DNA from: an uncultured Thermus sp.
Lineage (GTDB): Bacteria; Deinococcota; Deinococci; Deinococcales; Thermaceae
DNA: 64,000 bases
NCBI GenBank assembly: GCA_947085095.1
Contig: CAMTVD010000012.1
Location: forward strand, 1-64,000
Reading direction: 5' to 3'
Part shown: piece by piece, positions 1 through 64,000 of the stretch
Numbering within the stretch: the first letter of the stretch is position 1
How the letters are laid out: each line of letters opens with the position of its first letter
Notes under the pieces: generated by a model
What the model saw: the letters and a program-made list of their open reading frames with translations, nothing else
Database searches by the model: none
What the model was told of the DNA's origin: nothing
Position numbers and translations under genes: made by a program

Positions 1-36
1 CCAAGGCATCCACCGTGGGCCCTTAGCATCTTGACC
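1..36 (-). rRNA. rrl: 23S rRNA, 5' end (gene continues beyond the window edge)
   Basis: Reverse complement reads GGTCAAGATGCTAAGGGCCCACGGTGGATGCCTTGG, the conserved 23S 5' terminus. Confidence 0.93.
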
Positions 37-89
37 CTTCAAGGACCACGCTCAACACGTGGCCCGTGGCTTCCATCCATCCACCCCAG

Positions 90-159
90 CTTTCAAGATC
101 CCCCGCCACCCACCGGGCAGCGCAAAGAAAAATCTACCAGATGCCCCCAAAGGTGTCAA
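90..159 (-). promoter_or_regulatory. Promoter of the 23S rRNA gene with boxA-like element
   Basis: TTGACA (159-154), 17 bp spacer, TAGATT (136-131); GATCTTGAAAG boxA-like at 100-90. Confidence 0.8.
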
Positions 160-307
160 GAGCTGTCAGCATAGATCCACCAGCCTCACCGGTTGTCGCT
201 TCCCCGGGGGGTCTTCCCCTCTACCGCCACGGCCTTTCCTAAAGTGGCCGGGGGCTTTGCAGAGGGCCAGGTGGGACAGAAGGTACAGGCCGCGGTAAGC
301 TTAGGGT

Positions 308-655
308 GTGCGCAGTCTTTTAGCCCGGCTCCTCCTCAACACCTTGGCCCTTTGGCTAGTGAGCCTCCTCTACCCCGGGGTGGGCTTTTCCCCGGGGGTA
401 GGGCTTGCCGATTACCTGGTGGCGGGGGCCATCTGGGGTCTGGCCAACGCCCTTATCCGTCCCGTCTTTCTGTTCCTCACTTTGCCCTTGAATGTGCTCA
501 CCCTGGGGCTTTTTACCTTGGTGATCAACGGGGTCATCCTTTACCTGGTAGCCCAGGCCACGGCCCTCGAGGTCCAGGGCTTTACCGGCGCCTTCGTGGG
601 GGCGCTCCTCCTCTCCCTGGTGAGCCTGGTGCTGAACTGGCTTTTCCGGGACTAG
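308..655 (+). CDS. 4-TM membrane protein, YvlD / phage holin superfamily IV family
   Basis: 115 aa; NALIRPV..LTLPLNVLTLGLFTLVING signature. Confidence 0.8.
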   Translation: MRSLLARLLLNTLALWLVSLLYPGVGFSPGVGLADYLVAGAIWGLANALIRPVFLFLTLPLNVLTLGLFTLVINGVILYLVAQATALEVQGFTGAFVGALLLSLVSLVLNWLFRD

Positions 656-1083
656 CGGTTCTCGGACACGTAACGGGAAAGTTCCTCTATGAGCATCTCC
701 TGCTGGGTGATGATGGCCTTGACCGCATCCCCGATGGAGATCACCCCCACCACCTTCCCCCCCTCCACCACAGGGAGGTGGCGCACGCGGCGTTCAGTCA
801 TGAGGCGCATGGCCTCGGCCAGATCGGTTTCCGGGCGCACGGTGATCACCTCCTTGGTCATGACCTCCTCCACCCGGGTGTCCTTGGAGAAGCGGCCCAA
901 GAGGACCAGCTTGCGGGCGTAGTCCCGCTCGGAGAAGATGCCCACTAGCCTCTCCCCTTCCATGACCAAAAGGGCGCCGATGTCGTGCTCAGCCAACTTC
1001 TTCAAGGCCTCCAATACCGTGGCCTGTGGGCCTATGGCGTAGACCCCGCCCCCCTTGCGCAACAGGACCTGCCGGACCGTCAT
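652..1083 (-). CDS. CBS domain protein
   Basis: Tandem CBS motifs (IGALLV..GIFSERD; RHLPVV..GVISIGD). Confidence 0.9.
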   Translation of the reverse strand: MTVRQVLLRKGGGVYAIGPQATVLEALKKLAEHDIGALLVMEGERLVGIFSERDYARKLVLLGRFSKDTRVEEVMTKEVITVRPETDLAEAMRLMTERRVRHLPVVEGGKVVGVISIGDAVKAIITQQEMLIEELSRYVSENR

Positions 1084-1119
1084 GAGCCCCCCTTTCCCTT
1101 AGGGGCCTATTGTACCAAA

Positions 1120-1926
1120 CTACCGGGCCGTGAGGACGGGCCCCACCGCATGGCGCACCACGTGCTCCGTGGTGCTCCCCAGCACCAGCCGCCGCACCGG
1201 GGCCCCCAGGGCCAGGAGGTCGGAAGGCCCCTGTAGGGCCAGGAGGTGCTCCGCGGGGTCCCCGGCGAAGGCCAGGGCCTCCGTGGCGATCCCTTGGTCC
1301 CTGAGGTAGGTCTCCGCCTCGAGGGCCCAGGCCCCCGCCCGCACGGGGTCATCATGCACGCTCACCACCCGCACCCTGAGGCCCAAGGGCTTGGCCAGGA
1401 GGGCCAGGGTGTGCATGACCCGCACGGCGCTTTCCGAGGCGTTGTACCCCAGCAAGGCCCCCTCTATCTCCACATAGTCCACGGGGGCCACCATCACCGG
1501 GGTAGGGGAAGCCCGAAGCACCCGGTCCACCGTACTCCCCAGTCCGGTAAAGCTTCCCCCGTGGGTTTCTCCGGTCCGCCCTAGGACGACCAAGTCCGCC
1601 ATGCGGGCGTGGTGGAGGATCGCCTCGTGGGGTATCCCCGTTTCCAGAAAAGTATCCACCTCCAGGCCCGCCTCCTGGCCGCTCTTTTGTATACGCTCAA
1701 GAATTGCTTCCCCCTTGAGGGTGAGGGCCTTCTCCAACTCTTCTTGGTAAACGGAAACGGGAATGGTAAGGGCCCCGAAGTCCAGAAACTCCACCATCCG
1801 CACCAAGCGCACGTCCCGCACAAAGAGGGCGAGGAGTTTGGCGGAAAGCTTGTAGCAAAGCCACTCCGCCAGCACCTCCGCCCCCCGGGCCTGAGGGGAG
1901 CCGTCCGTGGCCAAAAGGATCCTCAT
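1120..1926 (-). CDS. Universal stress protein (two USP domains)
   Basis: RILLATDGS, DLVVLGRTG, GSTVDRVLRASPTPV, GSTTEHVVRHA. Confidence 0.9.
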   Translation of the reverse strand: MRILLATDGSPQARGAEVLAEWLCYKLSAKLLALFVRDVRLVRMVEFLDFGALTIPVSVYQEELEKALTLKGEAILERIQKSGQEAGLEVDTFLETGIPHEAILHHARMADLVVLGRTGETHGGSFTGLGSTVDRVLRASPTPVMVAPVDYVEIEGALLGYNASESAVRVMHTLALLAKPLGLRVRVVSVHDDPVRAGAWALEAETYLRDQGIATEALAFAGDPAEHLLALQGPSDLLALGAPVRRLVLGSTTEHVVRHAVGPVLTAR

Positions 1927-3056
1927 GCCCCCATCTTACGGGGTTCCCGCACGGAGCGGGCGAGAAGCCAGGCGGGAAGGATCAGGCTCCCCAGAGCCAG
2001 GAGAACGGGGATGACCCCGTAGACCTCAATGAGGTGGCCGATGGGGGCGTAAAGGAGCCCCGCAAACCCCCAGGTAAAGCCCATGAGGAGGCCCGAGACC
2101 GTGGCCGTCTGGTTAGGCGCAAGCTCCTGGGCCAAGACCACAGCCACCGGGATGCCCGCATTCATCAGAGCCCCGGTGACGGCCAAAAGGACCAGATAAA
2201 GGGGATTTTCCGGAGGAAAGAAGAGGAGGCCCAGGTAAAGGGGCAGGCCAAAGGTAAGGGTGCCCACCAGAACTGCCTTGCGCCCCAGGCGGTCGGAAAG
2301 GGTCCCCCCCAGGAAGGCCCCCACAGTGGCGGAGAAGCTGTAGACGGAAAGGGAGATGGCGGTGTAGGCATCGGGGATGCCCCGCTCCGCATACCAATAA
2401 GGGAGGGTGGTGGCAAAGCTCATGAAAACCAGGCTCCGCAGGGTAGCCATGCCCCAAAGGCGGGCCACATCTCCCCGGAAGACCCTCCCGAAGTCGCCAA
2501 GGCCCGCTGGCCTCCCCTGCCGCCTAACCGGAGGAAGGCGGAGGAGGAGGAGGGCGGGCAGAAGGGCCAGGGGGGTGAGCCAGAAAAGCCCCTTTAGCCC
2601 CCAAGCCCCCACGGCGAAGAGGGCCACGATGGGCCCCAGGGAAAGCCCCAGGTAGCCCGCGGAACCAAAGAAGGAAAGCCAAAAGCCCTTCCGCTCCCGC
2701 GGGGCGAACTCCCCCACCAGGCTGGCCCCCGAGGCGTGAAAGAGGGCCGAGCCCAAGCCCGCCAAGCCCAGGACAAGAACCAGGACCTCAAACCGGGGCC
2801 AAAGCCCCAAGGACCCCATCCCTAGGGCTACCAAAAGGGGTCCCAAAGCGGCAAGGAGCCTCCGGTCCAGGCGGTCAGCGATGAGGCCGGCCACGGGCTG
2901 CAGAAGGCTTCCCGTCAAGGAGTAGACGGAGACCAGGAGCCCCGCCGTGCCCAGGCCCACACCAAAATGGGCCATGAGCTTGGGGAGGAGAGGGGTGAGG
3001 AAGTTGGAAAAAAGATCGTTGACCGCGTGGAGCCAGGCCAGGAGGAGGGGCAACAC
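1923..3056 (-). CDS. MFS transporter (Fsr-like)
   Basis: GLIADRLDRR and LSDRLGRK motif A; about 12 hydrophobic segments; start uncertain. Confidence 0.85.
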   Translation of the reverse strand: MLPLLLAWLHAVNDLFSNFLTPLLPKLMAHFGVGLGTAGLLVSVYSLTGSLLQPVAGLIADRLDRRLLAALGPLLVALGMGSLGLWPRFEVLVLVLGLAGLGSALFHASGASLVGEFAPRERKGFWLSFFGSAGYLGLSLGPIVALFAVGAWGLKGLFWLTPLALLPALLLLRLPPVRRQGRPAGLGDFGRVFRGDVARLWGMATLRSLVFMSFATTLPYWYAERGIPDAYTAISLSVYSFSATVGAFLGGTLSDRLGRKAVLVGTLTFGLPLYLGLLFFPPENPLYLVLLAVTGALMNAGIPVAVVLAQELAPNQTATVSGLLMGFTWGFAGLLYAPIGHLIEVYGVIPVLLALGSLILPAWLLARSVREPRKMGA

Positions 3057-3136
3057 CTCCCCATGCTAAACCCTTTTCTCAGGAAGGGTGTGTTAGAATC
3101 CCCACGTGCAGAGGACCTCCCAGGGGAAAAAGAAAA

Positions 3137-3213
<77 letters not shown>

Positions 3214-3257
3214 ACTCAAGCGGGAGTACTATAGCACGGGAAGAAGGAGGCGGTCAA

Positions 3258-5069
3258 GTGTTTGGCATCAACAAGCGAGTGGTAACCATCCTTTTCGGCT
3301 TTTTGGCCTTGGCCTTCGTGGTGGGGGCCATCCTCCTCTTTACCCCTCAGGCGGGGCAGGAGGCCAAGGGCAAACCGGTCCTTTGGGTAAACGGAAAGGC
3401 GGTCTACGAGCTGGACCTCCTCAGGCTCCAGGGAAATGACCCCCTCTACACCGCCAACCCCCAGGGCCTCCTCAAGGTCCTGGTGGACACCCACTTCCTG
3501 GAGCAGGTGATCCTCACCGAGGCCCTCAAGCAAGACGCAGCCCGCATCCGGGTGGGGAGCGCCGAGGTGCGCAAGGAGGTGGATCGCATCCGGGAGCAGT
3601 ATGGCCTTAAGGAAAAAAAGGCCTACGAGCAGTTCCTGAACCAGGTGGGGTACACGGACGCCCAACTTAGGGCCGAGGTGAAAACCCAGCTCCAGATCCA
3701 GAAGCGGCTAGAGCAGATCCGCTCCGCCGCCAAGCCCACACCCGAGGAGGTGCGCTTCTACTTTGAGGTGCACCAGGAGAACTACAAGACCGAGCCCCGG
3801 GTCCTAGCCCGCCAGATCGTGGTGGACGACAAAAAGATCGCAGAGGAGGTCCTGGCCAAGGCCAAGGCCGGGGAGGACTTCGCCGCCTTGGCCAAGCAGT
3901 ACTCCAAGGTGGGGGCGGAGCAGGGCGGGGCCCTGGGAGCCGCCCCTGGGGAGAGCGCCCCCAAACCGGTGACCCGGGTGGTCTTCCCGGAAAAGGTGGC
4001 CGAGGCGGTCTTCGCCCAAAAGGGGCCGGGCCTGGTGGGGCCCATAGAGGCCGGAGGACGGTACTACCTGGTGAAGCTGGAGAGCTACCTGCCCCCCAAG
4101 GTGCCCACCTTTGAGGAGGTCAAGGAGCGGGTGGAGAAGGACGCTCAGGAGGCGAAGGCGGGCGGGGCCCTCGAGGCCTACCTGGAAGACCTGAGGAAGA
4201 AGGCCCAGGTGCGCTTCGCCGAGGGCGTGGGCTACGTCTACAAGAACCCTGTGGTGGCCACGGTAAACGAAAGGGAGATCCTTCTTTCCCAGGTCCTTCA
4301 GCCCGTCTTCTCCAACCAGCAGACCGCCGCCCTCATCCAGCAGGGCCTGGGGGAGCTGGCGGTGCAGTTCTTCCTGCCCCAGACCCTGGAACGCCTCGTG
4401 GACCAGGAGATCCTGGTGGGAGCGGCCAAGAAGAGCGGGAAGCCCTTTATTGGCTCCAAGGACGAGGTGGCCCAGGCCTACCTCCTCTACGAGACCCGGG
4501 ACCTGACCGCCACCGAGGCCGAGGCCAGGAGGTTCTACGCCGAAAACCCCGCCTTCTTCACCGTACCCGCCAGCGCCGAGGTGGTAGGGGTGGTGTTCCA
4601 GGAAGAGGCCAAGGCCAAGGCCTTCCGGGAGGCCGCCCTGAAGGCCAGCGACCTCCAGGCCCTGGCCAAAGCCCATGGCGGCAATGTTACCGAGTACGGG
4701 ACCGTGAACCCGGGCCAACTCCCCGCCGTCCTGGACCGGCTGGTCTTCAAGGTGAAGGAGGCCTTTCCCAAGGGGTCCTTGGGCGAGGTGAGCGAGGTGG
4801 TGAAGCTGGAAGACGGCACCTTCACCGTCCTCCTGATCAAAAACCGCAAGCCCGAGGAGCTGAAGCCCTTTGAGGCGGTGAAGGAGGAGGCCCTCGAGGG
4901 CGTGAAGAATCGCAAACGCCAGGAAAAAGCCCAAGCCCTCATCCAGAAGCTTCGCCAGGAGGCCAAAGTAGAAAACCGCCTGGCCCAGGTCCTGGCGGAG
5001 CTCACCCCTAAGACTGAGGAAAAGCCCAAAGAGGAGGCCCCCAAGGAGGAAGCCCCGGCCAAGCCGTGA
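3258..5069 (+). CDS. Membrane-anchored parvulin-type peptidylprolyl isomerase (SurA/PrsA/PpiD-like)
   Basis: GTG start after AGGAGG; N-terminal TM; ARQIVV..GEDFAALAKQYS..GGALG rotamase motif, duplicated degenerately. Confidence 0.85.
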   Translation: MFGINKRVVTILFGFLALAFVVGAILLFTPQAGQEAKGKPVLWVNGKAVYELDLLRLQGNDPLYTANPQGLLKVLVDTHFLEQVILTEALKQDAARIRVGSAEVRKEVDRIREQYGLKEKKAYEQFLNQVGYTDAQLRAEVKTQLQIQKRLEQIRSAAKPTPEEVRFYFEVHQENYKTEPRVLARQIVVDDKKIAEEVLAKAKAGEDFAALAKQYSKVGAEQGGALGAAPGESAPKPVTRVVFPEKVAEAVFAQKGPGLVGPIEAGGRYYLVKLESYLPPKVPTFEEVKERVEKDAQEAKAGGALEAYLEDLRKKAQVRFAEGVGYVYKNPVVATVNEREILLSQVLQPVFSNQQTAALIQQGLGELAVQFFLPQTLERLVDQEILVGAAKKSGKPFIGSKDEVAQAYLLYETRDLTATEAEARRFYAENPAFFTVPASAEVVGVVFQEEAKAKAFREAALKASDLQALAKAHGGNVTEYGTVNPGQLPAVLDRLVFKVKEAFPKGSLGEVSEVVKLEDGTFTVLLIKNRKPEELKPFEAVKEEALEGVKNRKRQEKAQALIQKLRQEAKVENRLAQVLAELTPKTEEKPKEEAPKEEAPAKP

Positions 5070-5084
5070 ACTCCTAAGGGCCAG

Positions 5085-5112
5085 GGGGCGGCCAAGGGCC
5101 GCCCCTTTTCTT
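5085..5112 (+). terminator. Rho-independent terminator
   Basis: GGGGCGGCC-AAG-GGCCGCCCC followed by TTTTCTT. Confidence 0.85.
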
Positions 5113-5124
5113 TAAACTGGCGGT

Positions 5125-6699
5125 ATGGAACCCCGGGAGCTCACCCTCCTCCTCACCCTCTACTACGAGGCCAAGCCCGATCCCCAAAACCCCCTAGAGC
5201 GCGTGGCCTTCGGCACCAGCGGCCACCGGGGGACGAGCCTCAAGGCCACCTTCACCGAGGCCCACGTCCTGGCCATCGCCCAGGCCATCGCCGATCTAAG
5301 GGAAAGTTTCGGGGCCACGGGCCCCCTCTTCCTGGCCAAAGACACCCACGCCCTCTCCGAACCCGCCTGGGCCACGGCCCTTTCCGTTTTCGCCGCCAAC
5401 GGCATTGAGGTCCGGGTAGAGGAAGGCTACACCCCCACCCCCCTGGTCTCCCTGGCCATCCTGGAGCACAACGCCCAAAACCCGGCCAAAGCGGACGGGG
5501 TCCTCCTCACCCCCAGCCACAACCCTCCCGAGGATGGGGGGCTCAAGTACAACCCCCCCACGGGGGGCCCCGCGGACACCCGCATCACCAAGGCCATTGA
5601 GGAGCGGGCCAACGCCCTCTTGCGGGAGGGCCTAAAGGGGGTGAAGCGGCTTCCTTTGAAGGAGGCTCTTTCCCGGGCCAGACCCTTTGACTTCGCCGGG
5701 CTTTACGTGGAGAAGGTCAGGGAGGCGGTGGACCTGGAGGCCATCCGGGCCGCGGGCCTCCGCCTGGGGGTGGACCCCTTGGGCGGGGCAAGCCTTGCCG
5801 TCTGGGAGCGCTTGGCCGAAGCCTACGGCCTCAACCTGGAGGTGGTGAACCGCGCCATAGACCCCACCTTCCGCTTCATGCCCAAGGACCATGACGGCAA
5901 GATCCGCATGGACTGCTCCAGCCCCTACGCCATGGCGGGCCTCCTGGCCCTCAAGGACCGCTACGACCTGGCCATCGGCAACGACCCCGACGCCGACCGC
6001 CACGGCATCGTCACCCGGCGGGGCCTGATGAACCCCAACCACTACCTGGCGGCGGCTCTCCACCACCTCTTCACCACCCGGGCCTGGCCGGGGGCCAAGG
6101 CGGGGAAGACCGCGGTGACCAGCGCCCTCCTGGACCGGGTGGCGGGGGCCCTGGGCCGGGAGGTTTACGAGACCCCGGTGGGCTTCAAGTACTTCGTGGA
6201 AGGCCTCCTTCAAGGCTGGCTGGGCTTCGGCGGGGAGGAAAGCGCCGGGGCCAGCTTCCTGCGCCAAGACGGCCGCCCCTTCTCCACCGACAAGGACGGG
6301 ATCCTCATGGGGCTTCTGGCGGCGGAGATCCTGGCCAAGCGGAACCAGGCCCCGGACGAGCTCTACGAGGCGCTGGCGGAGCGCCTGGGCCGCCCCCACT
6401 ACGCCCGCAAGGACCTGCCCGCAAGCCCCGAGGCCAAGGCCCGGCTTGCCCGCCTCTCCCCCGAGGAGGTGCGGGGAGAGGTGGCGGGGGAACCTATTCT
6501 AGGGGTCCTCACCCGGGCCCCAGGCAACGGGGAGCCCCTGGGGGGCCTGAAGGTGGTCACGGCGAACGCCTGGTTCGCCATAAGGCCCAGCGGCACCGAG
6601 GACATCGTCAAGGTCTACGCGGAAAGCTTCAAGGGGGAGGAGCACCTAGAGGAGGTACTCCGGGCAGCCCTAGGCTTGATGGAGCGGCATTTGGCCTAA
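5125..6699 (+). CDS. pgm: Phosphoglucomutase
   Basis: [40 protein letters not shown]. Confidence 0.95.
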
Positions 6700-6716
6700 G
6701 CCCACCGGGCCCAGGC

Positions 6717-7559
6717 CTACCCCTTCACCGCCCCGGCGGTGAGGCCGGCCACGATGCGCTGCTGGAAGATGAGAACCAGGACCACCAGGGGCACGGTGAC
6801 CACCACGCTGGCGGCCATGATGGAGCCCCAGGGGATCTCAAAGGGGCTGGCCCCGCCGAAGCCGGCGATGGCCGGGGGTACGGTGCGCACCGCATCTCCC
6901 ACCGTGAAGGTGAGGGCGAAGAGGTACTCGTTCCAGGCGGCGATGAAGGCCAAAAGCCCGGTGGTCACCAGGCCTGGCCCCGTGAGGGGAAGCATCACCT
7001 TCACCAGGGTCTGCAAGGGGGTGGCCCCGTCCACGTAAGCGGCCTCCTCCAGTTCCCTGGGAAGCCCCCGGAAGTAGCCCACCAGGACCCAGACGGTGAA
7101 GGGAAGGGTGAAGAGGAGGTAGGAGAGGATGAGGCCCAGGTGGGTGTTGAAGAGGGCTGTCTGGCGGAGGAGCATGAAGAGCCCTCCCAGAACAGATATC
7201 TGCGGGAACATGGTCATGGCCAGGACGATGTAGAGCACAGCGTTTTTGGGAGGAAAGGGAAGCCTGCCCAAGGCGTAGGCGGCCATCACCCCCAAGGTTA
7301 GGGAAAGAAGGGTGGCCCCCCCGGCCACGATGAGGGAGTTTAGCAGATTGCGGCCAAAGTTGGCCCGCAGGAAGACGTTCTGGTAGTGCTCCAGGGTGAA
7401 AGGCACGGGCAAAAGGCTAGGGTCTGTTGAGAAAAGCTCCCCCGAGGGCTTGAAGCTGGAAACCACCGCCCAGTAGAAGGGAAAGGCGCTGTAGACCACC
7501 ACGAAGACTACCAAGAGGTAGAAGAGGGCCCGGTTTAGACCGCGCAGAAGGGGTCTCAT
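6717..7559 (-). CDS. malG: Trehalose/maltose-type sugar ABC permease
   Basis: LEEAAYVDGA EAA loop; AWNEYLFALTF; GLTAGAVKG. Confidence 0.88.
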   Translation of the reverse strand: MRPLLRGLNRALFYLLVVFVVVYSAFPFYWAVVSSFKPSGELFSTDPSLLPVPFTLEHYQNVFLRANFGRNLLNSLIVAGGATLLSLTLGVMAAYALGRLPFPPKNAVLYIVLAMTMFPQISVLGGLFMLLRQTALFNTHLGLILSYLLFTLPFTVWVLVGYFRGLPRELEEAAYVDGATPLQTLVKVMLPLTGPGLVTTGLLAFIAAWNEYLFALTFTVGDAVRTVPPAIAGFGGASPFEIPWGSIMAASVVVTVPLVVLVLIFQQRIVAGLTAGAVKG

Positions 7560-8431
7560 CTTAAGGCCTCCTTACCCAAGGTACGCATGTAGAGGACGAC
7601 AAAGAGGAAGATGAGGACCAAAATAGCCACGCTTATGGCTGAGCCGTAACCCAAATCCTGGAAATCGATGAGGGTCTGGCGGTTGTAAACGGCCAAGGAG
7701 CGGGTGGCGGGATTCACCCCACTCATGACGAAGATCACGTCAAAGACCCTAAGGGCGTCCAAGGTGCGGAAGATGAGGGCCACCACCAAAGCAGGGGTAA
7801 GCAGGGGGAGGGTAATGGTCCAAAACTGCTGCCACTTGCTGGCCCCGTCAATGCTGGCTGCCTCGTAAAGCTCCTCGGGGATGAGCTGGAGCCCCGCCAG
7901 GAGGAGAAGGGCCATAAAGGGCGTGGTCTTCCACACGTCCACGGCGATGATGGAGGGGAGAAGGAGTTCTGGCCGAGCTAGAAAGGCCACTTTCTGCGTC
8001 AGAAGGCCCAACTTCACCCCTAGGATATTGATGACGCCGTAGACGTCATGGAGCATCCACTGCCACATCTTGGCGGACACCACCGTGGGGATGGCCCAAG
8101 GGATGAGGATGGCAGCGCGCACCAGGCCCCGCCCCTTGAAGTTGGAGTGGATGATGAGGGCGATGGCCAAGCCTAGGATCGTTTCCAGGCTCACCGAGAT
8201 CACGGTGAACCTCAGGGTGTTCCATAGGGCCTGGCGGAAATCGGGGTCCTGGAGGAGGTAAAAGTAGTTCTCCAGCCCCACAAACTCCGGGGGCTCCACG
8301 AAGGCGATGTCGGCTCTGAAAAAGGACCAATAGAAGACCTGGGCCAGGGGGTAGCCGGCTACCAAGGCCACCACCAAAAGGGTGGGCAGCACCAAGAACC
8401 AGGCTAGGCGGATTTGCCTTTGGGTGAGCAT
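7556..8431 (-). CDS. malF: Trehalose/maltose-type sugar ABC permease
   Basis: DVWKTTPFMALLLLAGLQ, LYEAASIDGAS, FRTLDALRVFD. Confidence 0.88.
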   Translation of the reverse strand: MLTQRQIRLAWFLVLPTLLVVALVAGYPLAQVFYWSFFRADIAFVEPPEFVGLENYFYLLQDPDFRQALWNTLRFTVISVSLETILGLAIALIIHSNFKGRGLVRAAILIPWAIPTVVSAKMWQWMLHDVYGVINILGVKLGLLTQKVAFLARPELLLPSIIAVDVWKTTPFMALLLLAGLQLIPEELYEAASIDGASKWQQFWTITLPLLTPALVVALIFRTLDALRVFDVIFVMSGVNPATRSLAVYNRQTLIDFQDLGYGSAISVAILVLIFLFVVLYMRTLGKEALR

Positions 8432-8448
8432 GGTCTTTTAAGGCTACG

Positions 8449-8475
8449 CCCGGGGGGGCGCTGTCCCCCCCGGGC
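8449..8475 (-). other. Intercistronic GC hairpin between malE and malF
   Basis: CCCGGGGGGG-CGCTG-TCCCCCCGGG inverted repeat. Confidence 0.6.
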
Positions 8476-8485
8476 CAGGGGGCCT

Positions 8486-9775
8486 TTAGCGGAGGATCCG
8501 CCTCAGCCGGGCCTCGAGGTCCCTGACCGCGGCCTCACCCCTCTTTCGCCCAGTAAGAACGCTGTGGACCTCGGTCCAGATGGCCTCGGAAACCTGGTTG
8601 TACCTGGCCCCGGCCACGTCGGAGGGGCGGGAGACGGCGTTCTGGAAGACGGGAAGGAGGTCCCTAAACCAAGGGTTCCTGGCCAAGACATCCCTGTCGG
8701 TGTAGAGAGCAGGGCGAGTGGGCAGACGGGAAAGGCGCACGGCGTTGTCCTTCTGCACCTCGTGGGATGCCAGGTACTTGACCAGGTCAGCGGCCTCCCT
8801 GGGGTAGCGGCTGTAAGCGGAGACCATGAGCTGCCAGCCCCCAAGGGTAGCGGCATTGGGAGCGTCAGCAGAGACCTTGGGCAGCACCGTGACCCCAAAC
8901 TTGCCGCGGATGGGGCTGCCCTCGGCCTGCCCCAGGGCGTAGGCGTAGGGCCAGTTACGCATGAAGAGGGCGTTGCCCTGCTGCCACACGTTCCTGGACT
9001 CCTCCTCGGCGTAGGCGGTGACCCCCTGGGGAGCGATGCTCCCCACCCAGCTCCGGGCCCGGTTCAGGGCTAAAGCGGCGTTGCCGTTGTTCACGCTGAT
9101 GGTGCCGTCGGGCTCAATGAAGCGGCCGCCCTTGTGGGAGTAGACCCACTCCAGGGCGTCGCAGGTGAGGCCCTCGTAGGCTTTGCCCTGAAAGACGAAG
9201 CCCCAGAAGTCCCGGTTGCCCCCCTTCCGCTCCCCTTCCATGACCTTCTGGGCCATCTGCTCCAGCTCAGCCCAGGTGCGGGGCGGGTTCTTGTATCCGT
9301 ACTTTTCCAGAAGATCCTTACGGTAGTAGAGGATGCCCGCATCGGTAAAGAAAGGAATAGAGGTGAGCTTTCCCCGGATGGTGTTGTTCTGAACGATACG
9401 GGGGAAGAACTCCCGGAGCTCGGCCTCGCTGAAGTACGGCTTCAGGTCAGCGGCGTGGGGGGCCACGATGCCCGGCCAGATGACATCGATCATGTAGACG
9501 TCCACGTCCGGGCTCCTGGCGGCCCAGTACTGCTGGTAGAGGGCCAGGCGGTCGTTGGTGTCTGCGGGGGAGTCAATGTACTCCACCCGGGTCCCCGTCC
9601 TCCTGCCCCAGGCCTCCACCATCTCCTTCATCCAGCGGCCGCCCTCGCCCACAGCGGTGGAGTCCCCCGCCACCCGGATAACGGGGCCTGTTTGGGCCCG
9701 CACCAGGGAAGGTCCCAGGATGAAGCTGGCCGCAAGTCCAACGCCCGCTTTTTTGAGAAACTCTCTACGCCTCAT
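8486..9775 (-). CDS. malE: Trehalose/maltose/sucrose-type ABC substrate-binding protein with Tat signal
   Basis: MRRREFLKK Tat motif; [26 protein letters not shown]. Confidence 0.88.
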
Positions 9776-9787
9776 ATGGTCCTCCTA

Positions 9788-9836
9788 TGGAAACTTTTCC
9801 ACGGCAGATTATACCCCTGCCCCCCTCGTCTGTCAA
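9788..9836 (-). promoter_or_regulatory. malEFG promoter with LacI-family operator
   Basis: TTGACA (9836-9831), 17 bp spacer, TATAAT (9813-9808); palindrome TGGAAACTTTTCCA at 9788-9801. Confidence 0.85.
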
Positions 9837-9859
9837 CGGCGATGTGCCTTAAACCGGGG

Positions 9860-10840
9860 TCAGAGCCAGGCCAGCTCCAAATGGGCCTCCCAATGCCCCA
9901 CCACCAAGCCCCGATGGTTCCGCACCTCGGGCCGGTCCCAGGGGGTGGGGCCGGGCTCGAGGCCAAGAAGCCGCAAAAGGGCCACCACCGCCACCTCCCG
10001 GGCCTGGGAAGCGCCATCCTCCACCTTGAGGGCCGCGCCCAAAGGCCCCATGGGGCTTTCCAGAAGGGCCAGGCCGTAGTAGCCGTCCGCCCCCCGCTTG
10101 GCCAGGAGGGGGAGCCTTTCCATGAGGAGGGTGTCAATGCTCCCCGGCCCCGCCACCAAATCGGGGTGGCGGCGCATGGCCTCCCCCACCCGGCGAAGGG
10201 GCTCCCGGTAGGGGGCTGGGGCCGCCTCGGGCCGGGCCAAGAGGTAAAAGGCCCGGGCCGCCCGGGCAAGGGGCAGGGCGAAGGTGGGCACGCTGCAGCC
10301 GTCGGTGGCGTGAAGGGGCTCGGCGCCGGAAAGCTCCGCCAGGGTCCTCTGGTTCAGGAGCTGGACCGGGTGCTCCGGGCGTTCGTACCCTTCCGGGGGT
10401 GCTCCCAGGGCTAAAGCGGCCGCCAGCATCCCCGCGTGCTTGCCCGAGCAGTTGTGATGGAGGGGGGTGGGCCCCTCCCCCACCCTTTCCAGAGCCTGGC
10501 GGGCCTCCTTGGAAAGGGGCGGGTGGACCCCGCAGACCAGGCGCTCGGGGCCGAGGCCCAGCTTCCCCAGGAAGCGGGCGGCCACCTCCACGTGGCGGGG
10601 TGTGCCGTCGTGGCTGGCGGTGGCCAGGGCCACTTCCTCCTCCGTGATGCCAAACCGCTCCACCGCCCCCGTGAGGAAGAGGGCCAGGGCCTGGAAAGGC
10701 TTGGCCGAGGAGCGCATGTAGGCCCATAACCCGGGGTTTCCCGCATAGGCCAGTAGGCCTTCCGGCCCGTGGATGGCCAGGGAAATGCGGTGCCGGTTTT
10801 CCACCTCTTGGCCGCGGTAGGCGTAGACCCAAGCGTTCAC
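9860..10840 (-). CDS. L-asparaginase II family (Rhizobium etli-type, class 3)
   Basis: RSSAKPFQA, ASHDG, HHNCSGKH, TDGC, AKRGADG motifs. Confidence 0.88.
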   Translation of the reverse strand: MNAWVYAYRGQEVENRHRISLAIHGPEGLLAYAGNPGLWAYMRSSAKPFQALALFLTGAVERFGITEEEVALATASHDGTPRHVEVAARFLGKLGLGPERLVCGVHPPLSKEARQALERVGEGPTPLHHNCSGKHAGMLAAALALGAPPEGYERPEHPVQLLNQRTLAELSGAEPLHATDGCSVPTFALPLARAARAFYLLARPEAAPAPYREPLRRVGEAMRRHPDLVAGPGSIDTLLMERLPLLAKRGADGYYGLALLESPMGPLGAALKVEDGASQAREVAVVALLRLLGLEPGPTPWDRPEVRNHRGLVVGHWEAHLELAWL

Positions 10841-11118
10841 GCCCCAAGTCTACGCCGGGCCTCCTCCAGGAGGGGCCGCCAGTGCAAGCCGAGGTACGGG
10901 GAGGGGAAGCCCTGTAGTTTCCCCTCTGCCTTTCGCAGGTTCCGCAAGCCGCTTCGCCCCGCCTGAAGCTGGTGTAGGGTTGCGGCCAAGAGGATGAGTC
11001 CCTGCAGGAACCGCCGCTTTTCCCCTTCGGCCTCCCGCCAGGCTTCCTCCAGAACCTCATGGGCCTCAAAGAAACGGCCCTCCTGGAAAAGGTGCCAGGC
11101 CTCACACAAGGCTTCCAC
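10837..11118 (-). CDS. DUF309 family protein
   Basis: FFEAHEVLEEAW..FLQGLI motif. Confidence 0.85.
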   Translation of the reverse strand: MEALCEAWHLFQEGRFFEAHEVLEEAWREAEGEKRRFLQGLILLAATLHQLQAGRSGLRNLRKAEGKLQGFPSPYLGLHWRPLLEEARRRLGA

Positions 11119-11140
11119 CCCTTCAGGCTAAACTCTTCCC

Positions 11141-11950
11141 ATGCGCTTCATCCAGGCGGTATGGCTCCTGGTCGCCTTGGCTTCCAGCCCGGGCTTGGGG
11201 CTTAGGCTCGCCACCACCACCAGCGTCTACGACTCCGGGCTTTTGGACCGGCTTTTGCCGGTCTTTGAGCGGGCCACGGGGGTTCGGGTGGAGGTTTTGG
11301 CCGTGGGCACGGGGCAGGCCTTGCGGCTGGCCGAGCGCAAGGATGTGGATGCGGTCCTGGTCCATGCCCCGGACCTCGAGGGGGAAGCCTTGGAGCGCGG
11401 TATCATCGCCCAGCCCTTCTGCCTGGCCCAGAATAGCTTCCTCCTGGTGGGGCCAAAAGGGGATCCCGCCCGGATCCGGGAGGCAGGGGATGTCCTGGAG
11501 GCCTTGCGGCGGATCGCCCGGGCCCAGGCTCCCTTCGTGTCCCGGGGGGACCGCTCGGGCACCCACCTGAAGGAGCTGGAGCTCTGGCGGAAGGCAGGCC
11601 TCACCCCCGAAGGAGGCTGGTACCTGGAGTCCGGGGCGGGCATGGGCCAGACCCTGGTTCTGGCGGCGGAGAAGGGAGCCTATACCCTCTCCGACCTGGC
11701 CACCTACCTCACCGTGGGCCGCAAACGGGGGCTGGAGGCTCTTTATCGGCGGGAGGATCCCCTTCTCTTGAACCAGTACACCTACTACCTGGTGCCTCAG
11801 GGGGCGAAGGCGGAGGAGGCGGAGGCCCTGCGCCGCTTCCTGGCCACGGAGGAGGCGGCTCGGTTGGTGGAGGGTTTGCGGGTGGAGGGGACCCCGCTCT
11901 TTAAGCCCTTGAGGGGGCGGTGTATCATCCCCAGGGGTGGAGGCCGCTGA
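11141..11950 (+). CDS. tupA: Tungstate ABC transporter substrate-binding protein
   Basis: ATTTS tungstate signature, GTGQAL, FVSRGDRSGTH, GMGQTL. Confidence 0.9.
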   Translation: MRFIQAVWLLVALASSPGLGLRLATTTSVYDSGLLDRLLPVFERATGVRVEVLAVGTGQALRLAERKDVDAVLVHAPDLEGEALERGIIAQPFCLAQNSFLLVGPKGDPARIREAGDVLEALRRIARAQAPFVSRGDRSGTHLKELELWRKAGLTPEGGWYLESGAGMGQTLVLAAEKGAYTLSDLATYLTVGRKRGLEALYRREDPLLLNQYTYYLVPQGAKAEEAEALRRFLATEEAARLVEGLRVEGTPLFKPLRGRCIIPRGGGR

Positions 11951-12572
11951 GCTTTTGGAAATCTCCTTGCGCAGCCTCTGGGTGGCGGGGCTTGCTACCT
12001 TGCTGGCGGCTTTTCCCGCCGTGCCCTTGGGGCTTTGGCTGGCCCTTAAGGGGGGTGGGGGGATTTTCGGGCGGATTCTCCTCTATGCCGGCCTCGCCCT
12101 CCCCTCCGTGGTGGTGGGGCTTTTCTTCTACCTCCTCCTTTCCCGCTCGGGGCCTTTGGGATCCTTGGGCCTCCTTTATACACCCTACGCCATGGTGCTG
12201 GCGGAGGCGGTCTTGGCCCTTCCCCTCATCGCCGCCTTCGTGCTTTCGGGGGCCAGGGGTAGGGTGGAGGAGGTGCGGCTTTTGGTGCGGAGCCTGGGGG
12301 GCAAGGAGGGCCAGGTGCTTCCCACCCTGTTCTGGGAAAGCCGCCGCACCCTGGCCGCTGCCTTGGCCGCCGGCTTCGGCGGGGCCATCAGCGAGGTGGG
12401 GGCGGCCACCCTGGTGGGCGGGGATATCCGCCACCACACCCGGGTCCTCACCACGGCCATCGTGGTGGAAACCCGAAAGGGGGAGCTGGAAAGCGCCTTG
12501 GCCTTAGGATTTATTCTCCTGGGGGTGGCCCTCTTGGTCACCGCCCTGCTGGTTATCCTGGAGCGGGAATGA
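11937..12572 (+). CDS. tupB: Tungstate ABC transporter permease
   Basis: LLSRSGPLG, AISEVGA..VGGDI..TRVLTTAI. Confidence 0.9.
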   Translation: MEAAELLEISLRSLWVAGLATLLAAFPAVPLGLWLALKGGGGIFGRILLYAGLALPSVVVGLFFYLLLSRSGPLGSLGLLYTPYAMVLAEAVLALPLIAAFVLSGARGRVEEVRLLVRSLGGKEGQVLPTLFWESRRTLAAALAAGFGGAISEVGAATLVGGDIRHHTRVLTTAIVVETRKGELESALALGFILLGVALLVTALLVILERE

Positions 12573-13249
12573 GTCCGGTTTTGCAGGCCCAGGGGTTGGT
12601 CCACCGCTACGGGGATTTTCGCCTCGAGGTTCCCCACCTCGAGGTTTATGCCGGGGAGATCCTGGCGGTGCTGGGGCCTTCGGGAAGCGGCAAGACCACC
12701 CTCTTGCGCCTTCTTGCGGGCCTCCTTTCCCCGGAAGAAGGCCAGGTGGAAGGAGGATTCCGCGCCTATCTGCCCCAGACCCCACCCCTTCTTCGGCGAA
12801 GCGTCCTGGAAAACGCCGCCTTTGGCCTTTGGCTTAGGGGTGTCCCCCGGCACCAGGCCCTGGCCCGGGCCTTTAGGCTCCTGGAAGAGGTGGGTTTGGA
12901 GGGCAAGGCTCGTCAGCCCGCCCATCTCCTTTCCAGCGGGGAAGCGGTGCGCCTGGCCCTGGCCAGAACGCTTCTGGTGGAGCCTGCGGTCTTGCTCCTG
13001 GACGAGCCCACCGCCAGCCTGGACCCCGCCAACACCCTGAAGGTGGAGGCCATGCTAAAGGAGGCGGCGGAGGGAGGCCGGGGAGTTATCCTGGCCACCC
13101 ATGATCTCTTCCAGGTGCGCAGGCTGGCCCATAGGGTGGTCTTCCTCTTCCAGGGCCAGGTGGTGGAGGAAGCCCCTGCGGACCGGTTTTTCCAAAGCCC
13201 AAGGGACTCGAGGAGCCAGGCTTTTTTGGAGGGGCGGTTGCTTCCTTAA
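12569..13249 (+). CDS. tupC: Tungstate ABC transporter ATPase
   Basis: GPSGSGKT, LSSGE, LLLDEPTASLD; operon context. Confidence 0.87.
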   Translation: MSPVLQAQGLVHRYGDFRLEVPHLEVYAGEILAVLGPSGSGKTTLLRLLAGLLSPEEGQVEGGFRAYLPQTPPLLRRSVLENAAFGLWLRGVPRHQALARAFRLLEEVGLEGKARQPAHLLSSGEAVRLALARTLLVEPAVLLLDEPTASLDPANTLKVEAMLKEAAEGGRGVILATHDLFQVRRLAHRVVFLFQGQVVEEAPADRFFQSPRDSRSQAFLEGRLLP

Positions 13250-13755
13250 CCTCCGCCCCGGGCTGCGGCCAGCTGGATCCTTTGGAACCAGGCCTCGGCC
13301 TCCTCGCCCTCCACCTCCACCTGGAGCTGGGGGAGGGAAAGGCTTCCCACCCTTAAGGGTTCCGCCTCGGCGAAGCGCACCCGGGCCCCGGGGAGGGCGT
13401 AGACTCCCTCCTCCAGCTTTCTCCCGCCCCATTCGCTGAGGTACCTTTCCAAGAGCCAGGCGGGCAAAGCCCCGAAGCGCTGGGCGAAGGTTCCGCCCGC
13501 CACCGGGGGGAAGAGGTCCAAGGTGGCCTCCTCCGTCAGGGGGGTGGCGAGCCCATTCAGGTAGCGCACATCCCGCCCCTCCAGGAAAAGGGAAACCCGT
13601 TCGGCGAGGCTTTCGCCTTCAAAGAGCTCCTCCTTTAGGGTGGGATAGGCCCGGACCAGCGCCTCCAAAACCTCCCCCACCGTCTTGCCTTCCACCCGGA
13701 CCTGGCTTTGACCCGTGAGGTCGCGGAAGGTGGCGTACAGGTTCACCTTGGGCAT
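13246..13755 (-). CDS. MoaD/SAMP-like ubiquitin-fold protein with extra C-terminal domain (DUF1952-like)
   Basis: MPKVNLYATFRD...LFPPVAGG (aa 1-88) followed by an 81-aa domain ending ARGGG. Confidence 0.85.
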   Translation of the reverse strand: MPKVNLYATFRDLTGQSQVRVEGKTVGEVLEALVRAYPTLKEELFEGESLAERVSLFLEGRDVRYLNGLATPLTEEATLDLFPPVAGGTFAQRFGALPAWLLERYLSEWGGRKLEEGVYALPGARVRFAEAEPLRVGSLSLPQLQVEVEGEEAEAWFQRIQLAAARGGG

Positions 13756-13772
13756 AGCCTCAGTCTAAAGGA

Positions 13773-13797
13773 AACCCTGGCCTAAAAGGCCAGGGTT
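13773..13797 (-). terminator. Hairpin / probable terminator after aor
   Basis: AACCCTGGCC-TAAAA-GGCCAGGGTT. Confidence 0.65.
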
Positions 13798-13816
13798 ATG
13801 GGTGCCATTAAAGGGC

Positions 13817-15640
13817 CTAGTCGGCGGCGGCGGAGAGGATGCCCAAGGCCTGGAGCTTGGCCGGGGGCACCACGCCTTTCTCCCAACCCCGCTCCTGGTA
13901 GTATTCCTGCAACATCAGGTCCAGCTCCGTGAGCTGGCCCTTGGAGCCTGCGCAGTCGGAGGGTTCCTTGAGGAAGCGCTCGGGCAGGTAGTCGGAGCCT
14001 TCCGCCCAGCCTGCCAGGTTGTTGTAGTAGCGCTCCAGGTTGTAGATGCGCTCCCCGATGAGGAGGATCTCCTCGGGGGTCACGGGCCGGCCCCAGTAGG
14101 CGGCAAGCTGCTTGGCGTACTCCTCGGGACCCTCGGCGAACTGGCTGAACTTGCAAAGGTCCAAGGAGTCGGTGAAGGCGGAGAGGTCCTGGAAGAGCTT
14201 GGTGAGCTTGCCCTTCCCCTCCCAGGCCAGGGGGTCGGTCTTGTAGGGCACCCCAAGGATCTCCGAGGCGGGGGTGTAGGCCCGGAGGTGGCAGGCCCCA
14301 CGGTTGGAGGTGGCGTAGGCGATGCCCATGCCCTTGAGGCCCCGGGGGTCGTAGGCGGGGATGGACTGCCCCTTGACCTCGAGGGCAATCTCCGGGTGAC
14401 CGATGGCCTTGGCAAAGCGGGCCGGGCCCTCCGCCAGGCTGTCCCCCACGCCCCGGCGGTAGGCGATGGCCTCGATGATGCGGGCCTCGCCCTCCTTGTC
14501 CCCAAAGCGGATCCCATCAGGGCCCTGGTAGTAGCCCTTCTCCGTGGCCTCCATGAGGACGGCGATGGCGTTACCCGTCTCAATGGTGTCCATGCCGTAG
14601 GCGTTACAGAGGTAGATGGCGTAGCCCGTCCAGTCGGTGTCGGTGTGGCCAGAGTGGGCCCCCAAGGCCCAGGCGGACTCGTACTCGTAGGACTCAAAGC
14701 GGATGGCCTTGCCGTTGATGTGGACCTCCACCATCTTCTTGCAGGCCACGGGGCAGGCGTGGCAGGTGTTGTCCTTGATGAGGCGGTGTTCGCGGATGTA
14801 CTCCCCGGAGATGGTCTCTACTCCTTCCATGCAGGTGTGCTGGGCGTTGAAGGTGGGCAGGGCCCCCATTACATTGGTGATGTTCATGAGCACGTTGGTG
14901 CCGTAAAGGGAAAGCCCTCCCTTTTTGGGGGCGGTGACGTTCTTGGGGTCGTTGATGGTGGCCGAGGCCAGCCGGTCGGCTTCCCGCCAGAGCTGGGGGT
15001 CCTTGGGCTGGGGCATGTTCTCCTGCTTGCCCACCACCACGATGGCTTTGAGCTTCTTGCTTCCCGCCACCGCCCCGGTGCCTCCCCGGCCCGCAGCGCG
15101 CTCGTCGTTGTTGATCCAGTTGGCGAACCGCACCAGGTTCTCCCCGGCGGGGCCGATGGCCATCACGTCGGCATCCTTCCCGTGGCGTTCCCGCAGGATG
15201 CGGTGGGTTTCATGGGTGGTCTTGCCCCATAGGTCCGAGGCATCGTGGAGGGTGACCTCCCCATCCTTTACCAGGAGGTAAACGGGTTTGTCCGAGGCCC
15301 CTTTGATGAGGAGCCCGTCGAACCCCGCCCACTTCAGCTTGGCCGCGGTCCAGCCCCCCATGTGGCTATCCGTTACCGTGCCGGTGAGGGGGCTCTTGGT
15401 GACCACCGCCAGGCGCCCCGACATCTTAGCCCGGGTGCCGGAAAGGGGGCCGTTCATGATGCAAAGGAGGTTGTCGGGGCTAAAGGGGTCCACCTTGGGG
15501 CCGTTTTCAAACACGTACTTGACCCCTAGACCCCTCCCGCCCACATACATCTCCAGGTCCTTGGGGTCGGGGGCGAAGTACTCCACCTGGCCTGTAGAGA
15601 GGTTGATACGGGCAATCCTATGGGCATATCCACCGAGCAT
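13817..15640 (-). CDS. aor: Tungsten-dependent aldehyde:ferredoxin oxidoreductase
   Basis: GGRGLG, KSPLTG..DSHMGG, AGRGGTGAV.GSKKLKA, CHACPVAC, GMDTIE, YDPRG..RGACH, DSLDLCKF; RBS AGGAGG. Confidence 0.93.
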   Translation of the reverse strand: MLGGYAHRIARINLSTGQVEYFAPDPKDLEMYVGGRGLGVKYVFENGPKVDPFSPDNLLCIMNGPLSGTRAKMSGRLAVVTKSPLTGTVTDSHMGGWTAAKLKWAGFDGLLIKGASDKPVYLLVKDGEVTLHDASDLWGKTTHETHRILRERHGKDADVMAIGPAGENLVRFANWINNDERAAGRGGTGAVAGSKKLKAIVVVGKQENMPQPKDPQLWREADRLASATINDPKNVTAPKKGGLSLYGTNVLMNITNVMGALPTFNAQHTCMEGVETISGEYIREHRLIKDNTCHACPVACKKMVEVHINGKAIRFESYEYESAWALGAHSGHTDTDWTGYAIYLCNAYGMDTIETGNAIAVLMEATEKGYYQGPDGIRFGDKEGEARIIEAIAYRRGVGDSLAEGPARFAKAIGHPEIALEVKGQSIPAYDPRGLKGMGIAYATSNRGACHLRAYTPASEILGVPYKTDPLAWEGKGKLTKLFQDLSAFTDSLDLCKFSQFAEGPEEYAKQLAAYWGRPVTPEEILLIGERIYNLERYYNNLAGWAEGSDYLPERFLKEPSDCAGSKGQLTELDLMLQEYYQERGWEKGVVPPAKLQALGILSAAAD

Positions 15641-15716
15641 CCTTTACCTCCTTTTGGGCCAAAGGGAAGACACCCGTTGCGAAGAAGGCCACGCACCGCT
15701 GCCCAGGTTCTGGAGG

Positions 15717-15758
15717 ATTATACCACCCAGACCCCCGGATAATGTAAAGGAGGTTACA
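15717..15758 (-). promoter_or_regulatory. aor promoter with CRP/FNR-family site
   Basis: TATAAT (15722-15717), no good -35; palindrome TGTAA-N6-TTACA at 15743-15758. Confidence 0.65.
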
Positions 15759-15772
15759 GGCATAATGGAGCC

Positions 15773-16675
15773 ATGCTGGCCCTTTTGGGGGAGGTCCTGG
15801 TGGACCTCATTGAGGAAAACCAGGACCCCTTGCGCTTTAGGGGGGTCCTTGGAGGCTCGGTGCTGAACACCGCCACCACCCTGGTCCGGTTGGGGTTTCC
15901 CGTGCGCTTCCTTTCTGAGGTGGGGGAGGACTGGGTTTCCGCCTGGAGCGAGGAGGAGATGAGAAAGCGAGGCCTCGAGCTTAGGCTTTTCCGCCATCCC
16001 GCCCCCATGCCCCTGGCCCTGGTGCGCCTGGATGCGGAGGGAAATGGGGAGTATAGCTTCCACCGTCCCTTTCATCTGCCTTACCGCCCAGGGCCTGAAG
16101 GCCTCCGGGGAGCCAGGGTGTTCCACTTCGGCTCTCTCCTGGCCCTCGAGGCCCGCACCCGGGAAGGGGTAGAGGCCCTCCTCGGGGAGGCGGAAGGGGC
16201 CCTCCTCTCCTACGACCCCAACCTACGAAGCCCCCCGGGGCCAGAGGAACGGGACCGGATTGGGGGATACCTGGAGCGGGTGGACCTCCTCAAGCTCTCC
16301 CTGGAGGACGCCCGCCTCCTCTTTCCCGAAGGCCCCGTGGAGGCGGTGCGGAGGCTTCCCCCCATCCTCAAGGTCCTCACCCTGGGCCCCGAGGGGGCGG
16401 TGGCCTTCCTGGGGGAGGTGGAGGTGCGGGTCCCTGGGGAGAAAGTGAGGGTGGTGGACACCGTGGGAGCGGGGGACACCTTCACCGCGGGCCTTTTGGC
16501 CCTCCTGAGGAAGAGGGGCTTGAACAAGGGGAGTCTTTCCGCCCTGGAAGCGGAAGCCGTGGAGGAGATCCTGAAGGGGGCCACGGCCTTGGCCGCCCTG
16601 GCCTGCACCGTGCGGGGAGCGGGCCTCCCCGAGGAGGGCCTTAAGGCCTGGCGGGCCCGCTTCCTAGGGGATTAG
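15773..16675 (+). CDS. PfkB-family carbohydrate kinase (fructokinase-like)
   Basis: GEVLVD, YDPNLR, VDTVGAGDTFTAG. Confidence 0.9.
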   Translation: MLALLGEVLVDLIEENQDPLRFRGVLGGSVLNTATTLVRLGFPVRFLSEVGEDWVSAWSEEEMRKRGLELRLFRHPAPMPLALVRLDAEGNGEYSFHRPFHLPYRPGPEGLRGARVFHFGSLLALEARTREGVEALLGEAEGALLSYDPNLRSPPGPEERDRIGGYLERVDLLKLSLEDARLLFPEGPVEAVRRLPPILKVLTLGPEGAVAFLGEVEVRVPGEKVRVVDTVGAGDTFTAGLLALLRKRGLNKGSLSALEAEAVEEILKGATALAALACTVRGAGLPEEGLKAWRARFLGD

Positions 16676-17623
16676 GAGGACCTTGCCCATGGTCCTCCGC
16701 CCCTCCAGGGCCTCGTGGGCCTCCTGGGCCTTTTCCAGGGGGAACTCGGCCCCAATCCGCACCTTGAGCCACCCCTCCCTGAGGGCCCGGAAGACCTCCC
16801 CCGCCCGCCAGAGGAGCTCTTTGCGGCTTGCCGTGTAGTGGTGGAGGGTGGGCCGGGTGAGGAAGAGGCTTCCCTTGCGGTTCAGGACCTGGGGGTCCAT
16901 GGGGGGAACGGGCCCCGAGGACTGGCCGAAGAGGACCAGCACACCCCGGGGGCGGAGGGCGTCCAGACTCCCCTCAAAGGTGTCCTTCCCCACCCCATCA
17001 AAAACCGCGTCCACCCCGCCCCCGGAAAGGGCCTTCACCGCCTGGGCGAAGCCCTCGTAGGGAAGGGCGTAGTCCGCCCCGGCCTCCAGGCAGAGGGCCC
17101 GCTTCTCCTCCGTGCTGGCGGTGGCGTAGACCGTGGCCCCCTTGCGCTTGGCCCACTGGATGAATAAGAGGCCCACGCCCCCCGCCCCCGCGTGGATCAG
17201 GACCTGGTCCCCGGGGCGCACGGGGTAGGTGCTCTCCAGGAGGTAGTGGACCGTCATCCCCTGGAGGAGGGCGGCCGCCGCCAACCTCAGGTCCAGCCCT
17301 CCGGGAACGGGGACCAGCCTCTCCGCGGGCACCAGCTGGTACTCCGCGTAAGACCCCTGGACGTTGGCGAAGGCCACCCGGTCCCCCGCCCGCACCCCCA
17401 CCACCCCCTCCCCCACCTTCTCCACCACCCCAGCCCCCTCCTCCCCCAGGGTGAAGGGAAGGGGCAGGGGATAGAGGCCCTTCCGCTTGTAGGTGTCAAT
17501 GTAGTTGACCCCGATGGCCTGAAGCCGGACCAAAACCTCCCCGGGGCCCGGCTCGGGAAGGGGGACCTCCTCCAGCCGCATGACCTCCGGCCCGCCCACC
17601 TGGTGCACCCTTATGGCCTTCAT
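16664..17623 (-). CDS. qor: NADPH:quinone oxidoreductase (zeta-crystallin/Qor family)
   Basis: MKAIRVHQ.GGPEV, GVNYID, HAGAGGVG, KGSLFLTRPTL. Confidence 0.88.
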   Translation of the reverse strand: MKAIRVHQVGGPEVMRLEEVPLPEPGPGEVLVRLQAIGVNYIDTYKRKGLYPLPLPFTLGEEGAGVVEKVGEGVVGVRAGDRVAFANVQGSYAEYQLVPAERLVPVPGGLDLRLAAAALLQGMTVHYLLESTYPVRPGDQVLIHAGAGGVGLLFIQWAKRKGATVYATASTEEKRALCLEAGADYALPYEGFAQAVKALSGGGVDAVFDGVGKDTFEGSLDALRPRGVLVLFGQSSGPVPPMDPQVLNRKGSLFLTRPTLHHYTASRKELLWRAGEVFRALREGWLKVRIGAEFPLEKAQEAHEALEGRRTMGKVLLIP

Positions 17624-17688
17624 GGGACCAGTGTACCGGTACGAACCCCGGCCCACCGCCAGGCCTTACCGGAACTCCTAAGGGGCCA

Positions 17689-18738
17689 CTAGAAACCCCG
17701 CAGGTACTGGGGCGGGACCCCCGCCTCCGCCCCCAGGGCCTTGGCCGCCCTCAGGGGGAAGTAGGGGTCCCGGAGGAGGACCCGGCCCAGGAGGACAAGG
17801 TCGGCGCTTCCCGCCTGGAGGATGGTCTCCGCCTGCTCCGGGGTGGTGATGAGGCCCACCGCCCCCGTGGCCAGGCCCACCCGCTTCCGCACGGCGTCGG
17901 CGAAGGGCACCTGGAAGCCCGGGGCGGCGGGGATCCTGACCCCCGGCACCACCCCCCCGCTGGAGAGGTCCAGGAGGTCCACCCCCAGGGCCTTCAGGGC
18001 CTCGGCGAAGGCCAGGGTGTCCTCGAGGCCCCACCCCCCTTCCCCCCAGTCCGTGGCCGAGACCCGCACCAAAAGGGGAAGCTCTGGGGGGATGACGGCT
18101 CGCACCGCCTCCGCCACCCTGAGGGGAAAGCGCATGCGGTTTTCCCGGCTTCCCCCGTAAAGGTCCTCCCTTCGGTTGGAAAGGGGGGAGAGGAAGGAGG
18201 AGAGGAGGTAGCCGTGGGCCATGTGGAGCTCCACCACCTGGAAGCCCGCCCGGATGGCCCTTTTAGCCCCTTCCACGAAGGCCTCCAGAACCCTTTCCAT
18301 CCCCTCCTCCGTCAAGGCTTCCGGCACGGGGTAGCCCTCGGCGAAGGGGATGGGGCTTGGCCCCACCACCCGCCACCCCAAGGGCTCTCCCCCCTCCCAA
18401 GGGCGGGCGGTGCCCGCCTTGCGCCCCGCGTGGGCCAGCTGGATGCCAGCCACCGCCCCCGCCTCCCGGATGCGGCGGGCGAGCTCAGAGAGGCCCGGGA
18501 GGTGGGCCTCGGACCAGATGCCCAGGTCAAAGGGGCTGATCCGCCCCTCGGGAAGAACGGCCGTGGCCTCCACCAGCACCAGCCCCACCCCGCCCAGGGC
18601 CCGGGTGGGATAGTGGAGGAGGTGCCAGTCCGTGACCTGGCCGTCCTCTGTGGCCGAGTACTGGCACATGGGGGACATGGCCAGGCGGTTTTTGAGGCGA
18701 AGGCCGCGGAGACCCAAGGGGGTAAAGAGCATGGCCAT
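17689..18738 (-). CDS. Old yellow enzyme / NADH:flavin oxidoreductase (thermophilic YqjM-like ene-reductase)
   Basis: [37 protein letters not shown]. Confidence 0.92.
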
Positions 18739-18766
18739 AACGCCCCTATTATTCCCGAAAGCGTGG

Positions 18767-18799
18767 TAGGCTGAAGGCAAATGAATGGAACCTCTTCCA
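18767..18799 (+). promoter_or_regulatory. Amylopullulanase promoter -10 and LacI-type operator
   Basis: TAGGCT at 18767-18772; TGGAACCTCTTCCA at 18786-18799, similar to the malE operator. Confidence 0.6.
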
Positions 18800-18818
18800 C
18801 GGGGCTCCAAAAGGAGGT

Positions 18819-21758
18819 GTGAAGATGAGCAAATGGCTCCATATCCTGGTCCTGGCCCTGGGCGCCGCCTTCGCCCAACCCCTCCAGGTGGCCATCCTGT
18901 GGCACCAGCACCAGCCCCCCTACGAAAACCCCGTCACCGGGCAGTACGAGGGGCCGTGGGTGCGCATGCACGGGACGAACAGCTACCCCTGGATGGCCGA
19001 GGTGCTCAAGGAGTTCCCGGAAATCAAGGTTACCTTTGACTACACCTCCACCCTCCTCAAGCAGATTGAGGACTACCTCTCGGGCAAGGCTAAGGACGCC
19101 TACTGGCGGGTCTCGGAAAAGCCCCTCAGGGAGCTCTCCCAGGAGGAGCGGGCCTTCATCGTGGACCGCTTCTTTGACATTAGCCCCCGCTTCGTGGAAA
19201 AAAGCCCCCGCTACAAGGAGCTCCAGGCCAAGAAAACCCGGGGCGAGGCCTTTGGCGACCAGGACCTGCAGGACCTCCGGGTGCTTTGGAACCTATACTG
19301 GATCAACATTGACTACATTGAACGGGACCCTGGCCTGAGGGCTCTCTACCGCAAGGACCGGGGCTTCACCCAGGAAGACCTGGCTTATGTGCTCAAGAAG
19401 CACCTGGAGCTCATGGCCACCATCCTGCCCCTGCACAAGGCGCTCTGGGAGCGGGGCCAGATTGACCTGATCACCACCCCCTACTACCACCCCATCCTGC
19501 CCATCCTGATAGACAAGGGGGCCATCCGCGAGTCCAACCCCGCCCTGGCCCTGCCCAAGGAGGAAATCGCCTGGCCGGAGGACGCCGCCTGGCAGGTGCG
19601 GGCCGGACGGGACTACTTCCAGAAGCTCTTCGGCAAGGCCCCCAAGGGGATGTGGCCCCCCGAGGGCGCCGTGAGCCAGAAGGCCGCCGAGCTCTATGCG
19701 GAAGCGGGCATCGGCTTCCTGGTGACGGACGAGGCCATCCTGGGCAAAAGCGGCTTCCCCGTGAACCCCGCCACCCTCACCCGGCTTTACCGGGTAGAGA
19801 AAAACGGCAAGCGGGTGGTCCTCTTTTTCCGGCACCGGGACCTCTCGGACCGCATCGGCTTCAGCTACAGCCAGATGCCCGCCGAGCGGGCGGCGGAGGA
19901 CTTCATCGCCGCCCTTTTGGAGATCCGCCGCCAGGTGATCGGCCAGAACCCCAACGCCGTGCTCACCATCGCCCTGGACGGGGAGAACGCCTGGGAGCAC
20001 TACCCGAATAACGGCAACGATTTCCGCCGCCTCCTCTACCAGCGCCTGACCGAGGAGCAACGGAAAGGCACCCTGAAGACGGTGCTTTTCTCCGAGGTGG
20101 TGAACCTCCCCACCCTCCCCATCGCCAGGCTGGGCACCGGGGGCTGGGCCGGGGACTTCGCCATGTGGGCCGGGGAGCCGGAGGAAAACGAGGCCTGGGA
20201 CCGCCTGAGCCGGGCCCGACAAGCGGTCTTGGCCTACCGGGCCCAAGGCGGGGACCCCCGGGTGGTGGAAAAGGCCATGGGGCTCATCTACGCCGCCCAG
20301 GCCTCCGACTGGTTCTGGTGGTACGGCCAGGACACCGGCTTCCCCAACCACCCCCCCTTTGACGAGGCCTTCCGCGCCATCCTCCAGGCGGTCTACCAGA
20401 CCCTGGGGCAGAAAGCCCCCGAGGAGCTCTACATCGCTGTCCGCCCCCCCGTGCAACCGCAAGGCACCCCTGGACGGGTGAAGCCCACCCTGGACGGCCG
20501 GGCCGAGGCCGAGGAGTGGAAGGGGGCCGCCTACCTCCCCGACCCCGACGGCACCACCATGCAGACTCCAGACGACCTCATCAAGGGCCTCCACCTGGGG
20601 TTTGACGAGCAGAACGTCTACCTCAGGGTGGACCTGCGGGACGGGGTCAGGGCCCGCGACCTGGTGGGCCAGGGGTACCGCCTGCACGTCTACGCCACCA
20701 CCCCAAGGGAGGAGGGCGGGGCGGCTTTCCCCGAGGGCGGGGAGGCTTCCCTAGGCTTCCCCCTGCAGCAGCGGGTCACCCTGGACTTCAACCAGGTCCG
20801 GGAGGGGCAGGTGGTGCTGGTGCGCTACGCCTACCGGGAGGGGGCCTGGGTCCTGGCCAGCTCCCCCGCGGACCTGGCGGGCAGGCGCGCCTTCCTGGAG
20901 CAGGCGGTGGAGATGCGCATCCCCTACACCACCCTGCGGGCAGATGCGGGGGACGTCCTCCGCCTGGCGGTGGTCCTGGAGAGGGAGGGGCGCATCCTGG
21001 ACACCGCTCCCAACGGCAACCCCCTGGCCCTGGCCCTGCCCCAGCGCCTGGCGGGGAAGGAGGTGCTGGTGGTCAAGGACCCCGAGGGGGACGAGCACGG
21101 CCCCGGCACCTACACCTACCCCAAGGAGAACGCCTTCGCCCCCTTCCAGGGCCTCTTTGACCTCCTGGAGATGCGCCTCCTGGACGGCGGGGCCACCTGG
21201 ACCTTCGTCTTCACCTTCAAGGAGATGACCAACCCCTGGGGGGCGCCCGCGGGCTTCAGCCACCAGCTCATCAACGTCTACGTGGACTTCAAAGAAGGCG
21301 GCAAGACGGAGACCTTCGCCAAAGGGGCCAAGGTGGCCTTTGACCCCGGGCACCCCTGGGACCTCTTCCTCAAGGCGGCGGGCTGGCCCCAGTACGGCCA
21401 GCGGGTGGGCTTCCCCGACGGCACCGACACCGCGGACGGGGTGGTGGTGTCCAGCAACCCCGCGGACAAGCAGGTCATCCTCCAGGTGGACAAGAAGTAC
21501 TTCAACCCCACCCCCGGGCAAAGGGTCTGTTTCTACGTGCTGGTGGGAAGCCAGGACGGCTTCGGACCCGACCACTTCCGCCCCGTGGGCAGGGAGGCGG
21601 GCCCCTGGAACCTGGGTGGGGCGGGGAACGAGGACGCCCCCCTGGTGGTGGACTACCTCTGGCCAGAAAAGGGGGTCCAGGAGGCCATGCTCTCCCAGTA
21701 CGGGAACGGGAAGCACGCCGTCCTCAGGCCCTACTGTCTGAACTGGCCCGCTCCCTAG
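18819..21758 (+). CDS. Secreted GH57 amylopullulanase with DOMON-like glucodextranase C-terminal domains
   Basis: Signal peptide; [53 protein letters not shown]. Confidence 0.9.
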
Positions 21759-21812
21759 ACAAGGCCATAAGGCCGTCTACCCCGGGACGCTCTCCCGGGG
21801 TAGACTTTGGGC

Positions 21813-22475
21813 ATGGATCAGGGTTTGGAGACCGCCTTCAAATATTTAGAGCGGCTCCTCTACGGGGATGCAAACCGCCCCGGCCTCACCATTTACGATT
21901 TGGAGCGCCTGGTGGGCTATCCCGCCCGGGGGGAGGGGCCCTTGGCCTACACCCTGCCCCGCACCCAGGCCCTTTCCGGGGTGCAGGCGGTGCGCCTCTA
22001 CTACTACCCCAAGGATCCCGGGCTACAGCTGATCGTGGAGGTGGAGGACCGGGAAGGGAAAAAGCACCTGCGCCACTTCCGCTGGAACGGCTTCACCTGG
22101 GAGGTGCCCGAGGGGAAGCGGGGGGACCTGAAGAGCACCGAGGAAAGCCTGGGGCTCGTCAAAGTGGGGGAGGACTACTTCCTGGGCTTTCCCCGGGAGG
22201 AGGCCTTGGAGCTGGAGCAGGGGGTGCGGAAGGGGGAGGCCCTGGGAACCAAGTACCTCCTCTGCCCCCGGTGCGGCACCCGGGTCTTCTACGCCCCCTC
22301 GGTGCGGCCCGAAGGGATCTCCTGCCCCAAGTGCGGCAACCCCACCCTCCTTTTCAAAACCCTTTCCGGCCTCGAGCCCAAGGACCCCCTCGAGGCCCTA
22401 GCGGAGGAACAGCGAGCCCTCCGCAAGGCCCTGGAGGAGCTTCTGGCCTACCTGAAGCGGAAGCTGGGTCCCTAG
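21813..22475 (+). CDS. Hypothetical protein with zinc ribbon and C-terminal coiled coil
   Basis: CPRCG-x15-CPKCG; TAGACT -10 lies 6 nt before ATG. Confidence 0.75.
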   Translation: MDQGLETAFKYLERLLYGDANRPGLTIYDLERLVGYPARGEGPLAYTLPRTQALSGVQAVRLYYYPKDPGLQLIVEVEDREGKKHLRHFRWNGFTWEVPEGKRGDLKSTEESLGLVKVGEDYFLGFPREEALELEQGVRKGEALGTKYLLCPRCGTRVFYAPSVRPEGISCPKCGNPTLLFKTLSGLEPKDPLEALAEEQRALRKALEELLAYLKRKLGP

Positions 22476-22942
22476 ACCCGCACCCCTTCCTCCCCCCAGC
22501 CGGAATAGGCGTAAAACCGGCCCCGCTCCCCCCGGAGGTAGTCCAAAAGGGGCTCCTGCAGGGGCCGGTGGCTGGCCAGTTTGACCGCCACCTCCTCCAG
22601 GGTGAAGAAGCGGGCCTCCACGATGTGGCCGTCGGGATCCCGGGGATTCAGAAGCCCCTCGTAACCGGCCCTAAAGGCCATGGCCAGGGTGCGCTCGTTC
22701 TTGCGGCGGTCCTCCACCTGGATCACGTAGGCCAGGTGCTCAATGGCCTTCACCCTTAGGCCTGTCTCCTCCCGCACCTCCCGCACCAAGGCCTCCAAGA
22801 CCGTCTCCCCTGGCTCCACCGTCCCCCCGGGAAGGGTGTAGCGCACCTGGCCCCGGCGGCCCCAGTCGTTGCCCACCAGGAGGACCCGCCCCTGACGGTC
22901 CAGGAGGATGGCCGCCACCACCAGGATCTCGCGGCGCATCAC
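22472..22942 (-). CDS. Nudix hydrolase
   Basis: GGTVEPGETVLEALVREVREETGL Nudix box. Confidence 0.92.
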   Translation of the reverse strand: MMRREILVVAAILLDRQGRVLLVGNDWGRRGQVRYTLPGGTVEPGETVLEALVREVREETGLRVKAIEHLAYVIQVEDRRKNERTLAMAFRAGYEGLLNPRDPDGHIVEARFFTLEEVAVKLASHRPLQEPLLDYLRGERGRFYAYSGWGEEGVRV

Positions 22943-24003
22943 GCTTCCGTCATGGCCTCCAGCTGGCGCTCCTGGTCGGCCCGCTTGAGGGCCTCCAGAA
23001 GGGGCTGGAGCCTTCCCGAGAGGACGCCCTCGAGGTCGTGGGTGGTGAAGCCGATGCGGTGGTCCGTGACCCGGGACTGGGGGAAGTTGTAGGTGCGGAT
23101 CTTCTCCGAGCGCTCCCCGGTGCCGATCTGGGCCAGGCGGGTCTGGCGGAGCTTTTCCGCCTCCTCGGCCCGCTTCATCTCCAGGAGGCGGCTTCTTAGG
23201 ATCATCAGGGCCTTCTCCCGGTTCTTGATCTGGCTCCTTGAGTCCTGGCAGGTGACCATGATGCCCGTGGGCAGGTGGACCACCCGCACCGCCGAGTCCG
23301 TGGTGTTCACCCCCTGCCCCCCCGGCCCCGAGGCCCGCATCACGTCAATGCGGACCTCGTCCATGTTGAGCTGGAAGTCGGCCTCCTCCGCCTTGGGCAG
23401 GACGGCCACCGTGGCCGTGGAGGTGTGGATGCGCCCCTGGGTTTCCGTGGCGGGGACCCGCTGCACCCGATGGACCCCGCTCTCGTACTTGAAGGTGCCG
23501 TAGGCTCCTGGGCCCCGCACCTCAAAGACCACCTTGGAAAAGCCCCCCAGGTCCGTGGGGTTGGAGTCCAGGATCTCGGTTTCCAGCCCCATCTCCTCGG
23601 CGAAGCGCAGGTACATCTCCAAGAGGTCGCGGGCGAAGAGGGCCGCCTCCTCCCCCCCGGTCCCGGCGCGGATCTCCACGATGGCGTCCCGCTCGTCCAT
23701 GGGGTCTTTGGGCAGGAGGTGGCGCTCAAGCTCCCGTTCCAGCGCCCCCTTGCGGACCAAAAGCTCCTCCTTTTCCGCCTTGGCCACCTCGCGGAGCTCG
23801 GGGTCCTCGAGGAGGCTCTCCGCCTGCTCCAGGTCCTGGAGCACCTTGCGGTACTCCCGGATGAGGGCGATGATCTCCCCCATCTCCGCGTAGCGCCGGG
23901 AAAGGGTCTGGTAGCGCTTCTGGTCCTTGAGGACCTCGGGATCAGCAAGAAGCGCTTCCAGCTCCCGGTACTCCTCCTCCAAGCGTGCGAGCTTATCCAG
24001 CAT
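22939..24003 (-). CDS. prfA: Peptide chain release factor 1
   Basis: PAT recognition loop (VQRVPATE), GPGGQGVNTTDSA, RSEKIRTYNFPQ. Confidence 0.97.
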   Translation of the reverse strand: MLDKLARLEEEYRELEALLADPEVLKDQKRYQTLSRRYAEMGEIIALIREYRKVLQDLEQAESLLEDPELREVAKAEKEELLVRKGALERELERHLLPKDPMDERDAIVEIRAGTGGEEAALFARDLLEMYLRFAEEMGLETEILDSNPTDLGGFSKVVFEVRGPGAYGTFKYESGVHRVQRVPATETQGRIHTSTATVAVLPKAEEADFQLNMDEVRIDVMRASGPGGQGVNTTDSAVRVVHLPTGIMVTCQDSRSQIKNREKALMILRSRLLEMKRAEEAEKLRQTRLAQIGTGERSEKIRTYNFPQSRVTDHRIGFTTHDLEGVLSGRLQPLLEALKRADQERQLEAMTEA

Positions 24004-24032
24004 ACCTGATTCCAGGATACCCCATATGGGGC

Positions 24033-24061
24033 TTGACAGGAGGTTTAGGTATACCTAAAAT
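24033..24061 (+). promoter_or_regulatory. ZIP transporter promoter with DtxR/MntR-type operator
   Basis: TTGACA (24033-24038), 17 bp spacer, TAAAAT (24056-24061); perfect palindrome TTTAGGTATACCTAAA at 24044-24059. Confidence 0.85.
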
Positions 24062-24068
24062 TCCCCTT

Positions 24069-24866
24069 GTGGAAGGTCCCCTGTTCTACGCCCTCCTAGG
24101 CGGCCTCTTTACCTGGGGGCTCACCGCGGTGGGGGCAGCCAGCGTCTTCCTCGCCCGGGAGCCCAGCCGCAAGCTCCTGGACGGGATGCTGGGCTTCGCC
24201 GCCGGGGTGATGCTGGCGGCCAGCGTCTTCTCCCTCCTCGTCCCCGGCATGGAGATGGCCGAGGCCCAGGGCATGAACCCTTGGGTCCCCGCCGTGGTGG
24301 GCTTTCTGGCGGGAGGGGCCCTCCTCCGGCTTCTGGACCGCCTCCTGCCCCACCTGCACCTGGGCTTCCCCATGGAGGCGCGGGAAGGGATCCCCACCCC
24401 TTGGCGGCGCACCACCTTGCTCATCCTGGCCATCACCCTGCACAACTTCCCCGAGGGGCTGGCGGTGGGGGTGGCCTTTGGCGCGGCTGGCCTGGACCCC
24501 ACGGGAGCAGCCACCCTGGGGGGGGCCATCGCCCTGGCCCTAGGCCTCGGCCTGCAGAACCTACCCGAGGGCCTGGCCGTGGCCTGGCCCCTGAGGCGGG
24601 CCGGAGTAGGGGCGGGCCTGGCCTGGTTCTACGGTCAGCTCTCGGCCATCGTGGAACCCATCGGGGCGGTCCTGGGAGCGCTTTTGGTCCAGGAGATGCT
24701 GGCCCTTCTCCCCTACCTCATGGCCCTGGCGGCGGGGGCCATGGTCTTCGTGATCGTGGAGGAGGTCATCCCCGAAAGCCAGCGGGAAGGCAACGGGGAC
24801 ATCTCCACCTTCGGGGTGATGACGGGCTTCGCCCTGATGATGGCCCTGGACGTGGCCCTGGGCTAG
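24069..24866 (+). CDS. ZIP (GufA/ZupT) family divalent metal transporter
   Basis: GFAAGVMLAAS, LHNFPEG, QNLPEG, EEVIPES; probable leaderless GTG start. Confidence 0.9.
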   Translation: MEGPLFYALLGGLFTWGLTAVGAASVFLAREPSRKLLDGMLGFAAGVMLAASVFSLLVPGMEMAEAQGMNPWVPAVVGFLAGGALLRLLDRLLPHLHLGFPMEAREGIPTPWRRTTLLILAITLHNFPEGLAVGVAFGAAGLDPTGAATLGGAIALALGLGLQNLPEGLAVAWPLRRAGVGAGLAWFYGQLSAIVEPIGAVLGALLVQEMLALLPYLMALAAGAMVFVIVEEVIPESQREGNGDISTFGVMTGFALMMALDVALG

Positions 24867-25198
24867 GCCCCCCTGCCCTTGCCCCAGCGCTCCCTGAGGA
24901 GGTGGGCGGCCTCCTCGGCCTTGAGCTTGGCGGTTTCCGCCGCCTTCTTGGCCAGCTCAGAAACCTCCTTCAGCTTGTCGGGAATGCCGTCCTTGTCCTG
25001 GTCCAGCTCTGCCAGGCGGCTTTTGGCCTCCTTTAGGGCCTTTTCCGCCTCCTCAAGGGCCTTCTCCACCACATCGGGACGCCCGTCCTTGTTCTGGTCC
25101 AACTTTTCCCTAAGCTCCTCTAAGCGCTTCTCCGCCTCCTGGGCCACCGACCTGGCCGCCTCCTTGGCCTTCTCCAAAAGCCCCTTGAAATCCATCAT
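24863..25198 (-). CDS. Helical hypothetical protein with two DxDxDG loops
   Basis: LDQNKDGRPD and LDQDKDGIPD in repeated amphipathic helices. Confidence 0.75.
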   Translation of the reverse strand: MMDFKGLLEKAKEAARSVAQEAEKRLEELREKLDQNKDGRPDVVEKALEEAEKALKEAKSRLAELDQDKDGIPDKLKEVSELAKKAAETAKLKAEEAAHLLRERWGKGRGA

Positions 25199-25207
25199 GT
25201 TTTTATT

Positions 25208-25810
25208 CTACAGGAGGGCCCGCAGGTCCGCCACCACCTTGGAGAGGTACCCCGGATTCTGGGCGAAGTTCAGCTTTTCTGGGCTCAGGAGGAGGACCAG
25301 CTTCCCCCCTTGGACCACAAAGGTGGTGGCCGTGTGGTCCACCAGGTACTCCCCGGGGCCCCGGTACTGGCTCTTTTGGTAGTAGACCCCAAAGGCGCGG
25401 GCCACCTCCTGGATGGTTTCCGGAGCCCCCGTAACTCCCAGAAAGTCGGGGTTAAAGGCTTTGGCGTACTGGTCGGCGATCTCAGGGGTGTCCCGCTCGG
25501 GGTCCACGCTGATGAAGATCACCTGGACCCGTTTCCTCTCCTCGGGGGAAAGCCCCTCGTAGGCCTGTTTGAGAGCCAGCATGGTGGTGGGGCAGACGTC
25601 GGGGCAGTGCACGAACCCGAAGAAGATGAGGACCAGCTTGTCCTGGAAATCCGAAAGGCGCACGGAGCCCCCCGGGCCTTCCAGGGTGAAGTCCACAGGC
25701 TTTGGGTTCAAAAGGCGGGTGCCGAAAAAGCTGTGGGAGCCCTTAGGGACGAGGAGGTAGCCGAGGCCCAAAAGGGCCAGGAGGATAAGGATGGGCAAAA
25801 AGCGCTTCAT
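25208..25810 (-). CDS. SCO1/SenC family copper protein
   Basis: FGFVHCPDVCP, SVDPERD, DH motif; N-terminal TM. Confidence 0.93.
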   Translation of the reverse strand: MKRFLPILILLALLGLGYLLVPKGSHSFFGTRLLNPKPVDFTLEGPGGSVRLSDFQDKLVLIFFGFVHCPDVCPTTMLALKQAYEGLSPEERKRVQVIFISVDPERDTPEIADQYAKAFNPDFLGVTGAPETIQEVARAFGVYYQKSQYRGPGEYLVDHTATTFVVQGGKLVLLLSPEKLNFAQNPGYLSKVVADLRALL

Positions 25811-26226
25811 CGCATCTCCACAGGCAGGATCACCTTGAGTTTCCCGCCCCCTTGGAAGAGGAGGGTGATCTCCACCTTCTCCCCCGCCTTCAGGGGCCGC
25901 TTCAGGCCCTCCAGCATGAGGTGGTAGCCCCCGGGCGCAAAGACCACCTTACCCCCCGGGGGAATCTCCACCTGGGGCAGGGGGCGCATGCCCAGCACCG
26001 TGTGCCCCCCCCTCTGCTCCCGGTGGTCCCGGTGGAGGGAAACCCGCTCCGCCAGGGGCGATTCTGCCCCCACAAGCCTCAGGGGAGTCTTGGCCCGGTT
26101 CTCCAGGGTGAGGTAGGCGGCGGTGTCCCGCACCACGGGGGGGACCAGGCGCACCCAGCCGGGCACCGCCACCACCTGGGCCAGGGCGGGCAGGGCCAGG
26201 AGGGTAAGGGCTAAAAGCCGCTTCAC
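25807..26226 (-). CDS. Periplasmic copper chaperone PCu(A)C
   Basis: Signal peptide; TAAYLTLEN, H..GM, PGGYHLML. Confidence 0.92.
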   Translation of the reverse strand: MKRLLALTLLALPALAQVVAVPGWVRLVPPVVRDTAAYLTLENRAKTPLRLVGAESPLAERVSLHRDHREQRGGHTVLGMRPLPQVEIPPGGKVVFAPGGYHLMLEGLKRPLKAGEKVEITLLFQGGGKLKVILPVEMR

Positions 26227-26250
26227 ACGTACCAGTCTACGGGGGTTTAC

Positions 26251-26310
26251 GGGACAAATGTACTTGTGCCCCAAGGCCCCAAGGCGGGGCCGCAAAAGTA
26301 CAAATGTCCC
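26251..26310. promoter_or_regulatory. Paired operator-like boxes in the divergent pcuAC / nosD-like intergenic region
   Basis: GGGACAAATGTACTT (26251-26265) and AAGTACAAATGTCCC (26296-26310) form a near-perfect inverted pair. Confidence 0.65.
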
Positions 26311-26336
26311 CACCCCCTTCCCTACCCTGAGGGCGT

Positions 26337-27548
26337 ATGCACCCCTTGGGCCTCCTGCCCTTTTTGGGCCTGGCCCTGGCCGTCCCGGTCCTGAGGCTAT
26401 CCGGCGAGGTCAAGGGCCCCCTGGTGCTCACCACCCCGGGCCTGGTGGTGGAGGGGGAGGGAGCAGTCCTTCGGGGAACGAGGGGGCACACCCTGAGCCT
26501 CCTGGCCCCGGGGATCCAGGTTAGGGGCCTAAGGGTGGTGGGGGCGGGGCCGGGGGAGGACTTTTTTGAGCCCGACGCTGCCATCTACCTCAGGGGGTGT
26601 GGGGCCTGCGTCTTAGAAAACGTGGAAGTGGTGGGGGCCCCCACGGCGGTGCGGGTGGAGGACTCCTCCAAGGCCCTGGTGCGGGGCCTAAGGGCCTGGG
26701 GCCTGGGCCACTCCCCCGGAGTCCTGGTCTACCGGAGCCCGGAGGCGGCGGTGGAGGAAAGCCATCTCGCGGGCTACATGGACGCCATCTACGTGGAGTA
26801 CAGCCCCGGCATGGCCATCCGGGGGAACCTCTTGGAGGCCAACGGACGCTATGGCTTCCACGTGATGTTCTCCTGGGGGGTGCGGGTGGAGGAAAACGTG
26901 AGCCGGGAAAACGCCGTGGGCAACGCCCTCATGCACGGAGCAGGGAACCGGGTGGCCGGCAATCTTCTTCTGGGTCACACAACCCCTATCGGCTATGGCC
27001 TTCTGGTCCAGGATGAGCGGGAAACGGAGGTGGCGGCGAACACCTTTGGGGAGAACACCCTGGGCCTGGTCCTTATGGATGCCCAGGGGGTGCGGGTAGA
27101 GGGAAACCGTTTCCGGCAAAACGGCACCGCCCTCCGCATCACCCGGGAGCGGGGGAAAAACTCGGCTCAGGTGGTGGGAAACGCCTTTTTGGGCAACCTC
27201 TACGACCTCCTGGTGGACGACCCCGAGGCCAAGGCCAGGGTCCTCGGCAACGCCTACGACCGGGCCCCGGGCCTTCCCGTCCCCCACCTCCCCACCTCCA
27301 GCTTCGCCCTCCTCCTCGCCCGGCAGCCCGAGCTCTCCCTCTTCGCCCTCTCTCCCGGAGTGGTGCTCTGGGAGGGGGTGGAGGCCCAGGTGCCGGGCCT
27401 GAGGCTTTTGTCCCTGGCGGACCCCAGGCCCAAGCCCCTGCCCAGGGAAGGGGGGGCGCAGGCAGGTCCCATGCTCCTGGGCCTTTTAGGAGGTGTCCTG
27501 TGGTGGCGGTGGAGGCGTTGGTCAAGCGGGAGAGGCTTTCCGGGGTGA
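26337..27548 (+). CDS. nosD: NosD-like periplasmic right-handed beta-helix protein
   Basis: Signal peptide; DAIYVEYS, RYGFHVMFS, beta-helix repeats, C-terminal hydrophobic segment. Confidence 0.8.
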   Translation: MHPLGLLPFLGLALAVPVLRLSGEVKGPLVLTTPGLVVEGEGAVLRGTRGHTLSLLAPGIQVRGLRVVGAGPGEDFFEPDAAIYLRGCGACVLENVEVVGAPTAVRVEDSSKALVRGLRAWGLGHSPGVLVYRSPEAAVEESHLAGYMDAIYVEYSPGMAIRGNLLEANGRYGFHVMFSWGVRVEENVSRENAVGNALMHGAGNRVAGNLLLGHTTPIGYGLLVQDERETEVAANTFGENTLGLVLMDAQGVRVEGNRFRQNGTALRITRERGKNSAQVVGNAFLGNLYDLLVDDPEAKARVLGNAYDRAPGLPVPHLPTSSFALLLARQPELSLFALSPGVVLWEGVEAQVPGLRLLSLADPRPKPLPREGGAQAGPMLLGLLGGVLWWRWRRWSSGRGFPG

Positions 27549-28180
27549 GCCTCCGGGCAGAGGCGGGGGTGGTGGGGCTCTTCGGACCCAACGGGGCGGG
27601 GAAGAGCACCCTCCTCGCCATCCTGGCGGGGAGGCTAAGGGCTGATGGGGGGAAGGTCTCCCTCCTGGGCCACGGCCCAAGGGACCCCAGGGCCCTATCC
27701 CTCCGGGCCTACCTGCCCCAGAACCCCAGGCTCTTCCCCCACCTTAAGGCCCTCGAGGTCCTCAAAGGGGCCCAAAAGGCGAAGGGGCTGGAGCCAAGGG
27801 CTCTAGAGGAAGCCATCTGGCGCATGGGGCTTGAGGCCCTCTTACCCAAGCGGGTGGGGGAACTCTCCGGAGGGCAGGCGAAGCGCCTGGCCCTGGCCGC
27901 GGCCCTCATGGGGAACCCCCCCATCTGGCTCCTGGACGAGCCCACCGCCGCCCTGGACCCCAAGGGGCGGGAGCGGTTTTGGAGCTGGGTGAAGGCAAAG
28001 GGGGAAGGGGTGGCCCTGCTGGCCCTGCACGACCTGGAGGAGGCCGCCCTGGCCCAGCGGCTTTTTCTCCTCAAGGGGGGGAGGCTTCTGGAGGAAGGCC
28101 CCCCGGAAAGCGTCTTGGGCCCCAGGGGAGAGCGCCTCCCCTGGCTGATGGAGGTGGTGTATGGCGAAGACGCGGCGTGA
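27500..28180 (+). CDS. nosF: NosF-like ABC transporter ATPase
   Basis: GPNGAGKST, YLPQ, LSGGQ, LLDEPTAALD; RBS AGGAGG. Confidence 0.8.
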   Translation: MVAVEALVKRERLSGVSLRAEAGVVGLFGPNGAGKSTLLAILAGRLRADGGKVSLLGHGPRDPRALSLRAYLPQNPRLFPHLKALEVLKGAQKAKGLEPRALEEAIWRMGLEALLPKRVGELSGGQAKRLALAAALMGNPPIWLLDEPTAALDPKGRERFWSWVKAKGEGVALLALHDLEEAALAQRLFLLKGGRLLEEGPPESVLGPRGERLPWLMEVVYGEDAA

Positions 28181-28844
28181 GGTTCTGGCGGCTTTAGGCG
28201 GTTTGGTCCTCTCCAGCCCAGCCCTGGCCCAGATGGGGCACGGCCAGACGGGCATGTCCCCCGGGATGGGCAGGGACCTCATCCCCCCGAAGCCCATTCC
28301 CTGGGACACCGGCTCCTGCGCCTTCTGCGAGATGCCCCTCAAGACCCCCGAGGGGCAGTGGCGGGGGCGCACCTTCGCCAGGGGCTTCTTTGAGCAGACC
28401 TATAGCCAGATCGCCTTCCGGGAGCCTAGGCCTGCCCCCCACAACCCCAAGGAGATGGTGGAGGCCCTCCACTTTGAGAGCATCGCCTGCATGGTGAACT
28501 ACGCCTGGGTCCACGGCCTGAAGGACGGGGAAGGGACCACCTTCTACGTGACGGACCGGGGGAGCTACGACCCTAAAGAACCCCAGGGGAGCGTGCGCCT
28601 CATCCCCGCAAGGCGGGCCACCTTTTACTGGGGGGAGCGGATGATGGTGGTGATGAACGCCAGGCTCCTGGCCTTTGACAGCCCCGCCATGGCCCGGGCC
28701 TTCGCCGAGGCCCACAAGGCCCAGCACGGCCGGCAGAACTTCTTCACCTTCCAGACCCTCCTGGACCTCGCCCCCCTGCCCGAGATGAACCTGGTGGCCC
28801 TCCTGGCCCGGCACGCCGGGCTTTTGGAGGGGCACGGCCACTAG
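28161..28844 (+). CDS. NosL-like metal chaperone with Tat signal
   Basis: TRREVL Tat motif; CAFCEM; HFESIACM; Met-rich MMVVMN. Confidence 0.75.
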   Translation: MAKTRREVLAALGGLVLSSPALAQMGHGQTGMSPGMGRDLIPPKPIPWDTGSCAFCEMPLKTPEGQWRGRTFARGFFEQTYSQIAFREPRPAPHNPKEMVEALHFESIACMVNYAWVHGLKDGEGTTFYVTDRGSYDPKEPQGSVRLIPARRATFYWGERMMVVMNARLLAFDSPAMARAFAEAHKAQHGRQNFFTFQTLLDLAPLPEMNLVALLARHAGLLEGHGH

Positions 28845-28883
28845 GGCCTTCCCCCAAGGCCCCGCCGCCTCTAAGGTAGACCC

Positions 28884-29393
28884 ATGGAACGTCGGCGCTT
28901 CCTTGTCCTGCTCGCCCTGCCCCTCCTCCCCAAGGCCCTGGCCGCCCCCCGGGCCCCAAGGGTGGGGGTGGAGGCCTGCCCCTACTGCTTCATGACCCTT
29001 CTGGACGCCCGCCACGCCGCCCAGGCGGTGAACCCCAGGGGCAAAGCCTTCTTCTACGATGACCCCGCCTGCCTCCTGGACCAGCTTTCGGGCTGGGGAG
29101 GGCCGGACCTCGAGGCCAAGGAGGCCTACCTGGCGGACTTCCTGGAAAGCACCCGCACCCAGCCCCTGTGGGTGGCGGCGGAGAAGGCCCTCCTCTACCA
29201 CAACCCCAAGATCCGCACCCCCATGGGCTCGGGGCTACTCGCCTTCAAAAGCCGGGAGAACCTGGAGCGCCACCTGAAGGAGCGTCCGGAAAGGCGGGGC
29301 GGGCGGGTCCTCAGCTGGCGGGAAGCCCTGGAGGAGGGGAAGAAGCGCCCCTGGGTCCCCACCGACTTCTTCCCACCCCCTTCCAAGCCATGA
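28884..29393 (+). CDS. nosL: NosL family copper chaperone
   Basis: RRRFL signal; CPYCFM, YDDPACL, TPMGSGLLAF. Confidence 0.85.
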   Translation: MERRRFLVLLALPLLPKALAAPRAPRVGVEACPYCFMTLLDARHAAQAVNPRGKAFFYDDPACLLDQLSGWGGPDLEAKEAYLADFLESTRTQPLWVAAEKALLYHNPKIRTPMGSGLLAFKSRENLERHLKERPERRGGRVLSWREALEEGKKRPWVPTDFFPPPSKP

Positions 29394-30139
29394 CCGGCCT
29401 TTTCCTGAAGGAGGTGGCCCGCAACCCCTGGACCGCGGGCCTCCTCTTCCTCCCTCCCCTTTTGGCCCTGGGCTTCCAGGGCCGGGGGGAGGGGGTGGGG
29501 CTCGTGGGCCTCTACTCGGGGCTTCTGCTCCTCCTCCCCCCCCTGGTCCTGGCCCTGGCGGTGCCTCTTCTGGCCTCCCGGGAGGAGTGGGCCTTCCTCC
29601 TGGGCCTTCCCCTCCGCCCTTTTCGGGCCTTTCTCCAGGGGGTCCTGGGGGTCTTCCTCGGCCTTTTCCCGCCCCTCCTCCTGGGCCTCCTCCTGGGGGC
29701 GGGGGTCCTGGGGCTCTCCCCGGGAAGCGCCCTTTGGCTCTTCCTCTCGGGCGTGGGCCTCCTCCTCTTCTGGCTGGGGGTGGGCGCCCTCCTTTCCGCC
29801 CTCCTTCTGGAGGAAAGGCGGGCCCTGGCCCTGGGCTTTGGCCTCTTCGGCCTTTGGAACGTCCTCTATAGCCCCCTGGTGGTGGCCCTGGCCGTGAGGC
29901 TGAAGGACTACCCCCTCGAGGGCCTCCTCACCCTGGCCCTCCTCCTCAACCCCCAGGAGGTCCACCGGGTGGGCCTCCTCGCCGGGCTGAAGGCCCCGGT
30001 CCTCACCGGCCCCGTGGGCTACCTGGTGGCGGAGAGGCTGGGGGCGGTAGGGCCCCTTCTGGGCCTCGCCTACCTGGTCCTCTTTGGGGTCTTCCTTTCC
30101 CTTCTCGCCGCCCTGGTCTTCGCCCGGCGGGACCGGTAG
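29390..30139 (+). CDS. nosY: NosY-like ABC-2 type permease
   Basis: REEWAFLLGLPL, LLLNPQEVHR, FARRD end; about 6 TMs. Confidence 0.78.
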   Translation: MTGLFLKEVARNPWTAGLLFLPPLLALGFQGRGEGVGLVGLYSGLLLLLPPLVLALAVPLLASREEWAFLLGLPLRPFRAFLQGVLGVFLGLFPPLLLGLLLGAGVLGLSPGSALWLFLSGVGLLLFWLGVGALLSALLLEERRALALGFGLFGLWNVLYSPLVVALAVRLKDYPLEGLLTLALLLNPQEVHRVGLLAGLKAPVLTGPVGYLVAERLGAVGPLLGLAYLVLFGVFLSLLAALVFARRDR

Positions 30140-30148
30140 CATGAGGAA

Positions 30149-30595
30149 ATGCTCCGCCTGGCCGCCTTCCTCCTCATCCTCCCCTTCTTCCTCCAGCTTC
30201 TGGGCCTGGGGGACACCCCCTTGGGCGGGGGGCTCTGCGGGGAGGTCTTCCGCCTAAAGGACCCCGCCCTGGCCCTCCAGAGCCCGGGCTTCTGGTACGG
30301 CCTCCTCTTCATGGTCCTCCTGGCCCTAGAGCTGGGCTTTGGCCTCGCCCTCCTCCTCCTGCCCCTCCTGGAAGCGCCCCTCGGCCCCAGGTGGCTGAAG
30401 GCCGGGCAGTACCTGGTGGGGGCTCTGGTCCTCCTCTTCCTCCTCACCCGCACCACCGGCCTCCCCGCCCCGGGGGAGGGAGGGCTGGTCTTAGAGAGAG
30501 CCCCTTTGGACCCCCTTTCCCTCCTCCTGGTGGGCCTCTCCCTGGCGGGAGGGCTCCTCCTAAGGGAGAATGGAGGGCATGGAACGGCTTCTTGA
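30149..30595 (+). CDS. Hypothetical membrane protein
   Basis: 148 aa with about 4 hydrophobic segments, co-oriented with the nos-like cluster. Confidence 0.7.
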   Translation: MLRLAAFLLILPFFLQLLGLGDTPLGGGLCGEVFRLKDPALALQSPGFWYGLLFMVLLALELGFGLALLLLPLLEAPLGPRWLKAGQYLVGALVLLFLLTRTTGLPAPGEGGLVLERAPLDPLSLLLVGLSLAGGLLLRENGGHGTAS

Positions 30596-31163
30596 GGTGA
30601 TGCGCCGCCTGCGGGGGCCGGGAGGATGCCCCTGGGACCGGGCCCAGACCCACGAGAGCCTGGTCCCCTACCTGCTGGAGGAGGCGGGCGAGGCGGCGGA
30701 CGCCATCCTGGAGGGGGACCCCAAGGCCATGGCGGAGGAGCTGGGGGACGTCCTCCTCCAGGTGGCCTTCCACAGCGTCATCGCCGAGGAAAGGGGCGCC
30801 TTCACCTACGAGGAGGTGGAAGGGCGCATCGTGGAAAAGCTCGTCCACCGCCACCCCCACGTCTTCGGCGAGGCCATGGCCAAGACCCCGGAGGAGGTGA
30901 AGGCCCGCTGGGACGAGCTCAAGGCACAGGAGGGCAAAAAGGAAGACCCCTGCGGCCCCAAGTCCCTGCCCGCCCTCCTCAAGGCCTACGAGCTGCAGAA
31001 GAAGGGCCTGGACCGGGGAAGCGAGGCGGGGCTTAAGCGGGCCCTGGCGGAGGGGAACCTGGAGGAGGCTTTGTGGAACCTGGTGGGGCTTTTCGTGGAA
31101 AGGGGGCTGGACCCCGAGAGCGCCTTAAGGCGGCGCTCCCTCAGGGCCTGCCGCAAGGCCTAG
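30570..31163 (+). CDS. mazG: MazG family nucleotide pyrophosphohydrolase
   Basis: GCPWDRAQTHESL, EELGDVLLQV.FH, RHPHVFG. Confidence 0.92.
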   Translation: MEGMERLLEVMRRLRGPGGCPWDRAQTHESLVPYLLEEAGEAADAILEGDPKAMAEELGDVLLQVAFHSVIAEERGAFTYEEVEGRIVEKLVHRHPHVFGEAMAKTPEEVKARWDELKAQEGKKEDPCGPKSLPALLKAYELQKKGLDRGSEAGLKRALAEGNLEEALWNLVGLFVERGLDPESALRRRSLRACRKA

Positions 31164-31663
31164 ACCTCCCGAGGGGCTTCCGGCTCGCAGCGGTGGCCGT
31201 GCCTCTCCTCGGGGAAAGCCTCCTCTTCACCCTGAGAAGCCCCCACCTCCCCACCCACGCAGGCCAGGTGAGCTTCCCGGGAGGGGTGGTGGAGCTCGGG
31301 GAGGACGTGGTGCGGGCGGCTCTGAGGGAAGCCGCCGAGGAGGTGGGGCTTGCGGGCCTCGAGCCCCTGGGCTTCCTCTCCCCCACCCTTTCCCCCCAGG
31401 GCTTCCTGGTCCAGCCCGTGGTGGTCTTCCGCCCCGACCTTCCCCCTCTTAGGCCCAACCCCGAGGAGGTAGCGGAGCTCCTCCTGGCCCCCCTCGAGGA
31501 GCTCCTCAAGATAACCCCCTGGAGCGAGGAGCGCCTGGGAAGGCGGGTATGGCACTTCCCCTGGCGGGGGGTGGACATCTGGGGGGTGACGGGGAATATC
31601 CTTAGGGAGTTCCTGGAGGTGTGGCGTGGGGCGGATCGGGATCATGCTGGCGGACCTCTTTGA
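31073..31663 (+). CDS. Nudix CoA pyrophosphatase (start uncertain; conserved part begins about 31160)
   Basis: LRSPHLPTHAGQVSFPGG, ALREAAEEVGL, IWGVTG. Confidence 0.85.
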   Translation: MEPGGAFRGKGAGPRERLKAALPQGLPQGLDLPRGFRLAAVAVPLLGESLLFTLRSPHLPTHAGQVSFPGGVVELGEDVVRAALREAAEEVGLAGLEPLGFLSPTLSPQGFLVQPVVVFRPDLPPLRPNPEEVAELLLAPLEELLKITPWSEERLGRRVWHFPWRGVDIWGVTGNILREFLEVWRGADRDHAGGPL

Positions 31664-32123
31664 CGAAAGGGAGTTCCTCTACCCCTACTACCGGGTCCTG
31701 GAGGCGGGCCTCACCCCGGTGGTCATCGGCCCCGAGGCCAAGGAGTACCGGGCCAAGTCCGGCTTCGCCTGGAAGGCGGAAGCGAGGCCAGAGGAAGCGG
31801 GGGCGCTTTCCGGCCTCCTCATCCCCGGGGGCTTCGCCCCCGATTACCTGAGGCGGAGCCCCGGGGTCCTGGCCCTGGTCAGGGCCGTGGGGGAGGCGGG
31901 AAGGCCCATCGGGGCCATCTGCCACGGCCCCTGGGTCCTGATCAGCGCCGGGCTGGTGCGGGGCCGGAAGGTCACGGGCTTCCCCTCCATCCGGGATGAT
32001 CTCCTGAACGCCGGGGGGCTTTACCAGGACGAGGGGGTGGTGGTGGACGGCCACCTGGTCACCGCCCAGGGCCCCAAGGACCTCCCCGCCTTCATGGGAG
32101 CCTTCCTCAGGCTTCTTTCCTGA
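31626..32123 (+). CDS. PfpI/DJ-1 family protein
   Basis: EFLYPYYR, IPGGFAPDYLR, AICHGPW. Confidence 0.92.
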   Translation: MGRIGIMLADLFDEREFLYPYYRVLEAGLTPVVIGPEAKEYRAKSGFAWKAEARPEEAGALSGLLIPGGFAPDYLRRSPGVLALVRAVGEAGRPIGAICHGPWVLISAGLVRGRKVTGFPSIRDDLLNAGGLYQDEGVVVDGHLVTAQGPKDLPAFMGAFLRLLS

Positions 32124-32859
32124 AGTGGGTCCCCGCCTCCCCGGAAAGGACCTCGCCCAGGACATCCCTTCTGCCCCTGGCGATGGCCGCCCAGGGAGCG
32201 CCAAAGCTGAGGGCGGCCAGGGCCGCCTCCACCTTGGGGATCATGCCCCCCTGGATAACCCCCCGCTCCTTGAGGAGGGCCGCCTCTTCCGGGGTGAGGC
32301 GGGGGAAGCGGGTCCTGGGGTCCTTGGGATCCCCGTAGACCCCTTCCACGTCGGTCAGGAAGACCGCGGGCCAGCCCAGGGCCCCGGCCACCGCCCCGGC
32401 GGCGGTGTCCGCGTTCACGTTCAAGGCCCCCTCCTCGTCCAGGGCGATGGGGCTCAGGACCGGGGTGTAGCCCTTTTCCAGAAGGGAAAGGAGGAGCTCT
32501 TTGTCCACCCCCACCACCTCCCCCACCCGGCCCAGGTGGGGGAGGGCCCTCCCTCGGAGGAGGAGGGCGTCCTGGCCCGAGAGGCCCACGGCCCGCCTGC
32601 CCTTTCGGGAAAGCCCTCCGGCGAGGCGCTTGCCGATGGCGGTGAGGACCATCTCCACCACCTCCAGGTGCTCCTCCGGGGTGACCCTAAGCCCATCCTG
32701 GAAGCGGCTTTCCAGGCCCAGGCGGGAAAGCCACGCCCCGATCTCCGGACCCCCGCCGTGGACCAGGACCAAGGGGCCTGGGTAGCGGGCCAGCTCCTGC
32801 AAAAGGGCCTCGGGGGCCCTCAGGCTCCCCCCCACCTTGACCACAAGGGGCTCACTCAA
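32107..32859 (-). CDS. argB: Acetylglutamate kinase
   Basis: [34 protein letters not shown] start. Confidence 0.9.
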
Positions 32860-33343
32860 GGTAGACCACCTCCTCGGGAAGGCCCTCCTCCTCCTCGGCC
32901 TCGAGGAGGTCCAGAAAGCCCAAAGCGGCGTGGTCCGGGTGGAGGCCGAAGTGGAGGGCAAGGGCCTGCACAGCGCTCACAGGGGGCATGGCCTTGGCCT
33001 TTTGCAAAAGGGGGAGGAGTTCCCCGGGGGCCTGAAGGAGCGCCCCAATCTCAGGGCCTACCCTGAGTTCGGCCCGCACCTCGCCCCCTTCCGCCAGGAG
33101 GAAGAGGAGGTCCTCCTCCGCCTGGACGAAGAAGGCCAAGGCCAACCCCAGCTGGGAAAGCCCCTTCAGGAAGCCCCGCACCGCCCCCACATCCTCCTGG
33201 GCCTCCAGGGCTTCGTGGTAAAGGCTGATCCACGGAGGGTCCGGCACCAGGTAGACCCCAGCCCCCTGGGTCCGCCCCTTGGCGAAGGCCGCCACCCCCT
33301 CCAAGGGGGCCTTCACGTGAAAGGAGAGGAAGCTCCGCACCAA
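32852..33343 (-). CDS. Hypothetical protein
   Basis: 163-aa ORF with typical codon usage, overlapping the argB start. Confidence 0.7.
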   Translation of the reverse strand: MVRSFLSFHVKAPLEGVAAFAKGRTQGAGVYLVPDPPWISLYHEALEAQEDVGAVRGFLKGLSQLGLALAFFVQAEEDLLFLLAEGGEVRAELRVGPEIGALLQAPGELLPLLQKAKAMPPVSAVQALALHFGLHPDHAALGFLDLLEAEEEEGLPEEVVYLE

Positions 33344-33360
33344 GCCCTATACTAGCCCTT

Positions 33361-34962
33361 GTGGGTGCCCTCTACCGCTCCTTCCGCCCCCTCACCTTCT
33401 CCGAGGTGGTGGGCCAGGACCACGTGAAGGAGCCCCTCATGCGGGCCATACGGGAAGGGCGCTTGGCCCAGGCCTACCTCTTCTCCGGCCCCCGGGGGGT
33501 GGGCAAAACCACCACCGCCCGCCTCCTGGCCATGGCCGTGGGGTGCGAGGTCCAGGACCGCCCCTGCGGGGTCTGCCCCCACTGCCAGGCGGTGCAGAAG
33601 GGGACCCACCCCGACGTGGTGGAGATTGACGCCGCCAGCAACAACTCCGTGGAGGATGTGCGGGAACTGAGGGAAAGGATCCTCCTCGCCCCCCTTTCCG
33701 CCCCCAAGAAGGTCTTCATCCTGGACGAGGCCCACATGCTCTCCAAAAGCGCCTTCAACGCCCTCCTGAAGACCCTGGAGGAGCCCCCGCCCCACGTGCT
33801 CTTCGTCTTCGCCACCACCGAGCCCGAAAGGATGCCCCCCACCATCCTCTCCCGGGTCCAGCACTACCGCTTCCGGCGCCTTAAGGAGGAGGAGATCGCC
33901 TCCAAGCTGCGGCGCATCCTCGAGGCCATGGGCAGGGAGGCGGAAGGGGAGGCCCTCCTCCTCATCGCCCGGCTCGCGGACGGGGCCATGCGGGATGCGG
34001 AAAGCCTCCTGGACCGCCTCCTCCTCGCCGGCCCCCTGACCCGGGCCCAGGTGGAGGAGGCCCTGGGCCTCCCCCCCAAGGAGGCCCTCTCCCGCCTGGC
34101 CCAGGCCTTTCTCCAGGGAAGGGTGCGGGAGGCCTTGGAGGAGGCGAGGCGGCTCTATGGCCTGGGCTTTGCCCCCAGGAGCCTGATAGGGGGGCTCATG
34201 GAGGTCTTGAGGGCGGGCCTTTACGCCGCCTACGGCCTCGAGGGGGAGCACCTCCCCGCCCCCAAGGAGACCCTTCTCCTGGCCCTCACCCGGCTGGACG
34301 AGGCTCTGGAACGCCTGGCCAAACGCTCGGACCTCCTGGCCCTCGAGGCCACCCTCCTCTCGGCCTTCGCTCCCGGGCCCTCCTGGGCTGAGGCCGTCCC
34401 CGGGCCCAGCCCCAAGGCTACCCTTGAGCCCCATACCCCTTCCCGGCTCCAGGAGCCCCCTGAACCCCCACCCCAGGAAACGCCGCCCGGGGTGGACCTC
34501 CCCGAGAGGTGGCGGGCCTTCCTCGAGGCCCTGAAGCCCACCCTGAGGGCCTTCGTGCGGGAGGCCAGGCCCTACCTGGAGGGGACCACCCTGGTCCTCC
34601 GCTTTCCCGAAAACAAAGCCTTCCACCACAAGAAGGCCGAGGAGCAAAAATCCACCCTCCTTCCCCTGGCCCGGGCCCAGTTTGGGGTGGAGGAGCTGGC
34701 CTTCCTCCTGGAAAAAAAAACCCCGAACGGGGCTAGCCCCACCGAGCCCAGGCCAAGCCCACCCCCCCCTAGCCCCTCCCGGGAGCCCCCGGTCCTTTCT
34801 GAGGAAGAAGCCTGGGAGGAGGTAGCCCCGGAGGACCCCGCCCAGGAGCTCACCCGTATAGCCCGGCTCCTCTCGGCCCGGCTCCTTTGGGTGCGGAAGC
34901 CCAAGGCCCTCGAGGCCGAGGAACCCCTAAGCGAAGACAACATAGGGGGTACTGGTATATAA
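33361..34962 (+). CDS. dnaX: DNA polymerase III subunits tau/gamma
   Basis: GPRGVGKTT, CGVCPHC zinc module, EIDAASN, DEAHML, KTLEEPP. Confidence 0.96.
   Translation: MGALYRSFRPLTFSEVVGQDHVKEPLMRAIREGRLAQAYLFSGPRGVGKTTTARLLAMAVGCEVQDRPCGVCPHCQAVQKGTHPDVVEIDAASNNSVEDVRELRERILLAPLSAPKKVFILDEAHMLSKSAFNALLKTLEEPPPHVLFVFATTEPERMPPTILSRVQHYRFRRLKEEEIASKLRRILEAMGREAEGEALLLIARLADGAMRDAESLLDRLLLAGPLTRAQVEEALGLPPKEALSRLAQAFLQGRVREALEEARRLYGLGFAPRSLIGGLMEVLRAGLYAAYGLEGEHLPAPKETLLLALTRLDEALERLAKRSDLLALEATLLSAFAPGPSWAEAVPGPSPKATLEPHTPSRLQEPPEPPPQETPPGVDLPERWRAFLEALKPTLRAFVREARPYLEGTTLVLRFPENKAFHHKKAEEQKSTLLPLARAQFGVEELAFLLEKKTPNGASPTEPRPSPPPPSPSREPPVLSEEEAWEEVAPEDPAQELTRIARLLSARLLWVRKPKALEAEEPLSEDNIGGTGI
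34711..34720 (+). other. A9 transcriptional slippage site generating gamma subunits
   Basis: GAAAAAAAAA at codons 451-454 of dnaX, matching the site type known in Thermus thermophilus dnaX. Confidence 0.85.
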
Positions 34963-34969
34963 TGCCCCC

Positions 34970-35251
34970 ATGACCAGGACCACCGAGCTGGGACCGGATA
35001 CCGTGGAGAACATCCTGAAGCGGCTTCGGCGCATTGAGGGCCAGGTGCGGGGCTTGCAGAAGATGGTGGCCGAGGGGCGCCCCTGCGACGAGGTCCTCAC
35101 CCAGATGACCGCCACCAAGAAGGCCATGGAGGCGGCGGCCACCCTGATCCTCCACGAGTTTCTGAACGTGTGCGCCGCCGAGGTCTCCGAGGGCAAGGTG
35201 GACCCCAAGAAGCCCGAGGAGATCGCCAACATGCTGAAGAAGTTCATCTAG
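34970..35251 (+). CDS. CsoR/RcnR family metal/sulfur-sensing repressor
   Basis: RLRRIEGQVRGLQKM..C..VLTQ..A; TATAAT (34958-34963) 6 nt upstream. Confidence 0.9.
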   Translation: MTRTTELGPDTVENILKRLRRIEGQVRGLQKMVAEGRPCDEVLTQMTATKKAMEAAATLILHEFLNVCAAEVSEGKVDPKKPEEIANMLKKFI

Positions 35252-35716
35252 ATGGGGCTGGGGGGAAGGCTTTACCGCCTCTTCCGGGCCCTTTTGGCCA
35301 AGGAAGCCCCCGACGACGCCTTCGCCCTAGCCCTTCTGGAGGAGGAGGAGAGGGGGGTCTACCTGGCCATGGACCCCCGGGACCGGGCCCACGGGGTGCG
35401 GGTGGCCCAAAGGCTCCTCGCCCTCTACCCCGAGGCCCCCGGCTTCGCGGTGCGGGCCGCCCTGCTCCACGATGCGGGCAAGGCCCTGAGGCCCTACCGG
35501 CCCTGGGAAAGGGTCCTGGTGGGCCTTTTCTCCCTCCCGGTACCCCCTTACCCTTTGCGGCGGGGGCTTCTTGGGGCCTTCCAGGTGCGCCGCCACCACC
35601 CCCTCTACGCGGCGGAACGCATAAAAGACCCCCAGGTCCGGGCCCTGGTCCTGGAGCACCACGCCCCGCGAAGCCTTTGGGGAAAGAGGCTCCACCGCGC
35701 GGACCGGGAGGAGTGA
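35252..35716 (+). CDS. HD domain protein
   Basis: DRAHG..VA, AALLHDAGK, HH, AD. Confidence 0.82.
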   Translation: MGLGGRLYRLFRALLAKEAPDDAFALALLEEEERGVYLAMDPRDRAHGVRVAQRLLALYPEAPGFAVRAALLHDAGKALRPYRPWERVLVGLFSLPVPPYPLRRGLLGAFQVRRHHPLYAAERIKDPQVRALVLEHHAPRSLWGKRLHRADREE

Positions 35717-35787
35717 GCCCTATGTACAAAAGCCCCTAGCCAAGAGGGGGCGAAAGGGGTAGCCTATTTCTGACCAAAGGAGGGCTT

Positions 35788-37638
35788 ATGGATGACTTCA
35801 CCTGGCGTGTAGGCGGCCCCCAAGGAGGCGGGATAGAGACCGCGGCCACCCTCTTCGCCCGGGCCGTGGGCAAAGGGGGGTGGTGGGTGGCCACCAAGCG
35901 GGAGTACCACTCCAACATCATGGGGCGGCACTCCTACCTGGACGTGCGGCTCGGGCGAAAACCGGTCCAGGCCTTCCGGGGGAGAGTGGACTTCCTGGTG
36001 GCCTTGGACGGGGAGACCCTGGCCCGCCACCTGGGGGAGGTACGGGAAGGAGGGGTGCTCCTCTACGACCCCAAGGTGCTGGAGCTTTCCCTGCACAAGC
36101 TCCCCATGCTGGACCACCGGGTGGCGGACAGCCTCGCGGAGCGCTTCGGCAAACGGGACCCGAGCCTAAAGGACATCCTAGGGGCTTACGTGGAGACCGG
36201 GGTCCAGCCCCTTCCTTACCCATATGAAGAGGTGGCGGACCGGATCGGGGCCGAGCTCGGGGTGCCCTCCCTGCAGGCCCGGCGCACCCTGAACACCATC
36301 GCCGTGGCCGCCAGCCTCCACCTCCTCCGCTACCCCCTGGAGCCCCTCCTCGAGGCCCTGGCCCTGCAGTTCAGGGGCAAGGTCCTGGAGCTCAACCAGA
36401 AGGTGGCCGAGGCCGTCTACCGGGAAGAGGTCCCCAAGCTCCCCTTTAGCCTGCACCTGAACGGCTACGAGCCAGGCCGGGTCTACCTCACCGGGGCCCA
36501 GGCCGCCGCCTTGGGGAAACTGGCGGGCGGCCTCCGCTTCCAGACCTACTACCCCATCAGCCCCGCCACGGACGAGTCCACTTACCTGGAGGCCCACACC
36601 GCCTTCCCTGGGGCGGACGTGGCCGTGGTGCAGACCGAGGACGAGATCGCCGCGGTGACCATGGCCATCGGGGCGGCCCTCACCGGGGCCAAGGCGGCCA
36701 CCGCCACCAGCGGCCCCGGCTTCAGCCTCATGGCCGAGGGGATGGGTTTCGCCGGGATGATCGAAGCCCCTTTGGTGGTGACCCTCTACCAGCGGGGCGG
36801 ACCCTCCACGGGGCTTCCCACCCGCACGGAGCAGGGGGACCTGATGTTCGCCATCCGGGGGGGGCACGGGGAGTACCCCAAGATCGTCCTGGCCTCCGGG
36901 GACATCCTGGACGCCTTTATGGACGCCCAGAAAGCCCTGGCCTGGGCCTGGCGCTACCAGACGGTGGTGGTGCACCTTGTGGACAAGTTCCTCTCCTCTA
37001 GCGCCCAAAGCCTTCCCAAGGAAACCCTAAGGGTCCTGAGCCTGGACGGGGAGAAGCGCATCACGCCCAAGGAAGGGTTTGGCCCCTACGAGCGCTACAG
37101 CGAAAGCGAGGACGGCATCTCCCCCTTCGTCCCCATCGGCACCCCGGGGGGCTTCTACTGGATGACCTCGGACGAGCACGACCCCGAGGGGCACATCACC
37201 GAGGACGTCGTCCTCCGGGAAACCCAGATGGAAAAGCGCATGCGGAAGCTGGAGACCGCCAGGAAGGAGATCCCCTTGGAGGACCAGTACACCCTTTATC
37301 GGGACGGGGAGGTGTTGGTCCTAGGCTTTGGCACGGTGAAGGGGACCATGCTGGAGGCCCTGGACCACCTGGAAGGGGTGGGGTATCTGCATCTGCGGCT
37401 CCTCTGGCCTTTCCCGGAGATCGGCCACCTCCTGGAGGGCAAGCGGCTGGTCACGGTGGAGCACAACTTCTCCGGCCAGCTGGCGGACTTGGTGCAGCAG
37501 GAGACCCTGAGGAAGGTCCACCACCGGGTGGTGAAGTACAACGGCCGCCCCATCACCCTGGACGAGGCGGTGGAGGCCCTGAAGGTCATCGCTGGGGGCC
37601 AGGCCCCGGCAAAGCTGGTGCTCAGGAAGGGGGTTTAG
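35788..37638 (+). CDS. 2-oxoacid:ferredoxin oxidoreductase alpha subunit
   Basis: [40 protein letters not shown]. Confidence 0.93.
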
Positions 37639-37639
37639 C

Positions 37640-38554
37640 ATGGTGGAGCTCAAGCTTGCGGACTACAAGGCGGAGAAGCAGCCCGACTGGTGCCCGGGGT
37701 GCGGGGACTACGGCATCCTCTCCGCCCTGCAGATGGCCCTCTTTGAGTTGAAGAGAGACCCTTCGCAGACGGCGGTCTTCTCCGGCATCGGCTGCTCGGC
37801 CAAGACCCCCCACTACCTCAACGTCTACGGGGTCCACACCCTGCACGGCCGGGTTTTGCCCGTGGCCCAGGGGGCCAAGCTGGCCAACCCCCACCTCACC
37901 GTGGTGGCCGTGGGCGGGGACGGGGATGGGCTTGGGATCGGGGCCGGGCACTTCGTGGCGGCGGGCAGGAGGAATGTGGACATGCTCTACATCCTCTACG
38001 ACAACGAGGTCTACGGCCTCACCAAGGGACAGGCGGGGCCCACCCTGGGCCTGGGGGAGAAGACCAAAAGCCTGCCCAAGCCCAACCCGCAAAGCCGCCT
38101 CAACCCCCTCCTCCTGGCCTTCGCCGCGGGCTACACCTGGATCGGGCGAGGCTACGCCTACGATGTGAAGGGCCTGAAGGAGCTCATCAAGGAGGGGATA
38201 GCCCACAAGGGCCTGGCCTTCCTCCACGTCCTCCAGCCCTGCCCCACCTACAACGACCTCCACACCAAGGAGTGGTTCGCCCCCCGCCTCTACAAGCTCC
38301 AGGAGGAGGGGTACGACCCCCATGTGCCCGAGGGTCTCCCCCCGGAGGAGCTGGACCGGAAGATGGCCCTATTCCAAGAGAAAGCCTTGGAGTGGGGGGA
38401 GCGCATCCCCGTGGGCGTTTTCTGGAAGGCGGAGGTGCCCACCTTTGAGGAGCGCCTGAAGGCCTACCTGCCCCGCTACCCCGAGGTCTACCCCGCCCAG
38501 GGGCAGACCGAGGCTTTGGACCTCGAGGGCCTCCTCAAGGAGTTCGCCCTTTAG
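37640..38554 (+). CDS. 2-oxoacid:ferredoxin oxidoreductase beta subunit
   Basis: [38 protein letters not shown]. Confidence 0.93.
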
Positions 38555-39834
38555 AGCTGGGCCTTGGCGGCGGCCCAGCTGGGCCGGTAGCCGGGGTCTT
38601 GGAAGCGGCCGGGAGCCAGGGTCTGGGCCCAGGAGGGCAGGTCTTCCCCCAGCGCCCAGTGGGCCAGGAGCTCCCCCGCCCCTAAAGCGGTCATGACCCC
38701 GTAGCCGGAAAAGGCCCCCGCCAGAAAGACCCCGTCCTCCAGGGGCCCCAGGAGGGGGCGGTTCTCCGGGGTACGCACGTAATACCCCCCGTCCACCCGG
38801 GGCCGCACCCCCAGGTAGGCAGGAAGGCGGGGCAGGAGGGGAAAAAGCCCCCTTAGGGCCACCTCCCCCGCCCAAGAAGGGGGGGTGGGGTCGCAGTTCT
38901 GGGGAAGGGCCTCCTGGGGAAAGGGGTTGTAAAGGGCCAGGAAGCCCTCCCCTTCGGGCCTCCCGTGAGCCCCCGGGGGAAGGGGCCCGAGGAGGAGGGC
39001 AAGCCCGGCCTCCTCTTGCAAAAGGGCTTTTTCCTCGGGGCTGAAAATCTCCTGGGGTTCGTTCCAAATGATTAAGGGGGCCTCCCGGGGAAAGAGGCCC
39101 AGGGGATCAGGGAACCAGGCCTTGAAGTGGGGCTCGGCCACCACGGGAAGCTCCAGGCTCATGGCCGCAAGGAGCCCAGGAAGCCCGGGACCAGGAGCCA
39201 GGACCAGAAGGGAAAAGGGCCAAAGCTCCTCCTCTTCTCCCCGGCGGACCCGGGCGTAACGGGGCCGCCCCCCTTCCCGCTCCAGCTCCAGAAACTCCCC
39301 ATGGACCAGCCTTCCCCCCCTCTGGCGGAGGGCCTCGAGGAGGCCCATCCCCAAGCCCTGGGCGGAGAACCACCCCGCCGGGCGCACGTGCAGGGCAGCC
39401 CTTCCCCGGAGGTGCCCCAGGTAGGGAAACACCTCCCCCAGGGCCCCGGGGCGCACCAGGTCCAGTCCCCAGGCCGCCTCCTTGGGATAGGAGAGGGCCC
39501 TTTTGTGCACCCGCAGGGGCCCGGCGTGGGGAGCCTCCTGGGCCATGAGGAGAAGGGGCTCCTCCTCCCCCACGTAGAGGTAGCCCCGGCGGTTGGGGCG
39601 GGCCACGGCGGCAAAGCCCTGAAGGAGGTCCAAGCTCCGGCCCACCAAAGCCGCCAAGGCCTCGTCCCCCGGCCAGAAGACCCGGTAGCACTCCGTGGAC
39701 TTGTCGCTGGTGCAGGCCAGGGGGTCCCCCCGCTCCAGCACCGTCACCCGAAGCCCCCTCTCCGCCAGAAAGTGGGCAGCGGAAAGCCCCAGAATCCCCG
39801 CCCCCACCACCAAAACCTCGGGGTTGGTCGGCAT
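38551..39834 (-). CDS. FAD-dependent oxidoreductase (DAO / sarcosine oxidase beta-like)
   Basis: [27 protein letters not shown]. Confidence 0.85.
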
Positions 39835-39861
39835 TTGCCCCCAGGCTACTACACTAAGGCC

Positions 39862-40335
39862 ATGGACCTCACCCACTTCAAGGACGGCAAGCCCCACATG
39901 GTGGACGTGACGGAGAAGCCCCCCACCTTCCGCACCGCCACCGCCGAGGCCTTCGTGGAGCTCACCGAGGAGGCCCTAAAGGCCCTGGAGGGGGGCGGGG
40001 TGGGCAAAGGCGACCCCCTGGCCGTGGCCCAGCTGGCGGGGATCATGGCCGCCAAGAAGACCGCCGAGCTCATTCCCCTCTGCCATCCCCTGCCCCTCAC
40101 GGGGGTGGAGGTGAGCCTCGCGCTGGAGAAGGAGGCCAAACAGGTGCGCATAAAGGCCACGGTCCGCACCAAGGCGGAGACCGGGGTGGAGATGGAGGCC
40201 CTCACCGCCTGCGCCGTGGCCGCCCTCACCGTGTACGACATGCTCAAGGCGGCCTCCAAGGGCCTCTCCATCCGGGAGGTCCGCCTCCTCCACAAAACCG
40301 GGGGGAAGAGCGGGGAGTGGCGGCGGGAGGAGTAG
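39862..40335 (+). CDS. moaC: Cyclic pyranopterin monophosphate synthase
   Basis: [35 protein letters not shown]. Confidence 0.96.
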
Positions 40336-40364
40336 AGGTTACCCCGAGGGTGTATCCTGAAGGC

Positions 40365-40694
40365 ATGCGCCTCGCCATCGCCCTCGCCAAAAACGACCCG
40401 GAGAAGGTCTACCCCGGCCCCTTCGGCCACGCCCCCCGCTTCGCCATCTACGAGGTGGAGCAGGGGGGGATTCGCCTCCTGGAGGTGCGGGAAAACCCCT
40501 ACGCCGCTCTGGAGGGAGAAAACAAGCATGCCCTGATGCGGGAGCTCCTGAAGGACGTGGACCTGCGGGTCGGGGCCCGGTTCGGCCACAGGGGGTCCAT
40601 GGGGGCCTTCCCCCTGGCGGACCGCCTCGAGGTGGGCCCGGTGAGCGTGGCCGAGGCCCTGGAAAAGCTCAGGGCCCGCCAAAATACCGCCTGA
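40365..40694 (+). CDS. NifB/NifX family cofactor-binding protein
   Basis: PFGHAPRFAIYEV..RENP motif. Confidence 0.8.
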   Translation: MRLAIALAKNDPEKVYPGPFGHAPRFAIYEVEQGGIRLLEVRENPYAALEGENKHALMRELLKDVDLRVGARFGHRGSMGAFPLADRLEVGPVSVAEALEKLRARQNTA

Positions 40695-41607
40695 GGAGCT
40701 CTTTGGCCTCTGGGGGAAGGGGGGTGCGCTCCAGGTAGACCTCGGCCCCCCGCCGCACCTTTTCCGGCGGCCTCCCCCCGGGCCAAGGGGAGGGAAGCGC
40801 CCCTTCCCCGCCCTCTCCCCCTGGGGCCAGGAGGCCCTGGCCTGGGCCCTCCGGGGGGCGGGGAAGGGCCTCCAGGGCTCCCCCCAAGTCTGGGGCGGGC
40901 CCCCCGGGGCCTGGCTGGGTCCCCTGCTCCTGGCCTTGGGGGGGGACCGCCCCCTCCGCCTGTGGCCCCTGGGGTTCAGGACCTTCCCGGCCTGAAGGCG
41001 CCGCCACCCCTTGGTCCTGAGGGATAGGACCCTCAGGGCCTCCTGGCTGGCCCTCCCCAGGCCTCTCAGGGGCTGGCCCCTCCGCATCCCGCCCGGCCTC
41101 GCCTTGTCCTGGGGCTTGCTCCCCCTCCCCATCCGCCCGGATCCCGTCCTCTCCCCTTTCCCCGTCCCCCTGGGGCTCGGCGGCCCCTTCCTGGCCCGGC
41201 CTGGGGGCACCCGCAGGCTCAAGGGGCCGCTCCGCCCCCGGCGGGCCCCAGACCCCGCCCCCGTCCCCAGGCCGCCAGGCGGCAAGGGCCAAAAGGAGAA
41301 GAAGGGCCAGGAAGTAGGCCAGAAGGAGCCCCAAGGGAAAGGGCGGGGGCTCCAGGCGCACCCGCCTGGCCTCGGCCCAGAGCCTTTCCTCCCCGTAGGC
41401 CAGGGCGGTGGCGTAGGCCAGGCTCACCCGGGAGATCTCCCTTAGGGCCCGGCCCACAAAGAGGCGGCTAGGGAGGAGAAGGGCCAGGGGGGAGGCTAAG
41501 GCGAACCCCGGGTGGAGGAGGCCAAGGAGGGCGAGGCAAAGGGCCAGAAGGAGCCGGTAGCGCCAGGCCAGCCTCTGGGCGTAGCGGAGGTGAAAGCCGG
41601 GCTCCAC
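40669..41607 (-). CDS. Membrane protein with long Gly/Pro/Gln/Glu low-complexity linker
   Basis: N-terminal TMs, disordered middle, terminal ..ELLRRYF. Confidence 0.7.
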   Translation of the reverse strand: MEPGFHLRYAQRLAWRYRLLLALCLALLGLLHPGFALASPLALLLPSRLFVGRALREISRVSLAYATALAYGEERLWAEARRVRLEPPPFPLGLLLAYFLALLLLLALAAWRPGDGGGVWGPPGAERPLEPAGAPRPGQEGAAEPQGDGERGEDGIRADGEGEQAPGQGEAGRDAEGPAPERPGEGQPGGPEGPIPQDQGVAAPSGREGPEPQGPQAEGAVPPQGQEQGTQPGPGGPAPDLGGALEALPRPPEGPGQGLLAPGGEGGEGALPSPWPGGRPPEKVRRGAEVYLERTPLPPEAKELLRRYFGGP

Positions 41608-41614
41608 AAGGCCA

Positions 41615-43075
41615 TTATGGGGCGTAAAGGGCCAAGGCGCTCACCACCGGCCTAGGACTCCCCTGGTAGGGGCTTCTTAGCCGTCCCCTTACCCAAAGCT
41701 GGGCCGAGCCCCCGCCGTCCATGCGGAGGGCGTTCCAGGCCCCCAGGGCGAGGAGGCCCCGGGCCAGGACCCCCGGGGTGGTGGGCTCGGAGACCAGAAG
41801 CCAAAGCCTCCCTTCCTTAGTCCAGGCCACGGCCGCCTGGGGGGCCACCGCCTGGAGGGGCCTGGGGTCCTTGAAGTTCTCCTTGGCGGGGTCAAAGGCG
41901 TACCGCCCTTCCTGGACGAGGAGGGGCCCCCCCTCGAGGGCGTAGCGGAAGGGGGGGTCCAGCCGCCCGTAGAGGGAGAGGCGGTCCCCCTCCTGAAGGG
42001 GAAAAGGGGGAAGCCCCTTGGGGAAGGTGAGGGCCCAGGCCCCGGGAGGAAGGTCCTGGGGAGCGGGCAGGAGGGCCTGGACCCTCCCCCCGGCTACCAA
42101 GGCCACCTCCTCCCCCTCCCGGCCCACCGGCCCGGGGACGGTGTGGGCGGTGTGAAGGGACCGGGAGGCGTTCACCCCCACCCGCACCCGCTCCCCCTTT
42201 GGCCCCGCCACCACCGCCTCAAACCGGGGAAGCCCCAGGAAGAACTGGAACTCGTCCCACATGAGGGCCACCCGGCCGAAGGGGTAGGAGACCGCGACCC
42301 CCTCCTGGACCCAAAGCCCGATGGGGGTCCCCGTTTTGGGGTCAAAGTACCCCCCGTTGAGGACGGCAAGAGCCCCTGGGGCCAGGTCCTTGGGGAGGGC
42401 CCGCTTTAAGGGGGTGCCCACGGGGAGGAGGCGGCCCCTTTCCGCCTCCACCAGGTAAAGCCGCAAGGGCTCGGGGGTGAAGGCGTAGACCTCCCGGTAG
42501 CGCACCCCCGGGGCCAGGGCCTCCTCCACCTCGGGCAGGAGGAGGTGGAGGTCCAGGACCAGCCTGGGGGGGTTCTCCAGGGAGAAGAGGCGGTAGCGGA
42601 GGAGGCTTCCCGGGGCCTTGAGGGTGAGGCTGGTCCCCTGGGGCAGGAGGCGCACCTCCGCGGAAAGCCCCTGGGGCCAAGGGACGCTGGGAAGGCCCGG
42701 GACCAGGTAGGGAAGGCGCACCCTCAACTCCCCCTTCCCCACCCCCTCCTCCGGACCCCCGGGATGGGGGGCGGAGAGGTCCAGGACCACCCGGAAAGCC
42801 CTTCCCTGAACGCCAAAGCGCACCCCCGCCTCGGGGACCTGGAAGTAGCCCAGGACCTTCAGGGCCTCGAGGGGAAGCCTTTCCCCTTCCGGGGGTGGAA
42901 GGTCCGCCAAAGGCTCCACCCAGCCCACCCCGGGCACGTAGACCAGGCGCACCCCCTCCCCCTGGTAGACCCAAGCCCCCCCCTCCTCCTGGAAGCGGAG
43001 GCCCAAGGTGGGGGCGGAAAGGAGGGTCTGGCCCAGGGCCAGGGAGAGGAAGAGGAGGAGGGCGAAAAGCCTCAT
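41615..43075 (-). CDS. Secreted phosphodiester glycosidase (NAGPA/DUF2233) family protein
   Basis: Signal peptide; NPPRLVLD, LNGGYFD, GGPLLV, MDGGGS. Confidence 0.85.
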   Translation of the reverse strand: MRLFALLLFLSLALGQTLLSAPTLGLRFQEEGGAWVYQGEGVRLVYVPGVGWVEPLADLPPPEGERLPLEALKVLGYFQVPEAGVRFGVQGRAFRVVLDLSAPHPGGPEEGVGKGELRVRLPYLVPGLPSVPWPQGLSAEVRLLPQGTSLTLKAPGSLLRYRLFSLENPPRLVLDLHLLLPEVEEALAPGVRYREVYAFTPEPLRLYLVEAERGRLLPVGTPLKRALPKDLAPGALAVLNGGYFDPKTGTPIGLWVQEGVAVSYPFGRVALMWDEFQFFLGLPRFEAVVAGPKGERVRVGVNASRSLHTAHTVPGPVGREGEEVALVAGGRVQALLPAPQDLPPGAWALTFPKGLPPFPLQEGDRLSLYGRLDPPFRYALEGGPLLVQEGRYAFDPAKENFKDPRPLQAVAPQAAVAWTKEGRLWLLVSEPTTPGVLARGLLALGAWNALRMDGGGSAQLWVRGRLRSPYQGSPRPVVSALALYAP

Positions 43076-43109
43076 CCCTCCATGAAAGCGGAAAAGGGTG
43101 AGAAGGGGC

Positions 43110-45986
43110 TTAGCCCTTGACCACGATCAGGGGCCTGAGACGGGCCACCTTATTCCCGATCCCCGCCCCGTGGACCGCCTCCACCACCACCGAGACGTCC
43201 TTGTAGGCCTCCGGCATCTCCTCGTCCACCGTGGCCCGGGTGGCGGCCCGCACCAGGATGCCCCTCTCCGCCAGCTCCTTGACCAGGTTCCGCTCCCGGG
43301 CCACCTTCTTGGCCTGGTGGCGGCTCATCTTGCGCCCGGCCCCGTGGCAGCTGCTGCCGAAGGAAACCTCCATGGCCTTCTCCGTGCCCGCAAGAACATA
43401 GGAGTAGCGGCCCATGTCCCCCGGCACCAGGACGGGCTGGCCCACCTTGCGGTACTCCAGGGGAATCTCGGGGTGGCCGGGGCCAAAGGCCCGGGTGGCC
43501 CCCTTGCGGTGGACCAGGACCCGCCTCCCCTCGTGCTCCTCAAACTTGGCGTTGTTGTGGGCCAGATCGTAAAGGACCCTAAGGCCGTGGTCCCTTGGGG
43601 AGAAGCCCACCCCTTCAAAGGCCTCCCGCACGAAGTGGGCGATGAGCTGGCGGTTGGCGAAGGCGAAGTTGGCGGCGGCGGCCATGGCCTGGAGGTAGTC
43701 CTCTCCCTCGGGGCTTTTTATGGGGGCCGCCGCCAGCTGCTTGTCCACCAACTCTATCCCGTACCGGGGAGCGGCTTTGAGGAAACGCTCCACGTAGTCC
43801 TGGCAGACCTGGTGCCCCAGGCCCCGGCTTCCCGTGTGGATGAGGACGGTGATCTGGCCAGGGAAAAGCCCGAAGGCCTCGGCGATCCCGGGGTCGTAGA
43901 CCTCGTCCACGTACTGCACCTCCAGGAAGTGGTTCCCGCTCCCCAGGGTGCCGATCTGCGGGGCCCCCCGCTCAAAGGCCCTGTCCGAGACCTTGTCGGG
44001 GTTGGCCCAGGGGAGACGGCCCTCGGACTCTATGAAGCGGAGGTCCTCGGGGTAGCCGAAGCCCCGGCGGATGAGCCAGCCCGCCCCCTCCTTCAGGATC
44101 TCCTTGAGCTCCTTTTTGCTAAAGCGCACGTCCCGCCTTTCGCTTCCCACCCCCGAGGGGACCAGGCGGTAGAGGGTGTCCGCCAGATCGCGCTGTTTGG
44201 GGAGGAGGTCCTCGAGGGTCAGGTTGGAGGCGAGAAGGCGGACGCCGCAGTTGGAAACCACGAAGCCCTCGGCCACGAAGTTGTGGTCGGGGTGGGCCAT
44301 GGAAAGGTCGTAGACCCGCCCTCCGTGGGGGACCTGCTCCACCGCCACCACCCGGTCAAAGAGCATGGGGCCGGTGGTCCGGGCGAACTCGGGGAAGGTG
44401 GGGAAGCCCTGGGGGCGGAAGCTCGTCCGCTTTTCGTAGAGGGTCCGCTCCACGAAGCGGCGGGGAACCCCCAAGGCCAGGGCGATGCCCTTGACGCTCT
44501 GGCCCCCGCTTCTCAGGGCGCGCGCCTCCGCCGCCAGAGCCGCCCTCGTGGCCAGGTGGGCCGCCTTCAGGCGGAGGTAGAGGGCGGCCTTAAGGGCCAA
44601 AGCGGTCTTCGTGGGGGCGTAGGCGTAGCCCACCTCCTCGTAGAGGCGGCCCAGGTTCTCCGGCGTGGCCCGAAGAATGAGCTTGAAGCGCAAGGAAGGG
44701 TCTTCGGGCTCGTTCCAGTCGGCCTCCTCGCGCAAGGCCTGGACCTCGAGGCCCAGGGAGAGGATCAGACGGGCCAGATCCTCCATGAAGGCCCTTCCGC
44801 TTTCCCTCTGGCTCAGGCGCTTGGACTGGGAAAGCGTTGGGGGCGCCAGGTTATAGCCGTGGCCGCTCACCGCCCGGGGAGCCGAGAGCTCGGCCCCGAA
44901 GAGCCCGGCCAGGAAGTTGGCCCTGAGCCAGGCGGGGAGGTGGAAGAGCCACCGGGGAAGAGCGAAGGCCTGCTGGGCCTTGGGGCCCTCCGGCAGGCCG
45001 AGAGCGTGAAGGAGAAGGAAAAGGGCCCGCGAGGTGGCCTTGAGGGCCGCTTCCTGGGTGGAGAAGGTGCGGCCCCGGAAGCGGTGTTGCCGCCTCCTCA
45101 GGTAGGGCCCACCCGCCCGAAAGCCCAGGCGCAGGAGGTCCGCCTTGGCCTCCAAAAGCCCCCCCGCCTCCCCGTAAAGGACTAGGTAGGCCCGGCCCTG
45201 GGAGCGGTACAAGGTGCCGTCCCCCCAAGCGTACCCCAGGAGGCGGAGGAGGGCGGGAAGGTGGGGGTGGTGGGCCTTGAGGGGCAGAAGCCCCAAGGCC
45301 TTCAGGACCCTGGCCGCCTTAGGAAAGCCCAGGCGATCCCCCAAAGCCTCCACCTCTTCCTCCCCGAGAATCAAGAGATCGGGCGGCGGCTCATGGGGAA
45401 GGCCGCGGAAGGGGTGGACGGCCACCCGGTCCCCGGGCCCCAGCTCCCCGAGGGGCCGCATGCCCTCGGGGGTGTAGACGGGGTGGTCAGGGGTGGCCTC
45501 CAGGACAAACCCACCCTCCGTCCGCAGGCGGATGAGGGCCTCCCCTTCCCGGGAAAGCAGGAAGGCCGCCTGGGCGGCCTCGGGCCTTTCCCCAAGCCGC
45601 CAGACGGTGAGGAGGGGGGAGGTCTCCTCCGCCAACTCCTCTATGGGGCGGGTGTAGCGGTCGTGGAAGAGAACCCGCGTTCCCACAGGAAGGCAGTTGA
45701 TGTCAAAACCGACCCCGCCCGGGCTCACCACGCCCCCTTCTTCCGGGTCAAAGGCCGCCACCCCCCCGATGGGGAAGCCGTAGCCCCAGTGGATGTCGGG
45801 CATGGCCAGGGCGGGCTCCACGATGCCGGGCAGGGTGGCCACGTTCATGAGCTGTTGCAAAGAAGCGTAGCCCTCGGCCTCGAGGTCCTTCAGAATCTCC
45901 TCCGAGGCGAAGAAAACGGCATCCACCCGCATCTTCCCCTGCCTGGGGATGCGGTAGGTGTAGGGGGCGATCCTCTCAAAACGCAT
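43110..45986 (-). CDS. rtcB: RNA ligase RtcB, intein-containing precursor (958 aa; 476 aa spliced)
   Basis: MPDIHWGYGFPIGG, GVGFDIN|CGVRLL, GTLGSGNHF, HTGSRG, HN, HRKGAT, HGAGR, AYKD. Confidence 0.95.
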   Translation of the reverse strand: MRFERIAPYTYRIPRQGKMRVDAVFFASEEILKDLEAEGYASLQQLMNVATLPGIVEPALAMPDIHWGYGFPIGGVAAFDPEEGGVVSPGGVGFDINCLPVGTRVLFHDRYTRPIEELAEETSPLLTVWRLGERPEAAQAAFLLSREGEALIRLRTEGGFVLEATPDHPVYTPEGMRPLGELGPGDRVAVHPFRGLPHEPPPDLLILGEEEVEALGDRLGFPKAARVLKALGLLPLKAHHPHLPALLRLLGYAWGDGTLYRSQGRAYLVLYGEAGGLLEAKADLLRLGFRAGGPYLRRRQHRFRGRTFSTQEAALKATSRALFLLLHALGLPEGPKAQQAFALPRWLFHLPAWLRANFLAGLFGAELSAPRAVSGHGYNLAPPTLSQSKRLSQRESGRAFMEDLARLILSLGLEVQALREEADWNEPEDPSLRFKLILRATPENLGRLYEEVGYAYAPTKTALALKAALYLRLKAAHLATRAALAAEARALRSGGQSVKGIALALGVPRRFVERTLYEKRTSFRPQGFPTFPEFARTTGPMLFDRVVAVEQVPHGGRVYDLSMAHPDHNFVAEGFVVSNCGVRLLASNLTLEDLLPKQRDLADTLYRLVPSGVGSERRDVRFSKKELKEILKEGAGWLIRRGFGYPEDLRFIESEGRLPWANPDKVSDRAFERGAPQIGTLGSGNHFLEVQYVDEVYDPGIAEAFGLFPGQITVLIHTGSRGLGHQVCQDYVERFLKAAPRYGIELVDKQLAAAPIKSPEGEDYLQAMAAAANFAFANRQLIAHFVREAFEGVGFSPRDHGLRVLYDLAHNNAKFEEHEGRRVLVHRKGATRAFGPGHPEIPLEYRKVGQPVLVPGDMGRYSYVLAGTEKAMEVSFGSSCHGAGRKMSRHQAKKVARERNLVKELAERGILVRAATRATVDEEMPEAYKDVSVVVEAVHGAGIGNKVARLRPLIVVKG
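44250..45695 (-). mobile_element. Intein (482 aa) with LAGLIDADG homing endonuclease domain
   Basis: Block A CLPVGT, block B ATPDHPVYT, LAGLIDADG motifs LLGYAWGDG and FLAGLFGAE, block F VYDL, block G HNFVAEGFVVSN followed by Cys. Confidence 0.95.
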
Positions 45987-46072
45987 AGCGCCCTCCAAAA
46001 CAAAACCACCGGGCTTTCTGCCCGGGCCTGTTTTCAATCTACCCTGGTATGCGGTATGCGTCAAGGCTATGC
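45987..46072 (-). promoter_or_regulatory. rtcB promoter with direct repeats and hairpin leader
   Basis: TTGACG (46064-46059), 17 bp spacer, TAGATT (46041-46036); GCATA(G/C)C x3; leader hairpin CCGGGC-AGAAA-GCCCGG before GGAGG. Confidence 0.7.
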
Positions 46073-46096
46073 AGCCCTTTGGGGTAAAATCCCCCT

Positions 46097-47023
46097 GTGT
46101 CCGGCCTCGGCTTCGCCCTAGAGACCCACCCCGGCCTGAAGCGGTCCAAGAACGAGGATGCGGTGGGCCACCTCCTCACCCCCTGGGGTGGGGTTTTTGT
46201 GGTGGCGGACGGAATGGGAGGGCACCGCACGGGAGAGGTGGCCTCCCGCCTGGCGGTGGAGGCCATCCTGGAACACCTAAAGCAGGCCGAGCCCTCGCCC
46301 AAGGCCCTCCTCGAGGCCTTTGAGCAGGCCAACGCCCGCATCTACCAGGAGGCCCAGCGCCCCGAGAACCGGGGCATGGGCACCACCGCCACCTGCCTCC
46401 TCCTGGACCTGCCCTACGCCCTCATCGCCCACGTGGGGGACTCCCGGGCCTACCTCCTCCGGGGAGGGGAGCTCACCCTCCTCACCGAGGACCATTCCTG
46501 GGTGGCGGAGCGGGTGCGCCAAGGCCTCCTCACCGCGGAGGAGGCCAAAACCCACCGCTGGCGCAACGTGATCACCAACGCCTTGGGCTCCTTCCCCCAG
46601 GCCCGGGTGGACCTCCTGGGCCTGAAGCTCGCTCCCGAGGACACCTTCCTCCTCTGCACCGACGGGCTTTCCGGGGTGCTGGAGAACCGCACCCTCAAGG
46701 AGGTGCTGAAAAACTTCCCCCCGGAAGAGGCCGCCCGCCGCCTGGTGGAACTGGCCAACGAGTGGGGCGGCCCCGACAACGTGAGCGTGGCGGTGGTCCG
46801 CCTTCCCCCGGAGCTCCCCCAGGGCATGCGGCCCTACGCCCTGCCCCTGGAAGCGGCGGCAGGGGCTCCCGTGGGCCTCAAGCTGGGAGAGGAGCCCGAG
46901 GAACTCCCCACCCAGGTGCTAGGGCCCAAAGAGCGCCCCCGGGTGGGCTGGCGGGACGTCCTCCTCATCCTGCTCTGGGTCGTGGTGGTGGCCTACATTC
47001 TCCTGGGTTACTTCCGCCCCTAG
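46097..47023 (+). CDS. PP2C-type Ser/Thr phosphatase (Stp1/PrpC) with C-terminal TM
   Basis: RSKNED, VADGMGGH, GMGTT, HVGDSRAY, CTDGL, GGPDN. Confidence 0.93.
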   Translation: MSGLGFALETHPGLKRSKNEDAVGHLLTPWGGVFVVADGMGGHRTGEVASRLAVEAILEHLKQAEPSPKALLEAFEQANARIYQEAQRPENRGMGTTATCLLLDLPYALIAHVGDSRAYLLRGGELTLLTEDHSWVAERVRQGLLTAEEAKTHRWRNVITNALGSFPQARVDLLGLKLAPEDTFLLCTDGLSGVLENRTLKEVLKNFPPEEAARRLVELANEWGGPDNVSVAVVRLPPELPQGMRPYALPLEAAAGAPVGLKLGEEPEELPTQVLGPKERPRVGWRDVLLILLWVVVVAYILLGYFRP

Positions 47024-47045
47024 GACCTGCTAGACTCCTAGGGGT

Positions 47046-47459
47046 ATGGAGCGCACCTTCGTGATGGTGAAACCCGACGGCTTTCGGCGCGGCCTGGTGG
47101 GGGAGATCCTCGCCCGCTTTGAGCGCAAGGGCTTCCGCATCGTGGGCCTAAAGGCCCTGAGGATCCCCAGGGAGCTTGCGGAAAGGCACTACGCCGAGCA
47201 CCGGGATAAGCCCTTCTTCCCCTCTTTGGTGGGCTTCATCACCTCGGGGCCGGTGGTGGCCATGGTCCTGGAGGGTCCCAACGCCGTGGCCGAGGTGCGC
47301 AAGATGATGGGGGCCACCCACCCCAAGGACGCCCTCCCCGGCACCATCCGGGGGGATTACGCCACCACCATTGACGAGAATGTGATCCACGGCTCGGCGA
47401 GCCTCGAGGACGCCCAAAGGGAGATCGCCCTTTTCTTCCAGCCGGAAGAGCTCCTCTAA
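47046..47459 (+). CDS. ndk: Nucleoside diphosphate kinase
   Basis: [29 protein letters not shown]. Confidence 0.97.
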
Positions 47460-47471
47460 GCCCCCCGAGGG

Positions 47472-48017
47472 CTACCCTTCGCCCTCGGGAGGCTGGGGCA
47501 GGCTGGGGGCCCTTAGGCGCTCCCAGGGAAAGTCGTCCAGCGGGTAGAAGCGGTCGGCCTGCTGGGCCAGGCGGTGGGAGGAAAGGGCGTGAAAGGTGGT
47601 GTTCTCCACCTGCTTGCCCATGTCCTGGACCACCCGCACCACCTCGGCGAAGTCCCCGTCCCCGGAGACCAAAACGGCCACATCGTAGGCATCGGCGTAG
47701 GCCAGGCGGAGGATGTCTATGGCGATCTGGATGTCCACCCCCTTCTCCACGAACCCCTCCGCCCGCCGCTCCAGCCTCCCCAGGCGCACGGCCACGTAGG
47801 GCACCCGCTTCAGGTAGTTGAGGAAGCTCTGGTGGGCCTTGGCGGCGGGGTCCTCGGGGGGCAGGGGGGCGTTGTAGTAGTAGGCCCGCAGAAGCCTTCT
47901 ACCCGCGGTGAGGAGGGTGATGAACTCCACAAAGTTCAGCCGATAGTCCGAACCCAGGTGCTGCACCAACCCCTTGTAGAGGTTGGAGCCGTCAATAAAT
48001 ATGGCCACCCTTTCCAT
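47472..48017 (-). CDS. NYN domain (LabA/DUF88) predicted ribonuclease
   Basis: FIDGSNL, EKGVD, LVSGDGDF. Confidence 0.92.
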   Translation of the reverse strand: MERVAIFIDGSNLYKGLVQHLGSDYRLNFVEFITLLTAGRRLLRAYYYNAPLPPEDPAAKAHQSFLNYLKRVPYVAVRLGRLERRAEGFVEKGVDIQIAIDILRLAYADAYDVAVLVSGDGDFAEVVRVVQDMGKQVENTTFHALSSHRLAQQADRFYPLDDFPWERLRAPSLPQPPEGEG

Positions 48018-48141
48018 AATAGGCCCGCCCCTTTCCGGGCTCCTTCAGTTTAGCCCAGGAGGATGAGAGCGTTTATAGCCCACCGCCCTTTTGAGCGGTG
48101 GGGGAAGGGATAGGCCTTTTCTAGCCCTCTCGGGCGCGAAC

Positions 48142-48170
48142 ATGCTAACACAGCCTTCCCATGAGCGCAA
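48142..48170 (-). promoter_or_regulatory. Promoter for the NYN gene, implying a 5' leader of about 118 nt
   Basis: TTGCGC (48170-48165), 17 bp spacer, TAGCAT (48147-48142). Confidence 0.6.
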
Positions 48171-48191
48171 GATGAGTGAGGGCAATCCCCT

Positions 48192-48548
48192 CTAGGACCG
48201 CCTTTTTTGCGTTTCCGCATACACGTCGCGGAAAACCCCAGGGATAGGAGCGTGGGGCTTGTGCACCCGCACCCGCACCCCCAGGAGGCGGGGAAAGGCC
48301 TGAAGGAGGGCTTCCGCCAGGTGGTCGGCCAGGGCCTCTATGAGGTAGAAGCGGCGGTGGCGCACCGCCTCCTCCACCAGGACGTAGACCTGGGCGTAGT
48401 CCACGGTCTCCTCGAGGCGGTCCCCCTTGCCCTCAAAGGCCACCTCCAGCCAGAGGTCCACCACGAACCGGGCCCCAAGCCGCCCCTCCTCGGGCATGAC
48501 CCCGTGCCGCCCGTAGAACTCTAGGCCCAAAAGGGCGATCTCCCCCAT
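48192..48548 (-). CDS. folB: Dihydroneopterin aldolase
   Basis: FYGRHGV..EE, TVDYA, LIEALA, KPHAPI. Confidence 0.95.
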   Translation of the reverse strand: MGEIALLGLEFYGRHGVMPEEGRLGARFVVDLWLEVAFEGKGDRLEETVDYAQVYVLVEEAVRHRRFYLIEALADHLAEALLQAFPRLLGVRVRVHKPHAPIPGVFRDVYAETQKRRS

Positions 48549-48550
48549 CC

Positions 48551-49369
48551 CTACCCCCAGAGGGCGTTCCAGACCGCAAGGGCCTCCCGGTGAGCCTTGA
48601 CGTCGTGGACCCGCAGGAGCCTGGCCCCCTTCGTCACGGCGTAGAGGTGGGCGGCCACGGAGCCATGGACCCGGTCCTTGGGCACCTCCACCCCCGTGAG
48701 CTCCCCGATCATGCGCTTCCGGGAAAGCCCCACCAAAACAGGGTGGCCCAGATCCAGGATGGATTCCAGATGGCGGAGGAGGGCCAGGTTGTGGGGGAGG
48801 AGCTTCCCGAAGCCGAACCCCGGGTCCAGGACCACCTGGGGCACCCCGGCCCTTAGGGCCTTTTCCGCCTGGGCCTTTAAAAAGGCCCTCACCTCGGCCA
48901 CCACGTCCCCGTAGTGGGCGTGGGCCATCATGGTCTTGGGGTCGGGCACGGGCATGTGCATGATGACCGCTGGCACCCCGAAGCGGGCCGCCAGGGCCAC
49001 CATGCGCTCGTCCCTTAGGCCCGTCACGTCGTTCAAGAGGTGGGCCCCCATCCTTAGGGCCTCCTCGGCCACCTGGGGCTTGCGGGTGTCCACGGAGACG
49101 GGTATGCCCAGGGAGAGGACAGCCTCCAAGGCGGGAAGAAGCCTGCGCTTCTCCTCCTCCACCGGCACGGGCTCGGCCCCGGGGCGGGTGGACTCGGCCC
49201 CCAGGTCCAAAAGGTCCGCCCCTTCGGCCACCATCTCCCGGGCCCTTTGGAGGGCCACCTCTGGGTCCAGGTAGAGGCCGCCATCGGAAAAGGAGTCGGG
49301 GGTGAGGTTCAGGATGCCCATGATCCTGGGGCGGGAGAGGTCCAGGGCGCGGTCGCGGAGCCAGAGCAC
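48551..49369 (-). CDS. folP: Dihydropteroate synthase
   Basis: MGILNLTPDSFSDGG, ESTRPG, DPGFGFGK, SRK, RVHDV. Confidence 0.96.
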   Translation of the reverse strand: MLWLRDRALDLSRPRIMGILNLTPDSFSDGGLYLDPEVALQRAREMVAEGADLLDLGAESTRPGAEPVPVEEEKRRLLPALEAVLSLGIPVSVDTRKPQVAEEALRMGAHLLNDVTGLRDERMVALAARFGVPAVIMHMPVPDPKTMMAHAHYGDVVAEVRAFLKAQAEKALRAGVPQVVLDPGFGFGKLLPHNLALLRHLESILDLGHPVLVGLSRKRMIGELTGVEVPKDRVHGSVAAHLYAVTKGARLLRVHDVKAHREALAVWNALWG

Positions 49370-49401
49370 GCCTAGGATTATAGTGGGCTTAGGAGGAAAA
49401 C

Positions 49402-49881
49402 ATGGTGCGGCTCCTGGCGGCGGTGGACCTGGGCGAGACCCTGGCGGCGGTGGTGGAGACGGCCCGGTACCTGCAAGGGGGGCTGGGGGTGCCTGCGGAG
49501 CTCCTCCACGTGGTGCCTACCCCCTACCTCGAGGCCCTCACCCAGCGCTTCCCCGAACTCTCCCCCAAGGTGGAGGAAACCCTGCGCCTGGCCGAGGAAA
49601 GGGTGCGGGAGGCCCTCGCCGGGACCGGCCTACCGGTCCGGGTGCTCCGGGGATTCCCCGCCCAGGTGGTGGCCGGGGAAGGGCTTAAAAGCCGCCTGGT
49701 CCTCCTGGGCCACCGGGGGACGGGGACCCTGGAGGCCCTGGCCCGGGGAGGGCTTGCCCGCTACCTCCTCCACCGGGGAGAGGTGCCGGTCCTCCTCCTG
49801 CCCAAGAGCCTGAACGGGGTGCAGCGCATCGCCGTGGGCCTGGACGATAGTCTTATCGTCCCCGAGGCCACGGTCTGGTAA
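49402..49881 (+). CDS. Universal stress protein, apparently internally deleted
   Basis: One full USP domain, then the start of a second (RIAVGLDDS) joined directly to LIVP. Confidence 0.7.
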   Translation: MVRLLAAVDLGETLAAVVETARYLQGGLGVPAELLHVVPTPYLEALTQRFPELSPKVEETLRLAEERVREALAGTGLPVRVLRGFPAQVVAGEGLKSRLVLLGHRGTGTLEALARGGLARYLLHRGEVPVLLLPKSLNGVQRIAVGLDDSLIVPEATVW

Positions 49882-49891
49882 GGTAGACCCC

Positions 49892-51100
49892 ATGCGCCAC
49901 GGGCCCAGCTGGTTCCTCCGCCTTTCCGCCTACTGGTTCTCCACCAGCTTCAAGTGGTTTCTGGTCCTCCTGGTCATCCTCCCCGCCAAGGTGGCGGAGC
50001 TCTCCCCCCCCGAGGAGAAGGCCACCCGGCTGGGCTTCCTGTTTGGCCTGGGGGCGGTGATGGCCATCCTGGGGCCTCCCATCATGGGCTACCTCTCGGA
50101 CCGCCTGGGGAGAAGGCGGCCCTTTCTCCTTTGGGGAAGCCTCCTCACCGCCTTCGCCCTCCTCCTCTTGGTCCACGCCCAAAGTTACGCCCTCCTCCTC
50201 CTGGCCTACCTCCTCCTCCAGCTCGCGGACGACCTGGCCACCGGGCCCTACTCCGCCCTTATCCCCGACCTGGTACCCAAGGGGGAGCGGGGCACGGCCT
50301 CGGGGTACATGGGGGTGTTGCAGGTTTCGGGGCAGGTCCTGGGGGGGATGGTGGGCTTCCTCCTGCCCCTAGAGCCCCAGGCCTACCTGGCGGCCCTTTT
50401 GAACCTCCTGGGGGCCGCTTTAAGCCTCTCCCTGGTGCCGGACCGCCTGCCCAAGGCCAACCCCCGCCCCTTCCTCCCCGCCATGGCCGCCCCCTGGCAG
50501 GACCGGGACTTCTTCCTGGTCTACCTCACCCGCTTTTTGGTCATGCTGGGCTTCTACCTGGCCCAGACCTACCTGCAGTACTTCCTGGCGGACGTGGTGC
50601 GGGTCTTCCAGGCCCTGGGGCGCACCCTCACGGAGGAGCCCTTCCAGGCGGTGGCCCTCCTGGGCCTCCTCATCTCCTTAGGGGCGGCCTTGGCCAGCGT
50701 GCCCGCGGGCCGGGCCTCGGATAGGCTGGGGCGGAAGCCCCTCATCTACCTCTCGGGAGCGGGGCTGGGTCTCCTCATGCCCTTCATCCTCTCCTTCCCC
50801 CGCTACGACCTCCTCCTCTTCCTCTCCCTCTTCTTCGGCCTCTTCTACGGGATTTACCTGGCGGTGGACTGGGCCCTGGTGGCCGATGTCCTCAAGGACC
50901 CCGAGGCCCACGCCACGGAGATGGGCCTGTGGCAGACCTCCATCGTGGTGCCCCAGGTGCTGGCCGGGGCCTTCGGCCGGCCCTTGGACCTCCTCAATGC
51001 GGCAAGCCCGGGCCTGGGCTACACCGTCCTCTTCCTCCTGGCGGGGCTCTTTTTCCTCCTGGGGGCCTTTCTAGTAGCCGGCATAAAGCGGGCCCGGTAG
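49892..51100 (+). CDS. MFS transporter
   Basis: GYLSDRLGRRRPF and RASDRLGRK motifs. Confidence 0.88.
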   Translation: MRHGPSWFLRLSAYWFSTSFKWFLVLLVILPAKVAELSPPEEKATRLGFLFGLGAVMAILGPPIMGYLSDRLGRRRPFLLWGSLLTAFALLLLVHAQSYALLLLAYLLLQLADDLATGPYSALIPDLVPKGERGTASGYMGVLQVSGQVLGGMVGFLLPLEPQAYLAALLNLLGAALSLSLVPDRLPKANPRPFLPAMAAPWQDRDFFLVYLTRFLVMLGFYLAQTYLQYFLADVVRVFQALGRTLTEEPFQAVALLGLLISLGAALASVPAGRASDRLGRKPLIYLSGAGLGLLMPFILSFPRYDLLLFLSLFFGLFYGIYLAVDWALVADVLKDPEAHATEMGLWQTSIVVPQVLAGAFGRPLDLLNAASPGLGYTVLFLLAGLFFLLGAFLVAGIKRAR

Positions 51101-51188
51101 TGCATATTTGTGCAGGTTTGAGAAAACGCCGTGTTGACGCCCCCTTTCCTTCTCGTTTAGGATGGGGCGGGTTTTTCTGGAGGGAAAC

Positions 51189-51728
51189 ATGCGCGCACTC
51201 CTGGCTCTGGCCAAAGCCATAGACGTCCTCAGCGAGGGGGTGGGCCGGATTATCGCCTGGCTAACCCTCTTGGTGGCCCTTCTTTCCGCAGGGAACGCCC
51301 TCATGCGCTACGGCTTCAGCTACAGCTCCAACGCCTACCTCGAGGCCCAGTGGTACATGTTCAGCCTCATCTTCCTCCTGGGAGGGGCCTACGCCTTGAA
51401 GAAGAACGCCCACGTGCGCATTGACCTCATCTACGGCCGCCTCTCCCCGCGGACCCGGGCCTGGATAGACCTCCTGGGCACCCTCCTCTTCCTCATCCCC
51501 ATGGCCCTCGGGGTCCTCTACCTGGCCTGGCCCTGGGCCATGACCAGCCTGGCCATCCGGGAAACCTCCCCTGACGTGGGCGGGCTTCCCCGCTGGCCCA
51601 TCAAGCTGGCCCTCCTCGTGGGCTTCGCCCTCCTGGCCCTCCAAGGCCTCTCCGAGCTCATTAAGCGGATCGCCTTCCTGGCAGGGGTCTACGCTCTGGC
51701 AGAAGAAAAGGGGAGGGGGGTGGAGTGA
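51189..51728 (+). CDS. dctQ: TRAP transporter small permease
   Basis: EAQWYMFS, HVRIDLIY, ETSPD.GGL..WPIK. Confidence 0.9.
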   Translation: MRALLALAKAIDVLSEGVGRIIAWLTLLVALLSAGNALMRYGFSYSSNAYLEAQWYMFSLIFLLGGAYALKKNAHVRIDLIYGRLSPRTRAWIDLLGTLLFLIPMALGVLYLAWPWAMTSLAIRETSPDVGGLPRWPIKLALLVGFALLALQGLSELIKRIAFLAGVYALAEEKGRGVE

Positions 51729-53218
51729 TGGACCTCCATGCCCTCATGCCCCCCTTGATGTTCCTGGCCCTCATCCTCTTTCTCCTCTCCGGCTACCCGG
51801 TGGCCTTCGCCCTGGGGGCCACGGGCATCGTCTTCGGCTTTTTGGGCATCGCCCTGGACCTCTTCCCCCCCGCTCTCCTCCGGGCCATGCCCGACCGCAT
51901 CTTCGGCATCATGTCCAACCAGCTCCTCCTGGCCATTCCCTTCTTCACCCTCATGGGCATCATCCTGGAGCGGAGCGGCCTGGCAGAGGACCTCCTGGAC
52001 ACCATGGGCAAGCTCTTCGGGCCCCTTAGGGGAGGGCTCGCCCTGAGCGTGGTCTTCGTGGGGGCCATCCTGGCGGCCACCACCGGGGTGGTGGCCGCCA
52101 GCGTCATGGCCATGGGCATCATCTCCCTGCCCATCATGCTCAAGTACGGCTACAACCCCCGGTTGGCCAGCGGGGTGATCCTGGGCTCCGCCACTCTGGC
52201 CCAGATCATCCCCCCCAGCGTGGTGCTCATCGTCCTGGCGGACCAGCTGGGAGTGAGCGTGGGGGACATGTACCGGGCGGCCCTGATCCCCGCAGGCCTC
52301 ACCGTGGGCCTCTACTTCCTCTACGTGATCTACGTGGCCCTTTTCCGGCCCAAGTGGGCCCCGGCCCTCCCCCTCGAGGCCCGCCCCGATGCCGGCAAGG
52401 AGCCCGAGGCCGCCTTCGCCCTCCTCTCCTACCTCCTGGTGGGGGTGGGGGCCTGGAGGCTTGGGGAGTTCCTCCACCTGCCCGCCTGGCTTGAGGGCCT
52501 CGAGGTCCTCCTGGGGCTCTTCCTCTGGACCCTCATCCTCCTTCCCCACATCCGCAAAAACCCCCTCCTCCGGCGGGCCCTCCTCTCCATGGTCCCCCCC
52601 CTGGTCCTCATCTTCCTGGTCCTGGGCACCGTCCTCCTGGGGATGGCCACCCCCACGGAGGCGGGGGCCATGGGGGTGGTGGGGGTCCTGATCCTGGCGG
52701 CCCTGAACCGACGCCTCTCCTTCCGGGTCCTCTACCAGGCCATGGAGCAGACCGCCACCCTCACCGCCTTCGTCATCTTCATCCTCATCGGCTCCACCCT
52801 CTTCAGCCTGGTCTTCCGGGGGGTGGACGGGGACCTGTGGGTGGAGGGGTTCTTCAAGGGGCTTCCCGGGGGAGAGGCGGGTTTCATCCTCTTCGTCATG
52901 GTCCTGGTCTTCCTTCTTGGCTTCTTCATTGATTTCTTTGAGATCGCCTTCATCGCCCTGCCCCTCTTGGCCATCGGAGCGGAAGCCCTGGGCATTGATA
53001 AGCTCTGGTTTGGCCTCCTGGTGGGGGTGAACCTCCAGACCTCCTTCCTCACCCCTCCCTTCGGCTTCGCCCTCTTCTACCTCCGCAACGTGGCCCCCAG
53101 GGAGGTGAAGACCGGGGACATCTACCTGGGGGGGATCCCCTTCATCTTCCTCCAGCTTCTGGTCCTGGTCTTCGTCTACTTCCTGCGGGAGCCCATCCTG
53201 CGCTTCGTGGGGAACTAG
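51725..53218 (+). CDS. dctM: TRAP transporter large permease
   Basis: GYPVAF, LAIPFF, IIPPS, TPTEAGA, QTSFLTPPFGF. Confidence 0.92.
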   Translation: MMDLHALMPPLMFLALILFLLSGYPVAFALGATGIVFGFLGIALDLFPPALLRAMPDRIFGIMSNQLLLAIPFFTLMGIILERSGLAEDLLDTMGKLFGPLRGGLALSVVFVGAILAATTGVVAASVMAMGIISLPIMLKYGYNPRLASGVILGSATLAQIIPPSVVLIVLADQLGVSVGDMYRAALIPAGLTVGLYFLYVIYVALFRPKWAPALPLEARPDAGKEPEAAFALLSYLLVGVGAWRLGEFLHLPAWLEGLEVLLGLFLWTLILLPHIRKNPLLRRALLSMVPPLVLIFLVLGTVLLGMATPTEAGAMGVVGVLILAALNRRLSFRVLYQAMEQTATLTAFVIFILIGSTLFSLVFRGVDGDLWVEGFFKGLPGGEAGFILFVMVLVFLLGFFIDFFEIAFIALPLLAIGAEALGIDKLWFGLLVGVNLQTSFLTPPFGFALFYLRNVAPREVKTGDIYLGGIPFIFLQLLVLVFVYFLREPILRFVGN

Positions 53219-53269
53219 GGCGGGTCCCAGGCCCCCTGCCACCCCATCCACGAGGGGGTGGCATTAAAG

Positions 53270-53298
53270 AAACCCCCGGGGTGGCCCCGGGGGTTCCC
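53270..53298. terminator. Hairpin between convergent dctM and dctP
   Basis: AACCCCCGGGG-TGG-CCCCGGGGGTT; U-tract on the minus strand. Confidence 0.7.
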
Positions 53299-53309
53299 AT
53301 ATGAAGGGT

Positions 53310-54389
53310 CTAGACAGCGGGGAAAGCGAACTGCTCGTAGCCCAGCTCCGCCACCCCGAACCAGCGGTACTGCTCCTCCCGGAACTTCTTCCAGGCGGTG
53401 TAGACCCTGCGGTAGGTGGCGTCCTTGGCCGCCTCCTCCTCGTACCAGTCAAAGGCTGCCTTCTGGGCCGCCTTCATTACGTCAGCGGGCCACTTGCGCA
53501 ACCGCACCCCCGCCTTGATGAGCCGCTGGAGGGCAGGGGGGTTCACCTGGTCGTACTTGGCCAGCATGGACAGGTTGGCCTCGGCGGCCGCCACCTCGAG
53601 GGCCTGCTGGTATTCCTTGGGAAGCTTCTGCCACGCCTTCAGGTTGACGTAGAAGGAAAGCTGAGGGCCGGGTTCCCAAAAGCCAGGGTAGTAGTAGTAC
53701 TTGGCCACCTTGTAAAAGCCCAGCTTCTCGTCGTCGTAGGGCCCCACCCACTCGGCGGCGTCCACCACACCCCGCTCCAGGGCCGGGTAGATGTCCCCAC
53801 CCGCCAGCACCTGGGGCACCACCCCAAGCCGGCTCATCACCTGGCCGCCCGGGCCGGGGATACGCATCTTGAGGCCCTTGAGATCGGCCACGCCCTTGAT
53901 CTCCCTGCGGAACCAGCCCCCCATCTGGGCCCCGGTGTTGCCGCCGGGGAACTGGATGATGCCAAAGTCGGCAAAGATGGGGCGGAAAAGCTCAATACCG
54001 CCGCCATAGTACATCCAGGCGTTCTGCTGCCGGGCGGTGAGGCCGAAGGGCACTGCGGCGTCAAAGGCGAAAACCGCTGCCTTGCCCACGAAATAGTAGC
54101 TGGCGGTGTGGCCGATCTCCACCGTGCCCTGCTGCACGGCATCCATAACCTGCAGGCCAGGCACCAGCTCCCCCGCCTGGTAGGGGCGGATCTGGAAGCG
54201 CCCTCCCGTGAGCTCCGAAACCCGCCCCGCCAGGACATCCGCCGCCCCGTAGATGGTGTCCAGGGCCTTGGGGAAGCTACTGGCCAAACGCCAGCGCACC
54301 GTGGGGGCCGCCTGGGCAAACACGGGACCGAAGGCCGCGCTGGCCGCTACACCGATGCCTGCCTTCTTCAGAAAGTCACGCCGCTTCAT
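53310..54389 (-). CDS. dctP: TRAP substrate-binding protein (TakP-like, 2-oxo/monocarboxylate) with Tat signal
   Basis: MKRRDFLKK; GNTGAQMGGWF, KMRIPG, EWVGPYDD, PGFWEPG. Confidence 0.9.
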   Translation of the reverse strand: MKRRDFLKKAGIGVAASAAFGPVFAQAAPTVRWRLASSFPKALDTIYGAADVLAGRVSELTGGRFQIRPYQAGELVPGLQVMDAVQQGTVEIGHTASYYFVGKAAVFAFDAAVPFGLTARQQNAWMYYGGGIELFRPIFADFGIIQFPGGNTGAQMGGWFRREIKGVADLKGLKMRIPGPGGQVMSRLGVVPQVLAGGDIYPALERGVVDAAEWVGPYDDEKLGFYKVAKYYYYPGFWEPGPQLSFYVNLKAWQKLPKEYQQALEVAAAEANLSMLAKYDQVNPPALQRLIKAGVRLRKWPADVMKAAQKAAFDWYEEEAAKDATYRRVYTAWKKFREEQYRWFGVAELGYEQFAFPAV

Positions 54390-54469
54390 TTTGACCTCCT
54401 TCGCGGTCCGGGGGGATTATACCCCAGGCCCTAGGGGTTTTGGCAAGCCCCCTTAGCATAAAGTTGCGG

Positions 54470-54943
54470 TCAGTAGAGGTAAAAGTGGGTCTCCGCCACC
54501 CCGTAGCCCCGGGCCCCAGAGGCCTCCAGGTAAACCCGAAGCCGGGCGTCCCAGTCCGTGTAGACCCCTTCTATCCGCACCCGGGGGGACGGGGGGGCCT
54601 CGGTGTAGACCGCCCGCACCCGGTGGAGGCCCCTGGGGGGTATCAGGCGGTAGCGGTAGGCCCCCCGGGGAAGGAGGTGGGTGCCCCGCTCCAGGTAGAG
54701 GCGGTCCAGCTCATAGGTGCGCCCGTCGGGGTCTATGACCACCAGGCTCACCCAGCCGGGGCGGTCCAGGGTGAGCAGGAAGCGGATCTCCTCCCCCACG
54801 AAGTAGGTGGCCCCCGCCCCCCGGTCCGGCTCAAAGCGCAGGATGGCGGGGCTGAGGTCCAAACGGTAGGTGAGGGTGAGCCCCTCGAGGGTGATGGTGC
54901 AGGCGGAAAGGAGTCCCGCCAGCAAGACCAGAAGTGGCCGCAT
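54470..54943 (-). CDS. Lipoprotein, DUF4384-like
   Basis: LLSAC lipobox; YFVGEEIRF..IDPDG. Confidence 0.7.
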   Translation of the reverse strand: MRPLLVLLAGLLSACTITLEGLTLTYRLDLSPAILRFEPDRGAGATYFVGEEIRFLLTLDRPGWVSLVVIDPDGRTYELDRLYLERGTHLLPRGAYRYRLIPPRGLHRVRAVYTEAPPSPRVRIEGVYTDWDARLRVYLEASGARGYGVAETHFYLY

Positions 54944-54978
54944 AGGCACCTCCCCCCTCAGCTTACTCCTGGCCTGGC

Positions 54979-55584
54979 TCAAGGTTCTTGGGGAAACCTT
55001 AAGGGAGCCTGGGCCACGGGGGCGAAGCGCCGCCTGTGGACAGGGGAAGGCCCCAGGGCGAGGAGGGCCTCCTGGTGCTCGGGGGTGCCGTAGCCCTTGT
55101 GCCGGGCGAAGCCATAGCCGGGGTAGAGGCGGTCCAGCTCCGCCATGAGGCGGTCCCGGTGCACCTTGGCCAGGATGCTGGCCGCGGCCACGCTGGGGCT
55201 ATGCTGGTCCGCCCTGGGCGGGGAGAGGAGGGGAAGGGGCGTGGGCACAGGGAGGTAGTCCGTTACCAGGGCCTCGGGAGGAAGGGGCAGGGCGGCCAAA
55301 GCCCTTTCCGCCGCCAAAAGGGTGGCCCTCAAGACCCCTAGCCGGTCCACCTCCTCCGCCTCCGCCAGGCCCAGGGCGTGGGCCAGGGCCACCCGCCCCA
55401 CCTCCTCCGCCAGGGCCTCCCGGGCCTTGGGGGAGAGAAGCTTGGAGTCCCGAAAAGAATAGCGCCCCGGGGGGAGGACCACCGCCCCCACCACGATGGG
55501 CCCGGCCCAGGCCCCCCGGCCCGCCTCGTCCACCCCGGCCACCCTCAGGCCCAGGGCCCAGAACCCGGCCTCGAGGCCCTCCAT
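54979..55584 (-). CDS. rnhB: Ribonuclease HII
   Basis: AGVDEAGRG, DSKLL, AASILAKVHRD, HKGYGT. Confidence 0.96.
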   Translation of the reverse strand: MEGLEAGFWALGLRVAGVDEAGRGAWAGPIVVGAVVLPPGRYSFRDSKLLSPKAREALAEEVGRVALAHALGLAEAEEVDRLGVLRATLLAAERALAALPLPPEALVTDYLPVPTPLPLLSPPRADQHSPSVAAASILAKVHRDRLMAELDRLYPGYGFARHKGYGTPEHQEALLALGPSPVHRRRFAPVAQAPLRFPQEP

Positions 55585-55649
55585 CGCGTGGGATTATATT
55601 CCTTCGGGAAAGGTGCACCCCTTGGACCAGCTTGGGCTACTATAGCCCT

Positions 55650-57656
55650 ATGCGGGCCACCTGCCCCTTGGACTGCCCCGATGCCTGCAGCCTCCGCCTC
55701 ACCTTCCAGGAGGGGAGGCTTGCCAAGGTGGAGGGGGACCCCCGCCACCCCATCACCCGGGGCTTCGCCTGCGCCAAGACCTACCGCTACCCGGAAAGAG
55801 TCAGGGAAAGGCTCCTCTACCCCATGCGCCGGGTGGGGCGGAAGGGGGAGGGGCGGTTTAGGCGGGTCTCCTGGGAGGAGGCCCTTTCCGCCATCGCGGG
55901 AAGGCTAAAGGAAATCCTGAACCGGGAGGGGGGCGAGGCCGTCCTCCCCTACCACTACGCCGGGACCATGGGCCTCATAGAGAACCAGCACCCCCTGGCC
56001 TTCTTCCGGGCCATCGGGGCGAGCGAGCTCCTGGAGACCATCTGCGCCACCGCGGGGAGCGCCGCCTGGGAGATGACCTACGGCCCCCGCCTGGCCCCGG
56101 ACCCCGAGGAAATCCCGGAAAACGCCCGCTACATCCTCCTCTGGGGCATCAACAGCCTTGCCACCAACAGCCACCTCACCCCCTTCCTCAAGGAGGCGAG
56201 GAGGCGGGGGGCAAGAATCGTCCACATTGACCCTTACGAAAACCTCACCAGCCGCTTCGCCGACTGGCACATCAAGCTCCGCCCCGGCACCGACGCCGCC
56301 TTAGCCTACGCCATCGCCCACATCCTCTTCCAAGAGGGCTTGGTGGACGAAGGCTATCTGGAAGAGGTGGCCACGGGGCTTCAGGCCTTCCGGGAGGAGG
56401 CGGAGAGGTGGACCCCCAAGCGGGCCTCCGCCCTCACCGGGGTCCCCGAGGAGGCCATCCTCCGCCTGGCCCGGGAGATGGGGGAGAGAAAGAGGGTCTT
56501 CCTCCGGGTGGGCTACGGGATGACCCGCCACCCGGGGGGCGGGAACGCCCTCAGGGCCGCGATCCTCCTCCCCGCCCTCCTCGGGGCCTGGCGCTACCCG
56601 GGGTGCGGGGCCATGCTCTCCACCAGCGGGGCCTTCTTCCTGAACAAGCGCTTCCTGGGCGGGCGGCACCTTTTGCAGGGGAAGCACCTCCACGAGGGGT
56701 ACTTCCGGCCCAACCCCGGGGCGCGGGCCGTCAACATGAACCAGCTGGGGACCGCCCTCACCGAGCTGAAGCCCCCCATCAGGGCCCTCTTTGTCTTCAA
56801 CTCCAACCCCCTGGTGGTGGCCCCGGACACCGGGAGGGTGAAGGAGGGCCTAGAGCGGGAGGACCTCTTCACCGTGGTCCTGGAGCAGGTGATGACGGAA
56901 ACCGCCCTCTACGCCGACTACCTCCTCCCCGCCACCCTCTTCTACGAGCACCCGGACCTCTACACCAGCTACGGCCACTACCACCTCTCCTGGAACGAGC
57001 CCTTGGCCGATCCGGAAGGGGAGGCTAGGCCCAACACCTGGGTCTTCCGGGAGCTGGCGAAAAGGCTTGGCCTCAAGGAGCCCACCCTCTACTGGGGCGC
57101 CGAGGAGGTAGCCCAGAGCCTCCTCCAAACCGACCACCCCTTCCTCCAGGGGATCACCCTAAAGAGGCTCAAGGAGGAGGGCTTCGTCAAGCTGAACCTT
57201 CCCAAGCCCTTCCTCCCCTTCGCCCAGGGGCCGGTGCGCTTCAGCCCCCCGCCCGCGGTGATCCCCACCGAGCCCCTGCCCGGCTACCCCCTGATCCTCC
57301 TCACCCCCCCGGCCCACCGCTTCCTCAACACCACCTACGGGAACGTGGAGGCCCTGGTGGAGGCGGAAGGGGGGGAGCCCCGCCTCCTCATCCACCCCGA
57401 GGACGCCAAGGCCCGGGGGCTTTCCACGGGAATGCTGGCCTACATCCGCTCCCCCCAGGGCCAGGTGGTGCGCAAGGTGGAGGTCAGCGAGGCCCCCATC
57501 CCGGGGACGGTGGTCCTCGAGGGCACCTGGTGGGAGAAGTGGGCCCCGGACGGCAAGGGGGTGAACCACCTCACCTCGGAAAGGCTCACGGACCTGGGGG
57601 GCGGGAGCACCTTCCACAGCACCCCGGTGGAGGTGGAGCCCCTTCGCCTGGCCTGA
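55650..57656 (+). CDS. Molybdopterin oxidoreductase (DMSO reductase family, YoaE-like)
   Basis: CPLDCPDAC...CAK 4Fe-4S motif, TICA, LRPGTD, SNP, TETA.YAD.LLPA, IHPEDA; no Tat signal. Confidence 0.9.
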   Translation: MRATCPLDCPDACSLRLTFQEGRLAKVEGDPRHPITRGFACAKTYRYPERVRERLLYPMRRVGRKGEGRFRRVSWEEALSAIAGRLKEILNREGGEAVLPYHYAGTMGLIENQHPLAFFRAIGASELLETICATAGSAAWEMTYGPRLAPDPEEIPENARYILLWGINSLATNSHLTPFLKEARRRGARIVHIDPYENLTSRFADWHIKLRPGTDAALAYAIAHILFQEGLVDEGYLEEVATGLQAFREEAERWTPKRASALTGVPEEAILRLAREMGERKRVFLRVGYGMTRHPGGGNALRAAILLPALLGAWRYPGCGAMLSTSGAFFLNKRFLGGRHLLQGKHLHEGYFRPNPGARAVNMNQLGTALTELKPPIRALFVFNSNPLVVAPDTGRVKEGLEREDLFTVVLEQVMTETALYADYLLPATLFYEHPDLYTSYGHYHLSWNEPLADPEGEARPNTWVFRELAKRLGLKEPTLYWGAEEVAQSLLQTDHPFLQGITLKRLKEEGFVKLNLPKPFLPFAQGPVRFSPPPAVIPTEPLPGYPLILLTPPAHRFLNTTYGNVEALVEAEGGEPRLLIHPEDAKARGLSTGMLAYIRSPQGQVVRKVEVSEAPIPGTVVLEGTWWEKWAPDGKGVNHLTSERLTDLGGGSTFHSTPVEVEPLRLA

Positions 57657-57694
57657 GATTTGCGCCCAGGCCACAATCCTGGTAGCCTTAGGGA

Positions 57695-58105
57695 ATGGTG
57701 AAGCGCTCCGTGGCCCTGGCCGCCTGGGGGAAGGAGGGGCTCCTCCTGGTGAAACGCCCCGAGGAGGAGGCCGAGTTTCCCGGGGTCTATGGCCTGCCCG
57801 CGGTGAGCCTCCAAGAAGGGGAAAGCCTGGAGGAGGCGGCGAGGCGGGTGGCCCAGGAGAAGCTTTCCGCCGAGGTCCGCCTCCGCCACCCCGTGGCCTT
57901 CGGCCGGGAGGAGCGGCCGGGGTACACCCTGGAGCTTTGGGTCTTTGAGGCCGACCTCCTTTCGCCTCCTCGCCTCCCCGCACCCAAGCCGGGAAAGACC
58001 TATTACACCGCCTTCCGCTTTGGCCGCCCCGAGGACCTCAAGGGGGCGGCCAGGAGGGGCTCCTTGTGCAGCCGCCTCTACCTGGCGGTGAAGGTGGGGT
58101 GCTGA
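57695..58105 (+). CDS. Nudix-fold protein (degenerate box)
   Basis: GLPAVSLQEGESLEEAARRVAQEKL. Confidence 0.75.
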   Translation: MVKRSVALAAWGKEGLLLVKRPEEEAEFPGVYGLPAVSLQEGESLEEAARRVAQEKLSAEVRLRHPVAFGREERPGYTLELWVFEADLLSPPRLPAPKPGKTYYTAFRFGRPEDLKGAARRGSLCSRLYLAVKVGC

Positions 58106-59329
58106 ATGGACCAGCTGCTTTTGGTAAACCTGTTCCACGAGCTGGCCCTGAAAGGGGGGAACCGCCCCCTCTTCCTGAAGAAGGCCAAAGCCCACGTGAG
58201 GCGGGCCCTGAAGGGCCTCGAGGCCCGGCTGGAAGGGGAGTGGCCCATGGCCCTCCTCTTCCGCCTTCCCCCATGGGCCTGGCCTGAGGCGGAAGCGCGC
58301 CTAGGGGACACCCTGGGGGTGGGGAGCTTCGCCCGGGTGGTCCGCACCGCCCCGGACCTGAAGGCCCTGGAAACGGTCCTGGAAAAGGCCCTGGAGGGGG
58401 CAAGCTTCGCCAGCTTCCGGGTCACGGCCAAGCGCTCGGACAAGGCCTTCCCCCTCACCTCCCCGGAGATAGAAAGGGCCCTCGGCGCCTTCATCAAGGA
58501 AAGGACCGGGGCCATGGTCCGCCTCAAGGGGGCGGAGCGGGAGTTCGTGGTGCGCCTCCTGCCGGGGGCGGCCCTCCTCGAGGTCTCCCACCACCCGGGG
58601 CCCGGGGGGCTCCCCCCGGGGGTCTCCGGCAAGGTGGTGGCCCTCCTCTCCGGAGGCATAGACTCCCCCGTGGCCGCCCACCGCCTCATGCGCCGGGGAG
58701 CGGAGGTGGTCCTGGTCCACTTCCACCCCTTCCCCCTCCTCTCGGGGGCGAGCCGGGAGAAGGCGAGGGCCATCGCCGAGCGCCTGGTGCGCTTCCAGCA
58801 CCGCCTGAGGCTTCACCTGGTCCCCTTCAGCGAGGTGCAGCGGCGCATCCTCCTCGAGGCCCCCAAGGCCTACAGGGTGGTCCTCTATCGCCGCTACATG
58901 CTCCGCCTGGCGGAGGCCATCGCCCAGGAGGAGGGGGCCCTGGCCCTTTGCACCGGGGACAGCCTGGGCCAGGTGGCCTCGCAGACCCTGGAAAATCTCT
59001 ACGCGGTCAACCAGGCGGCCACCCTGCCCGTCCTCCGGCCCCTCGTTGGCATGGACAAACAGGAGATCGTGAAGGAAGCGCAAAGGATCGGCACCTACCC
59101 CATCTCCATCCTTCCCGACGAGGAGTGCTGCACCCTCTTCGCCCCCAGGCATCCCGTGACCCGGGCGGAGCTCTCCGTGGTCCTGGACGCCGAATCCCGC
59201 CTCCCCACCGAGGAGCTTGTGCAGCTAGCCCTGAAGGACCGGGAGGTGGTCCTTTACACCTGGCCGGGGCAGAAGGCCCTGGAGGAAGGGGCTTCTCGGG
59301 CTTTTATAATGGAGCATGAACCTGCTTGA
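58106..59329 (+). CDS. thiI: tRNA 4-thiouridine synthase (no rhodanese domain)
   Basis: THUMP domain, [13 protein letters not shown]-loop, [15 protein letters not shown]. Confidence 0.94.
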
Positions 59330-60620
59330 GGCCAAGCACCTCCTGGAAACGGGCAAAACCACCCCCCTGGCCCTCCTGGAAGAGGCCCTGGAGCGGGCCA
59401 AGGCCCACGAGGACCGGAACGCCCTGGCCCACCTGGACGAGGAGAGGGCCAGGGAAGAGGCCCTTCGCCTCACGGAGGAGCTGAGGCGGGGCCAGACGCG
59501 GGGCCCCCTCCACGGCCTTCCCCTCACGGTCAAGGACCTCTTCCCGGTGAAGGGGATGCCCACCCGGGCCGGGACCCGGGCCCCCCTTCCGCCCCTGCCC
59601 GAGGAGGCCCTGGCGGTGCGCCGCCTGAGGGAGGCCGGGGCCCTCCTCTTCGCCAAGACCAACATGCACGAAGTGGCCCTGGGCATCACCGGGGAGAACC
59701 CCTGGACCGGGCCCGTCCGGAACGCCATTGACCCGAGCCGCCAGGCCGGAGGGAGCAGCAGCGGGAGCGCCGTGGCCGTGGCCCTGGGGATCGGCCTCGC
59801 CTCCCTGGGCTCGGACACCGGGGGGTCCATCCGCATCCCCGCCGCCTTCAACGGGGTGGTGGGCTTCAAGCCCTCCTACAGCCGGGTGGGCCTCGAGGGG
59901 GCCCTTCCCCTCTCCCGCTCCACCGACCACGGGGGGCCCCTCACCAAGACGGTGCGGGACGCCCACCTGCTCACGGAGATCCTGGCCGGGGAGAGCATCC
60001 CCTTAGAGGGCCCCCAGAACCCCACCTTCGGCGTCCCCCTGGACTTTTTGGAGGGGCGGCTGGGCGTGGGGGTGAGGAAGGCCTTCCTAAGGCTTCTTGA
60101 GGACCTTCCCACCCTCCGGGCCGAGGTCAGGGAGGTCTCCTTGCCCCTAAGGGGGGCTTACGAGGTCTACACCCGCCTGGTGCGCTACGAGGCGGCCCGC
60201 ATCCACGAGAAAGCCCTGAAGGAGCACCCCGAGGGCTTCTCCCCCCAGGTGCGGGAGGCCCTCCTGGCGGGGCTCGCCCTCACGGAGAAGGACTACCGGG
60301 ACGCCGTGGCCGAGCGGGAGGTCCTGAGGCTGGAGCTGGTGAAGGCCCTCAGGGGGGTGGACGCCCTCCTCCTCCCCACCCAGCCCCTCCCCGCCCCCCC
60401 CTTGGGCACGGAGGAGGTGGAGCTGGAGTCCGGCAAAAGGAGCCACCGGGAGGCCTTCATCACCCTGACCCTCCCCTTCAGCCTCCTGGGGGTGCCCACC
60501 CTCACCCTTCCCTTCGCCAAGGTGGAGGGGATGCCCGTGGGCCTCCAGGTGGTGGGCCCCTACGCCGAGGACGGGAGGGTGCTGGCCATCGGGGGCTGGC
60601 TCGAGGCCCGCCTCAGGTGA
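59316..60620 (+). CDS. Amidase signature family protein
   Basis: [28 protein letters not shown]. Confidence 0.92.
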
Positions 60621-61803
60621 GCCAGAGGTAAAGGAAAGCCAGGGTCAGAAGGGTGAGGGGGAGGCCAAAGCGAAGGTGCTCCCCGAAGGAAAGCCGCACC
60701 CCCTCCTTCCCCGCCCCCTCGGCCACGATCAGGTTGGCCACGCTGGCGAGGAGGGTGAGGTTCCCCGCCAGGGTGCTCCCCCCCGCCAAAAGGAGCCAGG
60801 AGGCCTCCCCCTCCACGTGCTGGGCCAGGAGGAGAACGGCGGGCACGTTGGAAACCAAAAGGGAGAGGAGGGTGGCGGAAAGGAGAAGGCCGAAAGGGCT
60901 TTGCGCCAGGGAGAGAAGCCCCTCGGCGAGCCCCAGCCGCCTCACCCCCTCCGTCACCATGAAAAGCCCGGCGAACATCACCAAAAGCTCCCAGTCCACC
61001 CGGAGGAAGAAGCGCTCGGAGCGGAGCCTGCGGGTGAAGAGGAGGAGGCCCGCCGCCACCAGGGCCGCCTGGGCCATGGGGTAGCCCAGGAGGAAGGCCA
61101 GAAAGAGGCCCAGGGTCACCAGGAGCCCCTTGGAGAGGAGGGCAGGGTAGACCCTGGCCCGCAAGGGGGGGAGGGGCGGAAGGGGCTTCAGGCTTCGGAC
61201 CTCGGGGTAGAGGAGGGCGAGGAGGAGGACCTGGAGGGCGAGACCAAAGAGGGCCACGGGCCACAGGGCCCCCAAAAAGCCTAGGTAGGAGATCCCCGAG
61301 AGGCTCGCCACCAGGATGTTCTGGGGGTTGCCCGTGGGGGTCATGAGGCTCCCCGTGTTCACCGCCCCCATGAGGGCGAGGAGGTAGGGGACGGGGTTCA
61401 GGCCCAAGGAACGGGTGAGGCGAAGGAGAAGAGGGGTGAGGAGGAGGGCCATGGTGTCGTTGAGGAAGAGGGCGGAAAGCCCCCCGGCCCCGAAGGTGAG
61501 GAGCAGGAGGAGGGCCAAGGGGCTTCGGGCCAGGCGCAGAAGGGCTGAGGCCGCCAGGGCGAAGAAGCCGGCATAGGAGAGCTGGGCGTTCAGCACCATG
61601 ACCCCAAAGAGGAAGACCAGGGTGGAGGCGTCCAGGGCCCGCCAGGCCTCCTCCAGGTCCAGGGTCCCAAGGAGCAAAAGAAAGCTCGCCCCCACCAGGG
61701 CCACCCCCGCCCGGTTCATGCGGTAGCCGGGAAGCCCCCCCAGGGCCAAGCCCAGATAGGTGAGGAGGACCACCAGGAGGCTAAGGACGGCCCTCGGGTC
61801 CAT
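60613..61803 (-). CDS. ArsB/NhaD (SLC13-like) anion transporter
   Basis: FLNDT, GS..TPTGNPQN, VSNVPA, STLAGNLT. Confidence 0.88.
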   Translation of the reverse strand: MDPRAVLSLLVVLLTYLGLALGGLPGYRMNRAGVALVGASFLLLLGTLDLEEAWRALDASTLVFLFGVMVLNAQLSYAGFFALAASALLRLARSPLALLLLLTFGAGGLSALFLNDTMALLLTPLLLRLTRSLGLNPVPYLLALMGAVNTGSLMTPTGNPQNILVASLSGISYLGFLGALWPVALFGLALQVLLLALLYPEVRSLKPLPPLPPLRARVYPALLSKGLLVTLGLFLAFLLGYPMAQAALVAAGLLLFTRRLRSERFFLRVDWELLVMFAGLFMVTEGVRRLGLAEGLLSLAQSPFGLLLSATLLSLLVSNVPAVLLLAQHVEGEASWLLLAGGSTLAGNLTLLASVANLIVAEGAGKEGVRLSFGEHLRFGLPLTLLTLAFLYLWLT

Positions 61804-62365
61804 AGAGCCTGCTCTCTAGCCGGGCCTTCACCCCCGGCCACTCCTCCCTCAGGAGGCTATAGACGACGTCGTCGCGGAAGGAGCCGTCCCCAAGCCTACG
61901 GTTGCGGCGCAGGACCCCTTCCCGCACCGCCCCCAGGGCCTCGAGGGCCCTCTGGCTCCTCTCGTTCCTCAGGTCCACCTTGAACTGGACCCGCTCGGCC
62001 CCCAAAACCTCAAAGGCGTGGGCCAGGAGGAGGTACTTGGCCTCCTTGTTGGCGGGGCTACCCCAGAAGGGCCTGAAGATCATGGTGCCCAGCTCCAGCT
62101 TGCCGTGCTCGGGCTCGGGGGCGATGACGGAGATGCGCCCGGCGAGCTCCCCCTCCAGGTAGATGGCCCAGTTCACCCGGCCGGGCTCGGCGAGGAGGGC
62201 TTCCAAGTGGGCCCTCACCGCCTCCGCCGTGGCCTCCTGGGGGCTTCGGCTCAGGTAGCGGTAGACCTCGGGGTCAAACCGGGCCAGGAACCCCGGCAGG
62301 TGGGCCAGGGAAAGGGGCTCCAAGCGCACGTACCTCCCCTCAAGCACCTGGGGAAAGGTCCACAT
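61781..62365 (-). CDS. GNAT (RimJ/RimL-like) N-acetyltransferase
   Basis: EAKYLLL.HAFE, RVQFK.D.RN.RSQRA, REGVLR. Confidence 0.9.
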   Translation of the reverse strand: MWTFPQVLEGRYVRLEPLSLAHLPGFLARFDPEVYRYLSRSPQEATAEAVRAHLEALLAEPGRVNWAIYLEGELAGRISVIAPEPEHGKLELGTMIFRPFWGSPANKEAKYLLLAHAFEVLGAERVQFKVDLRNERSQRALEALGAVREGVLRRNRRLGDGSFRDDVVYSLLREEWPGVKARLESRLYGPEGRP

Positions 62366-62385
62366 GGGGCCATTATGCTCGGGGT

Positions 62386-63429
62386 GTGGACACGGTGAAA
62401 GCGGTCCTCTCCCTCCTCCACCTCCCCCACCGGGGAAGCGCCACCCCCCTGGAGCGGGAGGCTTTCTCTCGCCTCGAGGCCTTCCTGAAGGAAAAGGGTC
62501 TGGAGCCCCGTCTGCTGCCCTTCCGCGGGGTGGCCACCTACGGGTGGGAGCTCCTGGCCATAAGCCTCCTCCTGGCTCTGGCTCCCCTCTCCCCCCTCTT
62601 CCCCCTCCTGGGGGCCTTGGGGTTTTTCCTTTACTTCCAGGGGGCCCGCCCCTGGGGCTTCCTCCTGGACCGCCTTCCCTCCCAGAACCTCCTGGCCTGG
62701 AAGGGCGAGGGGGAAAAGGCCTTGGTGCTCATGGCCCACGTGGACACGGCCAAGACCCACTTCCTCTACCACCCCAGGCGAGTCCGGGGCTTCCGGCGGG
62801 CCTTTTTGCTGAACGCGGGCCTGGCCTTTCTGGCCCCCCTCCTGGCCCTCACCCCCCTGGCCTGGCCCCTTGGCCTTTACTTCCTCCTCCAGGCCGCCCT
62901 CCTCCTCCACCGGGAGCTCTTTGCCCCTTACGTGGAGGGGGGAAACGACAACGGGAGCGGGGTGGCCGTGGCCACCGCCCTCTTCCTGGAGGCTGACCCC
63001 CCTCCGGGGTGGCGGCTTGGCCTGGCCCTTACGGGGTGCGAGGAGGTGGGGGCCCTGGGGGCCAAGGCCCTCCTCCCCCACCTTCCCCCTGGCGCCCTGG
63101 TCCTCAACCTGGACAACCTGGGCCGGGGGGAGCTCTTCTTCGCCGAGGGGGAGGGGATGCTCCGCTACTTCCCCTACCGGGGCCCCCTGCTCAAGGCGGC
63201 CCGGGAGGTCCCGGGGGCCAGGCCCCTCCGCTACCGCCTGGCCTACTTTGACACCCTGCCCCTCACGCAACGGGGCTTTTCCTGCCTGACCCTGGTCCGC
63301 CTCGAGGGCGGCGTCCCCCCGGACTGGCACTGGCCCACGGACACCTTCGCCCGCCTGGATGAGGAAGCTTTGGCCCACACCCTGGCCTACGCCCGAAGCC
63401 TTCTAGAAAAGGTCTTCCGGGAGGCGTGA
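62386..63429 (+). CDS. Membrane-embedded M28 family metallopeptidase
   Basis: MAHVDT, GGNDNGSG, GCEE.G..GA, NLDNLG, WH..TDT. Confidence 0.85.
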   Translation: MDTVKAVLSLLHLPHRGSATPLEREAFSRLEAFLKEKGLEPRLLPFRGVATYGWELLAISLLLALAPLSPLFPLLGALGFFLYFQGARPWGFLLDRLPSQNLLAWKGEGEKALVLMAHVDTAKTHFLYHPRRVRGFRRAFLLNAGLAFLAPLLALTPLAWPLGLYFLLQAALLLHRELFAPYVEGGNDNGSGVAVATALFLEADPPPGWRLGLALTGCEEVGALGAKALLPHLPPGALVLNLDNLGRGELFFAEGEGMLRYFPYRGPLLKAAREVPGARPLRYRLAYFDTLPLTQRGFSCLTLVRLEGGVPPDWHWPTDTFARLDEEALAHTLAYARSLLEKVFREA

Positions 63430-63442
63430 TAGGCTAAGGGCA

Positions 63443-63937
63443 ATGTTCCGCGTGGGCATCCTCACCATCTCCGACAAGGGCTACCGGGGGGAGCGGGAGG
63501 ACACCACCCACCTGGCCATCCGGGAGGCCCTGAAGGGGGGGCCCTACGAGGTGGCCCTCTACGAGCTGGTCCCCGACGAGCCCCCCCTGATCAAGAAGGT
63601 CCTGAGGCTCTGGGCGGACCGGGAGGGCCTGGACCTCATCCTCACCAACGGGGGCACGGGCCTAGCCCCCCGGGACCGCACCCCCGAGGCCACCAGGGAG
63701 GTCCTGGAGCGGGAGGTCCCCGGCCTCGCCGAGCTCATGCGCCTTAAGGGCCTGGCGAAGACCCCCATGGCCGCCCTCTCCCGGGGGGTGGCGGGGGTTA
63801 GGGGCAGGACCCTGATCCTGAACCTCCCGGGAAGCCCCAAGGGGGCCCGGGAGTCCCTGGAAGCGGTCCTCCCCGCCCTGCCCCACGCCCTTTCCCTGGT
63901 GACGGGAAAGGCCTGGCGGGAGGGGCACCATGAGTAG
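63443..63937 (+). CDS. mogA: MogA/MoaB molybdopterin adenylyltransferase
   Basis: TISD, GGTG..PRD.TPEAT, LSRG.AG, NLPGSP. Confidence 0.9.
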   Translation: MFRVGILTISDKGYRGEREDTTHLAIREALKGGPYEVALYELVPDEPPLIKKVLRLWADREGLDLILTNGGTGLAPRDRTPEATREVLEREVPGLAELMRLKGLAKTPMAALSRGVAGVRGRTLILNLPGSPKGARESLEAVLPALPHALSLVTGKAWREGHHE

Positions 63938-64000
63938 GGTCCCGGAAGCCTCCGTATTTCTGGTGGTGGACGAGGCCAAAAGAAAGGCCCGGGAAAGGGG
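63930..64000 (+). CDS. Start of an unidentified downstream ORF (partial)
   Basis: ATG overlapping the mogA end; open frame MSRVPEASVFLVVDEAKRKARER to the window edge. Confidence 0.5.
   Translation, partial: MSRVPEASVFLVVDEAKRKARER

Follow-up and report, generated by a model that had tools for sequence, protein, structure and literature searches.

In the canonical system, NosDFY is required for CuZ and not for CuA (PMC8457098), NosDFYL is regarded as dedicated to N2O reductase, and matches to nosD or nosL are often taken as signs of N2O reduction. Like the Thermus locus described below, clusters of nosDFY(L) without an adjacent nosZ, or without any, have been recorded in Bacillales and haloarchaea, namely in B. 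azotoformans (PMC3475470), P. thermoglucosidasius (PMC13068155) and H. volcanii (PMC9240420). These records are passing genome notes in which an alternative copper client was proposed and NirK suggested, so that the idea of a nosZ-less NosDFYL serving another cuproprotein is already published for Bacillales, and the role of such clusters has in print so far been a remark. While nosZ-less nosDFY(L) of other taxa are thus in print, we found no paper on the Deinococcota NosD clade treated here. For CuA, Sco and PCuAC of T. thermophilus are enough in vitro (PMC6696091).

The window, i.e. the whole 64-kb stretch of DNA from an uncultured Thermus sp. that was analysed, contains all eight genes of interest in the segment 25208..30595, as found by profile searches and ORF reading. 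A run in the order nosD-nosF-nosL-nosL-nosY, in which every known copper ligand is retained, stands divergent from PCuAC and Sco:

25208..25810, minus strand: Sco (SCO1/SenC) thiol-disulfide/copper protein (PF02630, E 5.3e-39; CPDVC motif)
25807..26226, minus strand: PCuAC, periplasmic CuA chaperone (PF04314, E 6e-36)
26234..26239, minus strand: -10-like hexamer of PCuAC, separated from the GTG start by 7 nt (sequence reading)
26251..26264, minus strand: palindromic box 1, followed after 11 nt by the PCuAC -10 hexamer
26297..26310, plus strand: palindromic box 2, followed after 12 nt by the nosD -10 hexamer
26323..26328, plus strand: -10-like hexamer of nosD, separated from the ATG start by 8 nt
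26337..27548, plus strand: NosD-like beta-helix protein (PF05048, 85.6 bits)
27500..28180, plus strand: NosF-like ABC ATPase, 226 aa (PF00005, E 6.5e-28)
28161..28844, plus strand: NosL-a (PF05573)
28844..28877, plus strand: short hairpin (28844-28862) and -10-like hexamer (28872-28877) before nosL-b (sequence reading)
28884..29393, plus strand: NosL-b (PF05573)
29390..30139, plus strand: NosY-like permease (profile match to 7o0y_D, E 2.7e-13)
30149..30595, plus strand: CbaX-like 4-TM protein, paralogous to the product of the gene that immediately follows cbaA

The sequence-only reading had described a nosD, an ABC ATPase, two NosL genes and a NosY gene running divergently from PCuAC and Sco, and all of these were recovered. 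The 4-TM protein that it called unknown and counted to the nos run is present as well, but it is neither unknown nor a member of that run, being a CbaX-like gene of the host locus.

With P. stutzeri NosDFYL (PDB 7O0Y/7OSF; PMC13685413, PMC8457098) the cassette shares the same four components, the NosD fold and His-Met-Met site, the Cys/Met ligands of NosL, including the Cys/Asp exchange described for clade II NosL, and the NosY motifs. It differs in that there is no NosZ, in that two twin-arginine NosL proteins without a lipobox take the place of one lipoprotein, in a NosD with a C-terminal helix (likewise present in B. azotoformans; PMC3475470) and an extra CxxC and without GxH, in a NosF that is ~80 aa shorter, and in being tied to PCuAC, Sco and a box of oxidase operons. 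The NosD-like protein reaches 166 bits with TIGR04247, under the cut-off of 300, and nosZ-linked Deinococcota NosD reach 335-434 bits. Its best sequence match in the PDB is NosD 7o0y_A (E 2.6e-10), and its predicted model lies nearest to NosD (VIA Z 38.1, rmsd 3.1, 341 aligned), with unrelated beta-helices coming next in the structure comparison (Z 34.0). It has a signal peptide, a predicted copper site formed by His175-Met177-Met199 and a C-terminal hydrophobic helix. H175/M177/M199 are invariant (17/17 aligned NosD) and align to H207/M209/M231 of 7o0y_A, as counted off the alignment, which we take to be the Cu site of that protein. Specific to the clade are Cys88-x-x-Cys91, found in 16/16 sequences, and the loss of the GxH motif.

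The NosF-like ATPase retains intact Walker A/B and signature motifs within 226 aa, compared with 308 aa in P. stutzeri NosF. It matched NosF 7o0y_B at E 1.4e-26, yet this was not its best PDB match, and it is its gene context that points to orthology with NosF. The NosY-like permease, whose real start is ATG 29390, has no Pfam match; the profile that matches NosY 7o0y_D was built from 9 permease homologs (one nosZ-linked), and NP..R and FARR motifs are common to the permease and a nosZ-linked NosY.

The two NosL-like genes score 43.7 and 29.0 bits with PF05573 (cut-off 24). Both products carry a twin-arginine signal and no lipobox Cys, a residue that is present in the nosZ-linked NosL of two loci (L027/L028). 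NosL-a ends His/Met-rich and has the ligand residues Cys53-Cys56-Met58-Cys110-Met165, with the same five columns in NosL-b; these columns are invariant in 15/15 aligned sequences and agree with those of PMC8457098. The pair thereby shows the NosL signature of Cys-x2-Cys-x-Met, Zn ligands and a C-terminal Met. Single NosL sequences gave no match against the PDB, and the profile alone gave one. In several relatives an extra Ig-fold gene, with a weak YtkA lead, lies between the two nosL.

The absence of nosZ from the window, noted already from the sequence alone, can be extended to the whole genome (93% complete), in which only short CuA/cupredoxin-domain matches were found, and to other genomes of the family (0/60) and genus (0/29). 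A search of 6 genomes with NosZ of Deinococcota origin gave no match for the propeller, and the ORF list of the 64-kb window, the sole place covered for nosR, contains none. Full-length nosD matches occur in 21/32 Thermus genomes and no match in 10/32, one genome (G018; locus L018) has an internal deletion, and NosD and NosL searches of the T. thermophilus control genome gave no match. Cassette presence does not follow nosZ, which answers the co-occurrence check that had been proposed. The NosD tree against nosZ-linked orthologs, proposed likewise, places the cassette NosD in a separate Deinococcota clade away from nosZ-linked NosD (FastTree; the branch is long and composition uneven), and the nearest relatives outside this clade include NosB-NosD fusions of nos clusters. 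Where a genome has both, the cassette persists alongside a canonical nos operon that is complete. The five cassette genes are under purifying selection (dN/dS 0.16-0.43 in 4 pairwise comparisons, with similar values for neighbours), and in four families the frames stay open and the ligands do not vary. The five-gene run nosD-nosF-nosL-nosL-nosY forms a NosDFYL-type module that is intact and independent of nosZ. As nosD/nosL are carried by the whole family and nosZ was not found, annotations of N2O reduction are misleading here.

Sco, with PF02630, CxxxC and the conserved His all present, stands at the locus with or without the cassette and is part of the ancestral host locus. PCuAC probably starts at GTG 26226 and not at 26313; it matches T. 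thermophilus TTHA1943 (2k6w) at E 4.9e-39 with the His/Met/His/Met ligands aligned and belongs to the nosD-linked Thermus type, which has an extra His in the hairpin and forms a single clade (support 98/98). PCuAC adjoins the cassette in 15/57 loci. The CbaX-like 4-TM protein is 41% identical (E 3e-8) to the product of the gene following cbaA, presumably the one named cbaX. We do not count it to the cassette, since it is found in 32/32 Thermus genomes and also at nosD-less loci, where it mostly faces PCuAC directly; in genome G025, which gave no match for ba3 subunit I, the paralog at the PCuAC/Sco locus is kept. Compared with the CuA pair of T. thermophilus (TTHA1943; PMC6696091), the genes are orthologous, share the locus and retain the ligands, whereas here a five-gene module is inserted between PCuAC and the CbaX-like gene, a module of which the T. 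thermophilus control lacks NosD/NosL. Compared with CbaX of T. thermophilus (PMC10588857), the gene at the PCuAC/Sco locus is a second paralog.

The nosD and PCuAC transcripts are likely leaderless, and both promoters carry a 14-bp palindrome that is also found before the ba3 and caa3 oxidase operons. Core columns of box 2 are invariant in 9/9 aligned Thermus loci; box 1 is less conserved. The box may resemble DosR, FNR or PrfA boxes. A matrix built from 6 nosD-upstream sites found 12 sites of at least 17 bits in the own genome versus 1, 1 and 2 in three shuffles, and the best sites precede cbaB, ctaAB-caa3 and a NOR-type oxidase operon. Among genomes with listed sites, an exact box lies ~1.9 kb upstream of caa3 subunit II in 11/11 and ~0.2 kb upstream of cbaB in 10/11. 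The box is not confined to oxidases: nar, dnrS, nirK, nirS, sox, fbc and alternative complex III are preceded by it too, and the locus carries it even where the cassette is lacking. At the genome's own copZ-csoR-copA or multicopper oxidase genes there is no box of at least 15 bits (one in-gene site has 13.8 bits), and a generic promoter/terminator scan gave nothing beyond chance. As regulators we rejected the LuxR-type gene found upstream of nosD in Marinithermaceae-type loci, whose full-length matches here reach just 30-38%, as well as NsrR (PMC5748679) and TTHB099 (PMC7662524), whose published motifs are unlike the box. Four metatranscriptome assemblies span all 30 bins, but this coverage was not counted because it rests on contigs of relatives, mostly 80-95% identical, and may include DNA carry-over.

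In relatives, an ORF with CxxC and RGPP/RAPP leads nosD in 10/10 Meiothermus-type loci with upstream DNA, and such an ORF occurs in 22/1312 control windows. DUF2946 matched 3/3 Meiothermus-type ORFs at 15-17 bits (cut-off 23.7) and did not match 2 Trueperaceae-type leader ORFs; no leader ORF was found in Thermus (0/7 loci) or in 12 Marinithermaceae-type loci, the latter also having no PCuAC nearby. The Meiothermus-type leader heading the operon resembles the copper-sensing CruR in that, as in CruR/DUF2946 arrest peptides (PMC9426467, PMC12992588), a small exported ORF with CxxC and C-terminal RGPP/RAPP heads an operon with PCuAC; the differences are its absence from the Thermus window and the Pfam match under cut-off in the relatives. 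NosD and NosL have 0 occurrences in PMC9426467.

Since nosZ was found neither in this genome nor in the relatives searched and the promoter signal is common with enzymes of oxygen respiration, the cassette is likely an optional copper booster for them. We lean, by a modest degree, towards the cassette being an accessory periplasmic Cu(I) relay that feeds heme-copper oxidase assembly. The sequence-only reading had already proposed a copper system repurposed for oxidases or another cuproprotein rather than NosZ, which gains support from the lack of nosZ in the searched genomes, the kept ligands and the copper and oxidase regulatory links. Such an optional, ATP-driven relay would, under copper scarcity, top up copper for caa3 and ba3 via PCuAC. 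If it works like P. stutzeri NosDFYL, both NosL proteins, soluble and exported by Tat, would fold around a structural Zn and take Cu(I) at Cys-Met-Met, Cu(I)-carrying NosL would dock on nucleotide-free NosDFY, Cu would pass to the His175-Met177-Met199 site of NosD, and ATP binding would free NosL and open the NosD site to an acceptor. More speculatively, copper might be accepted by PCuAC, which is co-regulated, or directly by apo subunit II; Sco might hold the cysteines of CuA in reduced form, and caa3 heme insertion might be served by the CbaX-like neighbour. Several findings count against the oxidase reading. The cassette is dispensable, as Thermus genomes without nosD still possess the subunit II genes of both oxidases: all 32 have caa3, and 11 without intact nosD also have ba3 subunit II. 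Likewise against it are the in vitro sufficiency of Sco and PCuAC in T. thermophilus, the need of canonical NosDFY for CuZ and not CuA, the spread of the box beyond oxidase operons and to loci without the cassette, the DUF2946 scores under cut-off, and the lack of leader ORFs in Thermus and the Marinithermaceae-type loci. Tentatively, and with more doubt than confidence, one could speculate that NosDFY was redeployed phylum-wide as a copper-starvation CuA assembly line leading from the NosL pair via NosD to PCuAC/subunit II, jointly under an undescribed Thermus respiratory regulator and the relatives' copper-sensing arrest peptide.

As dedicated clients, NirK, the NOR-type heme-copper enzyme, multicopper oxidase, small cupredoxins and a CHRD-like neighbour were each rejected, as none of them tracks the cassette. 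In that NirK does not track it and its links favour heme-copper oxidases, the locus differs from the Bacillales/haloarchaeal clusters. Clients could also lie among copper proteins of families beyond those searched. A general periplasmic copper scavenging or buffering relay with no preferred client, which loads any cuproprotein (oxidases, NirK, NOR-type enzyme, multicopper oxidase), is unlikely, albeit with an appreciable chance of being right. The box upstream of nirK and the NOR-type operon, the His-rich tails of NosL-a and of linked PCuACs, the CruR-like leaders and the suggestion of NirK as client of nosZ-less NosDFYL (Parageobacillus, PMC13068155; Bacillus, PMC3475470) would all suit it. 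However, nosD matches are missing from 5/10 NirK-bearing, 3/8 NOR-type-bearing and 7/18 multicopper-oxidase-bearing Thermus genomes, and in 8/21 nosD-bearing genomes caa3 is present but NirK, subunit II of the NOR-type enzyme, multicopper oxidase and PF00127 all went unmatched, which by elimination favours the oxidases.

We find it quite improbable that the cassette matures a dedicated, unrecognised periplasmic copper or copper-sulfur protein with a CuZ-like site outside NosZ, since neighbours of the 57 loci show no conserved candidate besides PCuAC, ZIP and CsoR-like genes and the NosZ propeller went unmatched in the genomes searched; it is the CuZ specificity of canonical NosDFY (PMC13685413, PMC8457098), the long branch and own traits of the clade (CxxC, GxH loss, two NosL) and a TauE sulfur-exporter-family gene flanking the cassette (after or before) in 2/20 loci that speak for it. 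More remote still is defence against copper excess, in which leaders like the copper-induced Rhodobacter CutF would act and the proteins would sequester surplus Cu(I). According to CutF papers, DUF2946-type leaders may act in either direction, and CsoR-like genes lie near the cassette in 9/57 loci, but copZ-csoR-copA and the multicopper oxidase genes have no box of at least 15 bits, the cassette is linked to assembly chaperones, and sequestration needs no ATP-driven hand-over. That the cassette is the decaying remnant of a nos cluster since lost, as the NosB-NosD fusions among its closest outside relatives, the deletion at L018 and the patchy presence might suggest, is hardly credible and already largely refuted by open frames, invariant ligands in four families, dN/dS far under 1, a conserved promoter and retention beside a canonical nos operon that is complete.

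If a non-CuZ client of the proposed oxidase relay proves true, the sulfur role long suspected for NosDFY would be set apart from copper hand-over. Thermus suits such tests, as cassette-bearing species exist beside a genetically tractable cassette-less one and the proteins are thermostable. Two further things came out of the analysis: a respiratory promoter box that is conserved, and a second paralog of CbaX.

The genes that the sequence-only reading had named were all found at the locus, in a Thermus-like genome that is 93% complete and whose closest named proteins are those of Thermus. A gap of 110 bp separates two divergent arms, with Sco and PCuAC running leftwards and nosD, an ABC ATPase gene, two NosL-like genes, a permease gene and a 4-TM gene running rightwards:

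23985-24866, ZIP-family metal transporter gene, convergent with Sco
24863-25198, gene for a coiled-coil protein of 111 aa that carries two EF-hand-like DxxKDG repeats and occurs patchily downstream of Sco
26251-26264 and 26297-26310, two copies of a 14-bp palindrome (the box) in the PCuAC/nosD gap
26337-30139 (+), cassette nosD-nosF-nosL-a-nosL-b-nosY (nosDFLLY)
27500-27548, nosD overlap into nosF, about ten codons longer than in relatives, whose nosD stops earlier
30149-30595 (+), CbaX-like 4-TM gene
34970-35251, gene for a CsoR-family repressor, 4 kb past the cassette

Four Trueperaceae-type loci have a ZIP gene as well, there immediately 5' of nosD, and the transporter could perhaps be a source of Zn for NosL.

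By sequence, the window NosD hits PF05048 as well as a NosD of solved structure, 7o0y_A (E 2.6e-10). Among 767 aligned chains, the closest to its predicted model (mean pLDDT 82.6) is NosD (Z 38.1, rmsd 3.1, 341 aligned), although the fold on its own says little because unrelated beta-helices score up to Z 34.0. The permease has no Pfam match; a profile of nine sequences (eight from cassettes, one nosZ-linked NosY) leads to NosY (E 2.7e-13), and a NosL profile of 15 sequences (13 from cassettes, two nosZ-linked) to solved NosL (E 2.7e-10). His175, Met177 and Met199 are unchanged across 17/17 NosD and pair, as counted in the alignment, with His207, Met209 and Met231 of 7o0y_A, which we take to be the NosD copper site. 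Cys-x2-Cys-x-Met, a later Cys and a C-terminal Met are kept in all 15 NosL rows, including both window NosL. According to an excerpt of PMC8457098, the same ligands were demonstrated in S. denitrificans NosL, and the Cys/Asp swap remarked there for clade II is common to the window NosL and clade II NosL. That the cassette handles copper at all is, from our point of view, very probable. All 13 cassette NosL have a twin-arginine signal and no lipobox Cys, unlike the two nosZ-linked NosL; the 16 clade NosD all carry Cys88-x-x-Cys91 and all miss the GxH motif common in other NosD. Some loci (e.g. L014:6691-7131), though not the window, hold an optional exported Ig/filamin-fold protein between nosL-a and nosL-b, with His first after the signal peptide and a weak YtkA lead.

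With TIGR04244 and Deinococcota NosZ as queries, only CuA or cupredoxin domains were matched in the own genome and in 5/5 further genomes. Of 251 phylum genomes sampled, 25 have nosZ; it was found in none of the 60 other genomes of the family, 36 of which, all without a nosZ match, have a TIGR04247 match. First noted as missing from the window, nosZ was thus not found in its genome or in these 60 either, and the family has nosD matches without nosZ, so that the cassette does not track nosZ strictly. TIGR04247 scores fall into classes: those above the cut-off come from 23 genomes, every one nosZ-positive, and the second class (147-235 bits) includes the window NosD. Several nosZ genomes hold both classes, which in the loci L027 and L028 lie a few kb apart; there, a complete clade II nosZ-nosB-nosL-nosD-nosF operon follows a few kb downstream of the cassette, and a LuxR-type two-component pair stands directly ahead of the cassette. 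Among 32 Thermus genomes, 21 have a near-full nosD match, one a fragment and ten none.

With a profile from 16 cassette-type NosD, nine representatives scored 414-608 bits, and no other full-length protein exceeded 253. The 16 group on a single branch (support 100, length 1.03) of a 106-row FastTree, apart from the two nosZ-linked Deinococcota NosD, so that in the comparison with nosZ-linked orthologs proposed earlier the window type stands separately. Since N-terminal fusions resembling NosB (judged by eye against L027/L028-type loci) occur among the near neighbours of this branch, the sequences hint that the type arose from a nos cluster of clade II, although the length of the branch weakens this hint. 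Distant representatives (P0302, P0305, P0311, P0317, P0330, P0342, P0268) comprise natural NosD-ABC ATPase fusions and one NosR-like-NosD fusion. A NosL-a scan of genome contigs yielded 57 loci, each titled Deinococcota or uncultured bacterium, which are not independent of the L-numbered loci because some derive from the same genomes. For the five cassette genes, dN/dS against four relatives is 0.16-0.43 by a simple counting method on GC-rich DNA, a sign of purifying selection. In the openly accessible main texts on Thermus and Meiothermus nosD/nosL and on orphan or nosZ-independent nosDFY, we found no account of this clade. Excerpts remark on nosDFY(L) without nosZ in P. thermoglucosidasius, where NirK was put forward as client (PMC13068155), as well as in H. 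volcanii (PMC9240420) and B. azotoformans (PMC3475470).

The 4-TM gene is co-oriented with the cassette as described, but it is not the unknown it was taken for: its product is 41% identical to that of the gene directly after cbaA in the own genome (G000:C22:5637-6134), presumably the heme a insertion factor CbaX. This factor is co-transcribed with the ba3 locus (Werner 2010, via an excerpt of PMC10588857). The window's own paralog occurs in 32/32 Thermus genomes, and nearly all Thermaceae genomes searched have two CbaX-like genes. In the ten nosD-less Thermus genomes, Sco-PCuAC (nine) or Sco (one) faces the CbaX-like gene, with one box in each locus. Locus L018 joins nosD residues 1-109 to nosY 168-249, an internal deletion. 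The relative G024 has an empty host locus and the cassette elsewhere with its own PCuAC; this second locus also has genes for a CobW/COG0523 GTPase and a DsrE-like protein, together with an IS element, between that PCuAC and nosD (L050:129-3263). One PCuAC clade (98/98) unites nine nosD-linked Thermus PCuACs, including the second G024 copy; a further five nosD-linked PCuACs group in a clade of their own. In the relative G025 the cassette precedes PCuAC and Sco, with one CbaX-like gene and only caa3-type subunit I. From these arrangements and the PCuAC clades, we therefore read the unit as PCuAC plus nosDFLLY, located in an oxidase-assembly locus. The CbaX-like gene beside PCuAC may be the caa3 heme-insertion factor, since it is kept in a genome with caa3 only.

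Besides caa3 and ba3, the copper proteins of the own genome that the cassette might serve comprise NirK, a small cupredoxin, a multicopper oxidase and a NOR-type heme-copper enzyme whose subunit II is of CuA type. In this NOR-like enzyme (L037, G000:C5:2411-4636), which we take to be eNOR-type and which adjoins NO-response genes, Gln replaces Tyr at the fourth residue past the active-site His. As dedicated clients, NirK (10/32 Thermus genomes, five of them without nosD), the NOR-type enzyme (8/32, three without) and the multicopper oxidase (18/32, seven without and one with a nosD fragment) were rejected. None of NirK, NOR-type enzyme, multicopper oxidase and PF00127 gave a match in 8/21 nosD-bearing genomes, one only 65% complete; one of the eight, G026, has a third COX1-family gene. 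Caa3 subunit II occurs in 32/32. These distributions point to heme-copper oxidases as clients, although nosD-less Thermus make oxidases too, and the named T. thermophilus control gave no match for NosD or NosL.

According to excerpts, T. thermophilus CuA was assembled in vitro by Sco plus PCuAC (PMC6696091), and S. denitrificans NosL is required for CuA (PMC8457098). What counts against direct CuA loading by the cassette is that canonical NosDFY is needed for CuZ, not CuA (PMC8457098). In the NosDFYL cycle, as excerpted from PMC13685413, NosL docks on nucleotide-free NosDFY and passes Cu(I) to NosD; ATP binding then frees NosL and brings in the acceptor. By analogy, the cassette would run the same cycle with PCuAC or apo subunit II as acceptor of the NosD copper, and we lean slightly towards such a Cu(I) relay, which would bring its gain under copper shortage.

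In Meiothermus-type loci, nosD is preceded by a short ORF that contains CPLC and ends in RGPP/RAPP in 10/10 cases with upstream DNA (four more loci lack such DNA), and a box of at least 12 bits lies upstream in 7/9. An ORF with Cys and RAPP/RGPP lies ahead of nosL-a in 7/24 Trueperaceae-type loci and none was found in seven Thermus and 12 Marinithermaceae-type loci; 22 and 28 of 1312 control windows had leader-like ORFs. The DUF2946 Pfam match of these ORFs stays below the cut-off, and CutF-type leaders are reportedly associated with induction by copper. Excerpts describe CruR, a leader of DUF2946 type that carries both CxxC and RAPP, as permitting operon expression in the absence of copper (PMC9426467), and RAPP/RGPP leaders as enriched ahead of PCuAC genes (PMC12992588).

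Each box in the PCuAC/nosD gap lies 11-12 nt 5' of a TAnnnT hexamer, itself 7-8 nt ahead of the PCuAC or nosD start codon. Six sites upstream of nosD, two of them in the window, gave a matrix that finds 12 sites of at least 17 bits in the own genome against 1, 1 and 2 in shuffles, with little excess at 13 bits (18 against 9-15). By gene labels assigned from reading the sequence, the top sites lie 5' of the NOR-type heme-copper operon, nirK and nirS, narC/dnrS, cbaB and ctaAB-caa3, and also of sox, fbc, alternative complex III and a globin gene. The exact pattern occurs in 1-9 copies per genome in 32/32 Thermus (reversed control 0-2); among the 11 genomes with sites listed, it lies ~1.9 kb upstream of caa3 subunit II in 11 and ~0.2 kb upstream of cbaB in ten. 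The box marks a respiratory regulon of Thermus, apparently undescribed, that takes in ba3 and caa3, nar/dnr, nir and sox, as well as fbc, alternative complex III and globin. Because the box stands 23 nt from the -10-like hexamer at cbaB and 11-12 nt at PCuAC and nosD, its sign may differ between them. In L028, a 19.8-bit site also lies ahead of nosZ.
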